DNA of 64,000 nt from an uncultured bacterium (GTDB lineage Bacteria; Cyanobacteriota; Vampirovibrionia; Gastranaerophilales; Gastranaerophilaceae). Below are positions 1 to 64,000 of this stretch, in pieces. How positions within the stretch are numbered: the first letter of the stretch is position 1; each line of letters opens with the position of its first letter. The notes under the pieces were generated by a model that did no database searches, was not told where the DNA came from, and saw only the letters and a list, made by a program, of their open reading frames with translations. The position numbers and the translations under genes are program-made. Location of the stretch: contig CATLLJ010000003.1 of assembly GCA_950022495.1 (NCBI GenBank), positions 12,277 through 76,276 of the forward strand. The letters are read 5' to 3'.

Positions 1-275
1 TCAGGGGAATCTGCAAATACTGCAAATGTTATTATATCAGCCGGATAATCTTTGTTTCTGTAATCTCTGTTTATCTCATGTGTCATTTTGCTATCGCAGA
101 AAAGAAAGTCAAAAGCTACTGAATTGTATTCAAAATTCTTCAAGCAGCAATTCCCGGATATTTCCGGTAAAGTCATATAATAATTGAAGATTTTTTTTGC
201 ATTTTCCAGAACTTGTTTTTCATCAAGTTCCCACTGCGTATAATTGTTTTCACTTGCTAAGTTTAAATTTATCAT
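1..275 (-). CDS. ybeY: rRNA maturation RNase YbeY, N-terminal part (gene runs off the left edge)
   Basis: My translation of the minus strand from the ATG at 275-273 gives MINLNLASENNYTQWELDEKQVLENAKKIF...CDSKMTHEINRDYRNKDYPADIITFAVFADSP. The block NRDYRNKDYPADIITF matches the YbeY signature (N-x-YR-x-KD-x-PTDVLSF). The ATG overlaps the pgpH stop as ATGA. Confidence 0.6.
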   Translation of the reverse strand, partial: MINLNLASENNYTQWELDEKQVLENAKKIFNYYMTLPEISGNCCLKNFEYNSVAFDFLFCDSKMTHEINRDYRNKDYPADIITFAVFADSP

Positions 276-2488
276 AAATCTTTGTTTTCTTCGTTATTCC
301 ATTTGCTAGTTTTATTTTTTTGCTCTTCTAATTCTTTAATTTTATTTTCCAAATCTTCATCGAGAGCTTTATTTGGAAGTTCAATTTTATTTTTTGCAAA
401 TTCTTCGGCAATATTTTCCTGATATTTAATTCTGTTATGCTGCATACCTCTTAATATTCTGCTGAAAGTTGCTGCAATAATTTTAATATCTTTCAATGTT
501 AACGGGCTGTCTGCAAGCTGACCATCATTGAGTCGTTCAACAATGATTTTATCTATAATATTTTCAATTTCGTCAGCTGTAGCACCTTTCATAGCCCTAA
601 CTGCTGATTCTACAGCATCTGCAATCATTAGAATTGCAGTTTCTTTTCTATTCGGTTTTGGACCTGTATAACGGAATTGTTCTTCTTTTACGTTTTCAAT
701 ACCTTCTTCTTGAACAGCTTGATTGTAGAAATATTTTGCAATACCTTCTCCGTGGTGCTGAAGAATAAAGTCATTTATAATTGAAGGTAATCCGTATTCT
801 TTTGCAAGGTCAACGCCGTCTTTAGGGTGAGCAGTGATAACCATTTTGCTTAATCTTGGATTAAGAGTGTTATGCGGATTTTCAATGCTGAAATAAGATT
901 GGTTTTCAACAAAGAATAAAGGACGTTTTAGTTTTCCTATATCGTGATAGAATGCTCCAACCCTTGCTAATATAGGGTTTGCTCCAATAGCTTCGGCAGC
1001 GGCTTCGCACAGGCTTGAAACCATTAAACTGTGGTGATAAGTCCCCGGAGCTTCCATTTGTAATCTTTTTAATAAAGGTTGGTTGTGGTCGCCGAGTTCA
1101 GCTAATCCATAAGGTGTAATGATATGGAAAGTGCTTTCTAATAATGGTGAAATTCCCAGAGCTACAATTGAACTGATAATACCATTTGCAAAGATAATAA
1201 CGCAATTTTTGAATATTAAAGTGTTGCTTACATCAATCAAACATTTATCAATGAAGTAAAGGCTCATCATAATCAATACACCTGCAACTCCAAGATGGAA
1301 GCCAACTCTAATTAAATCAAATCTGCGTGTGTATCTGATTTTAGGCACGGTAATCATTCCAATTAGAGAAAGTGTTATAAATATTATTAGAAATTGTGAG
1401 TCATATTGCATTCCTACAGTCAAGATAACAAGCATAAGTGTTGATAGCAGGAATGCAATTCTTTGATTTAAAAATATTGTTCCGATAGTAATCAGTGCCG
1501 GAATTGGCAATATATAAGGGGATGAACCTGTTGGTAAAACTACCGCAATTATACAGGTAAATATGCACATCATCGCTGTAAGTGACAAATATCTGGCTTC
1601 TAAATACTCTTTTTCAAAGAATTTTAAGTAAGCTAAAAACATTATTGTAACAAGGAGAACAAGAATATAGATAGATAATATTCCCTGCCAGTTTAACTCA
1701 TAAACATTATATCCTGCTTCTCTGAGAGCATCTCTTTTTAGTCTTGTTACAGGTTCCCCTTCAAATACAATTTTTTCACCTTTTTGGAAGGTTACTTTGT
1801 AAGGTTTTACTGAATCCTGTGCATTCATTCTGGCAATATCAGTTGCCGCGTCGTCTACTACAAGGTTTGGTACAATTACCTGTTCTAAAATTGCAGTAAT
1901 AACAGAAACCTGTCGTTTTGAAACATTATTAACCAGATTATTCTGGATAAGTCTTTTTATGTTATCTTTTTCGTAATCTTTTTCTGTAATACCTTTTTGT
2001 AAAATATTTACTAATGATATTGAAGCTTTGTCAAATGCTTCTCTAAGACTTGGTTCGTCAACATTTAGCAAGAAGTTGATTATGAAATCACGTTTAGGAT
2101 TATCTGATAAATCAAATAGAATATTGAGTTCTTCTATTTTCTCTTTTTCGCTGGTATTTTTTTTACGAATTTGAATGATTGCGTTCTGAATTGTATCTAA
2201 ATTAGACTTAATAAAGTCATCTTCTGCCGGAACTAATATTGGCTCAACTTTTTGAGCTACTTCTCTTTTATGCTGCTCTGTGCGTTTGACATCCTGTACT
2301 GTCAGTGTTTTTTGAGCAACGATATCTCTTTTGCTTATTCCGTTTTCAATAATACTTTGAAAAAAGAAGTTTTGAGAAGAGATAATTGTTGTTAGTAACA
2401 CCGTAAATGCCATTAAATAGCAGAATTTCACAACTTTAGACGAAGTAAAAAAGTCTCTCGCCTTATCAAAATATTCACTTTGTATCAT
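272..2488 (-). CDS. pgpH: 7TM receptor with intracellular HD/HDIG hydrolase (PgpH-type cyclic-di-AMP phosphodiesterase family)
   Basis: 738 aa with an N-terminal TM and extracellular region, a central block of about 7 TM helices, and a C-terminal HD domain (HHSLMVS...GAFYHDIGKLKRP, the HDIG motif). It is followed by ybeY, as in yqfF-ybeY operons. Confidence 0.8.
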   Translation of the reverse strand: MIQSEYFDKARDFFTSSKVVKFCYLMAFTVLLTTIISSQNFFFQSIIENGISKRDIVAQKTLTVQDVKRTEQHKREVAQKVEPILVPAEDDFIKSNLDTIQNAIIQIRKKNTSEKEKIEELNILFDLSDNPKRDFIINFLLNVDEPSLREAFDKASISLVNILQKGITEKDYEKDNIKRLIQNNLVNNVSKRQVSVITAILEQVIVPNLVVDDAATDIARMNAQDSVKPYKVTFQKGEKIVFEGEPVTRLKRDALREAGYNVYELNWQGILSIYILVLLVTIMFLAYLKFFEKEYLEARYLSLTAMMCIFTCIIAVVLPTGSSPYILPIPALITIGTIFLNQRIAFLLSTLMLVILTVGMQYDSQFLIIFITLSLIGMITVPKIRYTRRFDLIRVGFHLGVAGVLIMMSLYFIDKCLIDVSNTLIFKNCVIIFANGIISSIVALGISPLLESTFHIITPYGLAELGDHNQPLLKRLQMEAPGTYHHSLMVSSLCEAAAEAIGANPILARVGAFYHDIGKLKRPLFFVENQSYFSIENPHNTLNPRLSKMVITAHPKDGVDLAKEYGLPSIINDFILQHHGEGIAKYFYNQAVQEEGIENVKEEQFRYTGPKPNRKETAILMIADAVESAVRAMKGATADEIENIIDKIIVERLNDGQLADSPLTLKDIKIIAATFSRILRGMQHNRIKYQENIAEEFAKNKIELPNKALDEDLENKIKELEEQKNKTSKWNNEENKDL

Positions 2489-2592
2489 ATATATTTCTAC
2501 CTATATTATCTTTATTTTTATAAATTAATTTTATACGGTATTAAAATTTTTTCAAGTCTGTTTGGTAATATATACTATATAAGCATTAGACT

Positions 2593-2623
2593 AAAAAAGG
2601 ACCGGTATACCCGATCCTTTTTT
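2593..2623 (-). terminator. rho-independent terminator hairpin flanked by A6/T6 (downstream of the YtxH gene)
   Basis: AAAAAAGGACCGG-tatac-CCGATCCTTTTTT. The stem has one mismatch. On the minus strand it is followed by a T run. Confidence 0.55.
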
Positions 2624-2643
2624 AGAAATTATTTTAATTAATC

Positions 2644-2964
2644 TTAAGCTTCAGTTTTATCTTCTTTTTTTGAAGACTCTTTTTCTTCACCATTTTCAGA
2701 TTTAGAATCTTTTTGTTTAGCCATTAAATCCTGGATTTTACCTTTGATTTCTTCGCCTTTTTTTTGTAAATCTGAAACGGCATCATCTGCTTTAGATTGA
2801 ATTTGTTTAGCTGTTTCGTCGGCACGTCTTGCCATATCTTGAGCAGATTCAGATAGAAGTCTTCTTGTTTCTTCTCCAGATTTTGGGGCTAATAAAATTC
2901 CAGCAAGAGCTCCAATTGCTCCGCCTACTACAAAACCTGCTATAAATTTAGATACTGATGACAT
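2644..2964 (-). CDS. YtxH domain-containing protein
   Basis: 106 aa. An N-terminal glycine-rich helix FVVGGAIGALAGILLAPKSGEETR (YtxH motif) is followed by a charged coiled region. Confidence 0.7.
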   Translation of the reverse strand: MSSVSKFIAGFVVGGAIGALAGILLAPKSGEETRRLLSESAQDMARRADETAKQIQSKADDAVSDLQKKGEEIKGKIQDLMAKQKDSKSENGEEKESSKKEDKTEA

Positions 2965-3032
2965 AATTTATTTCTCCTTTGTTTTCTTACATATTGTAAA
3001 ATACTATGACTTGAAAATTATTCTCCAAAAGT

Positions 3033-3401
3033 CTACTTTTTTCTGCTGAACAATGAATAAATTGTAGTAAATCCTTTAATAAAACCGCCTAAAACGCTTT
3101 CTGATAATGTTTTAGTTTTGGTAAATGCATTTTCAATGCTTGTTTTAACATTGCCGACACCTTCATCTGTACTTTGTACAAGTGAGTTGATTGAACGCAT
3201 TGTTTCACTTAGTTCTTTTAGGGTTGGTTTTAGTTCAGTGTTCATTAATATAGATGTCTCATTAACATTTTTTGCGAGTACTGATAAGTCTTTTAATAAT
3301 TTTACCAGATATACAGCGATGATGATTACAACAACACCTGTTGAAACTGCTAAAAATGTTAATCCATGATTTAGTACTACTTGAGATAATTCAATGCTCA
3401 T
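3033..3401 (-). CDS. DUF948-like membrane protein
   Basis: 122 aa with a single N-terminal TM and a helical remainder. It is sandwiched between two YtxH genes, which is the usual DUF948/YtxH neighbourhood. Confidence 0.5.
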   Translation of the reverse strand: MSIELSQVVLNHGLTFLAVSTGVVVIIIAVYLVKLLKDLSVLAKNVNETSILMNTELKPTLKELSETMRSINSLVQSTDEGVGNVKTSIENAFTKTKTLSESVLGGFIKGFTTIYSLFSRKK

Positions 3402-3423
3402 TTTTTTATCCTTTTCTTTTTAA

Positions 3424-3768
3424 TTAATAATCAAATTCGTTATCATTATTTGTATGTGCTTCAGAATCTTCTAATTCTTTAGCCTTTTGCATTTTTTTAG
3501 ATTTAACGGAATTATTCAATTTTCTGAATTGTCTTTCCATTTTATATTTCATTAAATCAACAGATTCTAAAGCTTGTTTTTTAGCTTCAGCTATTTGCGG
3601 GGCGTGTTTTTCGTATAAATCGCAAGCTGCATCGGCAAGTTCTTTTCTTGATTCTTCACCTGGTTTCGGTGCATAAAGAACACCTGCAACAATACCTCCT
3701 ACAACACCGGCTATTAAGCCCATTGAGAACATAAATGTTTTGTTTTTACTCATAGTTGTAAACCTCAT
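3424..3768 (-). CDS. YtxH domain-containing protein
   Basis: Contains GLIAGVVGGIVAGVLYAPKPGEESRKEL (YtxH motif). The real start may be the ATG at 3753 (MSKNK...), which is preceded by GAGG. Confidence 0.7.
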   Translation of the reverse strand: MRFTTMSKNKTFMFSMGLIAGVVGGIVAGVLYAPKPGEESRKELADAACDLYEKHAPQIAEAKKQALESVDLMKYKMERQFRKLNNSVKSKKMQKAKELEDSEAHTNNDNEFDY

Positions 3769-3861
3769 ATTTCAAATTTCTTCACAATTGTAACATATTT
3801 TTGCTACGATTTCAAGCTGTACGGCTAAAATTCCCCTAGGATATTGTTTTTGGCAATTTTA

Positions 3862-3890
3862 TTGCAAAAGCTGAGACGACCTGTTATAAT
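3862..3890 (+). promoter_or_regulatory. sigma70-type promoter candidate for the pilin-like gene
   Basis: TTGCAA (3862-3867), a 17-nt spacer, then TATAAT (3885-3890). It lies 46 nt upstream of the ATG at 3936. Confidence 0.5.
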
Positions 3891-3935
3891 ATTAATATAA
3901 TTTTGAATGAACAATAGGATAATTAAGGAGTCATA

Positions 3936-5045
3936 ATGGGGATTATGAAAAAATATAAAAGGGCATTTACATTGACAGAAGTGTTGATTGCAATTGCTAT
4001 TGTCGGTGTTCTTGCCGCTATTATATTACCAATGGTTATAACAAAATATCAAACACAGGCTTTTGAAGGTATTAATAGTAGAGAAAAGATTGCATTGCAG
4101 ACAGCAGTTACTTCTCTTGTTATAACTGAAAATAAAGCAAAATTTTCGGATACAATGATGTATGTGCCGGCTGAACCTGATGATTATTCAAATTCAGCCG
4201 GAAAGTTCATGAAAAAATATCTCAGAATTGCAAGAGATTGCGGTTCTGTTAAAAATGGGACTTCAGAGTGTTTTGCCTCTCAGTATTATGAATACTCAGA
4301 AAATGATAAGAAAAAATTTACACCTAATTTGAGTGGTTATTGTGCACAGCTTAAAAATGGCGTAAGTGTGTGTTTAAAACCCCAAGTTGGCGGTGTTCCA
4401 GCTGAAATTATTATGGATTTAAACGGTCCTAAAGGTCCTAATATTTTAGGAAGAGATTTAAGAATGATTCAGCAGCTGGAATCAATTACCAATAGAACGG
4501 CAAGTAAAGCTACAGATAATGCTGTTTTTGCAGAAAATCAACCTGCCATTACTCCTGATGATTCTATAGGTTATTGTGCTTCTCAGAATGATAGGTCAGA
4601 TGACTGCTGTGAATATAGAGCAGGTAGGAATCAAATTACAACACCTTCTCATCCTTGCTGTCAAAATCCAAATTATAAAAACCATACAAAATGTACTACA
4701 AAAGTTACTATTGATGTTAACTATTATCCGACAAGTTTTAGCAGCGGTGTCAGTGCGTATTTAATGTCAGGTGGTACAAGTAATCAGATTACTCCAAAAG
4801 GTACAAAGTTGCCTGGCGGATTACCTGGAATTCGAGTAAAATGTCAAGATGGAACGCTGGGACCGACTATGAGTCTTTCCAAATTACAAGGGTCTCTGGA
4901 ACAAACATCTGGTAATACTTATTTCTCGGGGACTTTGGCTAATGCTACTTGTGTTCACCCTAATGAACAAATTATATGGAATATGTCAGGTGGAACTAAT
5001 ATCACAACTTTGAATGGAGTTGAATATAAGATTATAAAACACTAA
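3936..5045 (+). CDS. prepilin-type N-terminal cleavage/methylation domain protein (type IV pilin/pseudopilin-like) with a Cys-rich C-terminal region
   Basis: N-terminus MGIMKKYKRAFTLTEVLIAIAIVGVLAAIILP shows the class III signal with FTLxE and a hydrophobic helix. AAGGAG lies 5 nt before the ATG. Confidence 0.8.
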   Translation: MGIMKKYKRAFTLTEVLIAIAIVGVLAAIILPMVITKYQTQAFEGINSREKIALQTAVTSLVITENKAKFSDTMMYVPAEPDDYSNSAGKFMKKYLRIARDCGSVKNGTSECFASQYYEYSENDKKKFTPNLSGYCAQLKNGVSVCLKPQVGGVPAEIIMDLNGPKGPNILGRDLRMIQQLESITNRTASKATDNAVFAENQPAITPDDSIGYCASQNDRSDDCCEYRAGRNQITTPSHPCCQNPNYKNHTKCTTKVTIDVNYYPTSFSSGVSAYLMSGGTSNQITPKGTKLPGGLPGIRVKCQDGTLGPTMSLSKLQGSLEQTSGNTYFSGTLANATCVHPNEQIIWNMSGGTNITTLNGVEYKIIKH

Positions 5046-5052
5046 AGTAAAA

Positions 5053-5083
5053 AATAAGGAGTTAATCAACTCCTTATTTTTTT
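5053..5083 (+). terminator. rho-independent terminator
   Basis: AATAAGGAGTT-aatc-AACTCCTTATT followed by TTTTT. Confidence 0.7.
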
Positions 5084-5427
5084 AATAATTTTTTGATTGC
5101 TAGTGCAATATCAATTATTACCAATAACTTTTTAAAATCTTTATTTAAAAAGAATGAAATAAATTTAATATAATTATTGGGTGTTAATATTTTAGTACAT
5201 TCTTCTTTTTTCTTGTTTACAAATTGATCTATATTGTTTAATTTTAATAGGAATGAGTTAATTGAAATTCTTGTATTGTTAAATATTTCAGGTATTTTTG
5301 TTTTAAAATCAAGTACCTGTTTATTTGTTTCGCAAACTAACTTGTTGAATGCAATAATTTTTGAAATTATCCAGCCGGCAATTATTAATTCTGCTATAAA
5401 AATTGTTGTAAAAAATAAACCTATCAT
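5074..5427 (-). CDS. hypothetical small membrane protein
   Basis: 117-aa ORF with one N-terminal TM. The RBS is weak and the 3' end overlaps the neighbouring terminator hairpin. Confidence 0.35.
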   Translation of the reverse strand: MIGLFFTTIFIAELIIAGWIISKIIAFNKLVCETNKQVLDFKTKIPEIFNNTRISINSFLLKLNNIDQFVNKKKEECTKILTPNNYIKFISFFLNKDFKKLLVIIDIALAIKKLLKK

Positions 5428-5511
5428 CTTTTATCTTTTCTTACTTTGTATTATATTATATTTATAATATATCATTGCATATTTTTTGTAATACGTCAAA
5501 AGGACTATTTT

Positions 5512-6855
5512 ATGGAGAGAATAAGATTCTATACCGCACTTGTTATTGCACGATTTATATATGTGGCAATTAAATTGTTGAATAAATCTTCGGGTACCTC
5601 TTTTGTAGGTATGGTTGTATTGAAGATTTGTCCAAATTTTTTATCGTATTTCCGCAAATATATAAATAAAGGTTCTGTATTTACAATAACCGGAACCAAT
5701 GGAAAAACGACAACATCAGGGTTGCTTTCTAATATTTTTGAAAAAGACGGGCAAAAAATTATCCATAATGTTAAAGGTGCCAATATGCTTACGGGTGTTG
5801 CGAATGTCTTCGCACTAAATATATTCCCGTTTTGTCACTTTGACAGTGCGGTGATTGAATCTGATGAAGCATATTTAACCAAATTATATGACTATTTTAA
5901 AGCGGATTATCTTTTAGTTACAAATTTGTTCAGAGATCAGCTTGATAGATATGGTGAATTAACAACTACTGCCGGATTTATTCAAAATGCGATTGATAAA
6001 GATGAAGAATTAACTCTTATTTTAAATGCAGATGATCCACTGGTTACAAACTTTGGTAAAAACCGTCAAAAAGTTAAGTATTTCGGGTTTGAAAATGTCG
6101 AAATTTGTTCAGAAGTTCATAGTTCTGTTTCTTCTGCACCTTCAGAAAATTTTAATTGTATCTGCGGTTCTGCATTGAAATACCATAAACAATTTTTTGC
6201 TCAGGAAGGTCACTATTATTGTGACTCTTGCCAATATCACAGACCTGAGCCTGATTATAAAGGCTATGTTAAATTGTATAATGATTATTCTAATTTAACT
6301 GTTGTTTGTAAAGATAAGCAATATGAATTCAGGGTAAATTTAGTAGGTCTTTACAATGCTTATAACGTTTTGGGTGCAGTTGCTGCAGCTTTAGAAAAAG
6401 GTATTCCTTCAGATACTATAAAAGAAGCGGTAAGTTCTTATAAATCAATTTTTGGCAGAACTGAAACCCGTATAATTAATGGTCATAATGCATTGATTCA
6501 ACTTATCAAAAATCCGACCGGAGCCAGTGAAGTATTGAAAACTGTTGATTTGTCGTCAAATATTGTGATTGCAATAAATGACAATTACGCTGATGGCAGA
6601 GATATTTCGTGGCTGTGGGATAGTGATTTTGAGCAGTTGAAAGATGCCAAAGGGCTTGTTATTACGTCAGGTATTCGTGCTAAAGATATGGCTGTAAGGC
6701 TTAAATATGCCGGAATTTCGCAGGAAAAAATAATTGTTGAAGAAGATATTAAGACAGCTATTGAAATTGCGGCTAAATCTGATAATATAGAAGAAAGAAT
6801 TACAATTTTGCCTTCATATACGGCTTTGTTAAAAATAAGTAAATTGAAATTTTAG
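5512..6855 (+). CDS. murT: Mur ligase family protein, MurT type (lipid II isoglutaminyl synthase subunit)
   Basis: P-loop TGTNGKTTT. A Cys4 ribbon CICGSALKYHKQFFAQEGHYYCDSCQYHRP is typical of MurT. The C-terminal region resembles DUF1727. I moved the start to the ATG at 5512 (MERIRF..., AAGGA upstream); the ORF track starts at 5446. Confidence 0.7.
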   Translation: MERIRFYTALVIARFIYVAIKLLNKSSGTSFVGMVVLKICPNFLSYFRKYINKGSVFTITGTNGKTTTSGLLSNIFEKDGQKIIHNVKGANMLTGVANVFALNIFPFCHFDSAVIESDEAYLTKLYDYFKADYLLVTNLFRDQLDRYGELTTTAGFIQNAIDKDEELTLILNADDPLVTNFGKNRQKVKYFGFENVEICSEVHSSVSSAPSENFNCICGSALKYHKQFFAQEGHYYCDSCQYHRPEPDYKGYVKLYNDYSNLTVVCKDKQYEFRVNLVGLYNAYNVLGAVAAALEKGIPSDTIKEAVSSYKSIFGRTETRIINGHNALIQLIKNPTGASEVLKTVDLSSNIVIAINDNYADGRDISWLWDSDFEQLKDAKGLVITSGIRAKDMAVRLKYAGISQEKIIVEEDIKTAIEIAAKSDNIEERITILPSYTALLKISKLKF

Positions 6856-6866
6856 AAAGGGTTATT

Positions 6867-7577
6867 ATGCTTTTAGGTGTAAATATTGATCACGTTGCAA
6901 CAATTAGAAATGCCAGAGGGGGTGCGGAACCGGATCCTATACTAGCGGCAGAAGTCTGCGAGGCTAATGGTGCGGATTCAATTACTGCACATTTAAGAGA
7001 AGATAGACGTCATATTAAGGATGTTGATATTCATATACTTAAAAAAGTAATAAAAACAAGATTAAATATGGAAATGGCTGTCACTGATGAAATGCAGAAA
7101 ATTGCACTTGAAGTTAAGCCTTATTCTGTTTGTCTGGTACCTGAAAAACGTCAGGAAGTCACTACTGAAGGCGGATTGGATGTTGCAGGTCAGTTAAACA
7201 AAATTACCGAATTTATTTATCCTTTAAAGGATGCAGGTATTATTGTAAGTTTATTTATTGACCCGACAGAAGAACAAATTCGTGCAGCTGCAAAAACAGG
7301 TGCTCAATTTATAGAATTGCATACAGGTCAATATTCAATGGCATTTGGCACTGCCCAGGAGCAGGAAGAATTTGATAAAGTCAGAGAAGCTTCAAGATTA
7401 GCCACTGCTTTGGGCTTGAAGGTTAATGCAGGTCATGGTTTGAACTATGAAAATGTTCATAGAATGCGTCAGATAAAAGATTTATATGAATTAAATATCG
7501 GTCATAGTATAATTTCAAGAGCTGTATTTAAAGGCTTGCCGCAGGCTGTCAAAGATATGGCGGATTTAGTTAAGTAG
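6867..7577 (+). CDS. pdxJ: pyridoxine 5'-phosphate synthase
   Basis: LGVNIDHVATIRNARGG..PDP, HLREDRRHI and GHGLNY are canonical PdxJ blocks. Confidence 0.9.
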   Translation: MLLGVNIDHVATIRNARGGAEPDPILAAEVCEANGADSITAHLREDRRHIKDVDIHILKKVIKTRLNMEMAVTDEMQKIALEVKPYSVCLVPEKRQEVTTEGGLDVAGQLNKITEFIYPLKDAGIIVSLFIDPTEEQIRAAAKTGAQFIELHTGQYSMAFGTAQEQEEFDKVREASRLATALGLKVNAGHGLNYENVHRMRQIKDLYELNIGHSIISRAVFKGLPQAVKDMADLVK

Positions 7578-7584
7578 GGTTATT

Positions 7585-7911
7585 ATGGAAAAATCAAAAG
7601 AAGAAATTATAGAAGAAATGCAGCAAGTTGCACAACAAATGGTCATTGATGATATTGAAGAAAATCCTGATATTGCCAATGAGTATTTTGACTGTGATTG
7701 CTGCGGTAAAAATAAATCATTAGCAGGTTCCATTAGATATGGTGATTACAGATTATGCAATGACTGTGTGTTATTAGCCGAAACAGGTTTTGCATTAGGT
7801 AAAATCATGGATATTCAAGATTTAATGGATGCAATGGAAGATAAAAGGCTCGAAGAGCTTTGTACGTTTGTAAAAGAAGAAGAAGCCAGAAAAAATAATT
7901 TGGATAATTAA
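7585..7911 (+). CDS. hypothetical small protein with CxxC...CxxC zinc-ribbon-like motif
   Basis: 108 aa with FDCDCCGKNK...YRLCNDCVLL. I recognise no family. Confidence 0.5.
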   Translation: MEKSKEEIIEEMQQVAQQMVIDDIEENPDIANEYFDCDCCGKNKSLAGSIRYGDYRLCNDCVLLAETGFALGKIMDIQDLMDAMEDKRLEELCTFVKEEEARKNNLDN

Positions 7912-7923
7912 AGGAGGTCTTAA

Positions 7924-8623
7924 ATGTTACATAATAAGGGATTTTTCGGGGGGGGGTAACCTCTTAAAGCTTACTAATAGTGCATTTGAACGGTTCGCAT
8001 TTACCCTTGCCGAAGTTTTGATTACATTGGGAATAATCGGTGTTGTTGCAGCTATGACTATTCCTACAATGATTACTAACTATCAAAAACATGTTGTAGA
8101 AACTAAATTGACCAAATTTAATTCTACCCTTAACCAAGCCCTAAGGATGTCTTCTGCTGAAAATGGTGATCCTGATGCATGGGTTACTCAAAATAAGAAT
8201 TACACCTACAACGAAAATGTTGAATTTTTGCATACTTATTTTTTCCCATATATAAAATATTTACATTACGTACCATGCTCAAATGATACATCAAATGTTT
8301 GTATAACTCTTTTAGATGGTATATTTTTCCGATTTAGAATAGATGGAAATGGTGGTGATATTACCTACTTTTTAGACGGTGACGTAACTCGTCGTCACCC
8401 TCGAAATAGTTTTCAATTTCAATTTACTAAAAAGAGCGGTATAAATTCAACAGTAAATAGTACAAGCTTTGTCGAACCATATATTTATAGTTGGAATGGT
8501 ACGATGGAGCATTTGAAAAATGGTAATACCTGGGCTTGTAAAAGAGGTTGTACAAATTGTGGATATTGTACAAAACTAATCCAGTTAAATGGATGGAAAA
8601 TTCCTAAAGATTATCCATGGTAA
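7924..8623 (+). pseudogene. prepilin-type N-terminal cleavage/methylation domain protein with its frame broken at a G9 tract (phase-OFF state or homopolymer sequencing error)
   Basis: AAGGAGG (7911-7917) and the ATG at 7924 open an 11-codon frame, MLHNKGFFGGG*. The pilin frame (ORF track 8018..8623) continues upstream as ...SAFERFAFTLAEVL with no ATG, GTG or TTG. Removing one G from the 7948-7956 run joins the two frames. The N- and C-termini are paralogous to 48595..49275. Confidence 0.65.
7948..7956 (+). repeat. homopolymeric G9 tract
   Basis: Nine consecutive G in an AT-rich genome, placed between the start codon and the prepilin FTLAE motif. Confidence 0.95.
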
Positions 8624-9151
8624 TTATTTTACAGGATTCATAAAAGAAGGTTTTGGCATTAAAAATCCCGGAGCACCCAGTCCCTGAAATGGCGGGCGTG
8701 CCGGATGATTTTTTTCAAATTGTGCACGACCTTCAGCTTTCATCTTAGCCAGTTCGTTTAGCTGCTTCTTCGTTAAGATTTTTTCAAATTCTTGACTGTT
8801 TGCTTTTCTGATTTCTCTGGCTTTTTTTTCAAGATCTTTAATTTCCTGCAAAAGTTCTGCTATTCTTTCTTGCTGCATTCTATCAGCCATTCTTGAACGT
8901 TTTACAGCTTCGATTTCATTACGTTTTTCTTCTATTTGTGTAATGATTGGCTTCATTTGTTCTCTGCCTTTCTGGTGAATGGCTTTTGCTTTTTCTTTTT
9001 GTTTGTCTGTTAAATTTAAACGCTGTTCAAATTTTTGTTTCATTTGTTCTTTTGTCGGAATGGGTTGTACCGGCGGAGTAGTTTCTGCTAAAGCCGCATT
9101 ATATCCAATTATTAAAGCTGCAAATAATAGTAATGAAAATAGTTTTTTCAT
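8624..9151 (-). CDS. periplasmic Spy/CpxP-family (LTxxQ motif) protein
   Basis: Signal peptide MKKLFSLLLFAALIIGYNAALA. Two LTxxQ motifs (LTDKQ, LTKKQ). Highly charged helical protein, last gene of the ECF sigma operon. Confidence 0.6.
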   Translation of the reverse strand: MKKLFSLLLFAALIIGYNAALAETTPPVQPIPTKEQMKQKFEQRLNLTDKQKEKAKAIHQKGREQMKPIITQIEEKRNEIEAVKRSRMADRMQQERIAELLQEIKDLEKKAREIRKANSQEFEKILTKKQLNELAKMKAEGRAQFEKNHPARPPFQGLGAPGFLMPKPSFMNPVK

Positions 9152-9166
9152 TTTTATTCCTTTCGT

Positions 9167-9664
9167 TTATAGTAAGTCTTTCAATCTTTCTGCTAATTCT
9201 TTTTTTGCATTATAAATTCTTGATTTAACTGTGCCTACAGGGCATTTAAGTTTCTGTGCACATTCTTCATAAGTATAACCGTTTATTTCACATAACATAA
9301 TAACTTCTTTTAGTTTTGGTTTTAAGTGTTCAATTTCGTTAATAATTCGTTTTTGTCTTTCTATGCTTATAGAATTATTCTCCGGTGTGGATTTTTTATC
9401 TTTAATACTTGTAACTACAAAATCATCAGATGTAGAGCTTTGGAAAACCTTGTGATATGCGGATTTTAAATAGTCTAAAGATGTGTTTTTTGTGATGCAG
9501 GAAATCCAGCTTTTTATAGAGCCTTTTTCGGTGTATTTGTCAGAATTTTTCCAGATTTTAAGGTAGACTTCCTGTTCCAGATCTTCGTTATCTTCCTTGG
9601 TTATTAGTCTTATAATATTTTTTATGTTTTGTTTGTTTTCAAGTATTACTTTGTTAAAATCCAT
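9167..9664 (-). CDS. RNA polymerase sigma factor, ECF (sigma-70 group 4) family
   Basis: Region 2 (EQEVYLKIWKN) and a region 4 HTH (YEECAQKLKCPVGTVKSRIYNAKKEL). Confidence 0.8.
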   Translation of the reverse strand: MDFNKVILENKQNIKNIIRLITKEDNEDLEQEVYLKIWKNSDKYTEKGSIKSWISCITKNTSLDYLKSAYHKVFQSSTSDDFVVTSIKDKKSTPENNSISIERQKRIINEIEHLKPKLKEVIMLCEINGYTYEECAQKLKCPVGTVKSRIYNAKKELAERLKDLL

Positions 9665-10009
9665 CTATTCAACCGTTATTAACCCGTAAGTATCTACAGG
9701 CAAGCCTAAATCTTCGGCACTTAAAGTTGTACCGTATTTGATAGTATCAGAAATATCAGTATTGTAATTTATTAAACCTAACGTTGTGCCGCTTGTCATT
9801 AGTAAAAAGAGGGCACAGGCAACTTTGATTTTTGCAAGATTTTTTCTTTTTTCTTTGTAGTAGGGCTTAACTTCTTGCAGTAATTCAGAAACTTTAAGCA
9901 TTTTTTCGTGTTCAAGTCTGCAGTCTTCGCATTCTTGAATATGCTGTTCAAGTTCTTCTTGTGATCTAAATGTAAATAATGCTTCGTATTTTGTGCATTT
10001 TTCTTTCAT
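9665..10009 (-). CDS. putative anti-sigma factor (zf-HC2 motif plus one TM)
   Basis: HIQECEDC fits H-x3-C-x2-C. A single TM (ACALFLLMTSGTTLGLI) is present. The gene abuts the sigma gene at 9664/9665. Confidence 0.55.
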   Translation of the reverse strand: MKEKCTKYEALFTFRSQEELEQHIQECEDCRLEHEKMLKVSELLQEVKPYYKEKRKNLAKIKVACALFLLMTSGTTLGLINYNTDISDTIKYGTTLSAEDLGLPVDTYGLITVE

Positions 10010-10147
10010 TTTGATAACCTCTGTACTTCTTATAACGATTGTAATAAAAAAATGTTCAAATTTTCAATATTTTAGTTAAAATATGTTGCAATTTCTTGCA
10101 CAAACGATTTTTTGATAGTAAAATAATGTTATATGAGGGGAGAATTT

Positions 10148-10252
10148 ATGGAATTTTTCAGAAAACACCAGAAAGCGATTATATTAGTAATTGGATTGTC
10201 TTTTTTTATGTGGACATTCGGGCTGATGTTGTTACCAGTACTTGTAAAATAA
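10148..10252 (+). CDS. 34-aa hydrophobic peptide ORF (not in the track)
   Basis: GAGGGGAG lies 6-7 nt before the ATG. It encodes MEFFRKHQKAIILVIGLSFFMWTFGLMLLPVLVK*. The stop is 1 nt before the M23 peptidase start. Confidence 0.35.
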   Translation: MEFFRKHQKAIILVIGLSFFMWTFGLMLLPVLVK

Positions 10253-10253
10253 T

Positions 10254-11420
10254 GTGAAAATGAAGATAAAAAATATTTTAAAAAATATACTTATATGCTG
10301 GATTTTGATTGGAACTTTAGGAATAGCTGGAGTTTCAGATTGTGCATTTTCAGCACAGCCTACCCTGAGTCAAAAATTAAAACAAACCAATGACAAACGT
10401 AATTATTTCAATCAAAAGAAACGTCAGGCTGATTTAAAACTAAGGTCTGAACGTAATAAATTGAGTAATAATCAGCAAAAATTAGAACACGCCCATCAAG
10501 AATTGCGAGAAACTACAGCAAGATATAATAATTTAATATCTAACTTGAATTCTATGGAAACTCAGTTGAATAACGCGATTGCAGAGTTTAGAGCTATTGA
10601 TGCTGCGATGAAAGAACGTATTCGTCAGGTTTATAAGCACCAGAGAACCGGTATGTTTGAACTTATTCTTTCGGCACGGGATGTTAATACGCTGATGGAT
10701 ATGTTTTATTTTGAAAAAATTATTATTAAAGATGATTATAAAAGAATGCAGGCGGTAAAAGCTAAAGCTGATGAAATTGTTCGTCTGAAAGCTCAGGTTG
10801 AAGAGCAACGCAGATTAGCCGAAGCTTCTATACGTAATATTAAAAATCAAAGAGAAACCATTCAAAGTTCTATTGCTGAAAATAAATCAATGATAGAACG
10901 CTTACAAAAAGATAAATCATATTATGAAAGAACAGAGCGTGAACTTGCTAGACAATCAGCCAGTATTCAGAGTATGATTGCAGGCTTGAGTAAAAAATCA
11001 GGTCAGCCGCAGGTTAAGGTTTCTTCTACAGGATTTATCTGGCCTATAAGAGGTCCGATTACATCACCTTTCGGATATCGTATCCACCCGATATTCAAAA
11101 GTAGAATATTCCATTCCGGTATTGATATCGGCGGACCAAACGGAGGGGCTATTAAAGCTTCTAATGATGGTCGTGTAATATTTTCCGGATGGTATGGAGG
11201 ATATGGAAAAGTTGTAATTCTTGACCATGGTGTTATCAATGGACAGCCAATTACAACATTATATGCACACATGTCTTCAATACTGGTAAGCAATGGTCAA
11301 AATGTGACAAAAGGTCAAACTATAGGAAGAGAAGGTTCTACCGGATATAGTACAGGTCCGCATTGCCACTTTGAAGTCAGAGTTAACGGTAAACCTACAA
11401 ATCCGTTGAGTTATATTTAA
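10254..11420 (+). CDS. M23 family metallopeptidase with N-terminal coiled coil (EnvC-like architecture)
   Basis: Signal/TM segment, a long coiled coil, then the M23 domain with HSGIDIG, GYGKVVILDHG and TGPHCHFEVR (HxxxD and HxH intact). Confidence 0.85.
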   Translation: MKMKIKNILKNILICWILIGTLGIAGVSDCAFSAQPTLSQKLKQTNDKRNYFNQKKRQADLKLRSERNKLSNNQQKLEHAHQELRETTARYNNLISNLNSMETQLNNAIAEFRAIDAAMKERIRQVYKHQRTGMFELILSARDVNTLMDMFYFEKIIIKDDYKRMQAVKAKADEIVRLKAQVEEQRRLAEASIRNIKNQRETIQSSIAENKSMIERLQKDKSYYERTERELARQSASIQSMIAGLSKKSGQPQVKVSSTGFIWPIRGPITSPFGYRIHPIFKSRIFHSGIDIGGPNGGAIKASNDGRVIFSGWYGGYGKVVILDHGVINGQPITTLYAHMSSILVSNGQNVTKGQTIGREGSTGYSTGPHCHFEVRVNGKPTNPLSYI

Positions 11421-11440
11421 GCGTATTATAGGGATTAGTT

Positions 11441-13693
11441 ATGAAAAGATACTTATTAGCAGCACTTTTAATATTAACATTTTCAAATATATCGTATGGT
11501 GAAGAAATACAAGATTCACCGGTTTCTAATGTGTCCGATGTTATTTTTAGATCTTCATTGACGGATATCATCCCTGAAGTTTCGGATGAGTATTCTGAAT
11601 ATAGATATTCTTTTGATTCGGATAGAACTTATAAAGAAATCGACCCTAATAATATGCCGTTTTTTAAACAAATGAGATTGACGGTTTCCAATAAAGTTCT
11701 TGAAGCTCAAGCAAAGAGAGACTCTCAAGATTATGTTCCGGTGTCTCAAAGAATTAAAAATATCTGGAATAGAAAAAAATCAGGTCAGTCTGTGGATACT
11801 CCGGAATTTGTTGAACCTACAAATGATTTAACTTCTGTTCTTCAGTCTGAAACCTCTTCTGAAATTCCGAATGAAGTTTTGGCACTTGAAGGCGGCATTA
11901 ATGAACAGGTTACAGAAAAACAATTAATTCTTGATTCTGATAATATCAACTTTGATGACGAAACCGGTGATATGATTGCAACAGGGCGTCCTATTTTAAA
12001 CTTGCCGCCTCAGAATATTAAAGTTATTGCAGATAAAATGGTTTATAACGAAGAATCCAATATCTTAAAAGGTATTGGCAATGTTATTGTAATTAAGGAT
12101 GGTATGGTTACAAGAGGGGATTATCTTGAAGTTGATATGAATGAAGAAACTGTTGTTATGGATAATCTTGATACTTTGTCTACCGCAATGAATTTAAAAG
12201 CTGCAAAAGGTATTCAAAAAGACGGATTACTTATTTTGCACAACGGTAATTTCTATTCTGATGAATCAAGTATTCACAGAATTCAATCAAGAATGATTGG
12301 ACCAAGATTCCAAAATATGCTTATTGATGAAGATGACAAATCTTTATTCTTCGGCGACCCGACAGGAAACAGAATTACAATTGATATCGGTTCTTTATAT
12401 GTGGAAGCCAGAAAAAATCATGAAGTTATCAAGGCAAAAGATATAAAAGTTTACCGTAAAGATAAATTCTGGTTTAAATGGCCTAGCTTTACCGCATACA
12501 CAAATAAAGACAGAGATTACTTTGAAGCTAATTATCCGGAATTCGGTACAAAACGAAGATTAGGTATGTTTATCGGTCCCGGTTTTGTATTTGGCGGACC
12601 TGGCGGTTCTGTTATTAAGGCAATTCCTTTCTTGAACTATAATCATAAGTTCGGGTTTGGTGGAGCTTTAAAATATTTAAATACATATAACCGTACAGAA
12701 CTCGGATATGGTTCTGCTAATGACCTGTTCTTTATGAAAGGTATTCAGAGATTGGATGATAATTTATTCTTACAATACGCTGCAAATACCTACATGGATG
12801 AATGGTTTTTAGGACACAGAATGCCTAAATATATGGCTGAAGTATATTTTGATAAAAGATATAAAAATAAAGACTTCTTAGCACCTGGCATGAATTTACA
12901 ATTCCGTCATAGAGCTGGTTTTGGTATTATGGAAGATAATGACAGAAACTTCTACGGCGAAAAAATTAATTCTACAGGTATTGCTACTACAAGATTAAGA
13001 TATATGGCAGAAATTAGACAGTCTTTTTACAGTTATGTAAATGAAGAAAAACGACTTGCTTTTGATGTAAGTATGGCAATGCAGGGTTCTGCTGCATTAT
13101 ATGGTACCGGAGATACTCAATTTATTGCCAGATTTGGTCCGAGAGCTCACATGCAATATAAAAATTGGATGCAAGATATTGGATATTTCATTGCAGGTTA
13201 TTCTGATGATACTCCTGTTCCGAGATACGACAGATACAGATACGGTCACCAGAGTGTATATTTGACAGAAGCTTTTAGAATTAATAAATACCTGTCAGTT
13301 GGCTGGTCTGGTAATATTAACCTTTCTGATGATGCTCCAAACGGAAAAATGTTTCAAGAAAACCGCTTCTTAGTTGCATTTGGACCTGATGATTTAAAAA
13401 TTACTCTAGGGTATGACTTTGTAAGACAAACAACTTACTTTGGCTTTAATGTAGCATTTGATTCAAAAGGTACCACTATTAATTATGGTAAAATGGAAAT
13501 AAAAAATCCTGAAAGATTGGGCAAACGAGAAAAAGCTGATGAAAGAAAATTAGCATTTTCATCATCTAAACAGCAGGATAGCAGTGAAGTGAATGTTTCA
13601 AATAAGAAAAGTAAATCTACAGTACAAGCTAAAGATTTAGAATATGCTCAGGTTATTGAAATCGAAGATCCGGATAAGGAAACTGTACAGTAA
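11441..13693 (+). CDS. LptD/OstA-like outer-membrane protein
   Basis: Signal peptide. OstA-like N-terminal segment (LILDSDNINFDDETGDMIATG...ADKMVYNEESNILKGIGNVIV...GDYLEVDM). The C-terminal region is long, rich in aromatic residues and Gly, and barrel-like. It lies next to lpxI and lpxB. Confidence 0.5.
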   Translation: MKRYLLAALLILTFSNISYGEEIQDSPVSNVSDVIFRSSLTDIIPEVSDEYSEYRYSFDSDRTYKEIDPNNMPFFKQMRLTVSNKVLEAQAKRDSQDYVPVSQRIKNIWNRKKSGQSVDTPEFVEPTNDLTSVLQSETSSEIPNEVLALEGGINEQVTEKQLILDSDNINFDDETGDMIATGRPILNLPPQNIKVIADKMVYNEESNILKGIGNVIVIKDGMVTRGDYLEVDMNEETVVMDNLDTLSTAMNLKAAKGIQKDGLLILHNGNFYSDESSIHRIQSRMIGPRFQNMLIDEDDKSLFFGDPTGNRITIDIGSLYVEARKNHEVIKAKDIKVYRKDKFWFKWPSFTAYTNKDRDYFEANYPEFGTKRRLGMFIGPGFVFGGPGGSVIKAIPFLNYNHKFGFGGALKYLNTYNRTELGYGSANDLFFMKGIQRLDDNLFLQYAANTYMDEWFLGHRMPKYMAEVYFDKRYKNKDFLAPGMNLQFRHRAGFGIMEDNDRNFYGEKINSTGIATTRLRYMAEIRQSFYSYVNEEKRLAFDVSMAMQGSAALYGTGDTQFIARFGPRAHMQYKNWMQDIGYFIAGYSDDTPVPRYDRYRYGHQSVYLTEAFRINKYLSVGWSGNINLSDDAPNGKMFQENRFLVAFGPDDLKITLGYDFVRQTTYFGFNVAFDSKGTTINYGKMEIKNPERLGKREKADERKLAFSSSKQQDSSEVNVSNKKSKSTVQAKDLEYAQVIEIEDPDKETVQ

Positions 13694-13695
13694 AT

Positions 13696-14313
13696 ATGTT
13701 AGATAAATTAAAAAAAGAATTAATTGAATATGGAAAACTTGCAGGTGTGAAAAATTTTACACCCGGTTTTTCAGGCAATTTATCAGCACGATTTGGTGAT
13801 AAATATTTAATAACAGCTACCGGTTCTGCTAACGGCTATTTGGAAGAGTCTGATTTATCACTTATTGATGATAATGGAAATTTAGCAGAAGGTGAAAAAA
13901 AACCTTCCAGCGAAAAAATGCTGCATGTTAAATTTTATCAGGAAAGACCTGATATAAATTATATTTTTCATGTTCATTCGCCGTATTTAACAGCTTTTGC
14001 TGCTTCTGGTCGGTCAATGGATGAAAATGTCTTGGCAGAAATCGTTTACTGTTTCGGAAAAATTCCGCTTGCAAAGTACGCACTGCCTGGTTCTAAAGAC
14101 TTGGTTGATAATACGTCAATTTATTTTAAAGACTATGATGTGATTTTATTAGAAAACCATGGTGTAATTGTTGGCGGTAAAGATATTAAAGAAACATATT
14201 TGAAGCTGGAATTATGTGAAGCTTATGCTCAAACATTAATATGTTCAAATCTTCTTGGTGGTGCTAAAATAATACCTGAAGAAGAAGTTAAAAAGATTTA
14301 TTCATTAAGATAA
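13696..14313 (+). CDS. class II aldolase/adducin family protein
   Basis: 205 aa with SGNLSAR, PSSEKMLH, HVHSPY and ENHGV blocks. Confidence 0.7.
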   Translation: MLDKLKKELIEYGKLAGVKNFTPGFSGNLSARFGDKYLITATGSANGYLEESDLSLIDDNGNLAEGEKKPSSEKMLHVKFYQERPDINYIFHVHSPYLTAFAASGRSMDENVLAEIVYCFGKIPLAKYALPGSKDLVDNTSIYFKDYDVILLENHGVIVGGKDIKETYLKLELCEAYAQTLICSNLLGGAKIIPEEEVKKIYSLR

Positions 14314-14331
14314 GTAAAAGAGGAAATAATA

Positions 14332-15147
14332 GTGACAATAACATTAGAAAATAAACAGGGATTGATAGCCGGCGATGGTATTTTACCTATTAAAATGGCT
14401 CAGTATGCGAAAGAAAACGGATTTGAAGTTATTTGTATATCTTTGGCAAAAGATAATGTTAGAGAATTGAAAAAATACTGTTCAAAAGTTTTTTGCTGTC
14501 ATCCCGGTGAAGTTAACAGAATAGAAAGTATATTAAAAGAAGAAGAAGTTAAACAATTAACCTTCTTAGGTAAAGTTCATAAAAAAGTTTTACTTCAATT
14601 ACATAAATTTGATAAAAGAGCTGTAGATTTAATTAAAGAAGCTGCCCGCTTAAATGATGATCAAGTTATGTTGATGATTGTGAAAGAATTAGAAAAAATC
14701 GGCATTGAAGTTTTAGACCAGACTATTTTTATAAAGAATTTAATGATTCCAGCCGGAGTTTTAGGGGTTCACAAACCTACAGATGCTCAGATGGAAGATG
14801 TAAATTATGGTTTCTGGTTAGCAAAAGAAATGGGTAAATTGGATGTCGGTCAGTCTGTAGTAATTAAAGATAAAATGATTATGGCAGTTGAAGCTATTGA
14901 AGGTACTGATGTTTGTATAAAACGCGGTGCTAAGTTGGCAAAAGAAGGAGCTGTAATTGTTAAAGTTGCTAAGCCTAAGCAGGATAAAAGATTTGATATT
15001 CCGGCTATTGGTATGAGAACTCTTAGAACAATGAGTCATAAACATGCAGGATTAATTGCTGTAGAAGCAAATGAAACTATTATTGTTGATCAAGAAAAAG
15101 TTGTAAAATATGCTGATGAACATAATATTGTAATAATGGCGGTATAG
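14332..15147 (+). CDS. lpxI: UDP-2,3-diacylglucosamine diphosphatase LpxI (DUF1009)
   Basis: GLIAGDGILPI and GQSVVIKDKMIMAVEAIEGTD..I.RG blocks. It lies directly upstream of lpxB. The start codon is GTG. Confidence 0.7.
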   Translation: MTITLENKQGLIAGDGILPIKMAQYAKENGFEVICISLAKDNVRELKKYCSKVFCCHPGEVNRIESILKEEEVKQLTFLGKVHKKVLLQLHKFDKRAVDLIKEAARLNDDQVMLMIVKELEKIGIEVLDQTIFIKNLMIPAGVLGVHKPTDAQMEDVNYGFWLAKEMGKLDVGQSVVIKDKMIMAVEAIEGTDVCIKRGAKLAKEGAVIVKVAKPKQDKRFDIPAIGMRTLRTMSHKHAGLIAVEANETIIVDQEKVVKYADEHNIVIMAV

Positions 15148-15152
15148 TTTAG

Positions 15153-16277
15153 ATGAAAAAGATATTTATAATAACTGGAGAATATTCAGGAGACATTCAC
15201 GCTTCAAAAGTAGTCAAAGAACTTCATGCCCTCGGTTCTGATGTCGAAATTGAAGGTATCGGGGGGCTTAATCTAGAAGCTCAGGGGGTTAAACTTTTTG
15301 CAAATCAAGAAAAAATGTCTGCTGTCGGACTTTCTCCAAAAATTATTATCGACCATTATAAACTTGGAAAATCTCTTGTTGACTATTTAAAAAATGATTA
15401 TAAACCGGATTTAGTTTTATTGATTGATTATGGTGCTTTTAACCTTTCAATTGCAAGATTTTTGAAAAAAGCCGGAATAAAAGTTTTTTATTATATTCCG
15501 CCTCAAGTCTGGGCTAGCAGAAAATATAGAATTAAACTTATCAAAAAATTTGTTGATAAGGTTCTCTGTATTTTTCCATTTGAAAAACCTTTGTATGCTC
15601 AATATGGAATTGATACACATTACTGCGGGCATCCGCTGGTTTCGCAGCTTCCGCCGCCTGCGGGCAGACGAGAATTTTTTAGAAAACATGATTTGGATGT
15701 TGAGAAAAAATTAGTATCTGTATTTCCGGGTTCAAGAGAGTTTGAGTTGAAGCATCTTATGCCCGTATTTAAAGAAACTGTCAGACGTTTAAAAGAAAGA
15801 CATCCTGATTTACAATTCTGTATGTCTCATGCTCCTAATTTGTCTGATGATGTTTATAAAAAATATCTCGGAGACACTGATATAAAAGTAATTAAGGGTG
15901 AAAATCAGGCCCTATTAAGCGTTTCTGATGCTTTGATATTAGCATCAGGTACTGTAGCTTTAGAAGCCTGCCTGTATAAAACTCCGATGATTATTGCATA
16001 TAGAGGGCCTCAATTCTTTTACTGGGTTTATTTACTTGTCAGATGTATTAAGAGAGTTTCATTGCCAAATATTATTGCTGATAAACCTATTGTTCCTGAA
16101 ATTATCCAGAATGATGTTAAACCTCTAAATATTACTTATGAAATAGAAGAACTTTTGTATAATAAAGAAAAAAGAGAGTACGCAGTAAGTGAATTAGGTA
16201 AAGTTAAAGAACTGCTTTCCGATAAAAATTCAGCCTTAGAAGTTGCAAAAGTTATTGATACCGAATTATTTTCGTAA
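15153..16277 (+). CDS. lpxB: lipid-A-disaccharide synthase
   Basis: KIFIITGEYSGDIHASKVVKEL, YYIPPQVWASRKYR and GTVALE blocks. Confidence 0.85.
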   Translation: MKKIFIITGEYSGDIHASKVVKELHALGSDVEIEGIGGLNLEAQGVKLFANQEKMSAVGLSPKIIIDHYKLGKSLVDYLKNDYKPDLVLLIDYGAFNLSIARFLKKAGIKVFYYIPPQVWASRKYRIKLIKKFVDKVLCIFPFEKPLYAQYGIDTHYCGHPLVSQLPPPAGRREFFRKHDLDVEKKLVSVFPGSREFELKHLMPVFKETVRRLKERHPDLQFCMSHAPNLSDDVYKKYLGDTDIKVIKGENQALLSVSDALILASGTVALEACLYKTPMIIAYRGPQFFYWVYLLVRCIKRVSLPNIIADKPIVPEIIQNDVKPLNITYEIEELLYNKEKREYAVSELGKVKELLSDKNSALEVAKVIDTELFS

Positions 16278-16336
16278 TATTACTTCATAAATAATCCACA
16301 ATAGGCAATTTTCAATGTTTAGGAGCTTTTGAATTT

Positions 16337-18037
16337 TTGAAGGCCAGTGATTATATGATTAATTCTATTTCTATTCCAGAAAATCGTAATAAAAATATAT
16401 TTAATGATATTTCTGTTCAATCTCAAAATCAGAAATACTGGCTGCTTTCTAATGAAAATAAATATAAAGTTTCTGAAAAAGATATAATCAATGGCAATAA
16501 TTTTAATCCGTACTGGGTCTTAAATCCTGATGAAGCGAGAAAAACTAATAACTTTAAAATCATAGGCTTATCTATTGCAGGTGCAACTCTTTTGTCTGCT
16601 GCCACAATATTCTTCCTGTTAAAAGGCGGTCCTAAAGGGATGGCTAAAAATTTTGAAAAGTTACGGGACAACTTGGAGAAAAGAGTTCAAAAGGCAAAGT
16701 TGAATAACATGTCTGATACTCCTGTAAATAGAGCATATATTTTTATGATTAGACACTTGGATAAAGTTGTTAAAAAAAGTTCAGCTGTTAATAATTTTAC
16801 TTCTATTAAGGATATGTTATTCCGCAAAATTATGTTTGTAACACCTTATACCGGCAAAATTCACGATGGTATAACAAGAATGTTTGAAAAAATCGGGCGT
16901 CAAGCTGTTGTGAATTCATATAAAGCTGTCGGAAAAGCTTCTACAACAAGAAAACGTTCAGTATCAGAAATTGCTAGTAAAATTTTATTAAATGAACCAA
17001 ATGAAAATTTAACGATTAATGGTGTAACTAAAACAAAAGTTCAGTGGTTAAATCACTTAACAGCAATGAATGATGATATAGATGCCACTTATTTACAAAA
17101 TTTTGGTCAAAGTTCTTTAAATGCCCGTTATATGCGTATGAAAAAGGCTGCACAAAATGTTCGTGATTATTTTAATAAGATGAAAAACTTTATATCCGGC
17201 GATTTATTAAATAAATTTATGGCTGATTCTGAACTGGCAAAAGAAAGAGTATTTCTTCAAAAGAGAGTAAAAATGCATAGAAATAAATTATCATACTCGG
17301 TAGAAGATTTAGGTGTTGATTTTGAAAATAAAATCATTGAAATGACTAAATCAATCGGGCATAAAGATATTAAACAAATTAATATGCTTAGAAACGTTAG
17401 GCGAAGCATTGGTGAATTTGTACAGAGCGGCGGAAATGATTTAAATTTGAAAAATGAAGTATTAAAGGCTATTAATGATTTTAGAGCCGAAGTATTAAAA
17501 TCTGTGGCTGCAAAAAATATAGATGAAAAAACTGCTCAAAGTTTACTAAATAGTGCAAATGCTTTATCTGAATCTTTATCCTCATTTAAGCAGGGCAAAG
17601 TTCAAGATATTTTAGATTTGTATCAAAAACTATTGTCAAAAGAAGATTTTGAATTGGTTAAAAAAGCATATTCTGAAAATATTAAAACTCTGGATAAAGC
17701 TATAACAGTTGAAACTGATGACTTTTTAAATAAAGTAAGAGATTTATATTTAGGTTCTGCTCCAACTGATATTTTAACAATTCTTGGTTCTTTAGCAACT
17801 TTAGGCTACCATCTTGGAAAGTCTGACAATAATGAACAAAGAGTTTCAATATCATTGAAATACGGTATTCCGGCACTCAGCGGTGTTGCAACTTCATTGT
17901 ACTTTAATGCGAAGTTATTTGCTGGTTCAAAAGCTTTATTATGCGGTGCAGCTTCAGTGTTTGTGGTTAACAGAATTGGTACCTGGGCTGATAATATGTT
18001 TAAAAAACATAATGAAAAGAAACGGGCTCAAGTATAA
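16337..18037 (+). CDS. hypothetical membrane protein with a long helical middle region
   Basis: 566 aa with one TM near residue 80, a long charged helical region and 2-3 C-terminal TMs. The start is uncertain (TTG 16337 or ATG 16355). Confidence 0.5.
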   Translation: MKASDYMINSISIPENRNKNIFNDISVQSQNQKYWLLSNENKYKVSEKDIINGNNFNPYWVLNPDEARKTNNFKIIGLSIAGATLLSAATIFFLLKGGPKGMAKNFEKLRDNLEKRVQKAKLNNMSDTPVNRAYIFMIRHLDKVVKKSSAVNNFTSIKDMLFRKIMFVTPYTGKIHDGITRMFEKIGRQAVVNSYKAVGKASTTRKRSVSEIASKILLNEPNENLTINGVTKTKVQWLNHLTAMNDDIDATYLQNFGQSSLNARYMRMKKAAQNVRDYFNKMKNFISGDLLNKFMADSELAKERVFLQKRVKMHRNKLSYSVEDLGVDFENKIIEMTKSIGHKDIKQINMLRNVRRSIGEFVQSGGNDLNLKNEVLKAINDFRAEVLKSVAAKNIDEKTAQSLLNSANALSESLSSFKQGKVQDILDLYQKLLSKEDFELVKKAYSENIKTLDKAITVETDDFLNKVRDLYLGSAPTDILTILGSLATLGYHLGKSDNNEQRVSISLKYGIPALSGVATSLYFNAKLFAGSKALLCGAASVFVVNRIGTWADNMFKKHNEKKRAQV

Positions 18038-18108
18038 CAGAATAAAAATTTTTGTTGGACTGAAAGCCAAACCTGCTAAACTATACACGAGATGTGATAA
18101 ATACTGTC

Positions 18109-18164
18109 ATGCTGAACTTGTTTCAGCATCTAATATATAGGAGACCCTGAAACGAGTTCAGGGT
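18109..18164. repeat. pair of related GC-rich hairpins in opposite orientation (REP-like or terminator-like)
   Basis: ATGCTGAA-cttgt-TTCAGCAT (18109-18129) and ACCCTGAA-acgag-TTCAGGGT (18144-18164). The reverse complement of the first (GATGCTGAAACAAGTTCAGCATGAC) aligns with the second (GACCCTGAAACGAGTTCAGGGTGAC). Confidence 0.7.
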
Positions 18165-18265
18165 GACATTTTATTATCTTTTATCGTGTAAATTTGTATA
18201 TATCCTCTAAAAATAGTATAGTTTAATTTTTGTTATTTGTTAAAATTTCAATGAAGGGGAGAATT

Positions 18266-19288
18266 ATGACCACATTAACTATAAGAGAAAAACTTGAAAA
18301 GCGAGAATATGATTATTTAAGTGAGTTTGCTGCAAAAGCAGGAGATACTGCTGGCAGAAAAGTTGCGGAAGAAAAATCCGATTTGCGGACTGATTTTCAG
18401 CGAGATAGAGATAGAATTTTGCATTCAAAAGCCTTTAGGCGTTTAAAACATAAAACACAGGTGTTTTTATCACCTTTTGATGACCATTTTAGAACACGTT
18501 TGACACATACTCTAGAGGTCTCTCAAATCGGCAGAACTATTGCAAGAGCACTGGATTTGAATGAAGATTTGGTGGAAGCAATATCACTCGGACACGATTT
18601 GGGACACACACCATTTGGTCACTGCGGTGAAGGTGTGTTAAATGAACTTGTAGAAGGCGGATTTCATCATAATTTGCAAAGTGTACGTGTTGTTGAAGTT
18701 CTGGAAGATTTAAATCTTTGTAAGGAAACTATTGATGGTATAAGAACTCATACTTGGGGCTTTGAACCAACAACTGCCGAAGGTAAAGTTGTTCAAATTG
18801 CCGATAAGATTGCGTATATTAATCATGATATCGAAGATTCAATTAGAGCCGGTGTTATATCTGAAAGTGATTTACCTAAGGATTGTATTGAATACTTTTC
18901 ATCTGACCAGAGCAAGCGGTTAAATAAAATGATTCATGAGGTTGTGAATAATTCTATAGGCAAGCCCAATATAGCAATGAGTGAAGAAGCATGGGGTTAT
19001 ACAACCAAACTTCGTGATTGGATGTTTCATAATGTTTATATTGATTCTCCGGCAAAACTTGAAGAAAAAAAGGCTCGCCGTGTTATTGAAGAACTTTTTT
19101 ATCTCTACGTTGATATGTTAAAACCAATGTGTCCGCAGGAAAAAATTGTACGTATCGTTACTGATTATATTTCAGGTATGACTGATAGATATGCAGTTGA
19201 ACGGTTCAAAGAAAATTTTATTCCAAAAGGCATAAAATGCGGTGCAAGAGAAGATTATTTATTTAAACTTGCAAAAATTATAGATTGA
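18266..19288 (+). CDS. dgt: dGTPase-like deoxynucleoside triphosphate triphosphohydrolase (HD domain)
   Basis: [35 protein letters not shown] and [12 protein letters not shown] blocks. The start is taken at the ATG at 18266, after GAAGGGGAG. Confidence 0.85.
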
Positions 19289-19319
19289 TAATCTCAAAAA
19301 TAAGAGTATAATCAAATTT

Positions 19320-20189
19320 ATGGACATACAGCTTTTGTCAGAATATCTGGAATATATTGAAGTAGAAAAAGGACTTTCTCTAAATACTGTTGATGCGTAT
19401 CGTCGTGATTTGACAGAATTTATTGATTTTTGTGCTTCAAATGGAGCCGGTGATATTGTAGATATTAACAGGAACCATTTAAATTCATATATTTTGAGTT
19501 TACGAGAAGGTAATTTAAATCCTCGTAGTGTCGTAAGAAAAATTGCTTCCTTACGCGGATTTTTTAAGTGGTTGTGTGCGAATGAATATATTTCAACTAA
19601 TCCAACACTTACGCTTGAACAGCCTAAACTGCCTAAAAAATTACCGAAGGTTATTTCAGTAGATGAAATAACTGAAATTCTTAATTTTGATTTGAATAAA
19701 GAAGAAGCTTTAATTGTGGAATTATTGTACGGATGCGGACTTCGGGTATCTGAACTTGTGAATTTAAAATTAAGTAATATCGATTTGAAATCAAAATATA
19801 TCCAGTGTTACGGCAAAGGCTCAAAAGAACGGGTTGTTCCGTTTGGCAAAAAAGCCAAAGTTGCATTGGAAAAATATTTAAAATATCGGGATTTGATTAT
19901 CTTACAGAATAAACTTTCTGACACTAAGATTTTATTATTAAAATCTGATGGTAAATCTGTTACAAGGCAGGATGTTTATAATTTTATTAGAAGTCTGGGG
20001 GAGAAAATCCATAAACATATTTCGCCTCATACTTTGCGGCATAGTTTTGCTACACATTTATTAGAAAACGGTGCTGATTTAAGGGTTGTGCAGGAACTGC
20101 TGGGGCACAGTGATGTTGCAACAACTCAGTTATATACGCATATTACGAAGAAACGACTAAAAGAGGTTTATTTTGCAATAAATAAATAG
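19320..20189 (+). CDS. xerD: site-specific tyrosine recombinase, XerD-like
   Basis: [13 protein letters not shown] near the N-terminus. The C-terminus reads [38 protein letters not shown] (R..HxxR..Y catalytic set). The LGHSD..TTQ.YTH block resembles XerD more than XerC. Confidence 0.7.
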
Positions 20190-20207
20190 TCGTGATAAGA
20201 TGAAATT

Positions 20208-20927
20208 ATGCTAAATATATTTATATCCGGTTTAGAAAGACAATCAGGAAAGACGCTTATAACTGCAGGGTTAGCAGGAACAATGCAGAGTTTGAATTAT
20301 TCAACTCGTGTGTTTAAGCCTATCCAGACAAATGCAAATGAGCTAAACGGATTTTCACAATCTCAGGATTTAGCTTTAGTTAAACGTATTGATTCTAACA
20401 TTGAAACAGTTTCCAGTTATATGTTCAAAAGTTCATATTCTCCACTGGTTGGGGCTTATGATGCCGGAATTAAAAATATTGATTTAAACACAATTTATAA
20501 TGATTATTATTCAAATTTGCAGCTTTTCGAATGCAATATTATTGAAGGCTCAAACAGCATATCAACTCCGATTGGTGAAAAGTTTTCAGAAATTGATATT
20601 GTTAAAACTTTAAATATACCATTAGTTCTTGTTGTTAACCCTAAGAAATCAAATATTGATAATGTTATTATGGGTGTTAAGTATATTCAGAATGCAGGTG
20701 TCGCTTTTCAGGGGATTATAGTGATCGATTATGATGAAGATTCTGAAAATCTTGAAGAGAAATATTATCCTGAAATGATAAAAGAATTTACAGGGACACA
20801 GGTTATTGGTACAATTCCGCATTATGATAATGTTGAAGGAATGACTCCGGATACGCTGATTGGTAATATTTTGAACAATGTTAAAATCGAAGAGCTTTTT
20901 GGCGTTAGAATAGCTAAGTTAATTTAA
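20208..20927 (+). CDS. dethiobiotin synthase-like ATPase paralog (degenerate motifs)
   Basis: Colinear with the canonical BioD at 59138..59839. The P-loop is GLERQSGKT versus GTDIGKT, and IIEGSNS replaces IVEGAGG. Confidence 0.45.
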   Translation: MLNIFISGLERQSGKTLITAGLAGTMQSLNYSTRVFKPIQTNANELNGFSQSQDLALVKRIDSNIETVSSYMFKSSYSPLVGAYDAGIKNIDLNTIYNDYYSNLQLFECNIIEGSNSISTPIGEKFSEIDIVKTLNIPLVLVVNPKKSNIDNVIMGVKYIQNAGVAFQGIIVIDYDEDSENLEEKYYPEMIKEFTGTQVIGTIPHYDNVEGMTPDTLIGNILNNVKIEELFGVRIAKLI

Positions 20928-21164
20928 TATTTCATAAAAAAAAGACCTCTTTTTTAGAGGTCAAGGTTGGTTATTTTGGTTATGTTATAGTATTATGTCA
21001 GTTTTTGTAAAACTGTATATAGGTTATTATGTATATTAGGGGAATGTATTTTTAATTTGTTTACATTGTTTTTAATTGTCCTCAAGATTTTGTTTTGCTT
21101 ATTTTATAAGAATTATTTACAAATTTTAACAATTTCCTCTGCGTTTTAATACTATCATGTATGT

Positions 21165-21596
21165 ATGTTTGATAGTATAAGAAAATTTATTTTAGCAAAA
21201 GTTTTTAAAAAGCATTATTGGCGTACCGGTAAATGTAAAGGCTGCGGTCAATGCTGTACCCATATTTATGTCAAACATTTTAAACATGTACTGAAAGATG
21301 AAGAAGAATTTAAGAAATTACAATACCTCCATAAGTTTTATTCTGACTTAGAAATAATTGGTAAAGATGATTTAGGATTGATTTTTGAATGCAAAAATCT
21401 TGATAGAGAGACAAAAAGATGTAAAGTTCACTTCTGGCGTCCGGGAATTTGCAGAAGATATCCGCAGGAAGAACTTTTTGCAATGGGCGGAACTTTATCA
21501 GATGACTGTGGATATAAAATGGAGCCGATAATTCCATTTAAAGATGTCCTAAAAAGTGTTGAGAAAAAACATCGCAAAAAAATTATTCGTTTTTAA
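21165..21596 (+). CDS. YkgJ-family cysteine cluster protein (CxxCxxCC)
   Basis: CKGCGQCC followed by C-x..-RCKVH...PGICRRYP. Confidence 0.65.
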   Translation: MFDSIRKFILAKVFKKHYWRTGKCKGCGQCCTHIYVKHFKHVLKDEEEFKKLQYLHKFYSDLEIIGKDDLGLIFECKNLDRETKRCKVHFWRPGICRRYPQEELFAMGGTLSDDCGYKMEPIIPFKDVLKSVEKKHRKKIIRF

Positions 21597-21679
21597 AAAA
21601 TTATACTTTTATCCAATGTAATTTATGTAAATATACTCCATACTTAGTCATATAGCTAAGTATAGGAGATTATATAACT

Positions 21680-22039
21680 ATGAAAAAGATTTTAATACTT
21701 TCACTTCTGGTTTATTTTTCCGCTCTAATTCCTGTAAAAGGTGCCTGTCCCATAGAAGCTTTACGAAATGGTCAAACAAGTTGTACTGTTGTCTTGCAGG
21801 GACAAAATCAAACAATTAAAGATAAACTTATTCCAAATAATCTTAACCAGATGGTAAATCCTTCAAGGAATATGTCTAATGAGTTCAAAGCACAGCCGCA
21901 TGTAATTCCGGAAACTATTAATACTAACACTCAGTATAATAATCCGGAAAAAGATGAGGGTAATACCCCGTACAATTCTGCCTGTCAGTTTGGTGTCTGT
22001 TTGCCCGGTGAAAGCAGTGGCAGCCAGAATGGCCGTTAG
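21680..22039 (+). CDS. hypothetical secreted protein
   Basis: Signal peptide MKKILILSLLVYFSALIPVKG. AGGAG lies upstream. 119 aa. Confidence 0.5.
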   Translation: MKKILILSLLVYFSALIPVKGACPIEALRNGQTSCTVVLQGQNQTIKDKLIPNNLNQMVNPSRNMSNEFKAQPHVIPETINTNTQYNNPEKDEGNTPYNSACQFGVCLPGESSGSQNGR

Positions 22040-22971
22040 ATAAGATTTTTACCTAGTTTTTCTACCGTTGCTAAATCTTGTTCAGGAGCTTTCCCTACAG
22101 TAGTTAAGTAATTACCTATTAAAATTCCTTCGACACAGGTTTTTAGGGCTAGCTCCTGATTTTTTTCTGAAAGTCTCATTCTGCCGCCGCAAAAACGAAG
22201 TACTGCTTGCGGATTTGTAATTTTAAATACAGCCAGCGTTCTTAAAACATTTTCTTCGTCAATTTTGTCGTGGTAATTTTCAAAAGGTGTTTCAGGAATA
22301 GGCATTAAAATGTTGATTGGAATTGAATTTGGTTCAATTTCAGCAAGTTCCATTGCCATTTCTATACGTTGTTCAATACTTTCTCCCATTCCTAGGATTA
22401 CACCGCAGCAAAGTTCCATTCCATATTTTTTTACTAATTTGCAGGTATTTAGTCTGTCTTCCCATGTATGAGTTGTGCAAACTTCGGGATAATATGATCT
22501 GCAGGTATTTATGTTGTGGTGGAATCGTTTCAAGCCTGTTTGTGCTAATTGTTTTGCCTGTTCTTCATCTAAAATTCCAATTGAAGCACAGGAGTTTAAA
22601 CCCTCTATAGCATTAATTTCTTTTATCATATCGAGTTCAATTTGGAAATCTCTGCCTTCATCAGGAGTCTTTCCGCTTGTAACAATCGCGAAACGTGAAA
22701 CTTTATTTGCTTTTGCTTCTTTTGCAACTTTTTTAACTTCTTCAATATCAACAAGAGGGTAAGATTCAATATTTGTACAGTAGTGTGAACTTTGTGCACA
22801 ATATTTGCAGTTCTGTGAACATTTGCCGTTTCTGGCATTTATCAATGAACAAAATTCAATATTGTTTGACATATATTTTGATGATTCTTTTAATAATTCA
22901 TCAAGTGGTAAATTGTATAAATTTAATAATTCTTCTTTTGTGTAATTCTTTTTTTCTACTGTGCTATTCAT
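22036..22971 (-). CDS. bioB: biotin synthase (radical SAM)
   Basis: CSQNCKYCAQS radical-SAM triad, with the length and downstream blocks of BioB. Confidence 0.85.
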   Translation of the reverse strand: MNSTVEKKNYTKEELLNLYNLPLDELLKESSKYMSNNIEFCSLINARNGKCSQNCKYCAQSSHYCTNIESYPLVDIEEVKKVAKEAKANKVSRFAIVTSGKTPDEGRDFQIELDMIKEINAIEGLNSCASIGILDEEQAKQLAQTGLKRFHHNINTCRSYYPEVCTTHTWEDRLNTCKLVKKYGMELCCGVILGMGESIEQRIEMAMELAEIEPNSIPINILMPIPETPFENYHDKIDEENVLRTLAVFKITNPQAVLRFCGGRMRLSEKNQELALKTCVEGILIGNYLTTVGKAPEQDLATVEKLGKNLI

Positions 22972-23068
22972 ATCCTCTAACCTCTTAACTGTACAAATGT
23001 TATGGTATACCGAAAGTTTTTATATGTCAAATTTATTTGTGTTAAAATTTGAAAAGAGGAGATGATTT

Positions 23069-23881
23069 ATGACCGGAATTTTAAATATACAAATCAAACC
23101 AACTATTGGTAATAAAGAGCTTAATCTAAAGAAGATAGAATATTATATAAAAAAGTATTCTGATAAAAAGTTAGATTTGGTGGTTTTTCCTGAATTCTTT
23201 TCCACAGGTATTTCTCATGAACAATTCATTAATTATCCAGAGGATGGAAATGGCGGCGATACTATAAAGTTTATTCAAGAGCTTGCTAAGCAATATAACA
23301 CTAATATTATTGCCGGTACTGTCATAGAAAAATCCGGTGATAAATTATATAATACATCCTTTATTATTGATAGAAACGGCAACATTATTGATAAATATCG
23401 TAAAATACACCTGTTCAATTATATGGGCGGCACTGAAGGTGAAAGAATTACGGCAGGTGATAGAGAAGTTGTTGTAGATTTTGATTTTGGAAGAGTGGGT
23501 TTAGGTATTTGTTTTGATATAAGATATCCGCTTCATTATAACAAGCTTATTAAAATGGGGGCGGATATGATTGTTCTACCTACCGCATGGGCAATTCCAA
23601 ACGAAATTTACGATGACCCGAAAACATTGCAGTATGCTCAGGAAATGTGGATTGCAATGAACAGAACCAGAGCTTATGACAATATGGTTTATGTGATTTC
23701 AAGCAACCAGACAAAGCGTGCAAATGATATGTATAGTTCAATAGGTCAGTCTTTGATTATTTCGCCGGCTGCTGAAATTCTTGCAAATGCGAAAAATGAT
23801 GAGTGTGCAATTTATGCCGATATTGATTTAGATTTAGTTAAATATTATCGTCAAATTTATCCGATTGCACAGATTGATTAG
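23069..23881 (+). CDS. carbon-nitrogen hydrolase (nitrilase superfamily) protein
   Basis: E-K-C triad context: VVFPEFF, YRKIHLF and LGICFDIRYP. Confidence 0.8.
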   Translation: MTGILNIQIKPTIGNKELNLKKIEYYIKKYSDKKLDLVVFPEFFSTGISHEQFINYPEDGNGGDTIKFIQELAKQYNTNIIAGTVIEKSGDKLYNTSFIIDRNGNIIDKYRKIHLFNYMGGTEGERITAGDREVVVDFDFGRVGLGICFDIRYPLHYNKLIKMGADMIVLPTAWAIPNEIYDDPKTLQYAQEMWIAMNRTRAYDNMVYVISSNQTKRANDMYSSIGQSLIISPAAEILANAKNDECAIYADIDLDLVKYYRQIYPIAQID

Positions 23882-23884
23882 GTT

Positions 23885-25003
23885 TTATATACCTAAAAAC
23901 ATTCTTGTATTTGCTTCATTGTTGATTTTTTTGATTAGAATTTTCAAGATGTGTAAAGTTAACAACGATAGTGCTGTTACCATTGTAAATCTTAAAGATA
24001 CACTTGCAATTGTTGTTAAATAGTTGCTTGTGTTAACAGGTATTACATTAAGTACGTGGAATATTTGATTGTATATAAATAACCAGTACCAGTGGATAAA
24101 GAATAATCCAAAACTGTATTTTGCTATAAAATCAAGTGTTTTATTAGTTTTTTCGTGCGATAGTATAAAGTTGTCATAATGTTTTAGATAGCCCAGTAAA
24201 AGCATTGTCAAAAATGTTTTTGAAATTGTGTAGTTGCAATAAATTTGTTTATATGACAGATAAATATCCAATAAACTTGATGCAATCATTAAACCCCATA
24301 GTAAAAATCTATTGTTATAAAATTTATCAATAACGTTTTTATTTTTAGAACAATACATACCAAATACATATAGAGCAAAGAAGTGTACAAATCCTAAAAG
24401 TATGTAATTTACATAAGTAAGGTATTTTGCACCAAAACTCAATCCCATTACTGTTTCATATTCAATATCACCTCTTGGAAATAAAATTGTTATTAAAAAC
24501 ATAACCGGTAAAAGTTTATAAAGAATATTTTTCTTTTCAAGTTTTAACAGCAGCCATGAACACAAAAAGAACAGTACAATCATAGGAATGAACCAAGTTG
24601 GCACATTGTGAACTCTGCCGATTGACAATAAAACCGGAATTTGGATTAGCGGATTAATTCCTGCAAATGTGTTTTTATATGCAATCGGGCAGTATAAACA
24701 AAATAACAGTCCTGGAATTGCGGTTATAAGATAAGGTAATATTACATTTGTCCATTTTTTTGAAAGATAATTTTTATATTCAAATTTAGATGATAAATGT
24801 TGGAATAAAAATCCTGAAATGAAAATGAACAGAGTTGTTCCTCCGCAGATTATTTCGCAATTTGCAATATGAGCCAGACTTGAAGGTGCTCCAAATTGCA
24901 TAGTGTGTCCCATTATGATTAGCAAAATCGCAAGTCCGCGAAATACATTTATATAATTTAGAAATTGTTTTTTAGGTTTTTCTGTTATTGCATTTGTTCC
25001 CAT
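23885..25003 (-). CDS. acyltransferase family 3 membrane protein
   Basis: About 10 TM helices. N-terminal FRGLAILLIIMGH motif. Confidence 0.7.
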   Translation of the reverse strand: MGTNAITEKPKKQFLNYINVFRGLAILLIIMGHTMQFGAPSSLAHIANCEIICGGTTLFIFISGFLFQHLSSKFEYKNYLSKKWTNVILPYLITAIPGLLFCLYCPIAYKNTFAGINPLIQIPVLLSIGRVHNVPTWFIPMIVLFFLCSWLLLKLEKKNILYKLLPVMFLITILFPRGDIEYETVMGLSFGAKYLTYVNYILLGFVHFFALYVFGMYCSKNKNVIDKFYNNRFLLWGLMIASSLLDIYLSYKQIYCNYTISKTFLTMLLLGYLKHYDNFILSHEKTNKTLDFIAKYSFGLFFIHWYWLFIYNQIFHVLNVIPVNTSNYLTTIASVSLRFTMVTALSLLTLHILKILIKKINNEANTRMFLGI

Positions 25004-25014
25004 TTATCCTCCTT

Positions 25015-27045
25015 TTACAACTTAAGCCATAGTACTTGATATGGTGCAATTCTTAAGTGCATAGTTCTGTTTTGCAATGATATATTTACTTTTACATCAT
25101 CACCATTAATTAGATTTTTTAAACTGGTTATACGTCCGTTATTTTTTAATATTATATTTGGCGGTAATGTTATTTCTGCAATCAATTTATCTTTAGATAA
25201 ATTATTTATCACAAGGATTTGCTGTTCTTTATTTTTCCGAATATAGCAGAAATTATTTTCGGATTTTGTTTTTAGTATTTCAAAATCGCCGTTTACCATT
25301 ACAGGTAAAGTTTTTCTTATCGCTATTAAGTTTTTGATTTTTTTGTATACTTTAGAATTGAACTCATAATAACCTTTTGTTGAACCGTAGAAGAGTTTTT
25401 GAGGAACTTCTCCTCTATTTATATCTCTGGAATCAAAACCTGAAGATAAGTTTTTTGACTTTTTTAATCTATGGTACTGTTGTTTTTTTGCATTTTCAAA
25501 GTTATTTGCAACTCCGACCTCATCTCCGTAATAAATTATTGGAATTCCGGGTACAGAAAATAGCATAGCAAATGCCTGTTCAATTCTATTTGGATTTTTG
25601 TCCAGAAAGTTTGCAAGTCTTCCGCTTACGCCAAATCCGTTTCTAAAGTTAGCCCCTTTAGTTACTAAATCTTGAAATATGATATTTCTTACTTCTGGAC
25701 TAACCATTTCCAGTGTTAATTCATCGTGTACTCTTAAAAAGTTGCCCCATACTGCACTTTTAGGAATTGCCGGAGTCTTTTTATATGCTTCAATAAAATA
25801 TTTTTTATCGCCGGTAACCATACTTGCCCAAAGTGCATTCATATAAGGAAAATGATATGCAATTTGAGCCTCGGATGTTCTTTTAAATTTAATGTTCTCG
25901 TTATCAATTTTTGTTTCTACTTCTCTATCTTTACCAAAGTATGGAAGAATATCTTTTGGTGTCTGACAGGCTTCTACCTGTATAACTGATGATGGTGCTG
26001 TCAATTGAATATAATCACTTAATAAATTAATAATTGCATGAGTTTTTGGCTGGTTTTCTGCATTTGTGCCGGCTTCTTTTGATAAATATGGTATTGCATC
26101 CATTCTAAAAATATCAATTCCAAGATTTGCCCAGTTAGAAATTGTATCAAGCATATAATATAGAACTTCCGGATTTTCCCAGTTTATATCTAACTGGAAA
26201 GGGTAAAATGTGTGGTAAAGAAAATAATCTTTGCCGTTTATTGTTATCTTTCGATAATTATTTTCGGTATTTTCCGGAAAAATCAATCTGCGTTTTGAAA
26301 TTTTGCCGTCATCTTCTTGATATTCGATTACTGTTCCGAGTTTTTCGTCTACATATTTTGTATATTCAGGCATTTGTTCTTTGTATATGAAATAATCTAA
26401 ATAAGTTAAATCGCCAGCTTCAAGTTTTTTGAACCATTCATGTTCATCTGATAGGTGGTTTAATACTAAATCAGCTTTGATTTTAAATCCTCTTTTTTTT
26501 GCATCGGTTACGAAATTTTTGAATTCTGCCATTCCGCCGAGTTCGTTTCGTACTTTTCTTGGATTTTTTACATCAAATCCCGCATCTTTCATCGGACTGT
26601 CTGCAAAAGGCAGCATATACAATGTTGTTACTCCTAAGTTTTGGAGGTAATTAAACATAGTTCGGGTATCTTTGAATGTATTTGATGAGTTTTGTTTTAC
26701 AATGCCAAACTGATCTACATAAAACATATAAATAATTTCATCTTTGTACCAGTCTGTTTTTCGTGTTTTATCTTGAAGTTTTAAATCATTAGACCGTGCA
26801 TTTATTGCATTGTTTGCATGTATTAGGACATTATTATATATTTCATCTGCGTTTTGTTTGCCATAAATCAGATTTATGGCTTCTTTCATTTCTTTTTTTA
26901 ATTTATTAGACACATCAATTTGTTCTGCGGTATTTTGATCTGTTGTAATTTCAACCTCTACAATACTTTCTGCTGCTGAAATAGGAGAAAGTATCAATCC
27001 TGATATTAAAAATGCTGTAAGTGAAGTTATGATAGTTTTTTTCAT
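25015..27045 (-). CDS. secreted alpha-amylase family (GH13) glycosidase
   Basis: Signal peptide. GH13 regions DLVLNHLS, IFRMDAIPYL, a catalytic Glu region (QVEAC) and LRVHDE. Confidence 0.75.
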   Translation of the reverse strand: MKKTIITSLTAFLISGLILSPISAAESIVEVEITTDQNTAEQIDVSNKLKKEMKEAINLIYGKQNADEIYNNVLIHANNAINARSNDLKLQDKTRKTDWYKDEIIYMFYVDQFGIVKQNSSNTFKDTRTMFNYLQNLGVTTLYMLPFADSPMKDAGFDVKNPRKVRNELGGMAEFKNFVTDAKKRGFKIKADLVLNHLSDEHEWFKKLEAGDLTYLDYFIYKEQMPEYTKYVDEKLGTVIEYQEDDGKISKRRLIFPENTENNYRKITINGKDYFLYHTFYPFQLDINWENPEVLYYMLDTISNWANLGIDIFRMDAIPYLSKEAGTNAENQPKTHAIINLLSDYIQLTAPSSVIQVEACQTPKDILPYFGKDREVETKIDNENIKFKRTSEAQIAYHFPYMNALWASMVTGDKKYFIEAYKKTPAIPKSAVWGNFLRVHDELTLEMVSPEVRNIIFQDLVTKGANFRNGFGVSGRLANFLDKNPNRIEQAFAMLFSVPGIPIIYYGDEVGVANNFENAKKQQYHRLKKSKNLSSGFDSRDINRGEVPQKLFYGSTKGYYEFNSKVYKKIKNLIAIRKTLPVMVNGDFEILKTKSENNFCYIRKNKEQQILVINNLSKDKLIAEITLPPNIILKNNGRITSLKNLINGDDVKVNISLQNRTMHLRIAPYQVLWLKL

Positions 27046-27047
27046 AA

Positions 27048-29978
27048 TTAATATTCCCTAAAAAGTTTTAACTGTTCTGAATTGTCTTTTTCTTTAAATT
27101 CTTTATCAAACTTGCTGAGATTTAACAAATCTTGTTCAATTTTTTCTAAAAATGGTGATATTGGCAGATTTTTATAGCCTCCAATCCATTTTCTTTTTTC
27201 TGCTCGTGAAAGGAATAGTCTTTCTTTTGTACGTGTCATACCAACATACAAAAGCCGCCTTTCTTCTTCAATTTCATTAGTAGTTTTTGCACGATATAGC
27301 GGCAGTATCTCATTTTCTAGTCCTGCTATAAATACACATTTAAATTCCAGCCCCTTTGAAGAGTGTAAGGTCATTAATGTTATTCTTTCCGCTCTTTTAT
27401 CTAACGTGTCGGCTTCTGTTAATAACGAAACTTCGTGCATAAATTCATTTTTATCATTATGATTTTCTGAGATATTTATTAAATATTTCAGGATATAATC
27501 GTCAATTTTTTCTTTATAAATGTTAGAAAGCATTTCAAGTTGATTTTTTACAGGCTCATCTTCATTTAATTGATTTAACATCTCTCTAACATATTTTTTC
27601 TCACAGAGTAAATCATTGGATAATTTTACATAAGGCATTCCTGTTCTATTTAGAGCTTCTATTATTGGAGGAAGCTGAGAGGATGTTCTGTATAGAATTG
27701 CAAAATCTGAAAAGTCATAATTCCCATAACCTTCAGACCTATCTGAATCAATAGAGAAAAAGTTATGACCGCCTATAAGATTTTCTATTGTGCTGGCTAT
27801 AAATTCTGCTTCTGCTTTATCTGTTGGTGCTGTGTGGATGGTAATTTTTTCATGTGGTTTGTCATATACAGAAATAATGTTATAGCTATTAATCATTTGA
27901 TTTGATGCATCAACAATACTGTTTGTTGAACGATAATTATTTTTTAGATTAATTATTCTTGTTTTAGGATAATCCAGTGTAAAGTTGTTGAAAAATTTTG
28001 CACTTCCACCTCTAAATCCGTAGATAGCCTGATTTGGGTCTCCGATTGCAAAAATGTTTCCGTTCTCAGGAACAAGAAGCTTTATTAATTTATACTGATT
28101 TTCATCAATATCTTGATATTCGTCAATGAGAACATATTTGAACATATTCCGGTAATCATTTAAAATATCATTGTTTTCAGATAATAATTTAACGCTTAGT
28201 TCAATAAGTTCATCAAAATTAAGTGCATTATTAATTAATTCCTGATTTTCGCATAATTCTTTTTCTTTTTCGCTCATTACTATAAAGTTTTCATTTAAAC
28301 CTGCTTGCTTATAGTTTTGCTTTAATATTGAAAAACAAAGCGAGTGGAATGTATGAATATTCAGTGCTGAAGATTTTTGAGAGATAACTTTTTGCAGTCG
28401 TTCTTCCATTTCGTTAGCAGCTTTTTTTGTGAAAGTAATTGCCAGAAAATTCTCAGGTTTAATTCCGCACTCAGAAATCAAATATCCAATATGCTGTGTA
28501 AGTACGGTTGTTTTTCCTGAACCCGGTCCTGCAACTATTAAAATTTGTTGTTCTGTATTTTTTACAGCACTTTTTTGAAATTCATCAAGTCCATAATTTT
28601 TATTTTGGACGACGATTTCTTTTTCTTGAATATTTTCGAGCGGTTCATTTATTTCTGTAAAATTAGGCGTTTTAGTTTGTGCCGGTTGAGTTTCTTCTGG
28701 AAGATTAAGATTTAGTTTCAAATTTATAAAATTTTTTTTTACCAGTTCATTTTCTTCAAATAATCTGATAACTCCATATTCTCCATCATAACCGGCATGT
28801 TTTATAACCTGTCCGTTTCTTAATCTTGATATGCCTTCCCCTAAAAGCGTATCATCTTTAGATATTTCATCTGTTGGAATATCTTGTAATATCGCAAGTT
28901 CAGAACCAAATTTATTAATTAATCTTTCATATTCATTTACAACTTTTTTACTAGATGGTCCGACATTCAATATTTCAGACAAAATTTCTTGAAGCGGTAC
29001 CAGACTGAATACCTGTCCTGCAGTTTCCGGCGGAGTTATAATCGTTTTTCTGTCAGACAGTTCGTTTACTCTATATGAAACCCCAATTGTCATTGGTTTG
29101 CCGCAAACAGGACAAATTCCATTTAGTTTTTTAGTTTCCTCCGGTGTTAAACACACATTACACTTGCGGTGTCCGTCTTCGTGATATTTCCCTTCTTCCG
29201 GAAAGAATTCTACTGTTCCGACATATCCGTCCCCTGTTTTTAAGGCGTTCATCATGCTGTAATAATCCGGATTGTGGTCAAATACAGTGGCTTCTCTTGC
29301 AAGTTTTGAAGGAGAATGTGCATCAGAGTTTGATACAAGGCGGAATCTGTCTAATTTTGATACGTGCCAGTTCATTTCTGGATCAGATGATAATCCTGTT
29401 TCAACTGCGAAAATATTAGGGGATAAGTCTTCATAGCATTCTTCTATTGAATCAAATCCTGATTTAGAGCCAAGTACAGAAAACCATGGTGTCCAAATGT
29501 GTGCCGGTATTATATATGAATTTTCTCCTGATTCAAGAACCGTTTCAAGTAAATTTCTTGAATCTAATCCAAGTATTGGTCTGCCGTCTGATTTTATATT
29601 TCCTATAGCATCAAGTTTATTTCTGAAATTTTCTGCTGAATTTAAATTTGGGACGAATACTACGTGGTGAACTTTTCTTGTTTTATCACCTTTTTTGTAG
29701 ATTGTTGAAATTTCAACCGACAATATAAATTTTACAGGAGTTTCACCTTTGAATATTTCTTTTTCAATATCCGGACGTAGTCTAAAAGTTCCATCATCAT
29801 AAGGGATAAGTTTTTCTTTTATTTCGTTAAACCATGCAGGATGAGTAAAATCTCCGGTTGAAATCAGGCTGAGCCCTTTTTTCTTTGCCCACAATGCAAG
29901 TTCTTCAAGATTACAATTTTTGCTTGTTGCTCTTGAGTACTTTGAATGTATATGTAAATCTGTATAATGAAGCATCAT
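27048..29978 (-). CDS. fusion protein: EndoQ-like PHP-domain nuclease (TIGR00375 type) plus UvrD/PcrA-type superfamily 1 helicase
   Basis: The N-terminal ~420 aa carry YTDLHIHSKYSRATS (PHP) and the zinc finger CNVC...CPVCGKPMTIGV. The C-terminal ~510 aa carry AGPGSGKTTVL, DEYQD, GDPNQAIYGFRG, the YRS motif and LMTLHSSKGLEF...LLYVGMTR. Confidence 0.7.
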   Translation of the reverse strand: MMLHYTDLHIHSKYSRATSKNCNLEELALWAKKKGLSLISTGDFTHPAWFNEIKEKLIPYDDGTFRLRPDIEKEIFKGETPVKFILSVEISTIYKKGDKTRKVHHVVFVPNLNSAENFRNKLDAIGNIKSDGRPILGLDSRNLLETVLESGENSYIIPAHIWTPWFSVLGSKSGFDSIEECYEDLSPNIFAVETGLSSDPEMNWHVSKLDRFRLVSNSDAHSPSKLAREATVFDHNPDYYSMMNALKTGDGYVGTVEFFPEEGKYHEDGHRKCNVCLTPEETKKLNGICPVCGKPMTIGVSYRVNELSDRKTIITPPETAGQVFSLVPLQEILSEILNVGPSSKKVVNEYERLINKFGSELAILQDIPTDEISKDDTLLGEGISRLRNGQVIKHAGYDGEYGVIRLFEENELVKKNFINLKLNLNLPEETQPAQTKTPNFTEINEPLENIQEKEIVVQNKNYGLDEFQKSAVKNTEQQILIVAGPGSGKTTVLTQHIGYLISECGIKPENFLAITFTKKAANEMEERLQKVISQKSSALNIHTFHSLCFSILKQNYKQAGLNENFIVMSEKEKELCENQELINNALNFDELIELSVKLLSENNDILNDYRNMFKYVLIDEYQDIDENQYKLIKLLVPENGNIFAIGDPNQAIYGFRGGSAKFFNNFTLDYPKTRIINLKNNYRSTNSIVDASNQMINSYNIISVYDKPHEKITIHTAPTDKAEAEFIASTIENLIGGHNFFSIDSDRSEGYGNYDFSDFAILYRTSSQLPPIIEALNRTGMPYVKLSNDLLCEKKYVREMLNQLNEDEPVKNQLEMLSNIYKEKIDDYILKYLINISENHNDKNEFMHEVSLLTEADTLDKRAERITLMTLHSSKGLEFKCVFIAGLENEILPLYRAKTTNEIEEERRLLYVGMTRTKERLFLSRAEKRKWIGGYKNLPISPFLEKIEQDLLNLSKFDKEFKEKDNSEQLKLFREY

Positions 29979-30125
29979 ATCCCCTTTAAAGTTGAACTTT
30001 TAGTTAGGCTTATAAACACCTATTAATCCAATATAGTAATATTATCACAAATGAAATATGTTTGTAAGGATTATTTGTTGTAAAATGTTTTAGGAAGAGA
30101 ATTATAAATTTATGGAGGGATAATT

Positions 30126-30539
30126 ATGGAATTTTTTGGAAAGTTAATTGGTTTTGCAATTTTGGGTGGTATTGCATATTTATGTTTTAAAAATAAAGGT
30201 TTTCATCCAGATTTGTTTGAACTGGATGATGGTGAAGAAATTAAAGAAATGGTTAAAGGTGATTACTGGAAAAAAGAGTTTTTATGGCAGGAATCTCAAA
30301 ATACAGGAGAGTTTGCTTTTACAAATAAGCGAATATTATTTAAAGGTACTCTTTTAGTCTCAGCAGATAAATATGTAAGTATTCCATATACTGATATTGC
30401 TAATATCAAAAAATCTTTTGTTGGATTAATGTTTCCTGTGGCATTTACTATAACCACCAAAGATGAAAAAAAATATAAATTTGCGGTAATGAAACGTGAT
30501 AAATATATAGATTTGATAAATTCATATATTGAAAAGTAA
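30126..30539 (+). CDS. hypothetical membrane-anchored protein (possible bacterial PH/GRAM-like fold)
   Basis: 137 aa with an N-terminal TM followed by a beta-rich domain. Confidence 0.4.
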   Translation: MEFFGKLIGFAILGGIAYLCFKNKGFHPDLFELDDGEEIKEMVKGDYWKKEFLWQESQNTGEFAFTNKRILFKGTLLVSADKYVSIPYTDIANIKKSFVGLMFPVAFTITTKDEKKYKFAVMKRDKYIDLINSYIEK

Positions 30540-30551
30540 TAATATTTTAAA

Positions 30552-30586
30552 AATAAGAGGATAAATTTTATCCTCTTATTTTTTCA
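30552..30586 (+). terminator. rho-independent terminator
   Basis: AATAAGAGGAT-aaaatttt-ATCCTCTTATT followed by TTTT. Confidence 0.7.
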
Positions 30587-30621
30587 ATGAAATATATTAG
30601 TTCTGTTCAAATATATCTTCA

Positions 30622-30768
30622 TCATTTTTTTGATTGTAATAGTATCTGTTCTGTTAATTTTAGCTTATCAGCTATAATATTTGAAAGTTCAATTCCGCTA
30701 TATTCTTTATCGTCTCCTAAAAGTTTAAGAACCGGATACATTAATTTTTCATAATCAGGTATTGCCAT
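30622..30768 (-). pseudogene. remnant of an Mrr-type restriction protein (N-terminal winged-helix part only)
   Basis: MAIPDYEKLMYPVLKLLGDDKEYSGIELSNIIADKLKLTEQ resembles the Mrr_N domain. The ORF stops after 48 aa and no nuclease domain follows. GGAGAAATA precedes the ATG at 30768. Confidence 0.45.
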
Positions 30769-30998
30769 TATTTCTCCTTCTATTCTTAAACTTATTGTTG
30801 CATTTATTTCTATAAAATGCACGCTTATGAATTTTGTAATACCTAGATATATAAAGTTTAACCGGATATATACAGTAGTTGAATATTATTTATTTTAATT
30901 TGTTTTATTGTTTATGTATATATAAAAAGCGGTTACCCCCGATTGTGATATGTTTTTAGTAATTCTATTGACAATATAATTAAAGTTTAGGAGGAATA

Positions 30999-32003
30999 AT
31001 GAACTGTAAAATTTCGGTGATAGTACCAGTTTATAATGTTGAGAACTATATTTCACAATGTATTGAAAGTATTATTAATCAAACTCTAAAAGATATAGAA
31101 ATAATTTGTATAAATGATGGTTCAACAGATTTATCAAAAGAAATACTTGAAAAATTTCAGAAAGAAGATGAGAGAATTATAATTGTCAATAAATGTAATG
31201 GCGGCTACGGTTCTTCTTGTAATGCAGGCTTAAACTTAGCAAAAGGCGAGTATGTCTGCATTGTTGAATCTGATGATTATATTGATAAAAATATGCTGCA
31301 AGATTTATATAATATTGCAAAGAAGAATGATACAGATATTGTCAAATCTGCTTATTATGAATTCAAAGATGATAACAATACTGTTACTAAAATCAACTGG
31401 AGTCAAGAGTATAAAATGCCGGTTGGAGTGTTTGAAATTAGCGACTGTACCCAGCTTGTTTATTTTCATCCGAGTATCTGGTCTTGTATTTATAAAAAAT
31501 CTTTTCTAGATAGGAATAATATTAGATTTGTTGAAGCAAAAGGTGCCGGCTGGGCAGATAATCCGTTTCAAATACAAACTTTATGTCTTGCTAAAAGAAT
31601 TTTTTATACGGATAATGCTTATTACTATTACAGGCTTACGAATCCGGCTTCTTCAAGCAACATTGTAAATATAAAAAATCCATTTGACAGAAGTGATGAG
31701 GTTCATGAGTTTCTTGATAAAAATAAAATAAGTGATAAAAATTTATATGCCCACTTATATAAGCGGGAAATGTCTTATATTGATATAGTATTAGGTGGAA
31801 TTTCTCCTGAATTATTCGACATAGCGTGCGAAAAGATTAATCAAATGGTAAAAAGAATGAATAAAGAAATATTGTATAACAATAAATTTGTAAATGATTA
31901 TGAAAAATCGGTTTATGAAAGCTGTCTGAGCAAAACTGGAATTTCAAAATTGATGCAAAGAATTCAGGAACAAAAAAGGAACCATGTCGTAGTCGGTGCG
32001 TAA
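30999..32003 (+). CDS. glycosyltransferase family 2
   Basis: ISVIVPVYNVENYI...INDGSTD and ESDD blocks. AGGAGG RBS. Confidence 0.85.
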   Translation: MNCKISVIVPVYNVENYISQCIESIINQTLKDIEIICINDGSTDLSKEILEKFQKEDERIIIVNKCNGGYGSSCNAGLNLAKGEYVCIVESDDYIDKNMLQDLYNIAKKNDTDIVKSAYYEFKDDNNTVTKINWSQEYKMPVGVFEISDCTQLVYFHPSIWSCIYKKSFLDRNNIRFVEAKGAGWADNPFQIQTLCLAKRIFYTDNAYYYYRLTNPASSSNIVNIKNPFDRSDEVHEFLDKNKISDKNLYAHLYKREMSYIDIVLGGISPELFDIACEKINQMVKRMNKEILYNNKFVNDYEKSVYESCLSKTGISKLMQRIQEQKRNHVVVGA

Positions 32004-32033
32004 ATAATATTATTTATAGTCAATATAAACACT

Positions 32034-32061
32034 AAAAAGAGGCTTTTAAAGCCTCTTTTTT
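32034..32061. terminator. bidirectional terminator between the GT2 gene and tRNA-Arg
   Basis: AAAAAGAGGC-ttttaaa-GCCTCTTTTTT. Confidence 0.7.
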
Positions 32062-32067
32062 CAAATT

Positions 32068-32141
<74 letters not shown>

Positions 32142-32558
32142 TTATGTTTCGTTGATTTATATGTCTTATACTAACATGTAAATTTTCATTTGCAAGTGTT
32201 TTTTTATTCTAAATCTATTTTGCATTACTAAAATTATTATGGTAACAACTATAGATAAAAGAAAAAGAGCCTGTTAAAGCTCTTAATAATTGGAAGTATG
32301 AAAAAGATTTTTGTTATTTGCTTATACTATTAAAATAAATAAGTTTCATTTTTACAACTATACTAATGGCTAGTATTTTTTTCTACCGGTGCTATATTAA
32401 ATTATATGAAGTCGTTATTTAATACAGGCTAAATCCTGCTATTATCGTGTTTTTGGTATTAAATTTTAAATTACTTTTTTATTTTAATTCTTTTTACATC
32501 AGTTTATGTTTAATATATAATTTTCTCATATAAATATTACAATTTAGAGGGAAAGATT

Positions 32559-35159
32559 ATGCTAAGCGGAAATGAAATTAGAAAATTATATTTAGATTAC
32601 TTTAAAGATAAACATCAACATACAGTTGTTGAAAGTTCAAGCCTTGTGCCGGATAATCCTACTGTTTTACTTACAACTGCAGGTATGTTGCAGTTCTTAC
32701 CTATATTTTTAGGAATTGTAAAATCTCCGTATGATCCTGCACGTGCGACTTCTTGCCAAAAATGTGCTAGAGCAGGAGGTAAGGATTCAGATATCGAAAA
32801 TGTTGGACGTACTCCTCGCCACCATACATTTTTTGAAATGTTAGGTAATTTTTCTTTTGGAGATTATTATAAAAAAGAAATTATCCCGTGGGCTTGGGAA
32901 TTTGTAACCGAAGTTCTAAAGCTTGATAAAGACAGACTTTGGATTACTATTTTTGAAACTGACGATGAAGCTTATGATATTTGGAGAAGTGTCGGTGTCC
33001 CTACAGAACGTATTAAACGTAAAGGCAAGAAAGATAATTTCTGGGGACCTCCGGGGGCTTCCGGTTCTTGCGGTCCTTGTTCTGAAATTCACTACGATTT
33101 AGGTGAACAATATAAATGTGATCACCCGAATTGTGGTATTGATACCTGTGAATGCGATAGATGGGTTGAAATCTGGAACCTTGTGTTTACTGAGCTTTAT
33201 CAGGATGAAGAAGGTAATCAATCACCTTTGGAATCTAAAAACGTTGATACAGGTATGGGTTTAGAACGTATTACAATGGTTTGTCAGGGCGTTGCTTCAA
33301 CTTTTGAAACCGATCTTTTGAAACCTATAATGGATAAGGTTTCAGAGATGTGCGGTGTTCCTTATAAAAAATCAGAAAAGACTGATGTATCTCTAAGAAT
33401 TATCACTGACCACGCAAGATGTGTATCATTCTTGATTTCTGACGGCGTAATTCCTGGCAATGAAGGAAGAAGCTATGTTCTTCGTATGATTTTGAGACGT
33501 GCTTTACGTCACGGTAAAATTTTAGGTATGGAATTGCCGTTCTTGTATAAACTTGTTGATGTAATTCTTGAACATTACGGCGAAGCTTATCCTGAACTTG
33601 TAAAAAATAAACAAAAAGTTATTGATACAATTAGAAAAGAAGAAGAAAGATTCAATAAAACTCTGGATAGAGGTTACAAAATGCTTGATGAATTTATTGA
33701 ATCTAAAAAAGATATTGACGGTGAAAGTGCATTTAAACTTTATGATACTTTTGGTTTCCCGTTTGAATTGACAAAAGAAATTGCAGATGAAAACGGATTA
33801 AAAGTTGATGAAGCTGGTTTTAAAGCTGCAATGCAGGAACAAAAAGACCGTGCAAAAGCTGCAACTGCTAAAATTAGTGTAACCGGTGATATCAAATATG
33901 CAAAAATCGAACAGGAAGTAGGTTCTACTGAATTTATCGGATATACTGAAAATGAATGCTCTGACGCTAAGATTTTGGCTCAGGTTGAAGGCGAAGGATA
34001 TGTTGATATTATTTTAGACAAAACTCCTTTCTATGCTGAGTGCGGCGGTCAAACAGGTGACAGCGGTATTCTGGAAAGTGAAAATCTTAAAGCTGAAGTT
34101 TTAACATCTTTCAAAGTAAATGATTTATATGTTCACAGATGTGAAATTTTAAATGGTGAAGTTGTAATCGGCGATGTGGTAAAAGCTTGTATTGATTACC
34201 CTCGTCGTGAAGAAATTCGTGTTCATCACACATCTGCTCACTTGTTGCAGGCTGCTTTGATTAAGGTTGTTGGTGATGAAGTTAAACAAGCAGGTTCACA
34301 GGTTGAAGAAAATCGTATGAGATTTGACTTTACATTCTCCAGAGCAATGACTCCTGACGAAATCAGAAAAACTGAAAACCTTATGAATAAATGGATTGGT
34401 GCAGGTTATTGCGTTAATACTAAAGTTATGGGTATTAAAGAAGCCGAAATGACAGGTGCTACTGCATTATTTGGTGAAAAATACGGTGATGAAGTCCGCG
34501 TTGTTTCAATTGAAAAAGACGGAGAATGCATTTCAAAAGAATTCTGTGCAGGAACTCATGCAAGACAGTTAAAAGATTTGAGACTGGTTAAGATTCTTTC
34601 AGAAAGTGCAATTGCTGCAGGCACAAGACGTATTGAACTTGTTGTATCTAATGCTGCAATTGAATATTTGAACGCAAAATCTGCTGAAATGGATAAACTT
34701 TCTGCAAAATTCAAATCTCATTTTGAAGATGTTGTGGAAAGAGTTGAAAAACTATCAGAAGAAAATCGAGATCTTCAAAAGCAAATTGAAAAACTTGAAG
34801 AAGAAAATGCAAGAACAAAATTTGCATCTTCTATTGATAGAGCACAGGATATTGAAGGCGGAAAATTGTTTATTTCAAAGGTTGCAGTAAAACCTTTAGG
34901 TATGAAAATCGGTCTGGAATTCTTGTCTCAAAAACTTGGAGAAAGCATTGTTATTCTTGCCGGAGAAACTTCTGTTGCTGTTAAAGTTTCTGACAGTTTT
35001 GTTAAAAAAGGCGTAAATGCCAGTAAAATTGTTGGTGAAATTGCAAGAGCAACCGGAGCAAATGGCGGAGGACGCCCTAATTTTGCTCAAGGCGGTGTTA
35101 AAGATGCTTCAAAATTAGACGAAGTTCTAACAAAAATAGAATCAGAATTAAAAATGTAA
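32559..35159 (+). CDS. alaS: alanine--tRNA ligase
   Basis: 866 aa with the FFEMLGNFSFGDYYK, WGPPG..G.CGPCSEIH and HTSAHLL blocks. Confidence 0.95.
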   Translation: MLSGNEIRKLYLDYFKDKHQHTVVESSSLVPDNPTVLLTTAGMLQFLPIFLGIVKSPYDPARATSCQKCARAGGKDSDIENVGRTPRHHTFFEMLGNFSFGDYYKKEIIPWAWEFVTEVLKLDKDRLWITIFETDDEAYDIWRSVGVPTERIKRKGKKDNFWGPPGASGSCGPCSEIHYDLGEQYKCDHPNCGIDTCECDRWVEIWNLVFTELYQDEEGNQSPLESKNVDTGMGLERITMVCQGVASTFETDLLKPIMDKVSEMCGVPYKKSEKTDVSLRIITDHARCVSFLISDGVIPGNEGRSYVLRMILRRALRHGKILGMELPFLYKLVDVILEHYGEAYPELVKNKQKVIDTIRKEEERFNKTLDRGYKMLDEFIESKKDIDGESAFKLYDTFGFPFELTKEIADENGLKVDEAGFKAAMQEQKDRAKAATAKISVTGDIKYAKIEQEVGSTEFIGYTENECSDAKILAQVEGEGYVDIILDKTPFYAECGGQTGDSGILESENLKAEVLTSFKVNDLYVHRCEILNGEVVIGDVVKACIDYPRREEIRVHHTSAHLLQAALIKVVGDEVKQAGSQVEENRMRFDFTFSRAMTPDEIRKTENLMNKWIGAGYCVNTKVMGIKEAEMTGATALFGEKYGDEVRVVSIEKDGECISKEFCAGTHARQLKDLRLVKILSESAIAAGTRRIELVVSNAAIEYLNAKSAEMDKLSAKFKSHFEDVVERVEKLSEENRDLQKQIEKLEEENARTKFASSIDRAQDIEGGKLFISKVAVKPLGMKIGLEFLSQKLGESIVILAGETSVAVKVSDSFVKKGVNASKIVGEIARATGANGGGRPNFAQGGVKDASKLDEVLTKIESELKM

Positions 35160-35236
35160 TTGTAAATTTATTATAAACTCTGGCAAAAGTTTATTTGTCA
35201 GGGTTTATAATTTTATATAAAAGTAAGGAGGTCACA

Positions 35237-35491
35237 ATGAATAAGGTCAATTTATTTTATCCATTTGATAAAGGATTTTTCGGTAAAACCTTGATGAGTC
35301 CTATGGAACGGGTAATTAAACAGGGGAAACCTTCAAAAGTGGAAATGAGCAGTATTGATGATTTTAATAAATATTTTGCAGATAAGTTATTTCATTGTCC
35401 ACTGGAAAGGAGTCCAAAGGCTGATGTCCTTGATGTGAAAGCCGATTTGGATGAAACCCGAGTTGTTAATGATTTAGTCGAACTGTTTTAA
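35237..35491 (+). CDS. hypothetical protein
   Basis: 84 aa from the ATG at 35237, preceded by AAGGAGG. The ORF track starts at 35195. Confidence 0.45.
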   Translation: MNKVNLFYPFDKGFFGKTLMSPMERVIKQGKPSKVEMSSIDDFNKYFADKLFHCPLERSPKADVLDVKADLDETRVVNDLVELF

Positions 35492-35575
35492 TTGAAATTA
35501 AATTAATAATTTTACAAAAATATCTTCATGCTTTATTATAAAGGAGAAGATATTTTTTGTTGGAAGGAGAATAAA

Positions 35576-36013
35576 ATGACAGTTTTAAAAATTGAAAAAT
35601 TACCACATAATCAGGTTTTGCCTGAATATAAAACAGAAGGTGCCGCAGGAATGGATTTATGTGCAGCAATTTCTGAACCATTAACACTTAAGCCGCTGGA
35701 AAGAACTCTTATTCCTACGGGATTAAAAATAGAATTAGAACACGGATACGAAGCTCAAATAAGACCTCGTTCCGGAATGTCTATTAAACATGGCATTACT
35801 CTGATTAATTGTGTAGGGACAATAGATGAAGATTATAGAGGTGAAGTTTGTGTCCCGGTTGTAAATATTTCTAATGAAACGTATACTATTGAACCGCAGG
35901 AAAGAATTGCACAAATGATTATTGCAAGAGTAGAGCAGGCTAAAATCGAGGTTGTAACAGAACTAACTGAAACTGTTCGCGGAGCCGGCGGATTTGGTTC
36001 TACAGGTAAATAA
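35576..36013 (+). CDS. dut: dUTP diphosphatase
   Basis: GAAGMDL, RPRSG and GTIDEDYRGE blocks, with a C-terminal RGAGGFGSTG. The start is at ATG 35576, after GGAAGGAG. Confidence 0.9.
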   Translation: MTVLKIEKLPHNQVLPEYKTEGAAGMDLCAAISEPLTLKPLERTLIPTGLKIELEHGYEAQIRPRSGMSIKHGITLINCVGTIDEDYRGEVCVPVVNISNETYTIEPQERIAQMIIARVEQAKIEVVTELTETVRGAGGFGSTGK

Positions 36014-36106
36014 ATCCATTTCTTATAGGATTACAATTTAATTTTATTGATATAGCATTTTGTTATTACAACTAATGGTTGTTAGTTATGAAAGGAGATT
36101 TAGAGT

Positions 36107-36493
36107 ATGTCAGAAGAATTAAAAAACTTGGAAGGTAAAAACTGGGTTGCAACTATGATGCTTTGTTGGACTTTGGGTGGACTTGGGGCTCATAGATTTT
36201 ACACAGGAAAAACAACTACTGCATGGGTAATGTTTGCAATGTCTATTACCTGCTGTTTAGCTCCAATTTCAGCTATTTGGGCTATAGTTGACGGGTTTAT
36301 GATTGCATTAGGCAACTGGAAAACTGAAGATGGAAGCGAATTATATGAAAGAATTCCATTACTTGGTTATTTATATATTGCTATGATTATATTGGCTCTT
36401 TTATATGTTGTTATCCAACTAGTATTAACCGGAGCAGTTTTAGGCGGTGCTATGGCTGGTGCTGGTTCATCAATGCCTCCTGTTACTCCATAG
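36107..36493 (+). CDS. TM2 domain-containing membrane protein
   Basis: LGGLGAHRFYTGKT motif and multiple TM helices. Confidence 0.7.
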   Translation: MSEELKNLEGKNWVATMMLCWTLGGLGAHRFYTGKTTTAWVMFAMSITCCLAPISAIWAIVDGFMIALGNWKTEDGSELYERIPLLGYLYIAMIILALLYVVIQLVLTGAVLGGAMAGAGSSMPPVTP

Positions 36494-36517
36494 TTGTAGT
36501 GTTTAAATATTTAAAGG

Positions 36518-36550
36518 AAAGCTGTATCGGAAATTTCGGTACAGCTTTTA
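36518..36550 (+). terminator. terminator-like hairpin
   Basis: AAAGCTGTA-tcggaaatttcgg-TACAGCTTT followed by TA. Confidence 0.5.
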
Positions 36551-36559
36551 TAAAAAGTT

Positions 36560-36850
36560 ATGCTTAATAAGAATATTATAATTTTAAAACGCATTTTTAT
36601 TGTATGTCTGCCAATTTTATTTGTTGTTCTTGTGAATATTGCAGCTAATGCACATTTGAAAAATTTTTGTCTCATAAAATTACTGACAGGACATGAATGT
36701 TGGGGCTGTGGATTGACCCGTGCATTTGCGGCATTGAGTCATTTTCAATTTGTGCAGGCGTATGAGTATAACCACCTGATAGTTATAATTGCACCTATTC
36801 TTTTAATTATCTGGGTTATAATTTTACGGGAAAATTTTTATACAAAATAA
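36560..36850 (+). CDS. DUF2752 domain-containing membrane protein
   Basis: HECWGCGLTRAF (CPxCGxTR-like) motif and the typical size. Confidence 0.6.
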   Translation: MLNKNIIILKRIFIVCLPILFVVLVNIAANAHLKNFCLIKLLTGHECWGCGLTRAFAALSHFQFVQAYEYNHLIVIIAPILLIIWVIILRENFYTK

Positions 36851-37204
36851 TTATCTGCTTAAAAATATTTTTAATCTATCTAACCAATTATATCCTCTGC
36901 ATCTTGTTACGCTTAATAAATCTAATCGGTTATCTTTGATAATATAATCTCTAGCTTTTCTTGTCTTTGGATATAGTCTGTTCTTTGTATTATCTAAAAT
37001 ATCTATTAAGTATTTCATTCTCGGATTTAGTTTATGAAATCTGTTTTGGGATTTTAATACATACTGTTGTTCCGCAATGCCTCCAATTGTAGGATTCCAG
37101 ATGCATTCATCAAGGTGTTTTGCGTAATTGGCTCTTCCCATAGTTGAATTGTTTGAAGCCAGCATTGCATGTTGTATTACTTTTTGAAGTCTTATATTAT
37201 TCAT
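36851..37204 (-). CDS. hypothetical protein, paralog A of a tandem pair
   Basis: Shares Y.(K)HL(D/E)(E/D)CI.NPT.G.IA.QQ and LYP.T.K.RDYIIK..RL.L..VT.C..YNW.D.L.I.L with 37442..37858. Confidence 0.55.
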   Translation of the reverse strand: MNNIRLQKVIQHAMLASNNSTMGRANYAKHLDECIWNPTIGGIAEQQYVLKSQNRFHKLNPRMKYLIDILDNTKNRLYPKTRKARDYIIKDNRLDLLSVTRCRGYNWLDRLKIFLSR

Positions 37205-37273
37205 AATTTTCTCATTTTCTCTTTTATATATTATAGTATAAAACCCGTGAATATATTTTTTGCTAAGAAATTT

Positions 37274-37345
37274 CCAATAAAAAAGGAACCGGTTAAGGTT
37301 CCATTATTTTATAGTAGTAGGGGAAAAGGAGGAAAATTATTAGTT
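37274..37345 (-). repeat. conserved noncoding block, copy 1: CU-rich tract plus terminator-like hairpin
   Basis: The minus strand reads AACTAATAATTTTCCTCCTTTTCCCCTACTACTATAAAATAATGGAACCTTAACCGGTTCCTTTTTTATTGG. It lies 70-140 nt upstream of paralog A. Confidence 0.6.
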
Positions 37346-37441
37346 AGAATTTATTATCTGTTTTCTTACATAATAATTATCGGAACCTTTTCTTGCTAAC
37401 TTTAATTATTTATATTGTTTATTAAGAAATCTTTACAATAT

Positions 37442-37858
37442 TTAGTGGTGTAATATTATTCTTAACTTATCAAACCAATTATAATGTTGGCATTTTGTCA
37501 CTGTTTCCAATTTAAGTCTTCCGCTTTTAATGATGTAATCTCTAATTTTACTTGTTCTAGGATATAAAGTCTTGATTGTATCGTCAAGCTTTTTTAAAAG
37601 GGGTTTAATTTCAGGCTGTCTGTTCATTATCTGCTGATTTATCCAGGCACCTTCGCTCTCATCTATTGCGTTAACTATAAATTGTTGTTGTGCTATTTTC
37701 CCTCTGGTCGGATTTTGTATACAATCTTCTAAATGAGCTTTGTAAAAATCAACGTCATATATTGATGCTATTGTTCTTGAATCCATAAACGAACGAGTTC
37801 GTTGTGCATTTAATTTGATTTGGTTAATTTGTGCCTGATTATTTATTGTTGTAGTCAT
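37442..37858 (-). CDS. hypothetical protein, paralog B of a tandem pair
   Basis: The start is taken at ATG 37858 (MTTTINNQ...), preceded by AGGAGG at 9 nt. The ORF track starts at a TTG at 37891. Confidence 0.6.
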   Translation of the reverse strand: MTTTINNQAQINQIKLNAQRTRSFMDSRTIASIYDVDFYKAHLEDCIQNPTRGKIAQQQFIVNAIDESEGAWINQQIMNRQPEIKPLLKKLDDTIKTLYPRTSKIRDYIIKSGRLKLETVTKCQHYNWFDKLRIILHH

Positions 37859-37937
37859 TAATAAGTGCCTCCTATAAGGTTTAAAATTCAAACATAAAAA
37901 TTTTTAACAGCTGTTTTATATTTGTTACAAAAAATAA

Positions 37938-38002
37938 CCAATAAAAAAGGAACCTGTTAGGGTTCCGTTATTATAGTAGGGGAAAAGGAGGAAAAATTAG
38001 TT
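37938..38002 (-). repeat. conserved noncoding block, copy 2: CU-rich tract plus terminator-like hairpin
   Basis: The minus strand reads AACTAATTTTTCCTCCTTTTCCCCTACTATAATAACGGAACCCTAACAGGTTCCTTTTTTATTGG. It differs from copy 1 by 3 substitutions and 4 short indels. Confidence 0.6.
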
Positions 38003-38170
38003 TTGTTTAATTACATTTTAGATATCGGCTTATTTTTATAATTCTTTAATTTTTTTGATGTAATTGTTAAGAAATGTTTCAGATATATACTTTTTAGATA
38101 AAAATTACGCAATTTTTAAATCTAAAAATACTTAATATAAATGTAAGGGAATTCTAAGGGGACAATGATT

Positions 38171-38341
38171 ATGGCAAACGGATATGAAATGATAACAGTA
38201 AATGAATTTGTAAACGAATTAGATAATGTTAAATATACTTCTGGTGCAGAATATAAAATCGAAAAAGAAGTTGAAAAATACTTATTGAACCAAAAAAGAT
38301 ATGAAACTAACGCAAAAATCGTTGAAGCATTATTAGCATAG
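38171..38341 (+). CDS. 56-aa hypothetical protein (not in the track)
   Basis: TAAGGGG lies 9 nt before the ATG. It encodes MANGYEMITVNEFVNELDNVKYTSGAEYKIEKEVEKYLLNQKRYETNAKIVEALLA* and is followed by a strong hairpin with a T run. Confidence 0.5.
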   Translation: MANGYEMITVNEFVNELDNVKYTSGAEYKIEKEVEKYLLNQKRYETNAKIVEALLA

Positions 38342-38362
38342 TCGAAGTTAAACAAAGTTTAA

Positions 38363-38393
38363 AGGGCATTGATTTTAAATCAAAGCCCTTTTT
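38363..38393. terminator. bidirectional terminator hairpin
   Basis: GGGCATTGATTT-t-AAATCAAAGCCC (one mismatch) followed by TTTTT. It sits between the small plus-strand ORF and the minus-strand HxlR gene. Confidence 0.6.
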
Positions 38394-38399
38394 GATTGG

Positions 38400-38720
38400 T
38401 TATTTGGTATAATTTTCGCCCCATTTTTTCATTTCTAATAATATAGGAATTATACTTTTTCCTGTTTCAGTCAGCGAATATTCAACTTTAGGCGGAACAA
38501 CAGGGTACACTTTTCTTTTTATAAGTCTGTCGGTTTCCAGTTCTCGAAGTTGAGCAATTAGCATTTTCGCTGTAACTGGTGTCAGCATTTTTTGAAGTTC
38601 GCTGTATCTTAATTTTTTATTTTCATATAAATACCATAATATAATCGGTTTATATTTCCCTCCGATAATATTTAATGTTATTCCTACAGGACAATTAAAT
38701 TTTTCCAGCTTATTTTTCAT
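38400..38720 (-). CDS. HxlR-family winged-helix transcriptional regulator
   Basis: CPVGITLNIIGGKYKPIILWYL...RYSELQKML..VTAKMLIAQLRELETDRLIKRKVYPVVPPKVEYSLTETG. It is divergent from a flavoprotein gene. Confidence 0.8.
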   Translation of the reverse strand: MKNKLEKFNCPVGITLNIIGGKYKPIILWYLYENKKLRYSELQKMLTPVTAKMLIAQLRELETDRLIKRKVYPVVPPKVEYSLTETGKSIIPILLEMKKWGENYTK

Positions 38721-38824
38721 ATATATTTTTATTCTTTCTTTTTCTATAGTATATAACAAAAAAGTAAATACTTGTAAAAATGGAAATTTTATTCGAGAAT
38801 AATCAAATAAGAATAGGAGGAAAT

Positions 38825-39496
38825 ATGACTAACAAAAAAATATGTATAGTAAATGGAAGTCCAAGAAATAGTTGGAATACTGCTAAAATGTGTCAAAGTT
38901 TTGCACAGGGCGTTACTGATATTGGGCTTGAAGTTGAAATTATAAATTTGTACGATATTGATTTTAAGGGTTGCCGCAGTTGTTTTGCCTGTAAATTGCG
39001 TAATGGCAAAAATTATGGAAAATGTGCATATCCGGATGGGTTAAAAGATATTTTGGATAGGGTTTCAGGGGCTGATGGAATTGTTTTTGCTTCGCCTGTT
39101 TATTTTGGAGAAGTTACGGGTGTGATGAAATCGTTTTCTGAAAGGTTATTTTTCCCATTTGTTACTTATGATGAAAAATTTACACCTATTCCTCCTAAAA
39201 ATTTGAAAACCGCAGTAATATATACTATGAATGTTGATAAGTCTATATTTGAAACATCATATCTTGGTGATAACAACTGCGGTCCTATAGGATTGTTTGA
39301 AAATTGGATAAGTCATATTTACGAACAGCCTCAGCGTATATGTGCATTTAATACATATCAGTTTTCTGATTATAATAAATATGTCGCGGATGTTTTTGAT
39401 GAAACTCAAAAAGCAAAACAGCGAGATGAAGTTTTTCCGCAAGACTTACAAAAAGCATATCTAGCCGGAGAAAACATGGCAAAAGAATTGTTGTAA
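38825..39496 (+). CDS. flavodoxin-like fold NAD(P)H-dependent FMN reductase/iron-sulfur flavoprotein family
   Basis: ICIVNGSPRNSWNT, a CRSCFAC cysteine cluster and FASPVYFGEVTG. The start is at ATG 38825, after TAGGAGG. Confidence 0.65.
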   Translation: MTNKKICIVNGSPRNSWNTAKMCQSFAQGVTDIGLEVEIINLYDIDFKGCRSCFACKLRNGKNYGKCAYPDGLKDILDRVSGADGIVFASPVYFGEVTGVMKSFSERLFFPFVTYDEKFTPIPPKNLKTAVIYTMNVDKSIFETSYLGDNNCGPIGLFENWISHIYEQPQRICAFNTYQFSDYNKYVADVFDETQKAKQRDEVFPQDLQKAYLAGENMAKELL

Positions 39497-39505
39497 AAGT
39501 ATACC

Positions 39506-39545
39506 AAAAAGCGAGCCTGATATATTATATCAGGCTCGCTTTTTG
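39506..39545. terminator. bidirectional terminator
   Basis: AAAAAGCGAGCCTGATAT-attat-ATCAGGCTCGCTTTTT between convergent genes. Confidence 0.75.
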
Positions 39546-39556
39546 GTTGAGTGAAT

Positions 39557-42160
39557 TTATTCTTCTTTTTCAAATTTTAATTTATCATCATCAAGGTCAA
39601 TCTTGATTTTATCTCCTTTTCTGAAGTTTTGTGCAAGAATCATTTTAGACAGTGGATTTTCGACCATTTGTCTAATAACTCTTTTTAGCGGTCTTGCACC
39701 GTAGATTGGATTGAACCCTTGTGTTGCAAGGAATTCTTTTGCATCATCTGTGATAGAAAATTCAAGTTCCTGATCTTTTAGCAGTCTTCTTAAATAATCC
39801 ATTTGGATATCAACAATTTTGCTTAACTGCTGTAAGTTTAATGCTTTGAAGAAAATTGTTTCATCAATTCTGTTTAAAAATTCAGGTTTGAATTTTTGTC
39901 TAAGAACTGCAAGCACCTGTTCTTTTGTATCATTAAATTGTTCAGGAGAAAGCATAGAATTCAATGTGTTTTCAAGAATTATTTCAGAGCCGATGTTGCT
40001 TGTCATAATAATTAATGTGTTTTTGAAATCTATGGTTCTTCCTTTTGAGTCGGTCAAACGTCCGTCATCAAAGATTTGAAGCATAATGTTGAATACGTCA
40101 GGATGTGCTTTTTCAATTTCATCAAAAAGTACAACTGAATATGGTTTTCTGCGGACAGCTTCGGTTAATTGACCGCCTTCTTCGTATCCGACATATCCCG
40201 GAGGTGCACCGACAAGTCTTGCCACATTATGTTTTTCCATATATTCAGACATATCAATACGTATAAGTGCGTCTTCGTCATTGAACATAAATTCAGCAAG
40301 TGCTTTAGCCAGTTCGGTTTTACCTACACCTGTCGGACCAAGGAATAAGAATGTTCCGATAGGTCTTCTAGGATCTTTCAATCCGGAACGGGCACGACGG
40401 ATAGCGTCTGAAACTGTATCTACAGCTTCATCTTGTCCTACAAGTCTTTTGTGCAATAAGTCTTCCATAGTCAAAAGTTTTTGCATTTCAGATTCCACAA
40501 GTTTTGTAACAGGAATTCCTGTCCATTTTGAAACAACTTCTGCAATGTCAGAACCGTCAATTTCTTCTTTTAAAAGTTTATTGTCAGTTTTTTCTTTATT
40601 TTGGCAGGCTTTTAACTGTTTTTCAAGTTCAAGAAGTTTGCCGTATTTGAGTTCTGCCGCAGTTTGAAGGTCTGTGTTTCTTTCAGCTTCTTCAATTTTG
40701 TTTTTGACATTATTTATTTCATCTTTAATGTCTGCTTCTGATGTTATTGAAGCTTTTTCCTGCTCCCATTGAGTTTTCATTGTGTTAATTTTTTCTTCTA
40801 AATCATTAACAAGTTTTGTAATATCTTCGACTTTTGCACGAGCTTCATCAGATTCTTCTTTCTTTAATGCTTCTCGTTCAATTTCAAGCTGAATTTTTTG
40901 TCGCATCATTGAATCAATTTCTTCCGGCATAGAATCGATTTCAATACGGAGAGAACTTGCAGCTTCATCAATCAAATCAATTGCTTTATCAGGCAGAAAT
41001 CTGTCTGTGATGTATCTGTCTGAAAGTTTTGCAGCCTCAATGATTGCACTGTCTAATATTCTTATGCCGTGATGAACTTCGTATTTTTCTTTTAAACCTC
41101 TTAAGATACTAATAGTGTCTTCAACAGATGGTTCTGATACAAGTACCGGTTGGAAACGTCTTTCTAATGCCGGATCTTTTTCAATGTATTTTCTGTACTC
41201 GTTGATTGTAGTTGCACCGATTGTTCTGAGAACACCTCTTGCAAGCATTGGTTTTAATAAATTCCCTGCATCCATTGAGCCTTCTGTAGAACCTGCACCA
41301 ACTACGGTGTGAAGTTCGTCAATAAACATAACTATTTCGCCGTTAGAGTCTTCGACTTCTTTCAATACTGCTTTCAGACGTTCTTCAAACTCACCTCTGA
41401 ATTTAGCACCTGCAACTAGAGCACCTAAATCCAGTGAGATAAGTTTAACATCTTTCAAACTTTCAGGAACATCTCCCCGGACTATACGTTGGGCAAGTCC
41501 TTCAACGATTGCAGTTTTACCAACACCCGGTTCTCCTATTAAAACAGGGTTGTTTTTTGTTCGTCTGTTTAAAACCTGAATAATTCTTCTGACTTCTTCA
41601 TCCCTTCCGATTACGGGGTCTAATTTGCCTTTTTTAGCCAAATCAGTCAAGTCAGTTGAATATTTTTCTAAAGCTTTCATATTCTCTTCTGCATTTTTAG
41701 TGTCCACTTTTTTATTACCTCTAATTTTTTTCATTACATTTAGAATAGTTCCGGTATTTACGTTAAAACTTTCTAACAAAGATTTGATATTACTGTTATC
41801 AAGTTTTGTCATCGCGAGTAATATGGCTTCTATACCGACGTATTCATCTTTTAAAGTTTTAGCTTCTTCTAGTGAAAGTTCAAGTAATCTTCTTGTATCG
41901 TTTGATAAATATAACCCCTGTGCGTTGACAGGTCCTGATATTTTTGGAAAACTTTCAATTTTTGAGACAACTTTATTAATAAAATTCTGATTAAGAATTT
42001 TTAATTCAGTTAAATAGTCTTTGATAATACCATCATCTTTTATCATTGCAAGCATAATATGTTCAGGTTCCATCTGAGAATTCTGGTAGGAACTCATAAG
42101 GGCACTTGCACTTGATAAAATTTCCTGTGAATAATTTGTAAATTTGTCAAAATCTAACAT
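39557..42160 (-). CDS. clpB: ATP-dependent chaperone ClpB
   Basis: Two AAA+ modules (GEPGVGKTA and GPTGVGKTE) with a long coiled-coil middle domain and a Clp N domain. The start is at ATG 42160 (MLDFDKFT...). Confidence 0.95.
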
Positions 42161-42241
42161 AATTACATCAACTCCATTCAAAATAACTTTCTATATTTTT
42201 ATTTTAACGTTATTTTTAACAAAGTCATTGTAAATTAACTT

Positions 42242-42673
42242 TTATTTAATTATTTTATCAAAGATTTTTGTTTCAATTGACGGTGCAGCAAACATCTTAG
42301 ACTTATTTAATTCTCCATCTGAGTATTTTTTCATAAAATAATATTCGCCGCAGAAAAAAATGGTTATAAATATTAATAATAAGAAAGATGCAATTATACT
42401 GATTGTCTTATCTGCTTGTGATTTGTTTTTTGAGGCGAGTTGGTAAATTGTAATCGGTAAGATTGCAAAAATTATTAATGCTGCCAGAATTCTATCGGCA
42501 ATTTTGATAAAATAAGTGTACGTTGTTCCTGCAGGCTGTGTCATTACAATATCTAATTTATTTGATATCAGGAATAGAAGAATTACTGCAGTAATTATAA
42601 AAAGTGCAATTACAGAAATTCCAACTCCTGTTAAATAAATTTTTGATTCGGAATTGATTTTATTTGAGACCAT
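42242..42673 (-). CDS. hypothetical membrane protein (4 TM)
   Basis: 143-aa hydrophobic ORF. Confidence 0.45.
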   Translation of the reverse strand: MVSNKINSESKIYLTGVGISVIALFIITAVILLFLISNKLDIVMTQPAGTTYTYFIKIADRILAALIIFAILPITIYQLASKNKSQADKTISIIASFLLLIFITIFFCGEYYFMKKYSDGELNKSKMFAAPSIETKIFDKIIK

Positions 42674-42703
42674 TTAATCAAAACTCCTTTTTATTTAGTA
42701 ATT

Positions 42704-43300
42704 TTAAATTTCGTGTCTGCCTTCTATGGCTTTTGCAATAGTAATTTCATCTGCATATTCCAGATCAGCTCCAACAGGAAGCCCGAATGCGATACGAGAA
42801 ACTTTAATGCCAAACGGTTTAATTAATTTTGTTAAGTAAAGGCTTGTTGCTTCCCCTTCGACAGATGGACTCAATGCTAAAATTACTTCTTTAACTTCGT
42901 CATTTGTAAGTCGGTTAAGTAGTTCTTTAATTCTTATATCATCTGCACCGATACCGTCCATTGGGGATATCAATCCTTGCAGAACATGATAGAGACCTTT
43001 AAATTCGTTAGTTTTTTCAATAGCTATTAAGTCTTTTGTCTCCGCGATAACACAGATAGTTGAGCGGTCACGCTGAGGAGAAGAGCAAATTTCGCATGGG
43101 CTTGTGGCAGATAAATTGAAGCAAACCTCACAGGTGTGAGTGTTTTGTTTTGCTTCAATCACTGCTTTTGCAAAATTTTCAACATCAGCCATTGGCATTC
43201 TCAATAAATGAAAAGCCATTCTTTGAGCCGATTTCGGGCCGACTGACGGAAATTTTTGAAATTGTTCTATTAATGCTGCTATTGATTTTGGATATATCAT
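42704..43300 (-). CDS. recR: recombination protein RecR
   Basis: FPSVGPKSAQRMAFHLL, a C4 zinc finger CEVC...CEIC and a Toprim region. Confidence 0.95.
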   Translation of the reverse strand: MIYPKSIAALIEQFQKFPSVGPKSAQRMAFHLLRMPMADVENFAKAVIEAKQNTHTCEVCFNLSATSPCEICSSPQRDRSTICVIAETKDLIAIEKTNEFKGLYHVLQGLISPMDGIGADDIRIKELLNRLTNDEVKEVILALSPSVEGEATSLYLTKLIKPFGIKVSRIAFGLPVGADLEYADEITIAKAIEGRHEI

Positions 43301-43302
43301 AA

Positions 43303-43644
43303 TTACTTGAATAGTCCTGGAATTTTAAGACCGCCGGTAATAGATGTCATTTTTGCTTCCATATTTGCTGCAGCCTTATCGCTTGCTTGTTTCATAGCTT
43401 GAGTAATAATATCTTCAAGCATTTCTACTGTTTCAGATTCTACTGAAGAAGGATTTTCAGGATTGATTGCTTCCGGTTTAATAGAAATTGATTTAAATCT
43501 TCCCTGACCGTTCATTACAACTGTAACTGCACCGTTAGCTGCTTCTCCTGAGATTTCAAGATTTGCAAGTTCTTCCTGTGCTACCCCAAGTTTTTGTTGT
43601 GCTGCTTGAACCTGCTGCATAATTTTCATTAAATTCATTCCCAT
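43303..43644 (-). CDS. ybaB: YbaB/EbfC family nucleoid-associated protein
   Basis: MQQVQAAQQKL...G.GAVTVVMNGQ...I.I.PE. It lies directly upstream of recR. The start is at ATG 43644, after AAGGAGG. Confidence 0.85.
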   Translation of the reverse strand: MGMNLMKIMQQVQAAQQKLGVAQEELANLEISGEAANGAVTVVMNGQGRFKSISIKPEAINPENPSSVESETVEMLEDIITQAMKQASDKAAANMEAKMTSITGGLKIPGLFK

Positions 43645-43710
43645 AATTTCCTCCTTATGTCTGTAATAGATCAACTTTTCTTCTGGTATATTTTATTATA
43701 CAATAAAAAT

Positions 43711-44502
43711 ATGGAGAAGAAAACTTATTTACAAGAATCTGTTAAAAACGGACGATTAATGCGGTGGAACATGATGCCGCTGAGAGTTTACATTGCTCCA
43801 ATGAAATTTTATTCCAAAAAAGGTCAGGATTTAAAATATCGAGGACTTGTAAAAAGAGCACTTGATGAGTGGCATAAAGTTTCTAACGGTAAAGTGTCAT
43901 TTATAGTTGTAGATAATCTTCTTTCGTCTAATGTAAACATTGATTGGAAAAGGGTTGAACGAACTGCTCTCGGATGCTGTTATTTTCATTTTGACAAAGC
44001 TAATCGTTTATATAGTGCAGAAGTTTCTATTGGTTTAACGGAGGGGCTTGTGCATGCTGATTATATGGATGAAGATGAAGTTTACCATACTATTTTGCAT
44101 GAAATTGGTCATGCTATAGGTTTAGGTCATAGTCCGTTTAAAAAAGATATTATGTACACTCCGCATCAGAAAGGGGTTTTGCATGTTGGAGAAGGGGACA
44201 GACTTTCAATAAATTGGCTTTATACTTTCCCTCAAGGTAAGAGTGTTTCAGAGATTGCATCAAAATACGGAGTTAGCGGCAGTGATTTAGATGAAGTTGT
44301 AGCAAGGATAATTACAAAGCAAGCAAAAACCGAGTTTGAAAAAGTTAAAGATGAGGTAAAATTGGAGCCGGAGCGAAATCTTTTAGAAGAATCAGAAGCA
44401 ATTGCAAATTTGCGTAAATACCACATGTCTTTGCAAAATGTTCAAATCTCGGGCGAATTGCAGGAAAAAATCCGCAAACATTACAGGGATTTTAATAAGT
44501 AA
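43711..44502 (+). CDS. matrixin-like (M10) zinc metalloprotease
   Basis: HEIGHAIGLGHS fits HExxHxxGxxH. The start was chosen at ATG 43711; the ORF track starts at 43657. Confidence 0.65.
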   Translation: MEKKTYLQESVKNGRLMRWNMMPLRVYIAPMKFYSKKGQDLKYRGLVKRALDEWHKVSNGKVSFIVVDNLLSSNVNIDWKRVERTALGCCYFHFDKANRLYSAEVSIGLTEGLVHADYMDEDEVYHTILHEIGHAIGLGHSPFKKDIMYTPHQKGVLHVGEGDRLSINWLYTFPQGKSVSEIASKYGVSGSDLDEVVARIITKQAKTEFEKVKDEVKLEPERNLLEESEAIANLRKYHMSLQNVQISGELQEKIRKHYRDFNK

Positions 44503-44558
44503 TTTTATTGGTAATTTATAATATATAGCGAGTTATTGTAAACAAAATTTACTCATTT

Positions 44559-44586
44559 TTGCCATTGTAATATTTTTGTGTATAAT
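44559..44586 (+). promoter_or_regulatory. sigma70-type promoter candidate with extended -10 (accD-accA)
   Basis: TTGCCA (44559-44564), a 16-nt spacer ending in TGG, then TATAAT (44581-44586). Confidence 0.45.
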
Positions 44587-44639
44587 TATGGTGTAAGAAA
44601 ATTATATTTTATTAGGGATATAGTAAAGGAATTCATAAT

Positions 44640-45503
44640 ATGACAGTTCAAGATTGGTTTGAGAAGCGGAAAGAAGCCCAAATTCAACGACGTGCACTTG
44701 AAGCCAGAGTAGAAATTGAGGCAAATCCGGACTTATGGACAAAATGTGTTCATTGTGATGCTCAACTGTTAAAGAAAGATATTGAAGAAAATAATAGGGT
44801 TTGTCCTGTTTGTGATTATCATTTCAGGGTAAATGCCAGAACTAGAATTAATCAGTTGTTTGATGAAGGCTCATTTGAAGAACTGTTTACAGAAATTAAA
44901 CCAACAGATCCTCTGGATTTCGTTGATACAGAAAGCTATAAGGATAGATTAGCCGCAGCACAGGCAAAAAATAACATGGATGATGCTGTAGTTACCGGTA
45001 TTGCTACAATTGAAGGGCATAAAGTTGCAACAGCGGTCATGGATTTTGATTTTATGGGCGGTTCTATGGGTAGTGTAGTTGGTGAGAAAGTTACACGAAT
45101 CATGGAAAAAGCTATTGAATTGAAACTTCCGGTTCTTGCAATCACTTCATCAGGCGGTGCAAGAATGCAGGAAAGTGCATTGAGTTTAATGCAGATGGCT
45201 AAAACTTCTTGTGCTTGTGCAAGATTAGATGAGGCAGGTTTATTATATATTAATTTAATTACAGATCCGACTTTCGGCGGTGTAACTGCCAGCTTCGGAA
45301 CTTTAGGAGACATTATTATTGCAGAACAGGGTGCAAGAGTAGGTTTTGCCGGTAGAAGAGTTATTGAACAAACTATCAGACAGAAACTTCCTGCAGATTT
45401 CCAAACAGCAGAATACTTGATGAAATACGGTCAGGTTGATGTTGTTTCTTCTCGTAAAGATTTGCGTGATACTCTAGCTAATATCCTGTCTATGCATGAA
45501 TAG
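44640..45503 (+). CDS. accD: acetyl-CoA carboxylase carboxyltransferase beta subunit
   Basis: Zinc ribbon CVHCDA...CPVCDYH. MDFDFMGGSMGSVVGEK block. Confidence 0.95.
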   Translation: MTVQDWFEKRKEAQIQRRALEARVEIEANPDLWTKCVHCDAQLLKKDIEENNRVCPVCDYHFRVNARTRINQLFDEGSFEELFTEIKPTDPLDFVDTESYKDRLAAAQAKNNMDDAVVTGIATIEGHKVATAVMDFDFMGGSMGSVVGEKVTRIMEKAIELKLPVLAITSSGGARMQESALSLMQMAKTSCACARLDEAGLLYINLITDPTFGGVTASFGTLGDIIIAEQGARVGFAGRRVIEQTIRQKLPADFQTAEYLMKYGQVDVVSSRKDLRDTLANILSMHE

Positions 45504-45515
45504 GAGTATATTATA

Positions 45516-46469
45516 ATGGCAGCAGCTTTAGATTTTGAAAAACCTATATTGGAAATTCAAGGTAAAATAGAGGAACTAAAAAAAATGAGTTTGGAGTCCG
45601 GTATGGATTTAAATAAAGATATTGAAACATTAGAGCAAGAAGCAGAAGATTTTAAAAAAGAACTGTTTGCTAATCTTGACCCAACGCAGAAAATGCAAAT
45701 CGCAAGACATCCGGAACGTCCGAAATTTCTTGATTATGTAAATTTAATGTGTACTGATTTTGTAGAACTTCACGGGGATAGAGTTGGTACTGACGATAGA
45801 GCAATTGTCGGCGGTCTTGCAAAATTAGATGGTCGTCCGATTATGATTATCGGTACTATGAAGGGGAAATCTACAAAAGAAAATTTAGAATATAATTTTG
45901 GTATGCCTCAGCCTGAAGGTTATAGAAAGGCTTTAAGATTATTTAAGCATGCTAATAAATTTAATATTCCGATTGTAACAATTATTGATACCCCGGGTGC
46001 TTATCCTGGTATTAGTGCAGAAGAACACGCACAAGGTGCCGCTATTGCTACTAACCTTAGAGAAATGCAAAAATTGGGTGTACCTGTTATTGCTATTATT
46101 TCAGGTGAAGGCTGTTCCGGCGGAGCTTTAGGTTTGGCAGTTGCTAATAAAGTTTATTTGCTTGAACATGCGTATTATACAGTTATTTCACCGGAAGGTT
46201 GTGCTTCAATTCTTTGGAGAGATGCATCTAAAAATTTAGAAGCTGCTACAGCATTAAAAATCACTGCACCACACCTTCTTGAACACGGTATCATTGATGG
46301 TGCAATCAAAGAACCTACACGCGGTGCTCATACAGATTATGAATTTATTGCGGCTGAAATGAAAAAAACTATTTTGGAAGCACTTGATGATTTGTCAGGC
46401 ATGTCTGCTGAAGAGTTAAGAAATCACAGATATGATAAGTTCAGAAAAATGGGTGAATTTTTGAGTTAA
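45516..46469 (+). CDS. accA: acetyl-CoA carboxylase carboxyltransferase alpha subunit
   Basis: ARHPERP, IDTPGAYPG and ISPEGCASILW blocks. Confidence 0.95.
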   Translation: MAAALDFEKPILEIQGKIEELKKMSLESGMDLNKDIETLEQEAEDFKKELFANLDPTQKMQIARHPERPKFLDYVNLMCTDFVELHGDRVGTDDRAIVGGLAKLDGRPIMIIGTMKGKSTKENLEYNFGMPQPEGYRKALRLFKHANKFNIPIVTIIDTPGAYPGISAEEHAQGAAIATNLREMQKLGVPVIAIISGEGCSGGALGLAVANKVYLLEHAYYTVISPEGCASILWRDASKNLEAATALKITAPHLLEHGIIDGAIKEPTRGAHTDYEFIAAEMKKTILEALDDLSGMSAEELRNHRYDKFRKMGEFLS

Positions 46470-46513
46470 GCATAGGAAGATTGAGACTTCAGTCTTTATA
46501 ATTAAGGATTATT

Positions 46514-47515
46514 ATGGATAAGAATTATTTTGAATTAAGAATGAATATCAATCCTGAAATTGAGGATTTAATTTCTGAGATATTCTTCTTTCATTTTGAC
46601 TGCGAAGGTATAGTATTAGCGGAAGAGACATATAAAGATTTAGAAATGGTTTCAACAACTGAAGGAACTGTGAAAATATTTCTTCGTTCAGACGAAAAAG
46701 ATGCTTATGAATCTTTGAAATACGATATTGAAAATGTATTAGATTTATCTAGAGAAAAATTTATTGCAAGAGGCTTAACTGATGAGGATCTTGGTTCATG
46801 GTCTTTTGAATTGGAAGAAAAAAAGACTGAAGACTGGGCTAAAAAATGGAAAGAAAAATGGAAGGTTACTCATGTAACTGACAATATTGCTGTAGTTCCG
46901 GAATGGCTTGAATATACACCTAAAGAAAGTGAAGTTACTATTACAATGGAACCGGGCTGTGCTTTTGGTACAGGTACACATCAAACAACTCAGCTATGTA
47001 TGAAAGCTCTGGAAAAATACATGCATAAAGGTGATAAGGTTGCTGATATTGGTATGGGCAGCGGTATTTTATCAATCCTTGCAAGAAAACTCGGTGCAAG
47101 TTATGTATATGGCTGCGATAACGATGAAACAGTTATTGAAGTTGCCCGTGAAAATATGAAGCGAAATTTAGATACTTATTTTGAAGAAACTGATTCTGAA
47201 TCAATTGTTTCACTATATTCAAACAGAAAATTAAAGCAGGTTAAAAGTTCAGAATATAATTTCTGTTTTGAACTTGCAACTGTAGAAAATGTTCATGATA
47301 CCTTTGATTTTGTATGTGCAAATATTCTGCACTTTGTCCTTGCTGAAATTATGGGTGATTTGAAACGTATTACCCGCGATGGCGGTTATATTTCGCTTAG
47401 CGGCATTTTGGATGAGAAAAAACAAATGGTGTTGGATGCAATTAAACGTGAAGGTTTGAAAATCATAGAAGAAATTCATCAAGATCAATGGACTTCATTT
47501 GTTGTACAAAAGTAA
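46514..47515 (+). CDS. prmA: ribosomal protein L11 methyltransferase
   Basis: PGCAFGTGTHQTTQLC and DIGMGSGILSI blocks. Confidence 0.85.
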   Translation: MDKNYFELRMNINPEIEDLISEIFFFHFDCEGIVLAEETYKDLEMVSTTEGTVKIFLRSDEKDAYESLKYDIENVLDLSREKFIARGLTDEDLGSWSFELEEKKTEDWAKKWKEKWKVTHVTDNIAVVPEWLEYTPKESEVTITMEPGCAFGTGTHQTTQLCMKALEKYMHKGDKVADIGMGSGILSILARKLGASYVYGCDNDETVIEVARENMKRNLDTYFEETDSESIVSLYSNRKLKQVKSSEYNFCFELATVENVHDTFDFVCANILHFVLAEIMGDLKRITRDGGYISLSGILDEKKQMVLDAIKREGLKIIEEIHQDQWTSFVVQK

Positions 47516-47579
47516 TTATTTAAAATATAAAATCTAAGTCGGCATTATTTGCCGGCTTTCTTATAAGAAGGAGAAAACA

Positions 47580-48317
47580 ATGTCTAAAACTGCAATAATT
47601 ATACCGGCAAGATACGGCTCTTCAAGATTAGAGGGTAAACCGTTATTAGAAGTTATGGGAAAACCTGTAATTCAATGGGTGTATGAAAAAGCTCAACAGG
47701 CAAAACTTGCGGATATGATTATTGTTGCAACAGATGATAAAAGAATTTTTGACTGCGTAAAATCTTTCGGCGGAGAAGTTGAAATGACTTCTGTTGAGCA
47801 TAAATGCGGTTCTGATAGAATTATGGAAGTTGTATCACGTCATCCCGAAATATCTCATATCTGTAATCTTCAAGGGGATGAACCTTTGATTAAACCTGAA
47901 AGTATTGATGCTGTAATTAAAAATGTAAAAGATGATGACAAAGCTGATATTTCAACATTAATAAGAGTTTTGACTGATGAAGAAGAAATTAATAATCCAA
48001 ATCTTGTCAAATGTGTGATTGATAATAATGGATTTGCTCTTTATTTTTCAAGATCAAAAATACCGTTTGAAAGAAATGCCGGTATTGCAAAATTTTATGG
48101 ACATTTAGGTATATACGGATACAAGCGTTCAGCATTGGAGGCTATGACAACATTACCTCAAACACCATTAGAAAGAACTGAAAGTTTAGAACAACTTAGG
48201 GCTTTAGAAAATGGAATGAGAATAAAAACTTCTGTAGTTGATTTTGTTCCTGTTGGTATTGATACTAGAGAAGATTTAGAAAAATTTAAATTGTTGCTGC
48301 AAGGCTCTAATTGTTAG
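47580..48317 (+). CDS. kdsB: 3-deoxy-manno-octulosonate cytidylyltransferase
   Basis: IIIPARYGSSRLEGKPL and NLQGDEPLI blocks. Confidence 0.9.
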   Translation: MSKTAIIIPARYGSSRLEGKPLLEVMGKPVIQWVYEKAQQAKLADMIIVATDDKRIFDCVKSFGGEVEMTSVEHKCGSDRIMEVVSRHPEISHICNLQGDEPLIKPESIDAVIKNVKDDDKADISTLIRVLTDEEEINNPNLVKCVIDNNGFALYFSRSKIPFERNAGIAKFYGHLGIYGYKRSALEAMTTLPQTPLERTESLEQLRALENGMRIKTSVVDFVPVGIDTREDLEKFKLLLQGSNC

Positions 48318-48531
48318 TAAAAAAATATGTAGGGTCCACCTTATAAAGAAATGACAGTTTTAAAAGCATTTTAAGGCTTGGTTTTTCTTTAAGGTTTTCC
48401 ATTCTGCTGACGAATTCCCGTGAGCAGTTAATTTGTTCAGCAAAGTTTTCTTGTGATAATTTATGTTGTTTTCTTAATTTTTTAATATTATCAGCAATAA
48501 TTTTGTGATACATTACTTCATATTTTTGCAT
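48307..48531 (-). CDS. XRE-family helix-turn-helix transcriptional regulator
   Basis: 74 aa with IKKLRKQHKLSQENFAEQINCSREFVSRMENLKEKPS. It converges on and overlaps the kdsB 3' end by 11 nt, and is divergent from the pilin-like gene. Confidence 0.75.
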   Translation of the reverse strand: MQKYEVMYHKIIADNIKKLRKQHKLSQENFAEQINCSREFVSRMENLKEKPSLKMLLKLSFLYKVDPTYFFTNN

Positions 48532-48555
48532 AGTTTTATTGTCGCGTATTATAAT
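48526..48555 (+). promoter_or_regulatory. promoter candidate for the pilin-like gene
   Basis: TTGCAT, an 18-nt spacer, then TATAAT, 40 nt upstream of the ATG at 48595. Confidence 0.35.
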
Positions 48556-48594
48556 ACAAGTACTATGAAGTAATACATCACATGAGGCAATGAT

Positions 48595-49275
48595 ATGAAA
48601 AAAGGTTTTACACTTGCGGAAGTTTTAATAACTCTCGGGATAATTGGTGTGGTTGCAGCTGCGACAATTCCATCATTAATAACTGCATATCAAAAACGGG
48701 CAACAGAATCACAGCTTAAAAAAGCCTATTCTACATTAGTTAATGCTCTTCGTATGTCTGAAAATGATCCTGATTTTAATTATACACCGCCTGATACGTA
48801 TGAATATGCTTTAGGTACTCATGATAAATATGGAATTTTTAAATCTTATTTCGCACCTTATATGCAAGGAGTTACAGTTTTGACCTCGAATAACCGTAAT
48901 TGGAGAGGTAAAACACCGGCAGGAGAGGATGCTAGCCTTGTTGCAAATTTTGGTGATGGATGCCATTGTATAAACGATGGTACGTGTTTTAGAATGGTCA
49001 ACCATGGAACTAATTATTTTTACATATTAGTTGACTTAAATGGTCCATCCCGTCCTAATATAGTGGGCAAAGATATTTTTTATTTTGCATTACATTTTAC
49101 GGAAAATGGTTTAGTACTTGATGGTAATGTTTATCAGGTTTCAAGAGTAACTACAAATGCCCAGTTGATACAAAGCTGTGGAAAAGGGGCTTCCGGCTGG
49201 CAGGGAGGCAAGTCCTGTACCGAATTGATAATCAGAAATAGTTGGAAAATTCCAAAAGATTACCCGTGGAATTGA
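48595..49275 (+). CDS. prepilin-type N-terminal cleavage/methylation domain protein
   Basis: MKKGFTLAEVLITLGIIGVVAAATIP shows the G/FTLAE cleavage motif. The C-terminus ends NSWKIPKDYPWN, shared with the 8018..8623 paralog. Confidence 0.85.
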   Translation: MKKGFTLAEVLITLGIIGVVAAATIPSLITAYQKRATESQLKKAYSTLVNALRMSENDPDFNYTPPDTYEYALGTHDKYGIFKSYFAPYMQGVTVLTSNNRNWRGKTPAGEDASLVANFGDGCHCINDGTCFRMVNHGTNYFYILVDLNGPSRPNIVGKDIFYFALHFTENGLVLDGNVYQVSRVTTNAQLIQSCGKGASGWQGGKSCTELIIRNSWKIPKDYPWN

Positions 49276-49426
49276 TTTTGTTTTTTCCTAAATACATGCT
49301 TGCAATTTTTTGTAACTTAGTGTAACATATTGTTATAAAAATATAAAAAAATAAACATAACGTAATATTTTTTTGTTTTTGAGTAATGAATTAGTGTAAG
49401 ATTTTAAAGTAAGTAAGGAAAAGACT

Positions 49427-50176
49427 ATGTCAGAAAATGTTGAAATGTCTAATGAAACAGAAGATCGTCAAAGAATCCTTCTGGCAGATGATGAATCTAG
49501 TATCAGACGTATTTTAGAAACTCGTTTGAAAATGGCTGGCTATGATGTTTATACAGCTCAAGATGGTGAAGAAGCTGTTTCAGCTTTTAATAAATATAAT
49601 CCTGATTTGGTAGTTTTAGATGTTATGATGCCAAAAATGGATGGTTATGGTGTAACTAGAGAAATTAGAAGAAATTCTGACGTACCTATTATTATACTAA
49701 CAGCACTTGGTGATGTTTCTGAAAGAATTACAGGTTTAGAATTGGGTGCTGATGACTATGTTATCAAACCTTTCAGCCCGAAAGAACTTGAAGCTCGTGT
49801 TAAAGCTGTTTTAAGAAGAACTAATAACAGAGAAATGGTTACTCCATCCGGTAAGGTAACTAAAAATGTTATTACTACAGGTAATATTAAAATTGATACA
49901 GCTAGAAGACAAGTTTATAGAAAGAATGAAAGAATCAGACTTACCGGTATGGAATTTAGCTTACTTGAATTGTTGGTAAATAATTCTGGTCAAGCTTTCT
50001 CTAGAAATGAAATATTACAACACGTTTGGGCTTATCCGCCAGATCATAGAATTGATACACGTGTAGTTGATGTTCATATTTCAAGATTACGTTCAAAATT
50101 AGAAACTGATCCTGCAAACCCAGAACTTATCTTAACAGCCCGCGGCATCGGTTATATGTTCCAAAGAATTAACTAA
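49427..50176 (+). CDS. rpaB: OmpR-family response regulator, RpaB/Ycf27-like
   Basis: The block ILLADDESSIRRILETRLKMAGYDV...PDLVVLDVMMPKMDGYGV...DVPIIILTALGDVSERITGLELGADDYVIKPFSPKELEARV is nearly colinear with cyanobacterial RpaB as I remember it. No adjacent histidine kinase is present. Confidence 0.75.
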   Translation: MSENVEMSNETEDRQRILLADDESSIRRILETRLKMAGYDVYTAQDGEEAVSAFNKYNPDLVVLDVMMPKMDGYGVTREIRRNSDVPIIILTALGDVSERITGLELGADDYVIKPFSPKELEARVKAVLRRTNNREMVTPSGKVTKNVITTGNIKIDTARRQVYRKNERIRLTGMEFSLLELLVNNSGQAFSRNEILQHVWAYPPDHRIDTRVVDVHISRLRSKLETDPANPELILTARGIGYMFQRIN

Positions 50177-50236
50177 TAGTAAAAAGGCACTTAATTCTTT
50201 GAGTGTCTTTTAATTTTGAAAGGATGATCAAGTAGT

Positions 50237-50728
50237 ATGATTTATGATTTTCTTGATTTTGTAAAAAATCATCCAATACTTTTTATATTAAGCATCTTAA
50301 TTTTATTGTTTCCAATACCAATGAGTATGTCCGAGTGGAATGTGCATCCAAAAAGAATAATCTGTTTCCCTATGGATAATACTTGTAAAATGGATGTTTA
50401 TTCTTACAAACAGGAAATTTGCTGGGGGTGGTTGTTGCAAAGCAGGCATAGCCATAGGGCTTGCCAATTACCTAAATATAAATCTTCAGAAATGCAATTA
50501 CTTCCGCTAGAAGAAATTCAAGATGTAATTGTAATTGAGGAAAGTAAGTTTTATAAACTTTATTTAACTGGTAAGGATGATAAAAAAGCTTATATTGCAC
50601 AATTTAAAGATGGAGAACAGGCAGCATATATTGCATCTCATTTAAGGGTTCGTATTACAAAATGGCAGGAGACACCTGTTTTGGATAATGAAATGGAAGA
50701 GTATTATTCGTTTGATTTCTCAGAATAA
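50237..50728 (+). CDS. hypothetical membrane-anchored protein
   Basis: 163 aa with an N-terminal TM and a Cys-containing domain. Confidence 0.45.
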   Translation: MIYDFLDFVKNHPILFILSILILLFPIPMSMSEWNVHPKRIICFPMDNTCKMDVYSYKQEICWGWLLQSRHSHRACQLPKYKSSEMQLLPLEEIQDVIVIEESKFYKLYLTGKDDKKAYIAQFKDGEQAAYIASHLRVRITKWQETPVLDNEMEEYYSFDFSE

Positions 50729-50751
50729 AAATATTGAAAGGTATATAAATT

Positions 50752-51141
50752 ATGCAAAAAAAATATGAGATTATAATTGTAATTTTAATATTTTTTATAG
50801 CCGGGTTTTTCATAAACAGTACTAATAGTTTGGAATGCAAGACTAAATATAGCTATTGCAAGGTATTAAGTACTAATTTGTACAATATTCCCAGTTCAAA
50901 ATCTATAATATTTCCGAATGATATTCTAGGAACTTCTGTTTCTGAATATAAAGAAAGAAGAGGTTCTCGTGGACATAGAAGAACTGTTACTCTATATCGG
51001 TTAGAATTTTTAGATAAATCAAGTACTCCTCACATGATTTTTAAAGGGTATTCAAATTCTATGTCTGCCGAAAAAAGGGGGCAAGAAATTATGGAATGTA
51101 TACGTACAGAAAAATATCCTTGCAAATTTAATATGTATTAA
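50752..51141 (+). CDS. hypothetical membrane-anchored protein (same architecture as the preceding ORF)
   Basis: 129 aa with an N-terminal TM and a Cys-containing domain. Confidence 0.45.
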   Translation: MQKKYEIIIVILIFFIAGFFINSTNSLECKTKYSYCKVLSTNLYNIPSSKSIIFPNDILGTSVSEYKERRGSRGHRRTVTLYRLEFLDKSSTPHMIFKGYSNSMSAEKRGQEIMECIRTEKYPCKFNMY

Positions 51142-51192
51142 TTTATACACTTGATTTTAAACCTTTTTTTGATATGATAGTTTTACATTGAT

Positions 51193-51269
51193 GGCGCCTG
51201 TCGTCAAGCGGTTAAGACCTCGGATTGTGGTTCCGATATGCATGGGTTCGAATCCCATCAGGCGCCCCA
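51193..51269 (+). tRNA. tRNA-His (anticodon GUG) with genomically encoded G-1 and CCA
   Basis: GGCGCCTGTCGTCAAGCGGTTAAGACCTCGGATTGTGGTTCCGATATGCATGGGTTCGAATCCCATCAGGCGCCCCA. The anticodon loop is TTGTGGT. The extra 5' G pairs with C73. Confidence 0.9.
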
Positions 51270-51279
51270 TTTTTATAAG

Positions 51280-51305
51280 AGAGTCTTTTATAGACTCTTT
51301 TTTTA
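51280..51305 (+). terminator. rho-independent terminator after tRNA-His
   Basis: AGAGTCT-tttat-AGACTCT followed by TTTTTTT. Confidence 0.7.
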
Positions 51306-51322
51306 TTGATAAGGATTTCACT

Positions 51323-52606
51323 ATGCAGTTTATTGACAAGGCAAAAATTAAAATTTCATCAGGCAAAGGCGGAAACGGTGTTGTTGCCTGGCGTCGTGAA
51401 AAATTTGTTGATAAAGGCGGACCTGCCGGCGGAGACGGTGGTAAAGGCGGAAGCGTTTATCTTGTTGCGGATGAAGGTCTATCTACTCTTTTAGATTTTA
51501 CTTATAGATCAATTTTTAAAGCGGATAACGGTGAAAACGGTTTTAAAAAGAGTATGCATGGTAAAAGTGCTAAGGATTTGTATATAAAAGTTCCAACAGG
51601 AACAATTGTAAAAGATTTAAAAACCGGTAATGTCATTGCTGATTTAACACATCATGAACAGACTGTTCTAGTTGCTCAGGGAGGTCGCGGCGGAAGAGGT
51701 AATATTCATTTTTGTACTCCGCAAAATAGAGCACCTCAATATTGTGAACCCGGCGAACCGGGGATTGAACGTGAACTTCAGCTTGAATTAAAGCTTCTTG
51801 CTGATGTTGGTCTGTTAGGGTTACCGAATGCCGGTAAATCTACTTTTATCAGCCGTGTTTCAGCAGCAAAGCCAAAGATTGCAGATTATCCTTTTACTAC
51901 GCTTGTTCCAAATCTAGGTGTTGTAAGAAAACACAACGGCGACGGGTATGTAATTGCTGACATCCCGGGATTGATAGAAGGGGCTTCTGAAGGTGTCGGG
52001 CTGGGACATGATTTTTTAAGACATGTTGAAAGATGTCGTTTACTTCTTCATGTTGTTGATGGAACTGAAATCGACCCTATTAAAAATTTCAATATAATAA
52101 ATGAAGAACTAAAAAAATATTCTGAAACACTATCAAAAGTTCATCAAATTGTTGCAATTAATAAAATAGATTCAATTGATGAAGAAACATTGGAACACTT
52201 GAAAAACGAATTTGTTCAACTCGGTGTTGAAGTATTTTGTATTTCCGCTGTTACGGGTGAAAATATTGAAGCTCTAAAAAATGAACTAGAACATAAGGTC
52301 GATACTATTGAGAAACCTGTTTCTGATATTGTTATAGAAGAAGACTTTGAAGCAACTAACAATGACGATGGTTATTGGGAAGTCCATAAATTAAATAAAG
52401 ATACATATCTTGTCACCGGCGGAAGAATTATCAGAATTTCGCAAGTAACTGATTCCAGAAGTACGGAACAGGTTATCCGTTTCCAGAATATTATGATAAG
52501 TATGGGGATTATGGATGAATTAAAACAGCTCGGTGTTCAAAACGGAGATACCATTATTGTTGGAAAACTTGAACTTGAATACTGGGATGATGAAGTTTAT
52601 AAGTAA
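51323..52606 (+). CDS. obg: GTPase Obg/CgtA
   Basis: MQFIDKAKIKISSGKGGNG, glycine-rich Obg fold, GLPNAGKST, DIPGLIEGA and NKID blocks, plus a C-terminal OCT domain. The ORF-track start at 51188 runs through the tRNA and was not used. Confidence 0.95.
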   Translation: MQFIDKAKIKISSGKGGNGVVAWRREKFVDKGGPAGGDGGKGGSVYLVADEGLSTLLDFTYRSIFKADNGENGFKKSMHGKSAKDLYIKVPTGTIVKDLKTGNVIADLTHHEQTVLVAQGGRGGRGNIHFCTPQNRAPQYCEPGEPGIERELQLELKLLADVGLLGLPNAGKSTFISRVSAAKPKIADYPFTTLVPNLGVVRKHNGDGYVIADIPGLIEGASEGVGLGHDFLRHVERCRLLLHVVDGTEIDPIKNFNIINEELKKYSETLSKVHQIVAINKIDSIDEETLEHLKNEFVQLGVEVFCISAVTGENIEALKNELEHKVDTIEKPVSDIVIEEDFEATNNDDGYWEVHKLNKDTYLVTGGRIIRISQVTDSRSTEQVIRFQNIMISMGIMDELKQLGVQNGDTIIVGKLELEYWDDEVYK

Positions 52607-52690
52607 TGTCTGACTTTTTAGTGTTCAGACTTGCAACTTCGCCGGATAAGTGATAAAATCTACTTGTATAGAAGATATGAGGGTTAAATT

Positions 52691-52864
52691 ATGGCAAGAC
52701 TTATAAGACCAACATGGGCAGTTAGATGTGTTCAATCAGGATGTAAATGCTTGTTTGAAGTTGCAAAATTAGAAGATGGTAAACAACAAGAAGTTGTTTG
52801 TCCTAATTGCGGTGAACATTACGTTTATCCAATTTATGACAACGATGAAGACGAACAAAAATAG
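52691..52864 (+). CDS. 57-aa zinc-ribbon-like protein (not in the track)
   Basis: GAGGG lies 8 nt before the ATG. It encodes MARLIRPTWAVRCVQSGCKCLFEVAKLEDGKQQEVVCPNCGEHYVYPIYDNDEDEQK*. The stop is 2 nt before the radical SAM gene. Confidence 0.5.
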   Translation: MARLIRPTWAVRCVQSGCKCLFEVAKLEDGKQQEVVCPNCGEHYVYPIYDNDEDEQK

Positions 52865-52866
52865 AA

Positions 52867-53802
52867 ATGTTTTTCAATAATACAGACAAAAGATACAACC
52901 AGTTCAGTGCATATTTAAAAAATCGGTTTGGAGCCAAGGTATATAAAATTACTCTTGATGCAGGTTTCTCATGTCCAAACCGAGACGGAACAATATCCAC
53001 AGGCGGTTGTATTTTTTGTGATGACGGCGGGAGTTTTTCTCAGGCACATTCAAATTTATTGCACATAGAAGAACAGGTTAAAATTGGTGCTGAAACTCTT
53101 CACAAACGATTTAAAGCTGAAAAATTCATGTCTTATTTTCAGGCTTATACAAACACCTATAAGCCTGTATCTGAGTTAGAGACTATTTATAAATCTGCGT
53201 TAACACATCCGGATGTTATCGGGCTTTCTATAGGCACCCGACCTGATTGTGTTGATGAAGATAAATTAAATTTGATTTCTGATATAGGAAAAGATTATTA
53301 TACGTGGGTTGAGTACGGGTTGCAGTCAATTCATGATAAAACACTTTTGAAAATCAATCGCGGGCATGATTTTGATTGTTTTTTAAGAGCGTATGAATTA
53401 ACAAAAGAAAAAGGCATAAATGTTTGTGTTCATGTGATTTTCGGATTATGGGAAACCCGTGATGAAATATTACAAACAGCTCAAAAACTTGCAGAATTGA
53501 AAGTTGATGGTGTAAAAATTCACATGCTTTGTGCTCTTCAGAATACAAAATTAGCAAGACTTTATGAAGCCGGTGAAATTGATTTTATGTCAGAAGAAGA
53601 ATATGTAAATCTGTGCTGTGATTTTCTGGAAATATTACCGCCGGAAACTACAATTCACAGACTTGCGGGCAACGGATTAAAGAAAAATTTAATAGCTCCC
53701 CGCTGGCTTGGAGCAAAATTAGATTGTCTCAATAAAATAGATAGAGAATTCATTAAAAGAAATACTTATCAAGGGGCAAAACACTTTACAAATGCTTGTT
53801 AA
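52867..53802 (+). CDS. TIGR01212-family radical SAM protein
   Basis: FSCPNRDGTISTGGCIFCD cluster motif, with the length and blocks of the YhcC/TIGR01212 family. Confidence 0.75.
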   Translation: MFFNNTDKRYNQFSAYLKNRFGAKVYKITLDAGFSCPNRDGTISTGGCIFCDDGGSFSQAHSNLLHIEEQVKIGAETLHKRFKAEKFMSYFQAYTNTYKPVSELETIYKSALTHPDVIGLSIGTRPDCVDEDKLNLISDIGKDYYTWVEYGLQSIHDKTLLKINRGHDFDCFLRAYELTKEKGINVCVHVIFGLWETRDEILQTAQKLAELKVDGVKIHMLCALQNTKLARLYEAGEIDFMSEEEYVNLCCDFLEILPPETTIHRLAGNGLKKNLIAPRWLGAKLDCLNKIDREFIKRNTYQGAKHFTNAC

Positions 53803-53922
53803 TGTGGGATAATAAAGGTGCAGAATGTAACATTTTGTTAATGCATCTCAAATAGTTTAGCAAAAAATAATTTTCAGCCGTATTATACGACCAGAAACTA
53901 TTGAAGGTAGTGGGGTAATAGT

Positions 53923-54714
53923 ATGTTAACAATTCAACCTAATGTTGTAAATTATTCAAACAGAAAACCTGTTCATTTTAGAGGCGGAGAAGATGGTGCT
54001 TCAGGTTCAATTCTGGATAGCGAGATTACAGAAGACTTATATAACCAGAAGTCGAATTTTTATAAATCACAAATTAGGGAATTCGATAAATCTATTAACG
54101 ATGAACACACTCCTGACTTTATGAAAAAAGTGTTAAAAACTTTTAGAATTATTTCAGAAGCTTTACTTGAAGGCTGGGCAGTTGCATGGGGTGCCAGCAA
54201 CGGTTCAAAAGTGATTAAATCCTCAGTTGTCAAAGGTGTTGAAAATGCTGCAGGAAAACAGGCTCAAGAAGTTTTAACTCCATTTGGTAAAAAACTTGAA
54301 AAAGGTTTCAAAAAGGTTGGCGAAGTAGTTTCTAAAGGAATTGAAAAGATTAAAACTTCAAGTTTCGGCGTTGCTTTTTCTGAAAAATTAGCTAAGTTAA
54401 CAGAAAAAATGAATCAAAATTCTGTTGGTAAATATATTGTTAAAGGATTTGAATATATTGGTAAAGGTATAAAAGCTGTAGTAAACTTCATTACAAAACC
54501 GTTTAAAGGTGCTAAAGTTAGTGAAGTTTATGATAAGGCAACCAAGGCTACAGCAACAACTTTAGGTGTTGGTGCAGGTGCTGCCGGTGCTTATAATGCA
54601 ACCGCAAAAGTTAATGAAAAAGAAAATCAACGTAAAGTTGACGATACTGAACAGTATGATGACATAAACGATGATTTTGATGATGATTACGATTTAGAAG
54701 ATGATGGGGAATAG
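53923..54714 (+). CDS. hypothetical protein with lysine-rich amphipathic repeats and an acidic tail
   Basis: 263 aa with repeated KG(F/I)xK-type segments. The C-terminus reads DDINDDFDDDYDLEDDGE. Confidence 0.5.
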   Translation: MLTIQPNVVNYSNRKPVHFRGGEDGASGSILDSEITEDLYNQKSNFYKSQIREFDKSINDEHTPDFMKKVLKTFRIISEALLEGWAVAWGASNGSKVIKSSVVKGVENAAGKQAQEVLTPFGKKLEKGFKKVGEVVSKGIEKIKTSSFGVAFSEKLAKLTEKMNQNSVGKYIVKGFEYIGKGIKAVVNFITKPFKGAKVSEVYDKATKATATTLGVGAGAAGAYNATAKVNEKENQRKVDDTEQYDDINDDFDDDYDLEDDGE

Positions 54715-54716
54715 AT

Positions 54717-55178
54717 ATGACAGGTATTGATGCTGTAAAATTATCTCAAGGTCTTCCAAAATCTTCACGTCAACAACGCAGGGAACGTAAAGAACATCAA
54801 GAGCAAGTTGCCGCAGGTGTCGGAGGTGCTGCCGGTCTTTCTCAAACAACAAAGCTGGCAAGTAAACGCGGTTTGTCTGCTGAAGCCGGCGAAAAAGCTT
54901 TACAAAAAATGATGCAGACTACCCAGAGAACTACTCAGTCTGTTAATAAAACTACCGGAACATTCTCAAAATTGTGGAAATCTTTTAAAGCCAATGTTAA
55001 ATTTTACACTAAAGATATTATGACAAGATTTCCTGTTTTAAAACATTGTGCAGGATTTTTAGGCGGTGCTTTAGCATTTTTTGTTCTTGTAACGGGTGTA
55101 AATAAAGCTGTAAAAACCGGTGCTATTGCTGTAGATGATTTTAAACACCAGATAGAAGATTTTAAATCTATTGCGTAA
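54717..55178 (+). CDS. hypothetical membrane protein
   Basis: 153 aa. The start is 2 nt after the previous stop. One TM lies near the C-terminus. Confidence 0.5.
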   Translation: MTGIDAVKLSQGLPKSSRQQRRERKEHQEQVAAGVGGAAGLSQTTKLASKRGLSAEAGEKALQKMMQTTQRTTQSVNKTTGTFSKLWKSFKANVKFYTKDIMTRFPVLKHCAGFLGGALAFFVLVTGVNKAVKTGAIAVDDFKHQIEDFKSIA

Positions 55179-55224
55179 CAGTAAAATAATTGAGAATTAT
55201 AAAAGGTCGTGCTAAACTACAGTT

Positions 55225-56364
55225 ATGCACGATTTTTTACTAAAAGAATTATCAAATACAGACTTAGAAAAAGAACTTGAAAATATCGGGTTTGATAAAA
55301 CCTATACCAATAAGGCTAAGGACAAATTTCAATATAAAAATCTAAAAATATATAATTTGTCTCCGGCTCAAGCTAATATTATAAAACAAACTGCCATTTC
55401 TGTAGGTGCAGATTGCGGAACTCATAGAGAAGTTATAACAGGCAAGGTGGAAGTTTCAAACTGTATATTAGGCGGATGTTTATCTGAGTTAAGAAAAGTC
55501 GCAGATAAATTGCAATATCAACCGTTTGGATTGAAATTTCTCGGACAAAAAATAGCATATCTTTGCAGCTCTTCTGAAACTTCAAAAACAAAAATAATGG
55601 GGATTTTGAATGTTACACAAAATTCTTTTTCAGATGGCGGTAAATACTATAATTTTGATGATTCAATAAAACATTTACTTGAACTTATCGATGATGGTGC
55701 TGATATTATTGACATAGGTGCAGAATCTACAAAACCTTATTCTCAACCTGTGAGTGCAGAAGAACAGTTGGATAAGTTAATACCTATTCTTGAATATATA
55801 AAAGCGAATAATATTACTGTTCCTATCAGCATTGACACAAGAAGTGCTAAAGTTGCCCAAATGTGTATAGAACTTGGTGCAAATATTATTAATGATGTAT
55901 CCGGCTTTGATTATGACGCTGAAATGGTAAATGTTCTTGCTGCAAATCCTGAAGTAAAAGTTATACTTCAGCACTCTCAAGGCAATCCTGAAAATATGCA
56001 GGATAATCCATATTATGAAAATTTGATGGATGAAATTTATTTTAATCTAAAGGATAAAGTGGATTTAGCTATTTCACACGGCATAAAAAAAGAAAATATT
56101 ATAATTGACCCGGGTATTGGATTTGGAAAAACAAAAGAACATAATTTAGAGATTATTAGACGCTGGAAAGAATTGAAAACTATTGGCTGTCCTGTACTTA
56201 TTGGTCTGTCAAGAAAACGTCTTTTAGATATGCAAAATTCTGAAAATGAACAAAAAGATGTTTATTCCTTAGCATTAGATAGTATTTTGATGAACGAAAA
56301 TATAGATTATATTAGAGTTCATAATGTAAAAATTCATAAAAAACTTCAAGATATTTTGAATTAA
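55225..56364 (+). CDS. folP: dihydropteroate synthase with an N-terminal extension of about 110 aa
   Basis: IMGILNVTQNSFSDGG, DIGAESTKP, SIDT and NDVSG blocks in the C-terminal ~265 aa. Confidence 0.85.
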   Translation: MHDFLLKELSNTDLEKELENIGFDKTYTNKAKDKFQYKNLKIYNLSPAQANIIKQTAISVGADCGTHREVITGKVEVSNCILGGCLSELRKVADKLQYQPFGLKFLGQKIAYLCSSSETSKTKIMGILNVTQNSFSDGGKYYNFDDSIKHLLELIDDGADIIDIGAESTKPYSQPVSAEEQLDKLIPILEYIKANNITVPISIDTRSAKVAQMCIELGANIINDVSGFDYDAEMVNVLAANPEVKVILQHSQGNPENMQDNPYYENLMDEIYFNLKDKVDLAISHGIKKENIIIDPGIGFGKTKEHNLEIIRRWKELKTIGCPVLIGLSRKRLLDMQNSENEQKDVYSLALDSILMNENIDYIRVHNVKIHKKLQDILN

Positions 56365-56415
56365 ATCACATGTTCAATTAATAAAATTTTTCTTGCATTA
56401 AATAATATTTTTATT

Positions 56416-57312
56416 ATGAGCAATATAAATATAGGGAAAATTTTATCGTTTTTACTTTTAATTCTGATTTTGGGCGGTATTGTTGTAACTTATTTTTCAC
56501 ATACGTATATTCGGGCTGAATTCAAAAAAATGGACCCGATGCCGGCAAGAATGGGGGTATATTATAAGGGTTATAAATTAGGTTCAACAAATAAGTTAAA
56601 AATTTCAAAGGACTTTAAAAAAACATATTTATACATAACTCTTAATCAAAGAGGATTGCATTTACCAAAAAATATAACTGCACGCATAAAAAATTATGAT
56701 GAAGATACAAAATATGTTGACCTGATTTATCCATCTGCACCTATGCTTAAATATATCAGGACAGGGGATACAATTAAGGGCGAATCAGGGTTTACATTTA
56801 GCGGAATTTCAGATATAAATCAGGCTCACCTTGATGATTTATCCGAAAAGGGTGAAAATTTACTGAGTTCAGCCACTAAGGCAACCGATTCTTTAACTGA
56901 ACTATTTGATTTAATAACAGATATTCTTACAGAAAATAGAGAAAATATTCACGAGTCAACGACATATTTGAAAAACAGTATGTTAAATCTTGAAGCTACA
57001 ACCTGGAGTCTCAAGGATTTGTCAGGTAAGATAAATGATGAGGTAACCCGTAAGACTATTAGAAACAGTGCGAATAATCTTGAACAAATTACTTCAAATT
57101 TTGCGTATACTTCTAAGGATTTCATATCAATTTCAGGTAATTTTAATAAGACAAGTTCTGATTTCTCTGTGCTTGTGCCAAAACTAAGTGTCTTGATTGA
57201 TGCGGTGCAGTTAGTTGTCTGCAATGTAAATGACATTGTAGTCGGAGTGAAGAAAACTTTGCAAAAGAAATTTGGCGGAGCAAGGATAATTTTCGGTAAA
57301 CCAATGAGTTAA
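56416..57312 (+). CDS. MlaD/MCE-like membrane protein
   Basis: N-terminal TM, an MlaD-like beta domain (GVYYKGYKLGSTNKLKISKDFKKTYLYITLN...ARIKN) and a helical C-terminal part. Confidence 0.5.
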   Translation: MSNINIGKILSFLLLILILGGIVVTYFSHTYIRAEFKKMDPMPARMGVYYKGYKLGSTNKLKISKDFKKTYLYITLNQRGLHLPKNITARIKNYDEDTKYVDLIYPSAPMLKYIRTGDTIKGESGFTFSGISDINQAHLDDLSEKGENLLSSATKATDSLTELFDLITDILTENRENIHESTTYLKNSMLNLEATTWSLKDLSGKINDEVTRKTIRNSANNLEQITSNFAYTSKDFISISGNFNKTSSDFSVLVPKLSVLIDAVQLVVCNVNDIVVGVKKTLQKKFGGARIIFGKPMS

Positions 57313-57340
57313 GGGGGGAATAACATATATTATGTTAAAA
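57313..57340 (+). other. dif-like XerC/XerD recombination site (candidate chromosomal dif)
   Basis: GGGGGGAATAA|CATATA|TTATGTTAAAA compared with E. coli dif GGTGCGCATAA|TGTATA|TTATGTTAAAT (quoted from memory) matches at 8/11, 4/6 and 10/11. It lies in a convergent intergenic region where gene orientation switches. Confidence 0.6.
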
Positions 57341-57771
57341 GGCTCTATTCTTCATTTCTTTCTCTTGCTTGTTAGCTCGCAATAAACGGGACTACCGCCA
57401 AAGCTCAACGCTTTGAGCGTTCGCCCTCTGCTCGCTATACGCTTTATTGCGAGTAAAAGAGAAAGAAACGCAAGCAAAGAATGCGTAAGCCGGAGTGTAA
57501 GCACTCGCTCGGCGGCGTTGAGCCGGCGAAGAAGTGCTGAACTTAATATCTACGACGTAAGAGCGTAGCTCCACAGGAGTAGAAAGAGAAAAACGCGACC
57601 AAATGAAACGAGTTATCAGGGGCAAAGCCTCCGAACCCCCATAGGCTAAAGGAAGGTTCGGAAACGTAGTTTCTGATAACTCGAGCAATTTAATCCTGCG
57701 TGTTTTCTTTTCTTTCCGCCCATTTCTTTTCTTTTGCATCGCAATCAAAAGAAAAGAAATGGGCAAAAGGG
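57341..57771. other. GC-rich, ORF-free, highly structured 431-bp cargo between two inverted dif-like sites (candidate structured RNA or miniature Xer-dependent element)
   Basis: My hand count gives about 45-60% GC per 60-nt line, against AT-rich flanks. Perfect helices are 57718-57736/57746-57764 (19 bp), 57609-57619/57673-57683 (11 bp), 57631-57637/57655-57661 (7 bp), 57376-57386/57443-57453 (11 bp) and 57355-57364/57459-57468 (10 bp). Confidence 0.55.
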
Positions 57772-57799
57772 AGGTTACATAATATATGTTATATCATAT
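57772..57799 (-). other. second dif-like site in inverted orientation
   Basis: The minus strand reads ATATGATATAA|CATATA|TTATGTAACCT. The XerD-side arm matches B. subtilis dif TTATGTAAACT (from memory) at 10/11. The central region is identical to the left site. The site overlaps the bioA stop codon. Confidence 0.5.
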
Positions 57800-59138
57800 T
57801 CTCCATAACTTCAGTCATGCATTCTTTTGCTATATCAGTTACATAATCCATGTCTTCAGGCTGGATAATCAATGGCGGATTAAAATAAATTACATCCCCG
57901 AGCGGTCTGAGCAGTACGCCTTTTTTCAACGCCTTTTTATATATCTGATAACCTAAACGCAAATTTGATGGATAAGATTCTTTTGAGTTTTTATCCTTTA
58001 CTATTTCTATTGCATTTACAAGACCTATGTGGCGAATTTCTCCAACATAAGGCAAGTCTGCAAATTTATCATTAATAATTTTGTTAAAATATTTTGCATT
58101 TTCTACTGCTTTTTCAATAATTTTTTCATCTTCCAGTATATTTAACACTTCTATTGCCGCAGAACACGCAAGAGGGTTTCCTGCGTATGTGTGGCTGTGC
58201 ATAAAAGCTTTCCCTTTACCGTAATCATCATAAAATGCGTCGTAAATTGGTTGTGTTGTAACACAAATAGACATCGGCATATAACCGCCTGTTAATCCTT
58301 TTGAAAGACACATAATATCCGGTGATACTCCTGCGTGGTCAAATGCAAACATTTTGCCTGTACGTCCATAACCTGTGGCGATTTCGTCAGCAATAAGATG
58401 GACATTATACTTGTCACATAGTGCACGTAATTTTTTCAAATAAAGCGGCGGATAGATTTTCATACCAGCTGAACCTTGTAAAAGCGGTTCGACAAGCATT
58501 GCACAGGTTTCATCTCCGTATTGTGCAAATGTCTGTTCTGCTTTTTCAAAACATTCACAATTACAGTTATCGCGGCATTTACCATACGGACATCTGAAAC
58601 AGTCCGGACCTTGAACTCTTACAACATCCATTAAAATCGGCTTGTAAATTTCAGAATATAGATCACATGCCCCGACGGATAGTGCACCTATTGTTTCTCC
58701 GTGGTAAGCATCTGATAATGCCATAAAGCGTTTTTTCTTTGTGTTTCCTGTCTGCTGGTGGTATTGAAAACTCATTTTCATTGCCATTTCAATTGATGCT
58801 GAACCATTGTCTGCAAAGTTAAATTTGCATAAACCTTCTGGTAAAACTTTCATTAGTTTCTGGCATAAAGTTATTGCAGTTTTGTGTGTAAAATTTGCAA
58901 AAATAACGTGTTCTAGTGTGTCTAACTGCTTTTTCATTGCGTTATTTATTCGAGGATTGCAGTGTCCTAAGAGGTTGCACCACCACGAACTTATTACATC
59001 TTTATAGCAATTCCCGTCAATGTCATATAAGTTTATGCCTTTTGCGTGGTCAACTACAATAGGCGGAAGTGTTTCGTAGTCTTTCATTTGTGAACACGGG
59101 TGCCATATATATTTTAAATCTTCTTCCTGCCAATTCAT
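57789..59138 (-). CDS. bioA: adenosylmethionine-8-amino-7-oxononanoate aminotransferase
   Basis: 449-aa class III aminotransferase with DEIATGYGRTGKMFA and LSKGLTGGY (PLP lysine). It is coupled to bioD by a TAATG overlap. Confidence 0.9.
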   Translation of the reverse strand: MNWQEEDLKYIWHPCSQMKDYETLPPIVVDHAKGINLYDIDGNCYKDVISSWWCNLLGHCNPRINNAMKKQLDTLEHVIFANFTHKTAITLCQKLMKVLPEGLCKFNFADNGSASIEMAMKMSFQYHQQTGNTKKKRFMALSDAYHGETIGALSVGACDLYSEIYKPILMDVVRVQGPDCFRCPYGKCRDNCNCECFEKAEQTFAQYGDETCAMLVEPLLQGSAGMKIYPPLYLKKLRALCDKYNVHLIADEIATGYGRTGKMFAFDHAGVSPDIMCLSKGLTGGYMPMSICVTTQPIYDAFYDDYGKGKAFMHSHTYAGNPLACSAAIEVLNILEDEKIIEKAVENAKYFNKIINDKFADLPYVGEIRHIGLVNAIEIVKDKNSKESYPSNLRLGYQIYKKALKKGVLLRPLGDVIYFNPPLIIQPEDMDYVTDIAKECMTEVMENMI

Positions 59139-59839
59139 TATATACCTTCTTTCGGGATAAATAATCCTATTAAATTTTCTTTCGTGATGTTTAAGTCAGT
59201 ATCGCCTTTCGTAACTGTTGCAATTACTTTTACTCCGGTTAGGGCTTCGACTTGTGTTTTGTTATCTATGTGCATAAAATCATTTTTGTCATAGTTGTTT
59301 AAAATAATCCCGAGGATATTAAGTCCTCGTGTTTTTGCATATTCAATTGTAAGCAGAACCGAATTTATTGTGCCTAAACCTCCGTCAGCTACAACTACTA
59401 TGCCTAAATCTAAAGCTTTTATAATATCGGGAAGCAGTATTTGTTTGTTGTTTAAATTAAATGGACATGTAATGCCTCCGGCTCCTTCAACTATCATATA
59501 ATCATAATTTTCAGACTTTTTCTTATAGTCAGATTTGATTTTTTCGATATCAATATCAACCCCGAGTCTGGCCGCTGCAAGATGCGGCGAAACTGCTTCT
59601 TCAAAACAATAAGTAACACAGTCTTCCGGTTTAACTTTTAATCCTGCTGTTTGTATTACAAAATCACAATCGCCGGGTAAAAGGCGGCCGTCTGATTGTC
59701 TGATGGCTCCGCTTAGTGCAGGTTTATAGTAGCCGCAGTTTAGTTCAAAATCTTTCATTTTTTTTACAAGTAATCCTGATACATAAGTTTTTCCTATATC
59801 AGTACCTGTTGCTGTTATAAATATTGATTTACAACTCAT
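59138..59839 (-). CDS. bioD: dethiobiotin synthase
   Basis: IFITATGTDIGKTYVSGLL P-loop, YYKP and IVEGAGG blocks. Confidence 0.9.
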   Translation of the reverse strand: MSCKSIFITATGTDIGKTYVSGLLVKKMKDFELNCGYYKPALSGAIRQSDGRLLPGDCDFVIQTAGLKVKPEDCVTYCFEEAVSPHLAAARLGVDIDIEKIKSDYKKKSENYDYMIVEGAGGITCPFNLNNKQILLPDIIKALDLGIVVVADGGLGTINSVLLTIEYAKTRGLNILGIILNNYDKNDFMHIDNKTQVEALTGVKVIATVTKGDTDLNITKENLIGLFIPKEGI

Positions 59840-59861
59840 ATCCCATACCTCTTAAAATAAC

Positions 59862-59888
59862 AAAGCGATGACATTTGTCATCGCTTTT
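59862..59888 (-). terminator. rho-independent terminator after the TpsB-like gene
   Basis: The minus strand reads AAAAGCGATGAC-aaat-GTCATCGCTTT followed by GTTATTTT. Confidence 0.6.
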
Positions 59889-59914
59889 ATTATATATCAA
59901 AAATATTAAACAAA

Positions 59915-61972
59915 TTATAATGAAGTTGCAGAACCGTCTAACAAGTAGTCATAGTGTCTGATATCATCATAGTTGTTTGGTCCTGCCGGTTCAATCGGAG
60001 CTGGCTGCTGCGGTTGAGGTTGTGGAGCAGCAGGCTGAATTGGTTGTGCTTTTGTTGAACGTTTGCTTAACAATGCATCAAAATCAGGTTCAAGAGTCAA
60101 TTCAAAGTGGAAACGACCCATGTGTCTGTGTTGTTCGTAAGCATTGTTAATTAGAGGATAGCCCCAGTATAAACGAGCACTTAAGTCACCTGGAAGCTGT
60201 ACTCTGACACCCATACCAACAGAAGCTAAGAAGTAACTTCCGCCGTATAAATCTTCACCTACATAAGGGAAAATTCCTGCTGTATCAGCAAATAATGCAC
60301 CTTTTAGGTATTGACCAACGAAGCTGTGTCTTTCACCATCTTTACCGGCAATTGTTCTAGGTAATAGAGGGAACATTAATTCTCCGCTGAAGAAGTAACC
60401 GCTCTTACCGAGCATAACACCTTCAGAATAACCTCTAACTGTAGCTAAACCACCTGATTGGAATTGATCAAGGTATGGAATGTGTTTACTGTTAGGAATT
60501 ACTTGATAACTACCTCTTAATTGGCCGATTACACCGTGAGAGAAGTCGTGAAGTCTTAACACACCACCGCTCATTTTAAAATAACTTGATTCGCTATCAA
60601 AGATTGGTATAGCCATTGCTGCCATTTGGTTTGCATACCAGATACCGCGTTTAGTATCTTTTCTCATATTCAAACCTACATCAATACTTGTTACCTGATC
60701 TGTATTTTTAATCGGGTCATCAATACTTACACCGGCAATATCTGATAAAATATTACCTAAGTTTGACCAGCTTCTTGAACGTTTGTAATTTAAGGATGCG
60801 TAAGATTTTAATTCAAATCCTCTGTTTCTTACAAGTGGTTGATCATAGTACAAACTGTAGATATATGAATTACTTTTTAATCCCATCCAGTTGTATGGAC
60901 CATTTTTGATTTTAGCAAAGGTTGAGGAGTAAGAGAAACCTACTCTACCGTCTTTTTTGTTAACAGGTACGCTGTAATCAAAGAATGGGCTGATTGCACC
61001 TTTAGAGAAGTATGTACCTAAAGACATCTGGTCTCTATGGTGGAATAAACTATCTGCAACAATAGCAGGACCGCCTCTTAATTGACCGGTACTTCTACGA
61101 CCTGCATTATCCATCATACCGATTAAGTGGAATGGGAATGTTTCTTGAGCAACAAGTTCAATATCAGTTGTACCCGGTTGTTCACCTGCTTTTAAGTTTG
61201 CAGCAAGGTTTACACCTTCGTGATATCTGTTAAAGTCTAAAACATCTTGTTCTAAGCTGACGATGTCAAATAATTCACCTGATTTTTCAGGCATACGTTT
61301 AAGAATGTAACCGTCAGTTGTGTATTTGTTATTTACAACTGAAACATTACCGATTTTACTTTCAATAAGTTCAATTCTAATGTTGCCGTTAGAAACTGTT
61401 TGTTCCGGTAAATATGCTCTAGCTGTAACATATCCGCGTTCTGCGTATAAATTATTCAATGCGTTGATTGCATTTTGAATATCAGACATAAATACGTTAC
61501 GTCCTACATATTGTCCGATTACATTGTTAATATCTTCTCTTGTTAAAATTTCAGAAGGAGAAACTTCTATTGAGTTAACATAAACACCTTTTGAGCCGAT
61601 TTCATCAACTGTTGCCTTTAAATAGTCAGGCATACTGTTAGGTGCAGCATAATTGGTTACCGGAGAACCTCCTGTACCATATCTTTTTTGTTCATATTGA
61701 TAATAATCACTTTCGCCGCGGCGTTGATTTTTATCATATCTCATCATATCTGTATCGTGAATAGTAGCACCGCCGACTTCGTGCATAATTTGAACTCCTC
61801 TGGAGTAAAGTCCTGAACCTCCAGGAATAAGTCCTGATGGGGCACCTCCTTCAGGGGCTGCTATTGCCGGAGACATAAGTCCAGAAGTAGATAAAGCACA
61901 AATTGCTGATGCGGCCAACACCATACTTAGTAATCGATTACTTTTGTTTGTCTTTTTCATTGTCTTATTCAC
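59915..61972 (-). CDS. ShlB/FhaC/HecB-family (TpsB-type) outer-membrane transporter with POTRA domain and a Pro/Gln-rich C-terminal tail
   Basis: Signal peptide. POTRA-like block (IEVSPSEILTREDINNVIGQYVGRNVFMSDIQNAINALNNLYAERGYVTARAYLPEQ...IRIELIESKIG). The beta-barrel ends ...GRFHFELTLEPDF and is followed by about 60 aa that include AQPIQPAAPQPQPQQPAPIEPAGP. Confidence 0.7.
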   Translation of the reverse strand: MNKTMKKTNKSNRLLSMVLAASAICALSTSGLMSPAIAAPEGGAPSGLIPGGSGLYSRGVQIMHEVGGATIHDTDMMRYDKNQRRGESDYYQYEQKRYGTGGSPVTNYAAPNSMPDYLKATVDEIGSKGVYVNSIEVSPSEILTREDINNVIGQYVGRNVFMSDIQNAINALNNLYAERGYVTARAYLPEQTVSNGNIRIELIESKIGNVSVVNNKYTTDGYILKRMPEKSGELFDIVSLEQDVLDFNRYHEGVNLAANLKAGEQPGTTDIELVAQETFPFHLIGMMDNAGRRSTGQLRGGPAIVADSLFHHRDQMSLGTYFSKGAISPFFDYSVPVNKKDGRVGFSYSSTFAKIKNGPYNWMGLKSNSYIYSLYYDQPLVRNRGFELKSYASLNYKRSRSWSNLGNILSDIAGVSIDDPIKNTDQVTSIDVGLNMRKDTKRGIWYANQMAAMAIPIFDSESSYFKMSGGVLRLHDFSHGVIGQLRGSYQVIPNSKHIPYLDQFQSGGLATVRGYSEGVMLGKSGYFFSGELMFPLLPRTIAGKDGERHSFVGQYLKGALFADTAGIFPYVGEDLYGGSYFLASVGMGVRVQLPGDLSARLYWGYPLINNAYEQHRHMGRFHFELTLEPDFDALLSKRSTKAQPIQPAAPQPQPQQPAPIEPAGPNNYDDIRHYDYLLDGSATSL

Positions 61973-62231
61973 CTTCTATTAATTATTTATATATCTATAC
62001 GTATATCTATTTTTATATCTAAGATTATTGTCCAACGATGGTTGTAAAATAAAAACCTTTTTACTAATTTTGTTACAAAGATTTTACAAAAAGTATATTA
62101 TTTTACACTACAATATTATACAGAATTTTGATTACTGTGTAAAGATGTTACAGAAAAAATAAACCATTTGGATTACTATGCATGAAATATAAATTTGTGC
62201 TATTATAATCATTGTTAAAAGGAGATATATT

Positions 62232-62687
62232 ATGAGAAAAAATTTTGGTATGTTAACTGCAGTATTTGCAGTACTTTTAGGATTATCTTTTGGTTCTTCA
62301 GCAATGGCAGAAGGTTTTTCTGTAGCTATCGTTGATGTTCCTCAAGTTGTAAACGCTTCAGCTAAAGTTCAAGCTCTTAAGAAAGAACAACAGGCAAAAG
62401 CAGAAGAAATTGTTAAATTTATCGAAAAAGCTAGAAAAGATGTTTCTTCTATAACTGATGCAAACAAGAAAAAAGCTGCAGAAGAAAAATATAATAAAGA
62501 ATTGTTAGCTAAAAAAGAAAAAATGGAACAAGATTATGCTGCTAAATTAAAAGAACTTGATGCTTCAATTTCACAACAAATTTCAGCAAAAGCTCAGGCT
62601 GACGGTTATGATGTTGTATTGAGCAAGGGTATTGTTTTATACGGTGGTAAAGATATTACAGCTGAAATTATTAAAGTTGTTAAATAA
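62232..62687 (+). CDS. skp: OmpH/Skp-family periplasmic chaperone
   Basis: Signal peptide, then VAIVDVPQVVNAS and a long charged helical hairpin region. 151 aa. Confidence 0.75.
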   Translation: MRKNFGMLTAVFAVLLGLSFGSSAMAEGFSVAIVDVPQVVNASAKVQALKKEQQAKAEEIVKFIEKARKDVSSITDANKKKAAEEKYNKELLAKKEKMEQDYAAKLKELDASISQQISAKAQADGYDVVLSKGIVLYGGKDITAEIIKVVK

Positions 62688-62703
62688 TTTTTATTTCACA
62701 ATA

Positions 62704-62740
62704 AAAAAGAAACCCTCTCATTTGAGAGGGTTTCTTTTTG
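62704..62740. terminator. bidirectional terminator
   Basis: AAAAAGAAACCCTCTCA-tt-TGAGAGGGTTTCTTTTT between convergent genes. Confidence 0.75.
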
Positions 62741-62741
62741 G

Positions 62742-64000
62742 TTAAATATCTCTATAAGAGCCTGCAAATTTGTCGGAATATACCGTATGCAGAATTTCGT
62801 GTGCTTTATGAGAATTTGGATGTTCCAAATATTCTTGGTAAAGTTTTTGAATTGAAGGATTCATGTGTGATTTTCTGACCGGAAGTTCAGAATCTTCTTT
62901 ATATAAACCTTCTGCTCTTATTTGTTTAATTCTTGAATCATCACAGCTTCTTGGCTGACCTCCGCCATTTATACAGCCGCCCGGACAAGCCATTACTTCA
63001 AGCATTTGGAAATCTGCGGTACCATTTTTGATTTCCTGAATTGCTTTTTCTGCTTCAACAAGAGTTGAAACAACACGAACAACAAGTTTTGTTCCTTTTA
63101 CATCAAGCTCAATACTTCTTGAACGGTTTGAAGTACCTCTCATTTGTTTAATATCAACGTCATTAAGTTGTTCGCCTGTTGCAAATTCATAAGCTGTACG
63201 AACTGCAGCTTCTGCAACACCGCCGGAAGCTCCAAAAATTGTTCCGGCTCCGGTGTATTCACCGAACGGAGAATCATTTGCTTCAGGTGTTAATGATTTA
63301 AAATCAATACCTGCTGATTTAATCATTTTACCTAATTCCTGAGTTGTTATTACATAATCAGTATCCGGTCTGCCATCTCTGTACATTTCAGGACGTTTGC
63401 ATTCGTATTTCTTAGCTGTACAAGGCATTACAGCAACAACAACAAGATTTTCTCTATCTACATTAAAGTTTTTAGGAACTAAATCAACCAACACCGGTGA
63501 CAACATACTCATTGGAGATTTACAGCTTGATAAATGATGAAGCATATTAGGGTGAGCTGTTTCTAAATATTTAATCCATGCAGGACAGCAAGATGTAAAT
63601 AGCGGTAAGTTTTTACCTGATTTTAATCTTTCTAAAAATTCTGTAGCTTCTTCCATAATTGTTAAGTCAGCAGAGAAATTAGTATCAAATACAAGGTTAA
63701 AACCAATTTTTCTTAATGCTGCATTCATAAGTCCGATAGTATTTTCGCCGGCAGGAAGTCCAAACATTTCGCCTAAAGCAACACGGGTCGCAGGAGCCAT
63801 TTGAACAACAACAGTTTTGTTTGGATTAGTAATTTCAGCCCAAACTTTATCTGTTTCATCTTTAATAGTTAAAGCACCGGTCGGACAAACTGCTGCACAC
63901 TGACCGCAATTTACACAGTCAACCTGCCCTAAAGGTCTGCCGCCCATAGGTTGAACAACAGTTTTAGAACCGCGATTTGCAAAACCTAATACAGAGTGAC
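62742..64000 (-). CDS. hydA: [FeFe] hydrogenase catalytic subunit, C-terminal part (gene continues past the right edge)
   Basis: H-cluster motifs TSCCPAW, MPCTAKK and CPGGCINGGGQP, a ferredoxin-type CxxCxxCxxxCP, and a C-terminal small-subunit-like tail. The frame stays open upstream of the track start (…HSVLGFANRGSKTVVQPMGG…). Confidence 0.9.
   Translation of the reverse strand, partial: HSVLGFANRGSKTVVQPMGGRPLGQVDCVNCGQCAAVCPTGALTIKDETDKVWAEITNPNKTVVVQMAPATRVALGEMFGLPAGENTIGLMNAALRKIGFNLVFDTNFSADLTIMEEATEFLERLKSGKNLPLFTSCCPAWIKYLETAHPNMLHHLSSCKSPMSMLSPVLVDLVPKNFNVDRENLVVVAVMPCTAKKYECKRPEMYRDGRPDTDYVITTQELGKMIKSAGIDFKSLTPEANDSPFGEYTGAGTIFGASGGVAEAAVRTAYEFATGEQLNDVDIKQMRGTSNRSRSIELDVKGTKLVVRVVSTLVEAEKAIQEIKNGTADFQMLEVMACPGGCINGGGQPRSCDDSRIKQIRAEGLYKEDSELPVRKSHMNPSIQKLYQEYLEHPNSHKAHEILHTVYSDKFAGSYRDI

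Follow-up and report, generated by a model that had tools for sequence, protein, structure and literature searches.

A naturally inverting, non-coding element between dif-like sites on a Gastranaerophilales chromosome and its dispersed family

The dif site is composed of a 6-bp central region, in which strand exchange takes place, between 2 arms of 11 bp, and mobile DNA with dif-like sites that uses the host Xer system, such as the CTX phage and the gonococcal genetic island (IMEX), has been described (PMC5357621). The closest known counterparts of the element reported here are the dif modules of Acinetobacter, which are found on Rep_3/OrfX plasmids in D polarity, with the XerD-type arm internal, and in C polarity, and which include an ORF-less D module (PMC13141974). 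DNA located between inverse pdif sites with identical spacers inverts in Acinetobacter, and XerC is required for this (PMC13141974). Chromosomal dif modules have been reported in Acinetobacter sp. M10 (PMC12907356); together with the ORF-less D module they render outdated the statement, in an earlier interpretation of the DNA studied here (the sequence-only reading), that no such module had been described. In the cyanobacterial clade dif has not been defined (PMC3025954), and no literature linking Gastranaerophilales or Melainabacteria to invertons or to repeats of this kind was found.

We analyzed a 64-kb stretch of a Candidatus Gastranaerophilales (Melainabacteria) chromosome, here called the window, in which 2 dif-like sites bound a short segment between the 3′ ends of 2 convergent genes. 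The features of the locus are as follows.

56416 to 57312, plus strand: MlaD/MCE-like gene on the left flank, with its stop codon 7 nt before the inverted repeat; unaltered by the inversion.
57313 to 57340, plus strand: left dif-like site, with outer arm GGGGGGAATAA, spacer CATATA (57324 to 57329) and inner arm TTATGTTAAAA; identified from the sequence, a pattern scan and comparison with family, dif and pdif sites.
57320 to 57792, no strand: invertible segment, consisting of 16-bp perfect inverted repeats and the 441 bp between them; its exact reverse complement occurs in another natural assembly.
57772 to 57799, minus strand: right dif-like site, in minus-strand reading with outer arm ATATGATATAA, spacer CATATA and inner arm TTATGTAACCT; identified from the sequence and a pattern scan.
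57789 to 59138, minus strand: bioA-like gene for a class-III aminotransferase on the right flank, running toward the MlaD-like gene; the element supplies the final codons and the stop codon of bioA.

The sequence ATAACATATATTATGT was located at positions 57320 to 57335 on the plus strand and 57777 to 57792 on the minus strand, with no further copy in the 64 kb when up to 2 mismatches were allowed, for which 0.27 matches are expected by chance. The 2 copies form an inverted repeat of 16 nt with 100% complementarity and 441 nt separating the arms. The 28-mers around them, 431 bp apart, share the CATATA spacer and have their TTATGT arms pointing inward, and a scan of the 64 kb for NTAA-N6-TTATGTWA returned only these 2 sites and one weaker match at position 1940. 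Both the perfect repeat and the pair of inverse dif-like 28-mers with identical spacers had been proposed in the sequence-only reading and were confirmed by the scans. The XerD-type arms are internal, as it had also stated, which is the geometry of the Acinetobacter D module (PMC13141974), and at the sequence level the window pair has what defines a dif module in that genus, namely 2 inverse 28-bp sites of 11-6-11 layout.

The GC content of the element interior was 0.43 to 0.50 versus about 0.19 to 0.39 in the flanks (about 33% for the genome), the right site included the bioA stop codon (57789 to 57791) in its outer arm, and the cargo contained no credible ORF, all of which agrees with the earlier description. 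The only long ORF in the cargo (57392 to 57766, minus strand, TTG start, 124 amino acids) was rejected as coding; it had no Pfam match, and most of its stretch is missing from the shorter element of a sister lineage. An SD-like GGGAGG followed by an ATG at position 57786, reading antisense into bioA, is not kept in the sister lineage and was also rejected. The context of the element is chromosomal, with housekeeping genes on either side. The bioA gene belongs to a bioA-bioD-ShlB-type Omp85 block on the minus strand, in which bioD (59138 to 59839) adjoins bioA, and a BLAST search with the element against plasmid and phage collections gave no match. It was also noted that the Obg GTPase ORF elsewhere in the window (51188 to 52606), as listed and in public assemblies, begins upstream of a same-strand tRNA gene (51194 to 51266) and overlaps with it; the true Obg start is probably located downstream of the tRNA gene.

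A look-up of exact matches to the MlaD-like and BioA proteins yielded about twenty contigs from the same species. In the assembly GCA_948956345.1 (loci L002/L012), the segment corresponding to positions 57320 to 57792 was reverse-complemented between identical flanks, and inversion of this segment in silico reproduced the sequence of that assembly over 701 bp with zero mismatches. Inverted junctions were also present in 3 Logan contigs from public sequencing runs (L009, L018, and L019). Variant positions within the cargo showed that the window-type haplotype occurs in both orientations, and the same was true of a haplotype that is about 6% divergent (L001/L005 versus L018). Furthermore, a sister lineage with an MlaD identity of 94% contained a shorter homologous element whose repeat, ATAACATATATTAT, has only 14 bp, and this element too was found in both orientations; its inner arms, TTATAGACATA and TTATGGAAGAA, retain TTAT alone of the conserved arm, and it flips nonetheless. 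Since 2 haplotypes and the sister lineage are each found in both orientations, at least 3 independent flips must have taken place at this locus. The breakpoints of the inversion fall inside the shared core of 14 to 16 bp, and the predicted inversion was thus borne out by independent assemblies. We conclude with high confidence that the window segment is a natural site-specific inverton.

From the recurrence of the flips we infer that switching of the element is ongoing; both orientations were not seen in any single sample. Contigs that end inside the cargo were first taken to indicate that samples contain both orientations, a reading that was then rejected. Their ends coincide with multi-copy segments of the repeat unit, and they therefore represent ordinary repeat breaks and were not counted.

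The element is absent from 4 related lineages with MlaD identities of 82%, 83%, 83%, and 74%, in which the gene order is kept and the ends of the mlaD-like gene and bioA either overlap or are 35 nt apart, with the intervening 35 nt forming a hairpin. Of the empty state with a single dif site that had been suggested for relatives, the empty state was thus found, but no dif-like site was identified at the junction in any of the 4 lineages. This argues that the whole segment of about 485 bp is an insertion and not a resident dif, and there was no target-site duplication at the junctions of the element. Another lineage, the third of this kind (MlaD 84% identical), carries an element at the same mlaD-like/bioA junction (L107, 2497 to 2592); here the left site, AATAA-CAAATA-TTATGTAAAAT, adjoins the stop codon and differs by one base in the spacer, and the contig stops within the element.

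These results do not uphold the location at the chromosomal terminus that had been assumed earlier. The empty junctions of the relatives lack a dif-like site, repeat-unit copies lie scattered across a complete chromosome of 2.24 Mb, and the GC-skew sign in the window switches wherever the gene strand switches, so that the skew provides no independent evidence for a terminus. That one of the window sites is the chromosomal dif itself was likewise rejected, on the grounds that there are 2 sites, that both are missing at the 4 empty junctions and that the units are dispersed over the 2.24-Mb chromosome. The element shares with IMEX the dif-like sites and, if our reading of the enzyme is correct, the use of the host Xer. 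However, IMEX are located at a resident dif and bounded by direct repeats, whereas the element has inverted sites, as the sequence-only reading had emphasized, a target without dif in relatives, and dispersed copies.

The cargo in the window consists of 2 repeat units in opposite orientation. The order within a unit is a pyrimidine arm (Y), a loop (RTTGCGAKN), a purine arm (R1), a short linker, a purine tract (R2), and a conserved 27-mer.

57350 to 57637, plus strand: repeat unit 1, interrupted, with Y at 57350 to 57368 and R1 at 57455 to 57469.
57651 to 57764, minus strand: repeat unit 2, intact (nhmmer E = 2e-33 against the unit profile).
57746 to 57764, minus strand: Y of unit 2.
57737 to 57745, minus strand: loop of unit 2.
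57718 to 57736, minus strand: R1 of unit 2.
57702 to 57717, minus strand: R2 of unit 2.
57651 to 57677, minus strand: conserved 27-mer of unit 2.
57658 to 57676: 19-bp palindrome within the 27-mer of unit 2.

Unit 1 contains a recurrent insert of about 75 nt in the hairpin loop, its R2 is split (57470 to 57481 and 57581 to 57596) by another recurrent insert of about 100 nt, and its 3′ motif is degenerate (57597 to 57637). The central hairpin of the element (57609 to 57683) is formed by the 3′ motifs of units 1 and 2 paired together. Within a unit, R1 is the reverse complement of Y and R2 is the mirror of R1, its sequence being reversed without complementation. In 16 distinct variants (family loci L043 to L104), the positions of G change together in Y, R1, and R2, with mirror matches of 9/10 to 16/16, and because R1 and R2 are related as mirror images, Watson-Crick pairing cannot account for this pattern. 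Mirror-repeat constraints of this kind are a known hallmark of H-DNA or intramolecular purine-motif triplexes.

The 19-bp palindrome, TCRGAAAC-N3-GTTTCYGA, is located in the most conserved part of the unit. It was also found bare, as 2 tandem copies and 1 solitary copy (6123 to 6172 and 8254 to 8274), in a viral contig from IMG/VR (L106), where the copies are intergenic and placed like operators upstream of divergently transcribed genes. Its occurrence alone in intergenic DNA suggests that the palindrome is a protein-binding site. With its pyrimidine-purine hairpin, mirror purine tract and palindrome, the repeat unit looks like a DNA-structure cassette, and these features point to a function at the DNA level, with a transcript possible in addition.

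The MlaD-like and bioA ORFs are identical in both orientation states, and a scan of the element interior identified no sigma-70-like promoter and no terminator-like site. Since the neighbors are unaltered, no detectable promoter is moved and the 2 units are alike, we find no output of a switch and read the inversion as a by-product. In this respect, the element differs from classical invertons, such as fimS with FimB/FimE, hin and the Bacteroides invertible promoters. It resembles them as a short segment flanked by inverted repeats, with both orientations present in natural populations, but no promoter or coding segment is re-oriented, it sits between two 3′ ends, and no dedicated invertase adjoins it. 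It is also a recent insertion that is missing from relatives, and it belongs to a multi-copy family.

A search with a 21-mer from the cargo, CAGAAACTACGTTTCCGAACC, identified 62 loci in species-representative genomes, nearly all of which were Candidatus Gastranaerophilales MAGs, with up to about 17 repeat-unit loci per genome. Matches in the complete 2.24-Mb chromosome were located in the 8-kb blocks that start at 256, 344, 416, 512, 816, 984, 1136, and 1360 kb, while the units in the 64-kb window are confined to this element. A subset of the unit-bearing genomes contained a total of 14 elements of 280 to 540 bp, each enclosed by 2 inverted sites that have the same 6-bp spacer. Among 284 core-site pairs, identical spacers were observed in inverted orientation 14 times, versus 0.53 expected, and in direct orientation once. 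The search for further copies of the cargo at dif-like sites, which the sequence-only reading had suggested, was in this way successful, and the window element is part of a previously undescribed multi-copy family of miniature elements.

The consensus of the family sites is ATTACCTATAA-N6-TTATGTAAAAA. Sites near units consist of a variable arm ending in ATAA, N6 and then TTATGTAA, and core matches distant from units look random. The spacers vary among elements (CATATA, TATTAT, CATAGT, TAATAT, TAAACA, AAAGTA, and TATTGT) and are identical within an element. The consensus arms match pdif site 1 of pMSHR_A204 (sequence from PMC13141974) at 17/22 positions, and they match the dif sites of B. subtilis and E. 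coli at 17/22 and 15/22 positions, respectively. The outer arms in the window, GGGGGGAATAA and ATATGATATAA, are a poor match to the outer-arm consensus of the family. The conserved arm points inward in the window, L092, and L097, and outward in L046, L050, L054/L061, L072, L078, L091, L098, and L099. The 14- to 16-bp repeat of the window was found around the other 62 copies only at the orthologous locus of the sister lineage (L064); the other elements of the family have the same site architecture and different spacers.

One of these also occurs in both orientations. L054 (MGYG-HGUT-00385, 944 to 1455) and L061 (ERR9578265_bin.11, 2445 to 2950) share flanks in one direction and contain a 512-bp cargo in opposite directions, with breakpoints at 14-bp cores, the spacer TAATAT and the conserved arm outward. 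As in the Acinetobacter dif modules, both polarities are thus found, and so is inversion between sites with identical spacers, at the window locus and at this second locus. The differences are that the elements described here belong to another phylum (Melainabacteria) and are chromosomal, solitary, and dispersed, whereas the Acinetobacter modules form alternating C/D arrays on plasmids. Moreover, they are only 280 to 540 bp long, always non-coding and built on a conserved structured unit, and no OrfX-type partner was seen.

Several variants of this organization were noted. The repeat units in OZ006972.1 (L043, L053, L059, L063, L077, L083, L086, and L088) and in BRZ_KE bin57 have no adjoining ATAA-N6-TTATGTAA sites; instead, they carry one or more palindromes of the GCAAACATGATGTTTGC type and other G-rich repeats, which indicates that the unit is also carried in another repeat setting. 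In L092, 2 modules with inward arms (5198 to 5667 and 7460 to 7984) are located 1.8 kb apart, and all 4 sites have the spacer AAAGTA, so that recombination between the modules could invert or delete the intervening genes. A 542-bp element with outward arms (L050, 983 to 1524) recurs at no fewer than 6 loci of MGYG-HGUT-02077, including L049, L062, L070, L071, and L090. In this longer element there are extra hairpins, and one end carries a truncated unit.

We favor the interpretation that the element is a chromosomal, miniature, and non-coding analogue of the Acinetobacter dif modules and that a tyrosine recombinase, probably Xer, flips it. In this reading, the non-coding module inserted between the 3′ ends of the mlaD-like gene and bioA on the Candidatus Gastranaerophilales chromosome is bounded by 2 inverse tyrosine-recombinase core sites of 11-6-11 dif architecture with the TTATGT(A/T)A arms inward. 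Strand exchange would take place in the 6-bp spacer and would be catalyzed by the host Xer recombinase, for which there is one candidate gene in the window. Flipping would be a by-product of a mobile, selfish or neutral module that exploits Xer, and not a phase-variation switch.

19320 to 20189, plus strand: Xer-type tyrosine recombinase of 289 amino acids, 37 kb from the element; candidate enzyme of the inversion.

The protein matched E. coli XerD with a phmmer E-value of 1.5e-55 and NCBIfam PRK00283 with 310.7 bits (cut-off 279), its score of 319 bits against TIGR02225 (XerD) was just below the equivalog cut-off, and all 6 of the aligned catalytic residues, R-K-H-R-H-Y, were present. Directly downstream is a second BioD-like gene of the dethiobiotin synthase family (20208 to 20927), which scored just below the TIGR00347 cut-off. 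On the basis of site sequence, the host Xer is probably the enzyme of the inversion. Two observations bear on how it would act. The flipping of the sister-lineage element with only TTAT kept indicates that the arm requirement is loose, and the presence of similar cargo with the arm inward or outward is easier to reconcile with a single recombinase acting on both arms than with a strict XerC/XerD pair. Canonical Xer action at dif requires FtsK and is tied to the septum, and dispersed sites pose a problem for the Xer model.

The inversion could alternatively be the work of a dedicated non-Xer invertase encoded elsewhere in the genome, either a tyrosine recombinase of the Rci/Fim type or a serine recombinase, acting on a genuine inverton whose likeness to dif is that of a generic core site. 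Such an enzyme would fit the loose arm requirement in the sister lineage, the occurrence of either site polarity among elements, and the partial recombinase-like ORFs at 2 family loci (Xer-like in L072 and Hin-like in L047). It would also fit the combination of one conserved and one variable arm, which characterizes the sfx sites of the shufflons inverted by Rci on IncI plasmids. However, shufflons are clustered, swap the coding ends of pilV and have rci adjoining, none of which applies here. A search of the 64 kb for recombinases and invertases identified nothing apart from the Xer-type gene and none adjoining the element, no recombinase gene recurred near the 62 family loci, and both consensus arms match dif (17/22) in an 11-6-11 layout. 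We therefore consider a dedicated non-Xer invertase unlikely.

Recombination at Xer-type sites is favored far more clearly over inversion that needs no site-specific enzyme and arises at short inverted repeats by replication template switching or by RecA-dependent recombination. Any inverted repeat can occasionally invert, and the hairpin- and triplex-forming cargo could stall replication forks. However, repeats of 14 to 16 bp are under the length usually needed for efficient RecA-dependent recombination, the flips recur between otherwise identical sequences, and neither the architecture of the sites nor the matching spacers in 14 elements would be needed for such a mechanism, which makes it improbable.

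Even less probable is a transposase-mobilized MITE whose terminal inverted repeats are 16 bp long; the 2 orientations would then result either from excision followed by re-insertion or from separate insertions into one and the same target. The unit is indeed multi-copy and dispersed, with many contigs breaking in the cargo, and perfect terminal repeats would make an opposite insertion indistinguishable from an inversion. Like MITEs, the Neisseria Correia elements, pneumococcal BOX, and enterobacterial REP/BIME, the family is short, non-coding, multi-copy, modular, hairpin-rich, and intergenic, with inverted termini. It differs from them in the absence of a target-site duplication, in having recombinase sites with a variable 6-bp spacer at its ends, in its inversion in place and in the covariation of the mirror tract. 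A search of the family loci identified no transposase, and at least 3 changes of orientation at one site, involving resident haplotypes that are old and diverged, with another change at a second locus, argue against repeated insertion. A 6-bp block that varies between elements and matches within them, flanked by ATAA and TTATGTAA, is moreover the pattern of a recombinase spacer and untypical of transposase ends.

A structured non-coding RNA gene or bidirectional terminator/insulator, with the 16-bp repeat as its closing helix and a coincidental likeness to dif, would suit the high GC content in a low-GC genome, the position between convergent genes, the plain hairpin found there in relatives and a folding better than that of shuffled sequences on both strands (z-scores of -8.8 and -10.1), but it is as improbable as a MITE, given that searches of Rfam (permissive for the region, at gathering thresholds for the whole window) returned only sub-threshold matches to generic hairpins and no family, that no promoter- or terminator-like site is present inside, that 2 inverted units and their hairpins account for the strong fold, that the supposed closing helix is AT-rich and equals the exact inversion breakpoint, and that the mirror-repeat covariation is not something that Watson-Crick pairing of RNA can produce.

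Returning to the dif-module interpretation, we tentatively propose that gut Melainabacteria may harbor an unrecognized class of miniature, non-autonomous elements, a chromosomal and non-coding counterpart of dif modules in bacteria other than Acinetobacter, that exploit Xer or an Xer-like recombinase to invert and probably also to move, and whose cargo would combine a hairpin and a mirror tract that co-evolve as a triplex beside a palindromic protein-binding site. For assembly, the consequence is that the elements cause breaks when these genomes are assembled from short reads. The three-way covariation between the hairpin arms and the mirror tract is rare comparative evidence for a selected structure of the triplex or H-DNA type in bacteria. 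The family offers many natural variants of arm and spacer for defining the minimal needs of a dif-like site, as well as an initial lead to the as yet undefined dif of the cyanobacterial clade. If Xer drives the flips, modules bounded by dif sites would not be peculiar to Acinetobacter plasmids, which would imply a wider use of the housekeeping recombinase by small DNA segments, with the chromosomes of an uncultured and medically relevant gut lineage as their host.

Follow-up and report, generated by a model that had tools for sequence, protein, structure and literature searches.

The 431-bp stretch between an mlaD-like gene and bioA (positions 57341-57771 of the 64,000-nucleotide stretch of DNA analysed here, referred to as the window) is probably, at roughly 60%, non-coding cargo carried by a small DNA module that can invert and that exploits Xer recombination on the chromosome of a gut Gastranaerophilales (Melainabacteria) bacterium. 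The inversion, the architecture of the flanking sites, two Xer paralogs, the restriction to a lineage and two further loci were obtained directly. An earlier note on this DNA had read the stretch, which indeed lies between two convergent 3' ends, as a large structured RNA flanked by dif-like sites; as a whole, this interpretation is partly supported.

The arm and spacer layout of the two flanking sites was judged against the pdif table in PMC13141974. Both consist of two 11-bp arms around a 6-bp spacer. Their inner arms are of the ATAA/TTAT kind, with TTATGTTAAAA and TTATGTAACCT as the arms of XerD type (Table 1). The left site begins directly after the mlaD-like stop codon, its XerD-type arm faces the cargo, and it is the sole match in the window to the pattern ATAA-N6-TTATGTTAAA at 0 mismatches. 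The right site, which has the bioA stop codon in its outer arm, is quasi-palindromic, so that the assignment of its arms is less certain. Both share the asymmetric spacer CATATA and are inversely oriented, which bears out the dif-like flanks of the earlier note. Their cores form a perfect inverted repeat of 16 nt, the only one that long within 1 kb anywhere in the window.

Table 1. Features of the module at the mlaD-bioA locus and the recombinase gene encoded in the window (positions in the window).
Feature	Position	Strand	Description
XerD-like tyrosine recombinase gene	19320..20189	+	289 aa; candidate catalyst
mlaD-like stop codon	57310-57312
Left Xer/dif-type site	57313..57340	+	GGGGGGAATAA CATATA TTATGTTAAAA; 11+6+11 layout
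16-bp perfect inverted repeat	57320-57335 / 57777-57792		Left arm ATAACATATATTATGT; cores of both sites
Invertible segment	57336..57776		441 bp; cargo and inner arms of both sites; both orientations, 100% identical
Hairpin H1	57355..57468		Polypyrimidine TTTCTTTCTCTT paired with AAGAGAAAGAAA; conserved in all copies
H1 nested helices	57355-57366 / 57457-57468; 57375-57386 / 57443-57453		First helix 12 bp, perfect
Inserted sub-element in H1 loop	57367-57442		76 nt, palindromic
Middle block	57469..57580		Three small hairpins (AGCACT/AGTGCT, CGGC/GCCG, TCTAC/GTAGA); lineage- and locus-specific
AGCACT...AGTGCT around CGGC/GCCG	57500-57538
Hairpin H2	57609..57683		Predicted four-way junction: 11-bp outer stem, two mini-hairpins, 7-bp inner stem
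H2 outer stem	57609-57619 / 57673-57683		11 bp
H2 inner stem	57631-57637 / 57655-57661		CCGAACC/GGTTCGG
H2 apical loop	57638-57654		Hypervariable
Conserved end module, about 115 nt	57649..57765		Right half of H2, linker, polypyrimidine tract 57701-57717, H3
Hairpin H3	57718..57764		19-bp perfect polypyrimidine/polypurine stem (57718-57736 / 57746-57764); 9-nt loop with CGCAAT
Right Xer/dif-type site	57772..57799	-	Minus-strand reading: ATATGATATAA CATATA TTATGTAACCT
bioA stop codon	57789-57791

Orientation was read from assemblies of conspecifics, i.e., L001-L006, L065 and L067 for the locus in the window (locus 1). The window's orientation is found in L001, L003, L004, L005 and L067. In L002/L065 and L006, positions 57320-57792 appear as the reverse complement, 100% identical and flanked by an intact mlaD and an intact bioA, and the MlaD-like protein encoded there is 100% identical to that of the window. 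The end-points of the inversion in L002/L006 map to 57320 and 57792, with the crossover inside the 16-bp repeat. A second locus (locus 2) is likewise found in both orientations next to an identical FprA, with spacer TATTAT. At both loci the crossovers lie exactly within the 16-19-bp cores of sites sharing one spacer, and the flipped sequence is 100% identical. Repeats of 16 bp are far below assembler k-mers, and the difference in orientation is therefore not an assembly ambiguity. Since each stop codon falls either outside the DNA that is exchanged or within the repeat, inversion leaves the flanking proteins unchanged. The 94% relative also shows both orientations, although its inner arms are degenerate (TTATGGAAAAA, TTATAGACATA); since the elements in its assemblies differ by about 7%, the inversion there may be old.

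The element is present at no fewer than three loci. Copies from the same or related genomes, about 90-95% identical, lie between a GTPase gene and fprA (locus 2; L069, L068, L070 and L076) and between dus and a 205-aa gene (locus 3; L086), each between inverted dif-like sites with the spacers TATTAT/TATTGT and CATATA, respectively. All three loci have sites of the ATAA-N6-TTATGT type at the ends of the element, with spacers matched within the pair. Locus 1 is a D-type pair with the XerD-type arms inside, loci 2 and 3 are C-type; simple module transfer is hence insufficient to account for the same cargo in XerD-inside and XerD-outside pairs. At 3/3 loci the element starts 0-2 nt after the stop codon of the upstream gene, and the cargo must therefore be co-transcribed. 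Direct instead of inverted sites are found only in L059, a possibly chimeric sequence whose left flank is that of locus 1 and whose right flank is that of locus 3.

In more than 20 related Gastranaerophilales species the mlaD-bioA junction is retained but contains neither the element nor its two sites; the gap there measures 0-200 bp and holds no dif-like site. Small REP-like palindromes occupy the junction in other species. At locus 2 the element is missing from L084, a related species with the same synteny; for locus 3, contig P0251 proved to be from a species with differing synteny and thus gave no clean empty site. No pre-existing dif-like target was found at the empty sites (locus 1 in the L012 group, locus 2 in L084), so that Xer recombination alone does not explain the arrival of the element. 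Target-site duplication is absent at locus 1. We rejected classical transposition via such a duplication, as the possible 9-mer CAAAATAAA at locus 2 is inconsistent between strains. A search of the rest of the 64 kb and of about 450 kb of syntenic loci from 39 other species gave no further copy, and neither BLAST of the element against phage and plasmid collections nor an exact 22-mer scan of viral contigs with the element gave a match. The contigs that carry it are chromosomal (200-750 kb, housekeeping neighbours).

The window encodes a XerD-like protein that scores 310.7 bits against NF001399 (cut-off 279) and 319 bits against the NCBIfam XerD model TIGR02225, below its cut-off of 329.6; it shares 36% identity with E. 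coli XerD. The same species also encodes a XerC-like paralog (39% identical), 2.7 kb away from locus 2. Locus 1 has no dedicated recombinase gene. The element at locus 1 sits exactly at the cumulative GC-skew maximum and at a switch in gene strand (plus for about 50 kb leftward, minus for 15 kb rightward), which fits the position of a chromosomal dif. Locus 2 lies away from any strand switch, and the sites of loci 2 and 3 are equally good, so that the terminus position of locus 1 may be coincidental. Two other assignments were discarded. Recurrent dif-like matches in related species about 4.4 kb downstream (window about 62.08 kb) are actually a conserved divergent promoter and ribosome-binding region between a bamA/shlB-like gene and skp. 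Locus 2 as a replication origin, considered for the nearby dnaN and a local skew minimum, has no DnaA boxes and same-strand genes on both sides, and the idea was therefore rejected.

The stretch has a G+C content of 46.4% compared with 33.0% for the whole window, and no other 431-nt interval of the 64 kb is as rich; the 60-nt line 57481-57540 reaches 62%. These values agree with the hand count of the earlier note (about 45-50%, with one line near 60%), and all helices it named were recovered by sequence search, although the nested helices of H1, given there as 10 and 11 bp, are really 12 bp and 11-12 bp long. The exceptional folding potential it claimed is non-random, with z-scores of -7.97 for the plus-strand RNA and -8.97 for the minus-strand RNA and 0/100 shuffles folding as well. 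The single-stranded DNA of cargo and flanking sites folds with z = -10.96, and the terminal repeats pair with each other. Nearly all helices are perfect Watson-Crick palindromes that fold equally well on both strands, which points to DNA as much as to RNA.

Copies of the cargo differ by whole hairpin blocks gained or lost between relatives. The 76-nt insertion in the H1 loop is absent from L011/L007/L069, and in the locus-3 copy a related sub-element of about 75 nt lies within H3, having taken the place of its 5' arm and of part of its loop. The middle block, the most GC-rich part of the cargo, is absent from the 94% relative and from the copies at loci 2 and 3. The apical loop of H2 differs among the window, L001 and L067, and H2 loops of L007/L059 hold insertions of 90-110 nt. 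The end module of about 115 nt is retained at about 90-95% identity in every copy and locus. Perfect pairing in the end hairpins H1 and H3 persists despite many two-sided changes from copy to copy: H3 shows a compensated C-G to A-T change in relatives and at least 7 two-sided changes in the same-species locus-2 copy L076. Their secondary structure is thus maintained in some way. Pairing of the end hairpins and conservation of the end module would be equally compatible with a region that binds protein or a functional RNA.

We propose that host XerC and XerD, the candidate catalysts, would bind both sites and pair them within the same molecule, and that strand exchange in the spacer would turn the 441-bp segment around. 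The cargo is a set of DNA palindromes, i.e., two conserved polypurine/polypyrimidine end hairpins, a four-way-junction hairpin with a hypervariable tip and nested small palindromic insertions, which presumably serve the element itself. Cruciform or hairpin formation may draw the two close sites together, or a single strand may fold so that the terminal repeats make one duplex Xer site. Palindrome-templated repair could keep the palindromes perfect. In this reading, the module behaves like a selfish or near-neutral Xer-exploiting element that follows the logic of Acinetobacter dif modules.

Alternatively, the module might be a functional phase-variation switch, in which inversion alters the 3' UTR, termination or antisense transcription of the flanking genes. 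Its scope would be mlaD/bioA at locus 1 and, at locus 2, transcription that runs on from the GTPase gene into fprA; the hairpins would stabilise or terminate transcripts depending on orientation. Two loci are naturally found in both orientations, the cargo is asymmetric with an H1 and an H3 end, it must be co-transcribed at all three loci from its position after stop codons, and at locus 2 it lies between the GTPase stop codon and the ancestral terminator hairpin of that gene, upstream of fprA. A simple scan, however, found no sigma-70-type promoter and no intrinsic (U-tract) terminator consensus in the element in either orientation. Moreover, palindromic hairpins give very similar structures in both orientations, locus 1 comes without a recombinase gene of its own, and the genes manage in most related species, which do not have the element. 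We therefore consider a switch unlikely. Known invertons driven by tyrosine recombinases include E. coli fimS, the C. difficile cwpV switch with RecV and the Xer-like systems of Mycoplasma/Ureaplasma. Xer-family enzymes are reported to be able to drive switching of this type (PMC2784873, PMC3599477). The module resembles invertons in its short inverted repeats around a few hundred invertible base pairs and in the occurrence of both orientations in natural populations. In known switches the invertible DNA holds a promoter, or its inversion alters a coding sequence or a 5' leader, whereas the module lies after stop codons between convergent genes and its inversion was found to change no promoter, coding sequence or leader.

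A structured non-coding RNA gene, with the cargo or at least the H2-H3 end of about 115 nt being transcribed and the dif-like sites incidental, is improbable in our assessment. Extreme fold scores on both strands and the G+C enrichment in an AT-rich genome favour it, as do H1 and H3, perfect despite two-sided changes, two compensated pairs among near-identical variants (above chance) and several single-sided changes that would be G-U wobbles on the minus strand. As the earlier note had stated, the stretch matches no RNA family: Rfam 15 gave no match at gathering and permissive E-value thresholds. Sub-threshold look-alikes were miRNA hairpins on the 19-bp hairpin only and were regarded as noise. 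An ARAGORN scan for tRNA and tmRNA found nothing at the locus. A protein-coding reading failed as well, since the 124-aa minus-strand ORF has no Pfam match and is not kept in relatives, and no ORF in the element is conserved among these. Against a single RNA gene of about 400 nt, as the earlier note proposed, stands that the segment flips relative to both neighbouring genes and thus to transcription from outside, and that promoter- and terminator-like sites were not found within it. About 190 of its 431 nt (the H1 insertion and the middle block) are dispensable, being missing in the closest relatives and other copies, which carry different, unrelated insertions in hairpin loops. Checked over the whole length, window-type variants showed 2 compensated pairs versus 8 pairs with a pairing-breaking sequence and an unfavourable RNAalifold covariation term of +6.7. 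Both compensated pairs lie in the middle block, and covariation between copies is confined to H1 and H3. The outer stem of H2 has decayed in L067 and L086, and quasipalindrome-templated DNA repair gives two-strand Watson-Crick palindromes without selection on RNA. One large RNA gene is thus not supported; the conserved end of about 115 nt may have a structured-RNA function. We do not think that the palindromes encode a dedicated structured RNA, and any RNA would be a passenger in the 3' UTR of the flanking genes.

Very unlikely is a rearrangement without site specificity, by homologous recombination or replication template switching at any short inverted repeats of a hotspot rich in palindromes, with the likeness to dif arising by chance. 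Further breakpoints do lie inside the cargo, at H2 in L076 and L060, the loop of L001 shows an AAA/TTT flip, and the dif pattern, when 3 mismatches are allowed, is matched 81 times in this AT-rich window against 57 expected. Three independent loci that end in sites of one type with spacers matched in each pair, a left site that follows the dif pattern perfectly and crossovers confined to the 16-19-bp cores with 100% identical sequence nevertheless argue for site-specific recombination. Repeats as short as these are poor substrates for RecA-type recombination. That the differences in orientation and the extra loci are mis-joins through repeats in metagenome assemblies is hardly credible: the element is a 250-450 bp repeat found at more than one locus, many contigs end within it (L005, L006, L009-L011, L067, L070-L075) and the join of loci 1 and 3 in L059 could be chimeric, but the 76-nt and 112-nt blocks specific to the locus are 100% identical in the inverted copies, which are joined to the unique flank on either side in long contigs (254 kb, 209 kb, 257 kb) that independent studies assembled, and the repeats are below any assembler k-mer.

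Among known systems, the invertible Xer module can be compared with the dif (pdif) modules of Acinetobacter Rep_3 plasmids. These likewise have two inversely oriented XerC/XerD sites with 11-bp arms around a 6-bp spacer, have either the XerD arms on the inside (D form, like locus 1) or the XerC arms on the inside (C form, like loci 2 and 3), invert between sites of the same spacer and are not excised alone. Inversion between inversely oriented pdif sites with identical spacers has been described (PMC13141974), and an ORF-less D module is known (PMC13141974; bioRxiv 10.1101/2024.04.09.588662). The module analysed here differs in being chromosomal, in Melainabacteria and without a plasmid match, and in being solitary, with no alternating C/D array beside the replication backbone of a Rep_3/OrfX plasmid. 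Its non-coding cargo of 250-440 bp consists of palindromes and is found in C as well as D contexts, and one copy lies where the replication terminus probably is.

Integrative mobile elements exploiting Xer (IMEX), such as CTX-phi, TLC-phi, the gonococcal island and Legionella LME-1, use the host Xer machinery, as is proposed for the module, and dif-like sites at the GC-skew maximum. The CTX-phi attachment region is described as two inverted dif-like sites that pair in single-stranded DNA (PMC9765430), and the terminal repeats pair likewise in our predicted fold of single-stranded DNA. IMEX are kilobase-sized, carry genes and lie between directly repeated sites at a pre-existing dif, whereas here the sites are inverted, genes are absent, neither of the two empty sites examined has a dif, and the reaction is an inversion. 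Like REP/BIME and MITE elements, the module is non-coding, richer in G+C than the genome, hairpin-forming and multi-copy, with nested insertions in hairpin loops and a location in 3' regions between convergent genes. Its copy number in the sequence searched is, however, very low, it is bounded by Xer-type sites without a clear target-site duplication, and it flips as a unit. Integron attC sites likewise combine conserved stems and a hypervariable central loop in an imperfect palindrome, and a Xer-related tyrosine recombinase acts on them as folded single strands; an integron integrase, a cassette array or an R/L box pattern was not seen here.

We tentatively raise the further possibility of an undescribed family of miniature, gene-less mobile modules that run on host XerC/XerD in chromosomes of uncultured gut Melainabacteria and consist of nested palindromes ending in inverted dif-type sites. 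As a single strand, such a module would fold its ends into one duplex Xer site, in the manner of integron attC or the attachment hairpin of CTX-phi; in double-stranded form it would flip. One copy would supply or occupy the chromosomal dif at the replication terminus, and copies with a shared spacer could recombine. For loci 1 and 3, both with CATATA, this would rearrange the chromosome, as L059 suggests.

Xer recombination is usually seen as a housekeeping system acting on one chromosomal site. To our knowledge, modules bounded by inverted Xer sites have been described only for Acinetobacter plasmids, and their movement is unsolved. The same architecture, with natural inversion at two loci, is found here on the chromosome of a distant uncultured phylum, around a cargo that is tiny and structural. 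If our reading is true, the dif module principle reaches beyond Acinetobacter plasmids, and Xer sites would travel with structured non-coding cargo and spread and persist in pairs without any gene cargo. With the conserved hairpins as sole candidates for mobility, the module would be a minimal model of dif-module movement. For those who hunt RNA genes, it is a caution that GC-rich, folding intergenic DNA in AT-rich genomes may be the palindromic cargo of recombination sites. For the organism itself, chromosome dimer resolution would have to tolerate an inverted dif pair at the probable terminus.

Two inverse Xer-type sites bound the GC-rich 431-bp cargo between the convergent MlaD-like and bioA genes (Table). 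The pattern ATAA-N6-TTATGTTAAA, which we take to be the conserved part of dif as in E. coli and B. subtilis, has its sole zero-mismatch match in the window at the left site. It agrees with a published pdif table, which lists ATTTCGTATAA as XerC arm and TTATGTTAATT as XerD arm (PMC13141974). The sites have in common a 16-bp perfect inverted repeat (57320–57335/57777–57792), the only such repeat in the window, and their XerD-type arms point inward. The asymmetric spacers coincide only when the sites are aligned inversely, so that recombination by a tyrosine recombinase would flip the cargo rather than excise it. Besides the XerD-like recombinase encoded in the window, the same species has a XerC-like paralog 39% identical to it; the window showed no sign of a serine invertase.

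Features of the window and loci carrying the element (L numbers denote related metagenome contigs)
Feature	Position	Strand	Details
XerD-like recombinase gene	19320–20189		319 bits vs XerD equivalog; passes XerC/D subfamily model
MlaD/MCE-like gene	56416–57312	+	stop codon lies to the left of the 431-bp segment
Left Xer-type site	57313–57340	+	outer arm GGGGGGAATAA, spacer CATATA, inner arm TTATGTTAAAA
H1	57355–57468		in all copies; TTTCTTTCTCTT pairs with AAGAGAAAGAAA
Palindromic sub-element in H1 loop	57367–57442		76 nt; specific to window's copy
Middle block	57469–57580		112 nt; specific to window's copy
Purine-rich linker			in all copies
H2	57609–57683		in all copies; 11-bp outer stem, two mini-hairpins, 7-bp inner stem; predicted four-way junction
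Second linker and polypyrimidine tract			in all copies
H3	57718–57764		in all copies; 19-bp hairpin
Right Xer-type site	57772–57799	-	outer arm ATATGATATAA, spacer CATATA, inner arm TTATGTAACCT
bioA	57789–59138	-	stop codon lies to the right of the 431-bp segment, in the outer arm of the right site
Locus 1	window, L001–L011		mlaD/bioA; spacer CATATA; XerD-type arms inside
Locus 2	L068, L069, L070, L076		EngB-like GTPase gene/fprA; spacer TATTAT or TATTGT; XerD-type arms outside (TTATGTAAACT, TTATGTAAAAA)
Locus 3	L086		dus/205-aa protein gene; spacer CATATA; XerD-type arms outside

Related contigs were retrieved with the MlaD-like protein as query. Among those with a 100% identical protein, five carried the element in the window's orientation (L001, L003, L004, L005, L067), and L002/L065 and L006 carried it reverse-complemented. 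These inverted copies match 57320–57792 at 100% identity, with both unique flanks intact and on contigs longer than 200 kb. The sister species (94% MlaD identity) has one orientation in L011 and the opposite one in L007–L010, L018 and L059. Repeats of 16 bp are unable to confuse an assembler; on the evidence of the assembled sequences, the orientation differences are hence genuine inversions. In many assemblies the element is interrupted by contig ends, consistent with heterogeneity or palindromes. The exchanged DNA lies outside both coding sequences; inversion only swaps the inner arms, which shifts the best XerD arm (TTATGTTAAAA) from the mlaD to the bioA side.

We searched for further copies with a conserved 22-mer from the cargo, which led to the ~115-nt end module (57649–57765, the right half of H2 to H3) in other contexts and thereby to two further loci. 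Locus 2 co-occurs with locus 1 in two genomes (GCA_948956345.1, GCA_902475545.1); its copy is ~90–95% identical, lies inside a 19-bp perfect inverted repeat of dif-like sites and is found in both orientations beside identical FprA (L069, L071–L075 vs L068, L070). At both loci, the inversion end-points lie inside inverse sites with identical spacers. L084, from a related species with locus-2 synteny, is without the element. At locus 3, inverted dif-like sites again stand on either side, and at 3/3 loci the insertion starts 0–2 nt past the upstream gene's stop codon. In contig L059, an element connects mlaD and the left-hand site of locus 1 with the right flank of locus 3 (L059 640–1100; L086 4060–4180), with both CATATA-spacer sites in direct orientation; this is either a real recombinant or chromosome rearrangement between equal-spacer sites or an assembly chimera.

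A further dif-like sequence at locus 2, the third there, is split and reads AGATAATATTAT...TATGTAAAAA on the minus strand (L069 3690–3775, also L076 and L068); it lies 22 nt right of the right site and overlaps the GTPase gene's ancestral terminator hairpin. The resulting three-site layout resembles the one produced when a folded single strand integrates. The two sister species also differ in the orientation of the block plsY – 186-aa gene – class-IV aminotransferase – dnaN (L069 5730–9209 vs L076 5730–9209); no dif-like site was seen at its single available boundary.

The cargo is modular. A ~75-nt sub-element, CGCAWTAAACGG...GCTCAACGC...CTCTGCTC...CGCTTT, sits in the H1 loop at locus 1, and a related one lies inside H3 at locus 3 (L086 3815–3895) in place of the 5′ arm and some of the loop. 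CGCAAT/ATTGCG is present in both host loops, so the sub-element looks, from its insertion points, like a tiny element targeting hairpin loops. The H2 tip (57638–57654) is different in every strain, although copies are otherwise 94–100% identical; the sister species carries there a 90–110-nt REP-like insertion, CCCTCAC...GGGTGAGGG (L007 4040–4150; L059 815–925). H2 is also the shared breakpoint of two rearrangements: the L076 locus-2 copy is circularly permuted with halves of H2 at its ends, and in L060 the left half of the element is replaced from H2 onwards. Within 57701–57764, the tract TTTCTTTTCTTT (57704–57715) repeats the H3 5′ arm and could pair with the H3 purine arm AAAGAAAAGAAA, a mirror repeat, making an alternative hairpin or intramolecular triplex possible. 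Disruption of the normal 5′ arm in L086 leaves only this alternative pairing via the TTTCTTTTCTTT-type tract.

An earlier note, made from the window's sequence alone, had read the cargo as a large structured RNA gene. Its description held: all its helices are present, the MlaD-like and bioA stop codons flank the segment from convergent directions, the flanking sites are dif-like as it had said, and with 46.4% G+C vs 33.0% for the window this is the highest-GC 431-nt stretch of the 64 kb (a 60-nt line reaching 62%). The fold is strong, with z = −7.97 (plus strand) and −8.97 (minus strand) against shuffles. H1 and H3 keep near-perfect pairing despite sequence differences between copies, with at least 7 two-sided changes in H3 between the window and L076; two pairs are compensated among near-identical variants, and several one-sided changes would be G-U on the minus strand. 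However, an Rfam scan of 57341–57771 returned nothing at thresholds and only miRNA-hairpin look-alikes below them, in line with the note, which had recognised no RNA family, a tRNA/tmRNA search of the segment found none, and a simple scan of the element found no promoter or terminator consensus. Moreover, inversion changes the segment's orientation towards any promoter outside it, nearly half of its 431 nt is dispensable, and the H2 stem is decayed in some copies. Covariation, which the note had proposed as a check, spoke against it, as window-type variants have 8 pairs with pairing-breaking sequence vs 2 compensated and the covariation term is unfavourable.

Being perfect Watson-Crick palindromes, the helices form equally well on either strand, and as single-stranded DNA the whole module reaches z = −11, its terminal repeats being predicted to pair into one duplex site. 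DNA palindromes develop hypervariable tips and perfected stems via centre-directed breakage and repair and quasipalindrome-templated correction, a behaviour that the copies here appear to match. The structure is thus most likely a property of a DNA element, and RNA from it would be 3′ untranslated sequence of the genes on either side. The conserved ~115-nt module may itself have a function, either as an RNA or as an accessory region that binds protein.

The locus belongs to Candidatus Gastranaerophilales/Melainabacteria of animal and human guts. More than 20 other species have retained the convergent junction; their mlaD-bioA gap measures 0–200 bp and contains only ordinary terminator hairpins or small REP-like palindromes, and neither element nor dif-like sites. 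The unit in its entirety, with its two sites, is thus confined to the two sister species. The cumulative GC skew maximum coincides exactly with the element, and genes lie on the plus strand in the ~50 kb left of it and on the minus strand over at least 15 kb on the right. This has the appearance of a replication terminus, which makes the left site of locus 1 a good candidate for the chromosomal dif.

Other features were noted in passing. REP-like palindromes occur in 3′ intergenic regions across the order (types GTCAYTCYGA...TCRGARTCTC and CCCTCACCC...GGAGAGG), some matching in several loci; these small palindromes are found in the mlaD-bioA junctions of L021, L023, L034 and L037, and also in L045 and L048. 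At 39503–39547, a 22-bp perfect palindrome with a 1-nt centre between convergent genes resembles an ordinary bidirectional terminator. The divergent intergenic region 61973–62231, between a bamA/shlB-like and a skp(ompH)-like gene, is conserved nearly base for base in more than 20 Gastranaerophilales species; TATATCT occurs in it three times, spaced apart, and long A-rich stretches do not vary, which suggests a regulatory region with a bound factor. L027, L036 and L056, syntenic and 75–76% identical to this locus, were deposited as Methanomethylophilaceae archaeon, Muribaculaceae bacterium and Clostridium sp., probably through binning or labelling errors.

Among known systems, the dif module of Acinetobacter Rep_3 plasmids (PMC13141974; bioRxiv 10.1101/2024.04.09.588662) comes closest. 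The element shares with it a pair of inverse 11-6-11 sites, the existence of C and D forms, and inversion between equal spacers, but not the context of a plasmid array in Acinetobacter. It resembles IMEX in its Xer-type sites, its location at a terminus and a CTX-phi-like attachment hairpin, invertons in that it flips, and REP/MITE elements as palindromic non-coding DNA in 3′ regions, and is a member of none of these.

We propose that XerC and XerD, for which the genome has candidate genes, catalyse the inversion, and that the palindromic cargo may aid synapsis or single-strand folding. The lineage-restricted element, present at three loci, would spread by using Xer. Inversion would then be a by-product of little consequence for the host, given that it merely swaps inner arms outside the coding sequences. 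Comparison between genomes reveals what the single sequence had hidden, i.e., inversion at dif-type sites and, as far as the compared contigs tell, a small family of inverting modules to which the element belongs.
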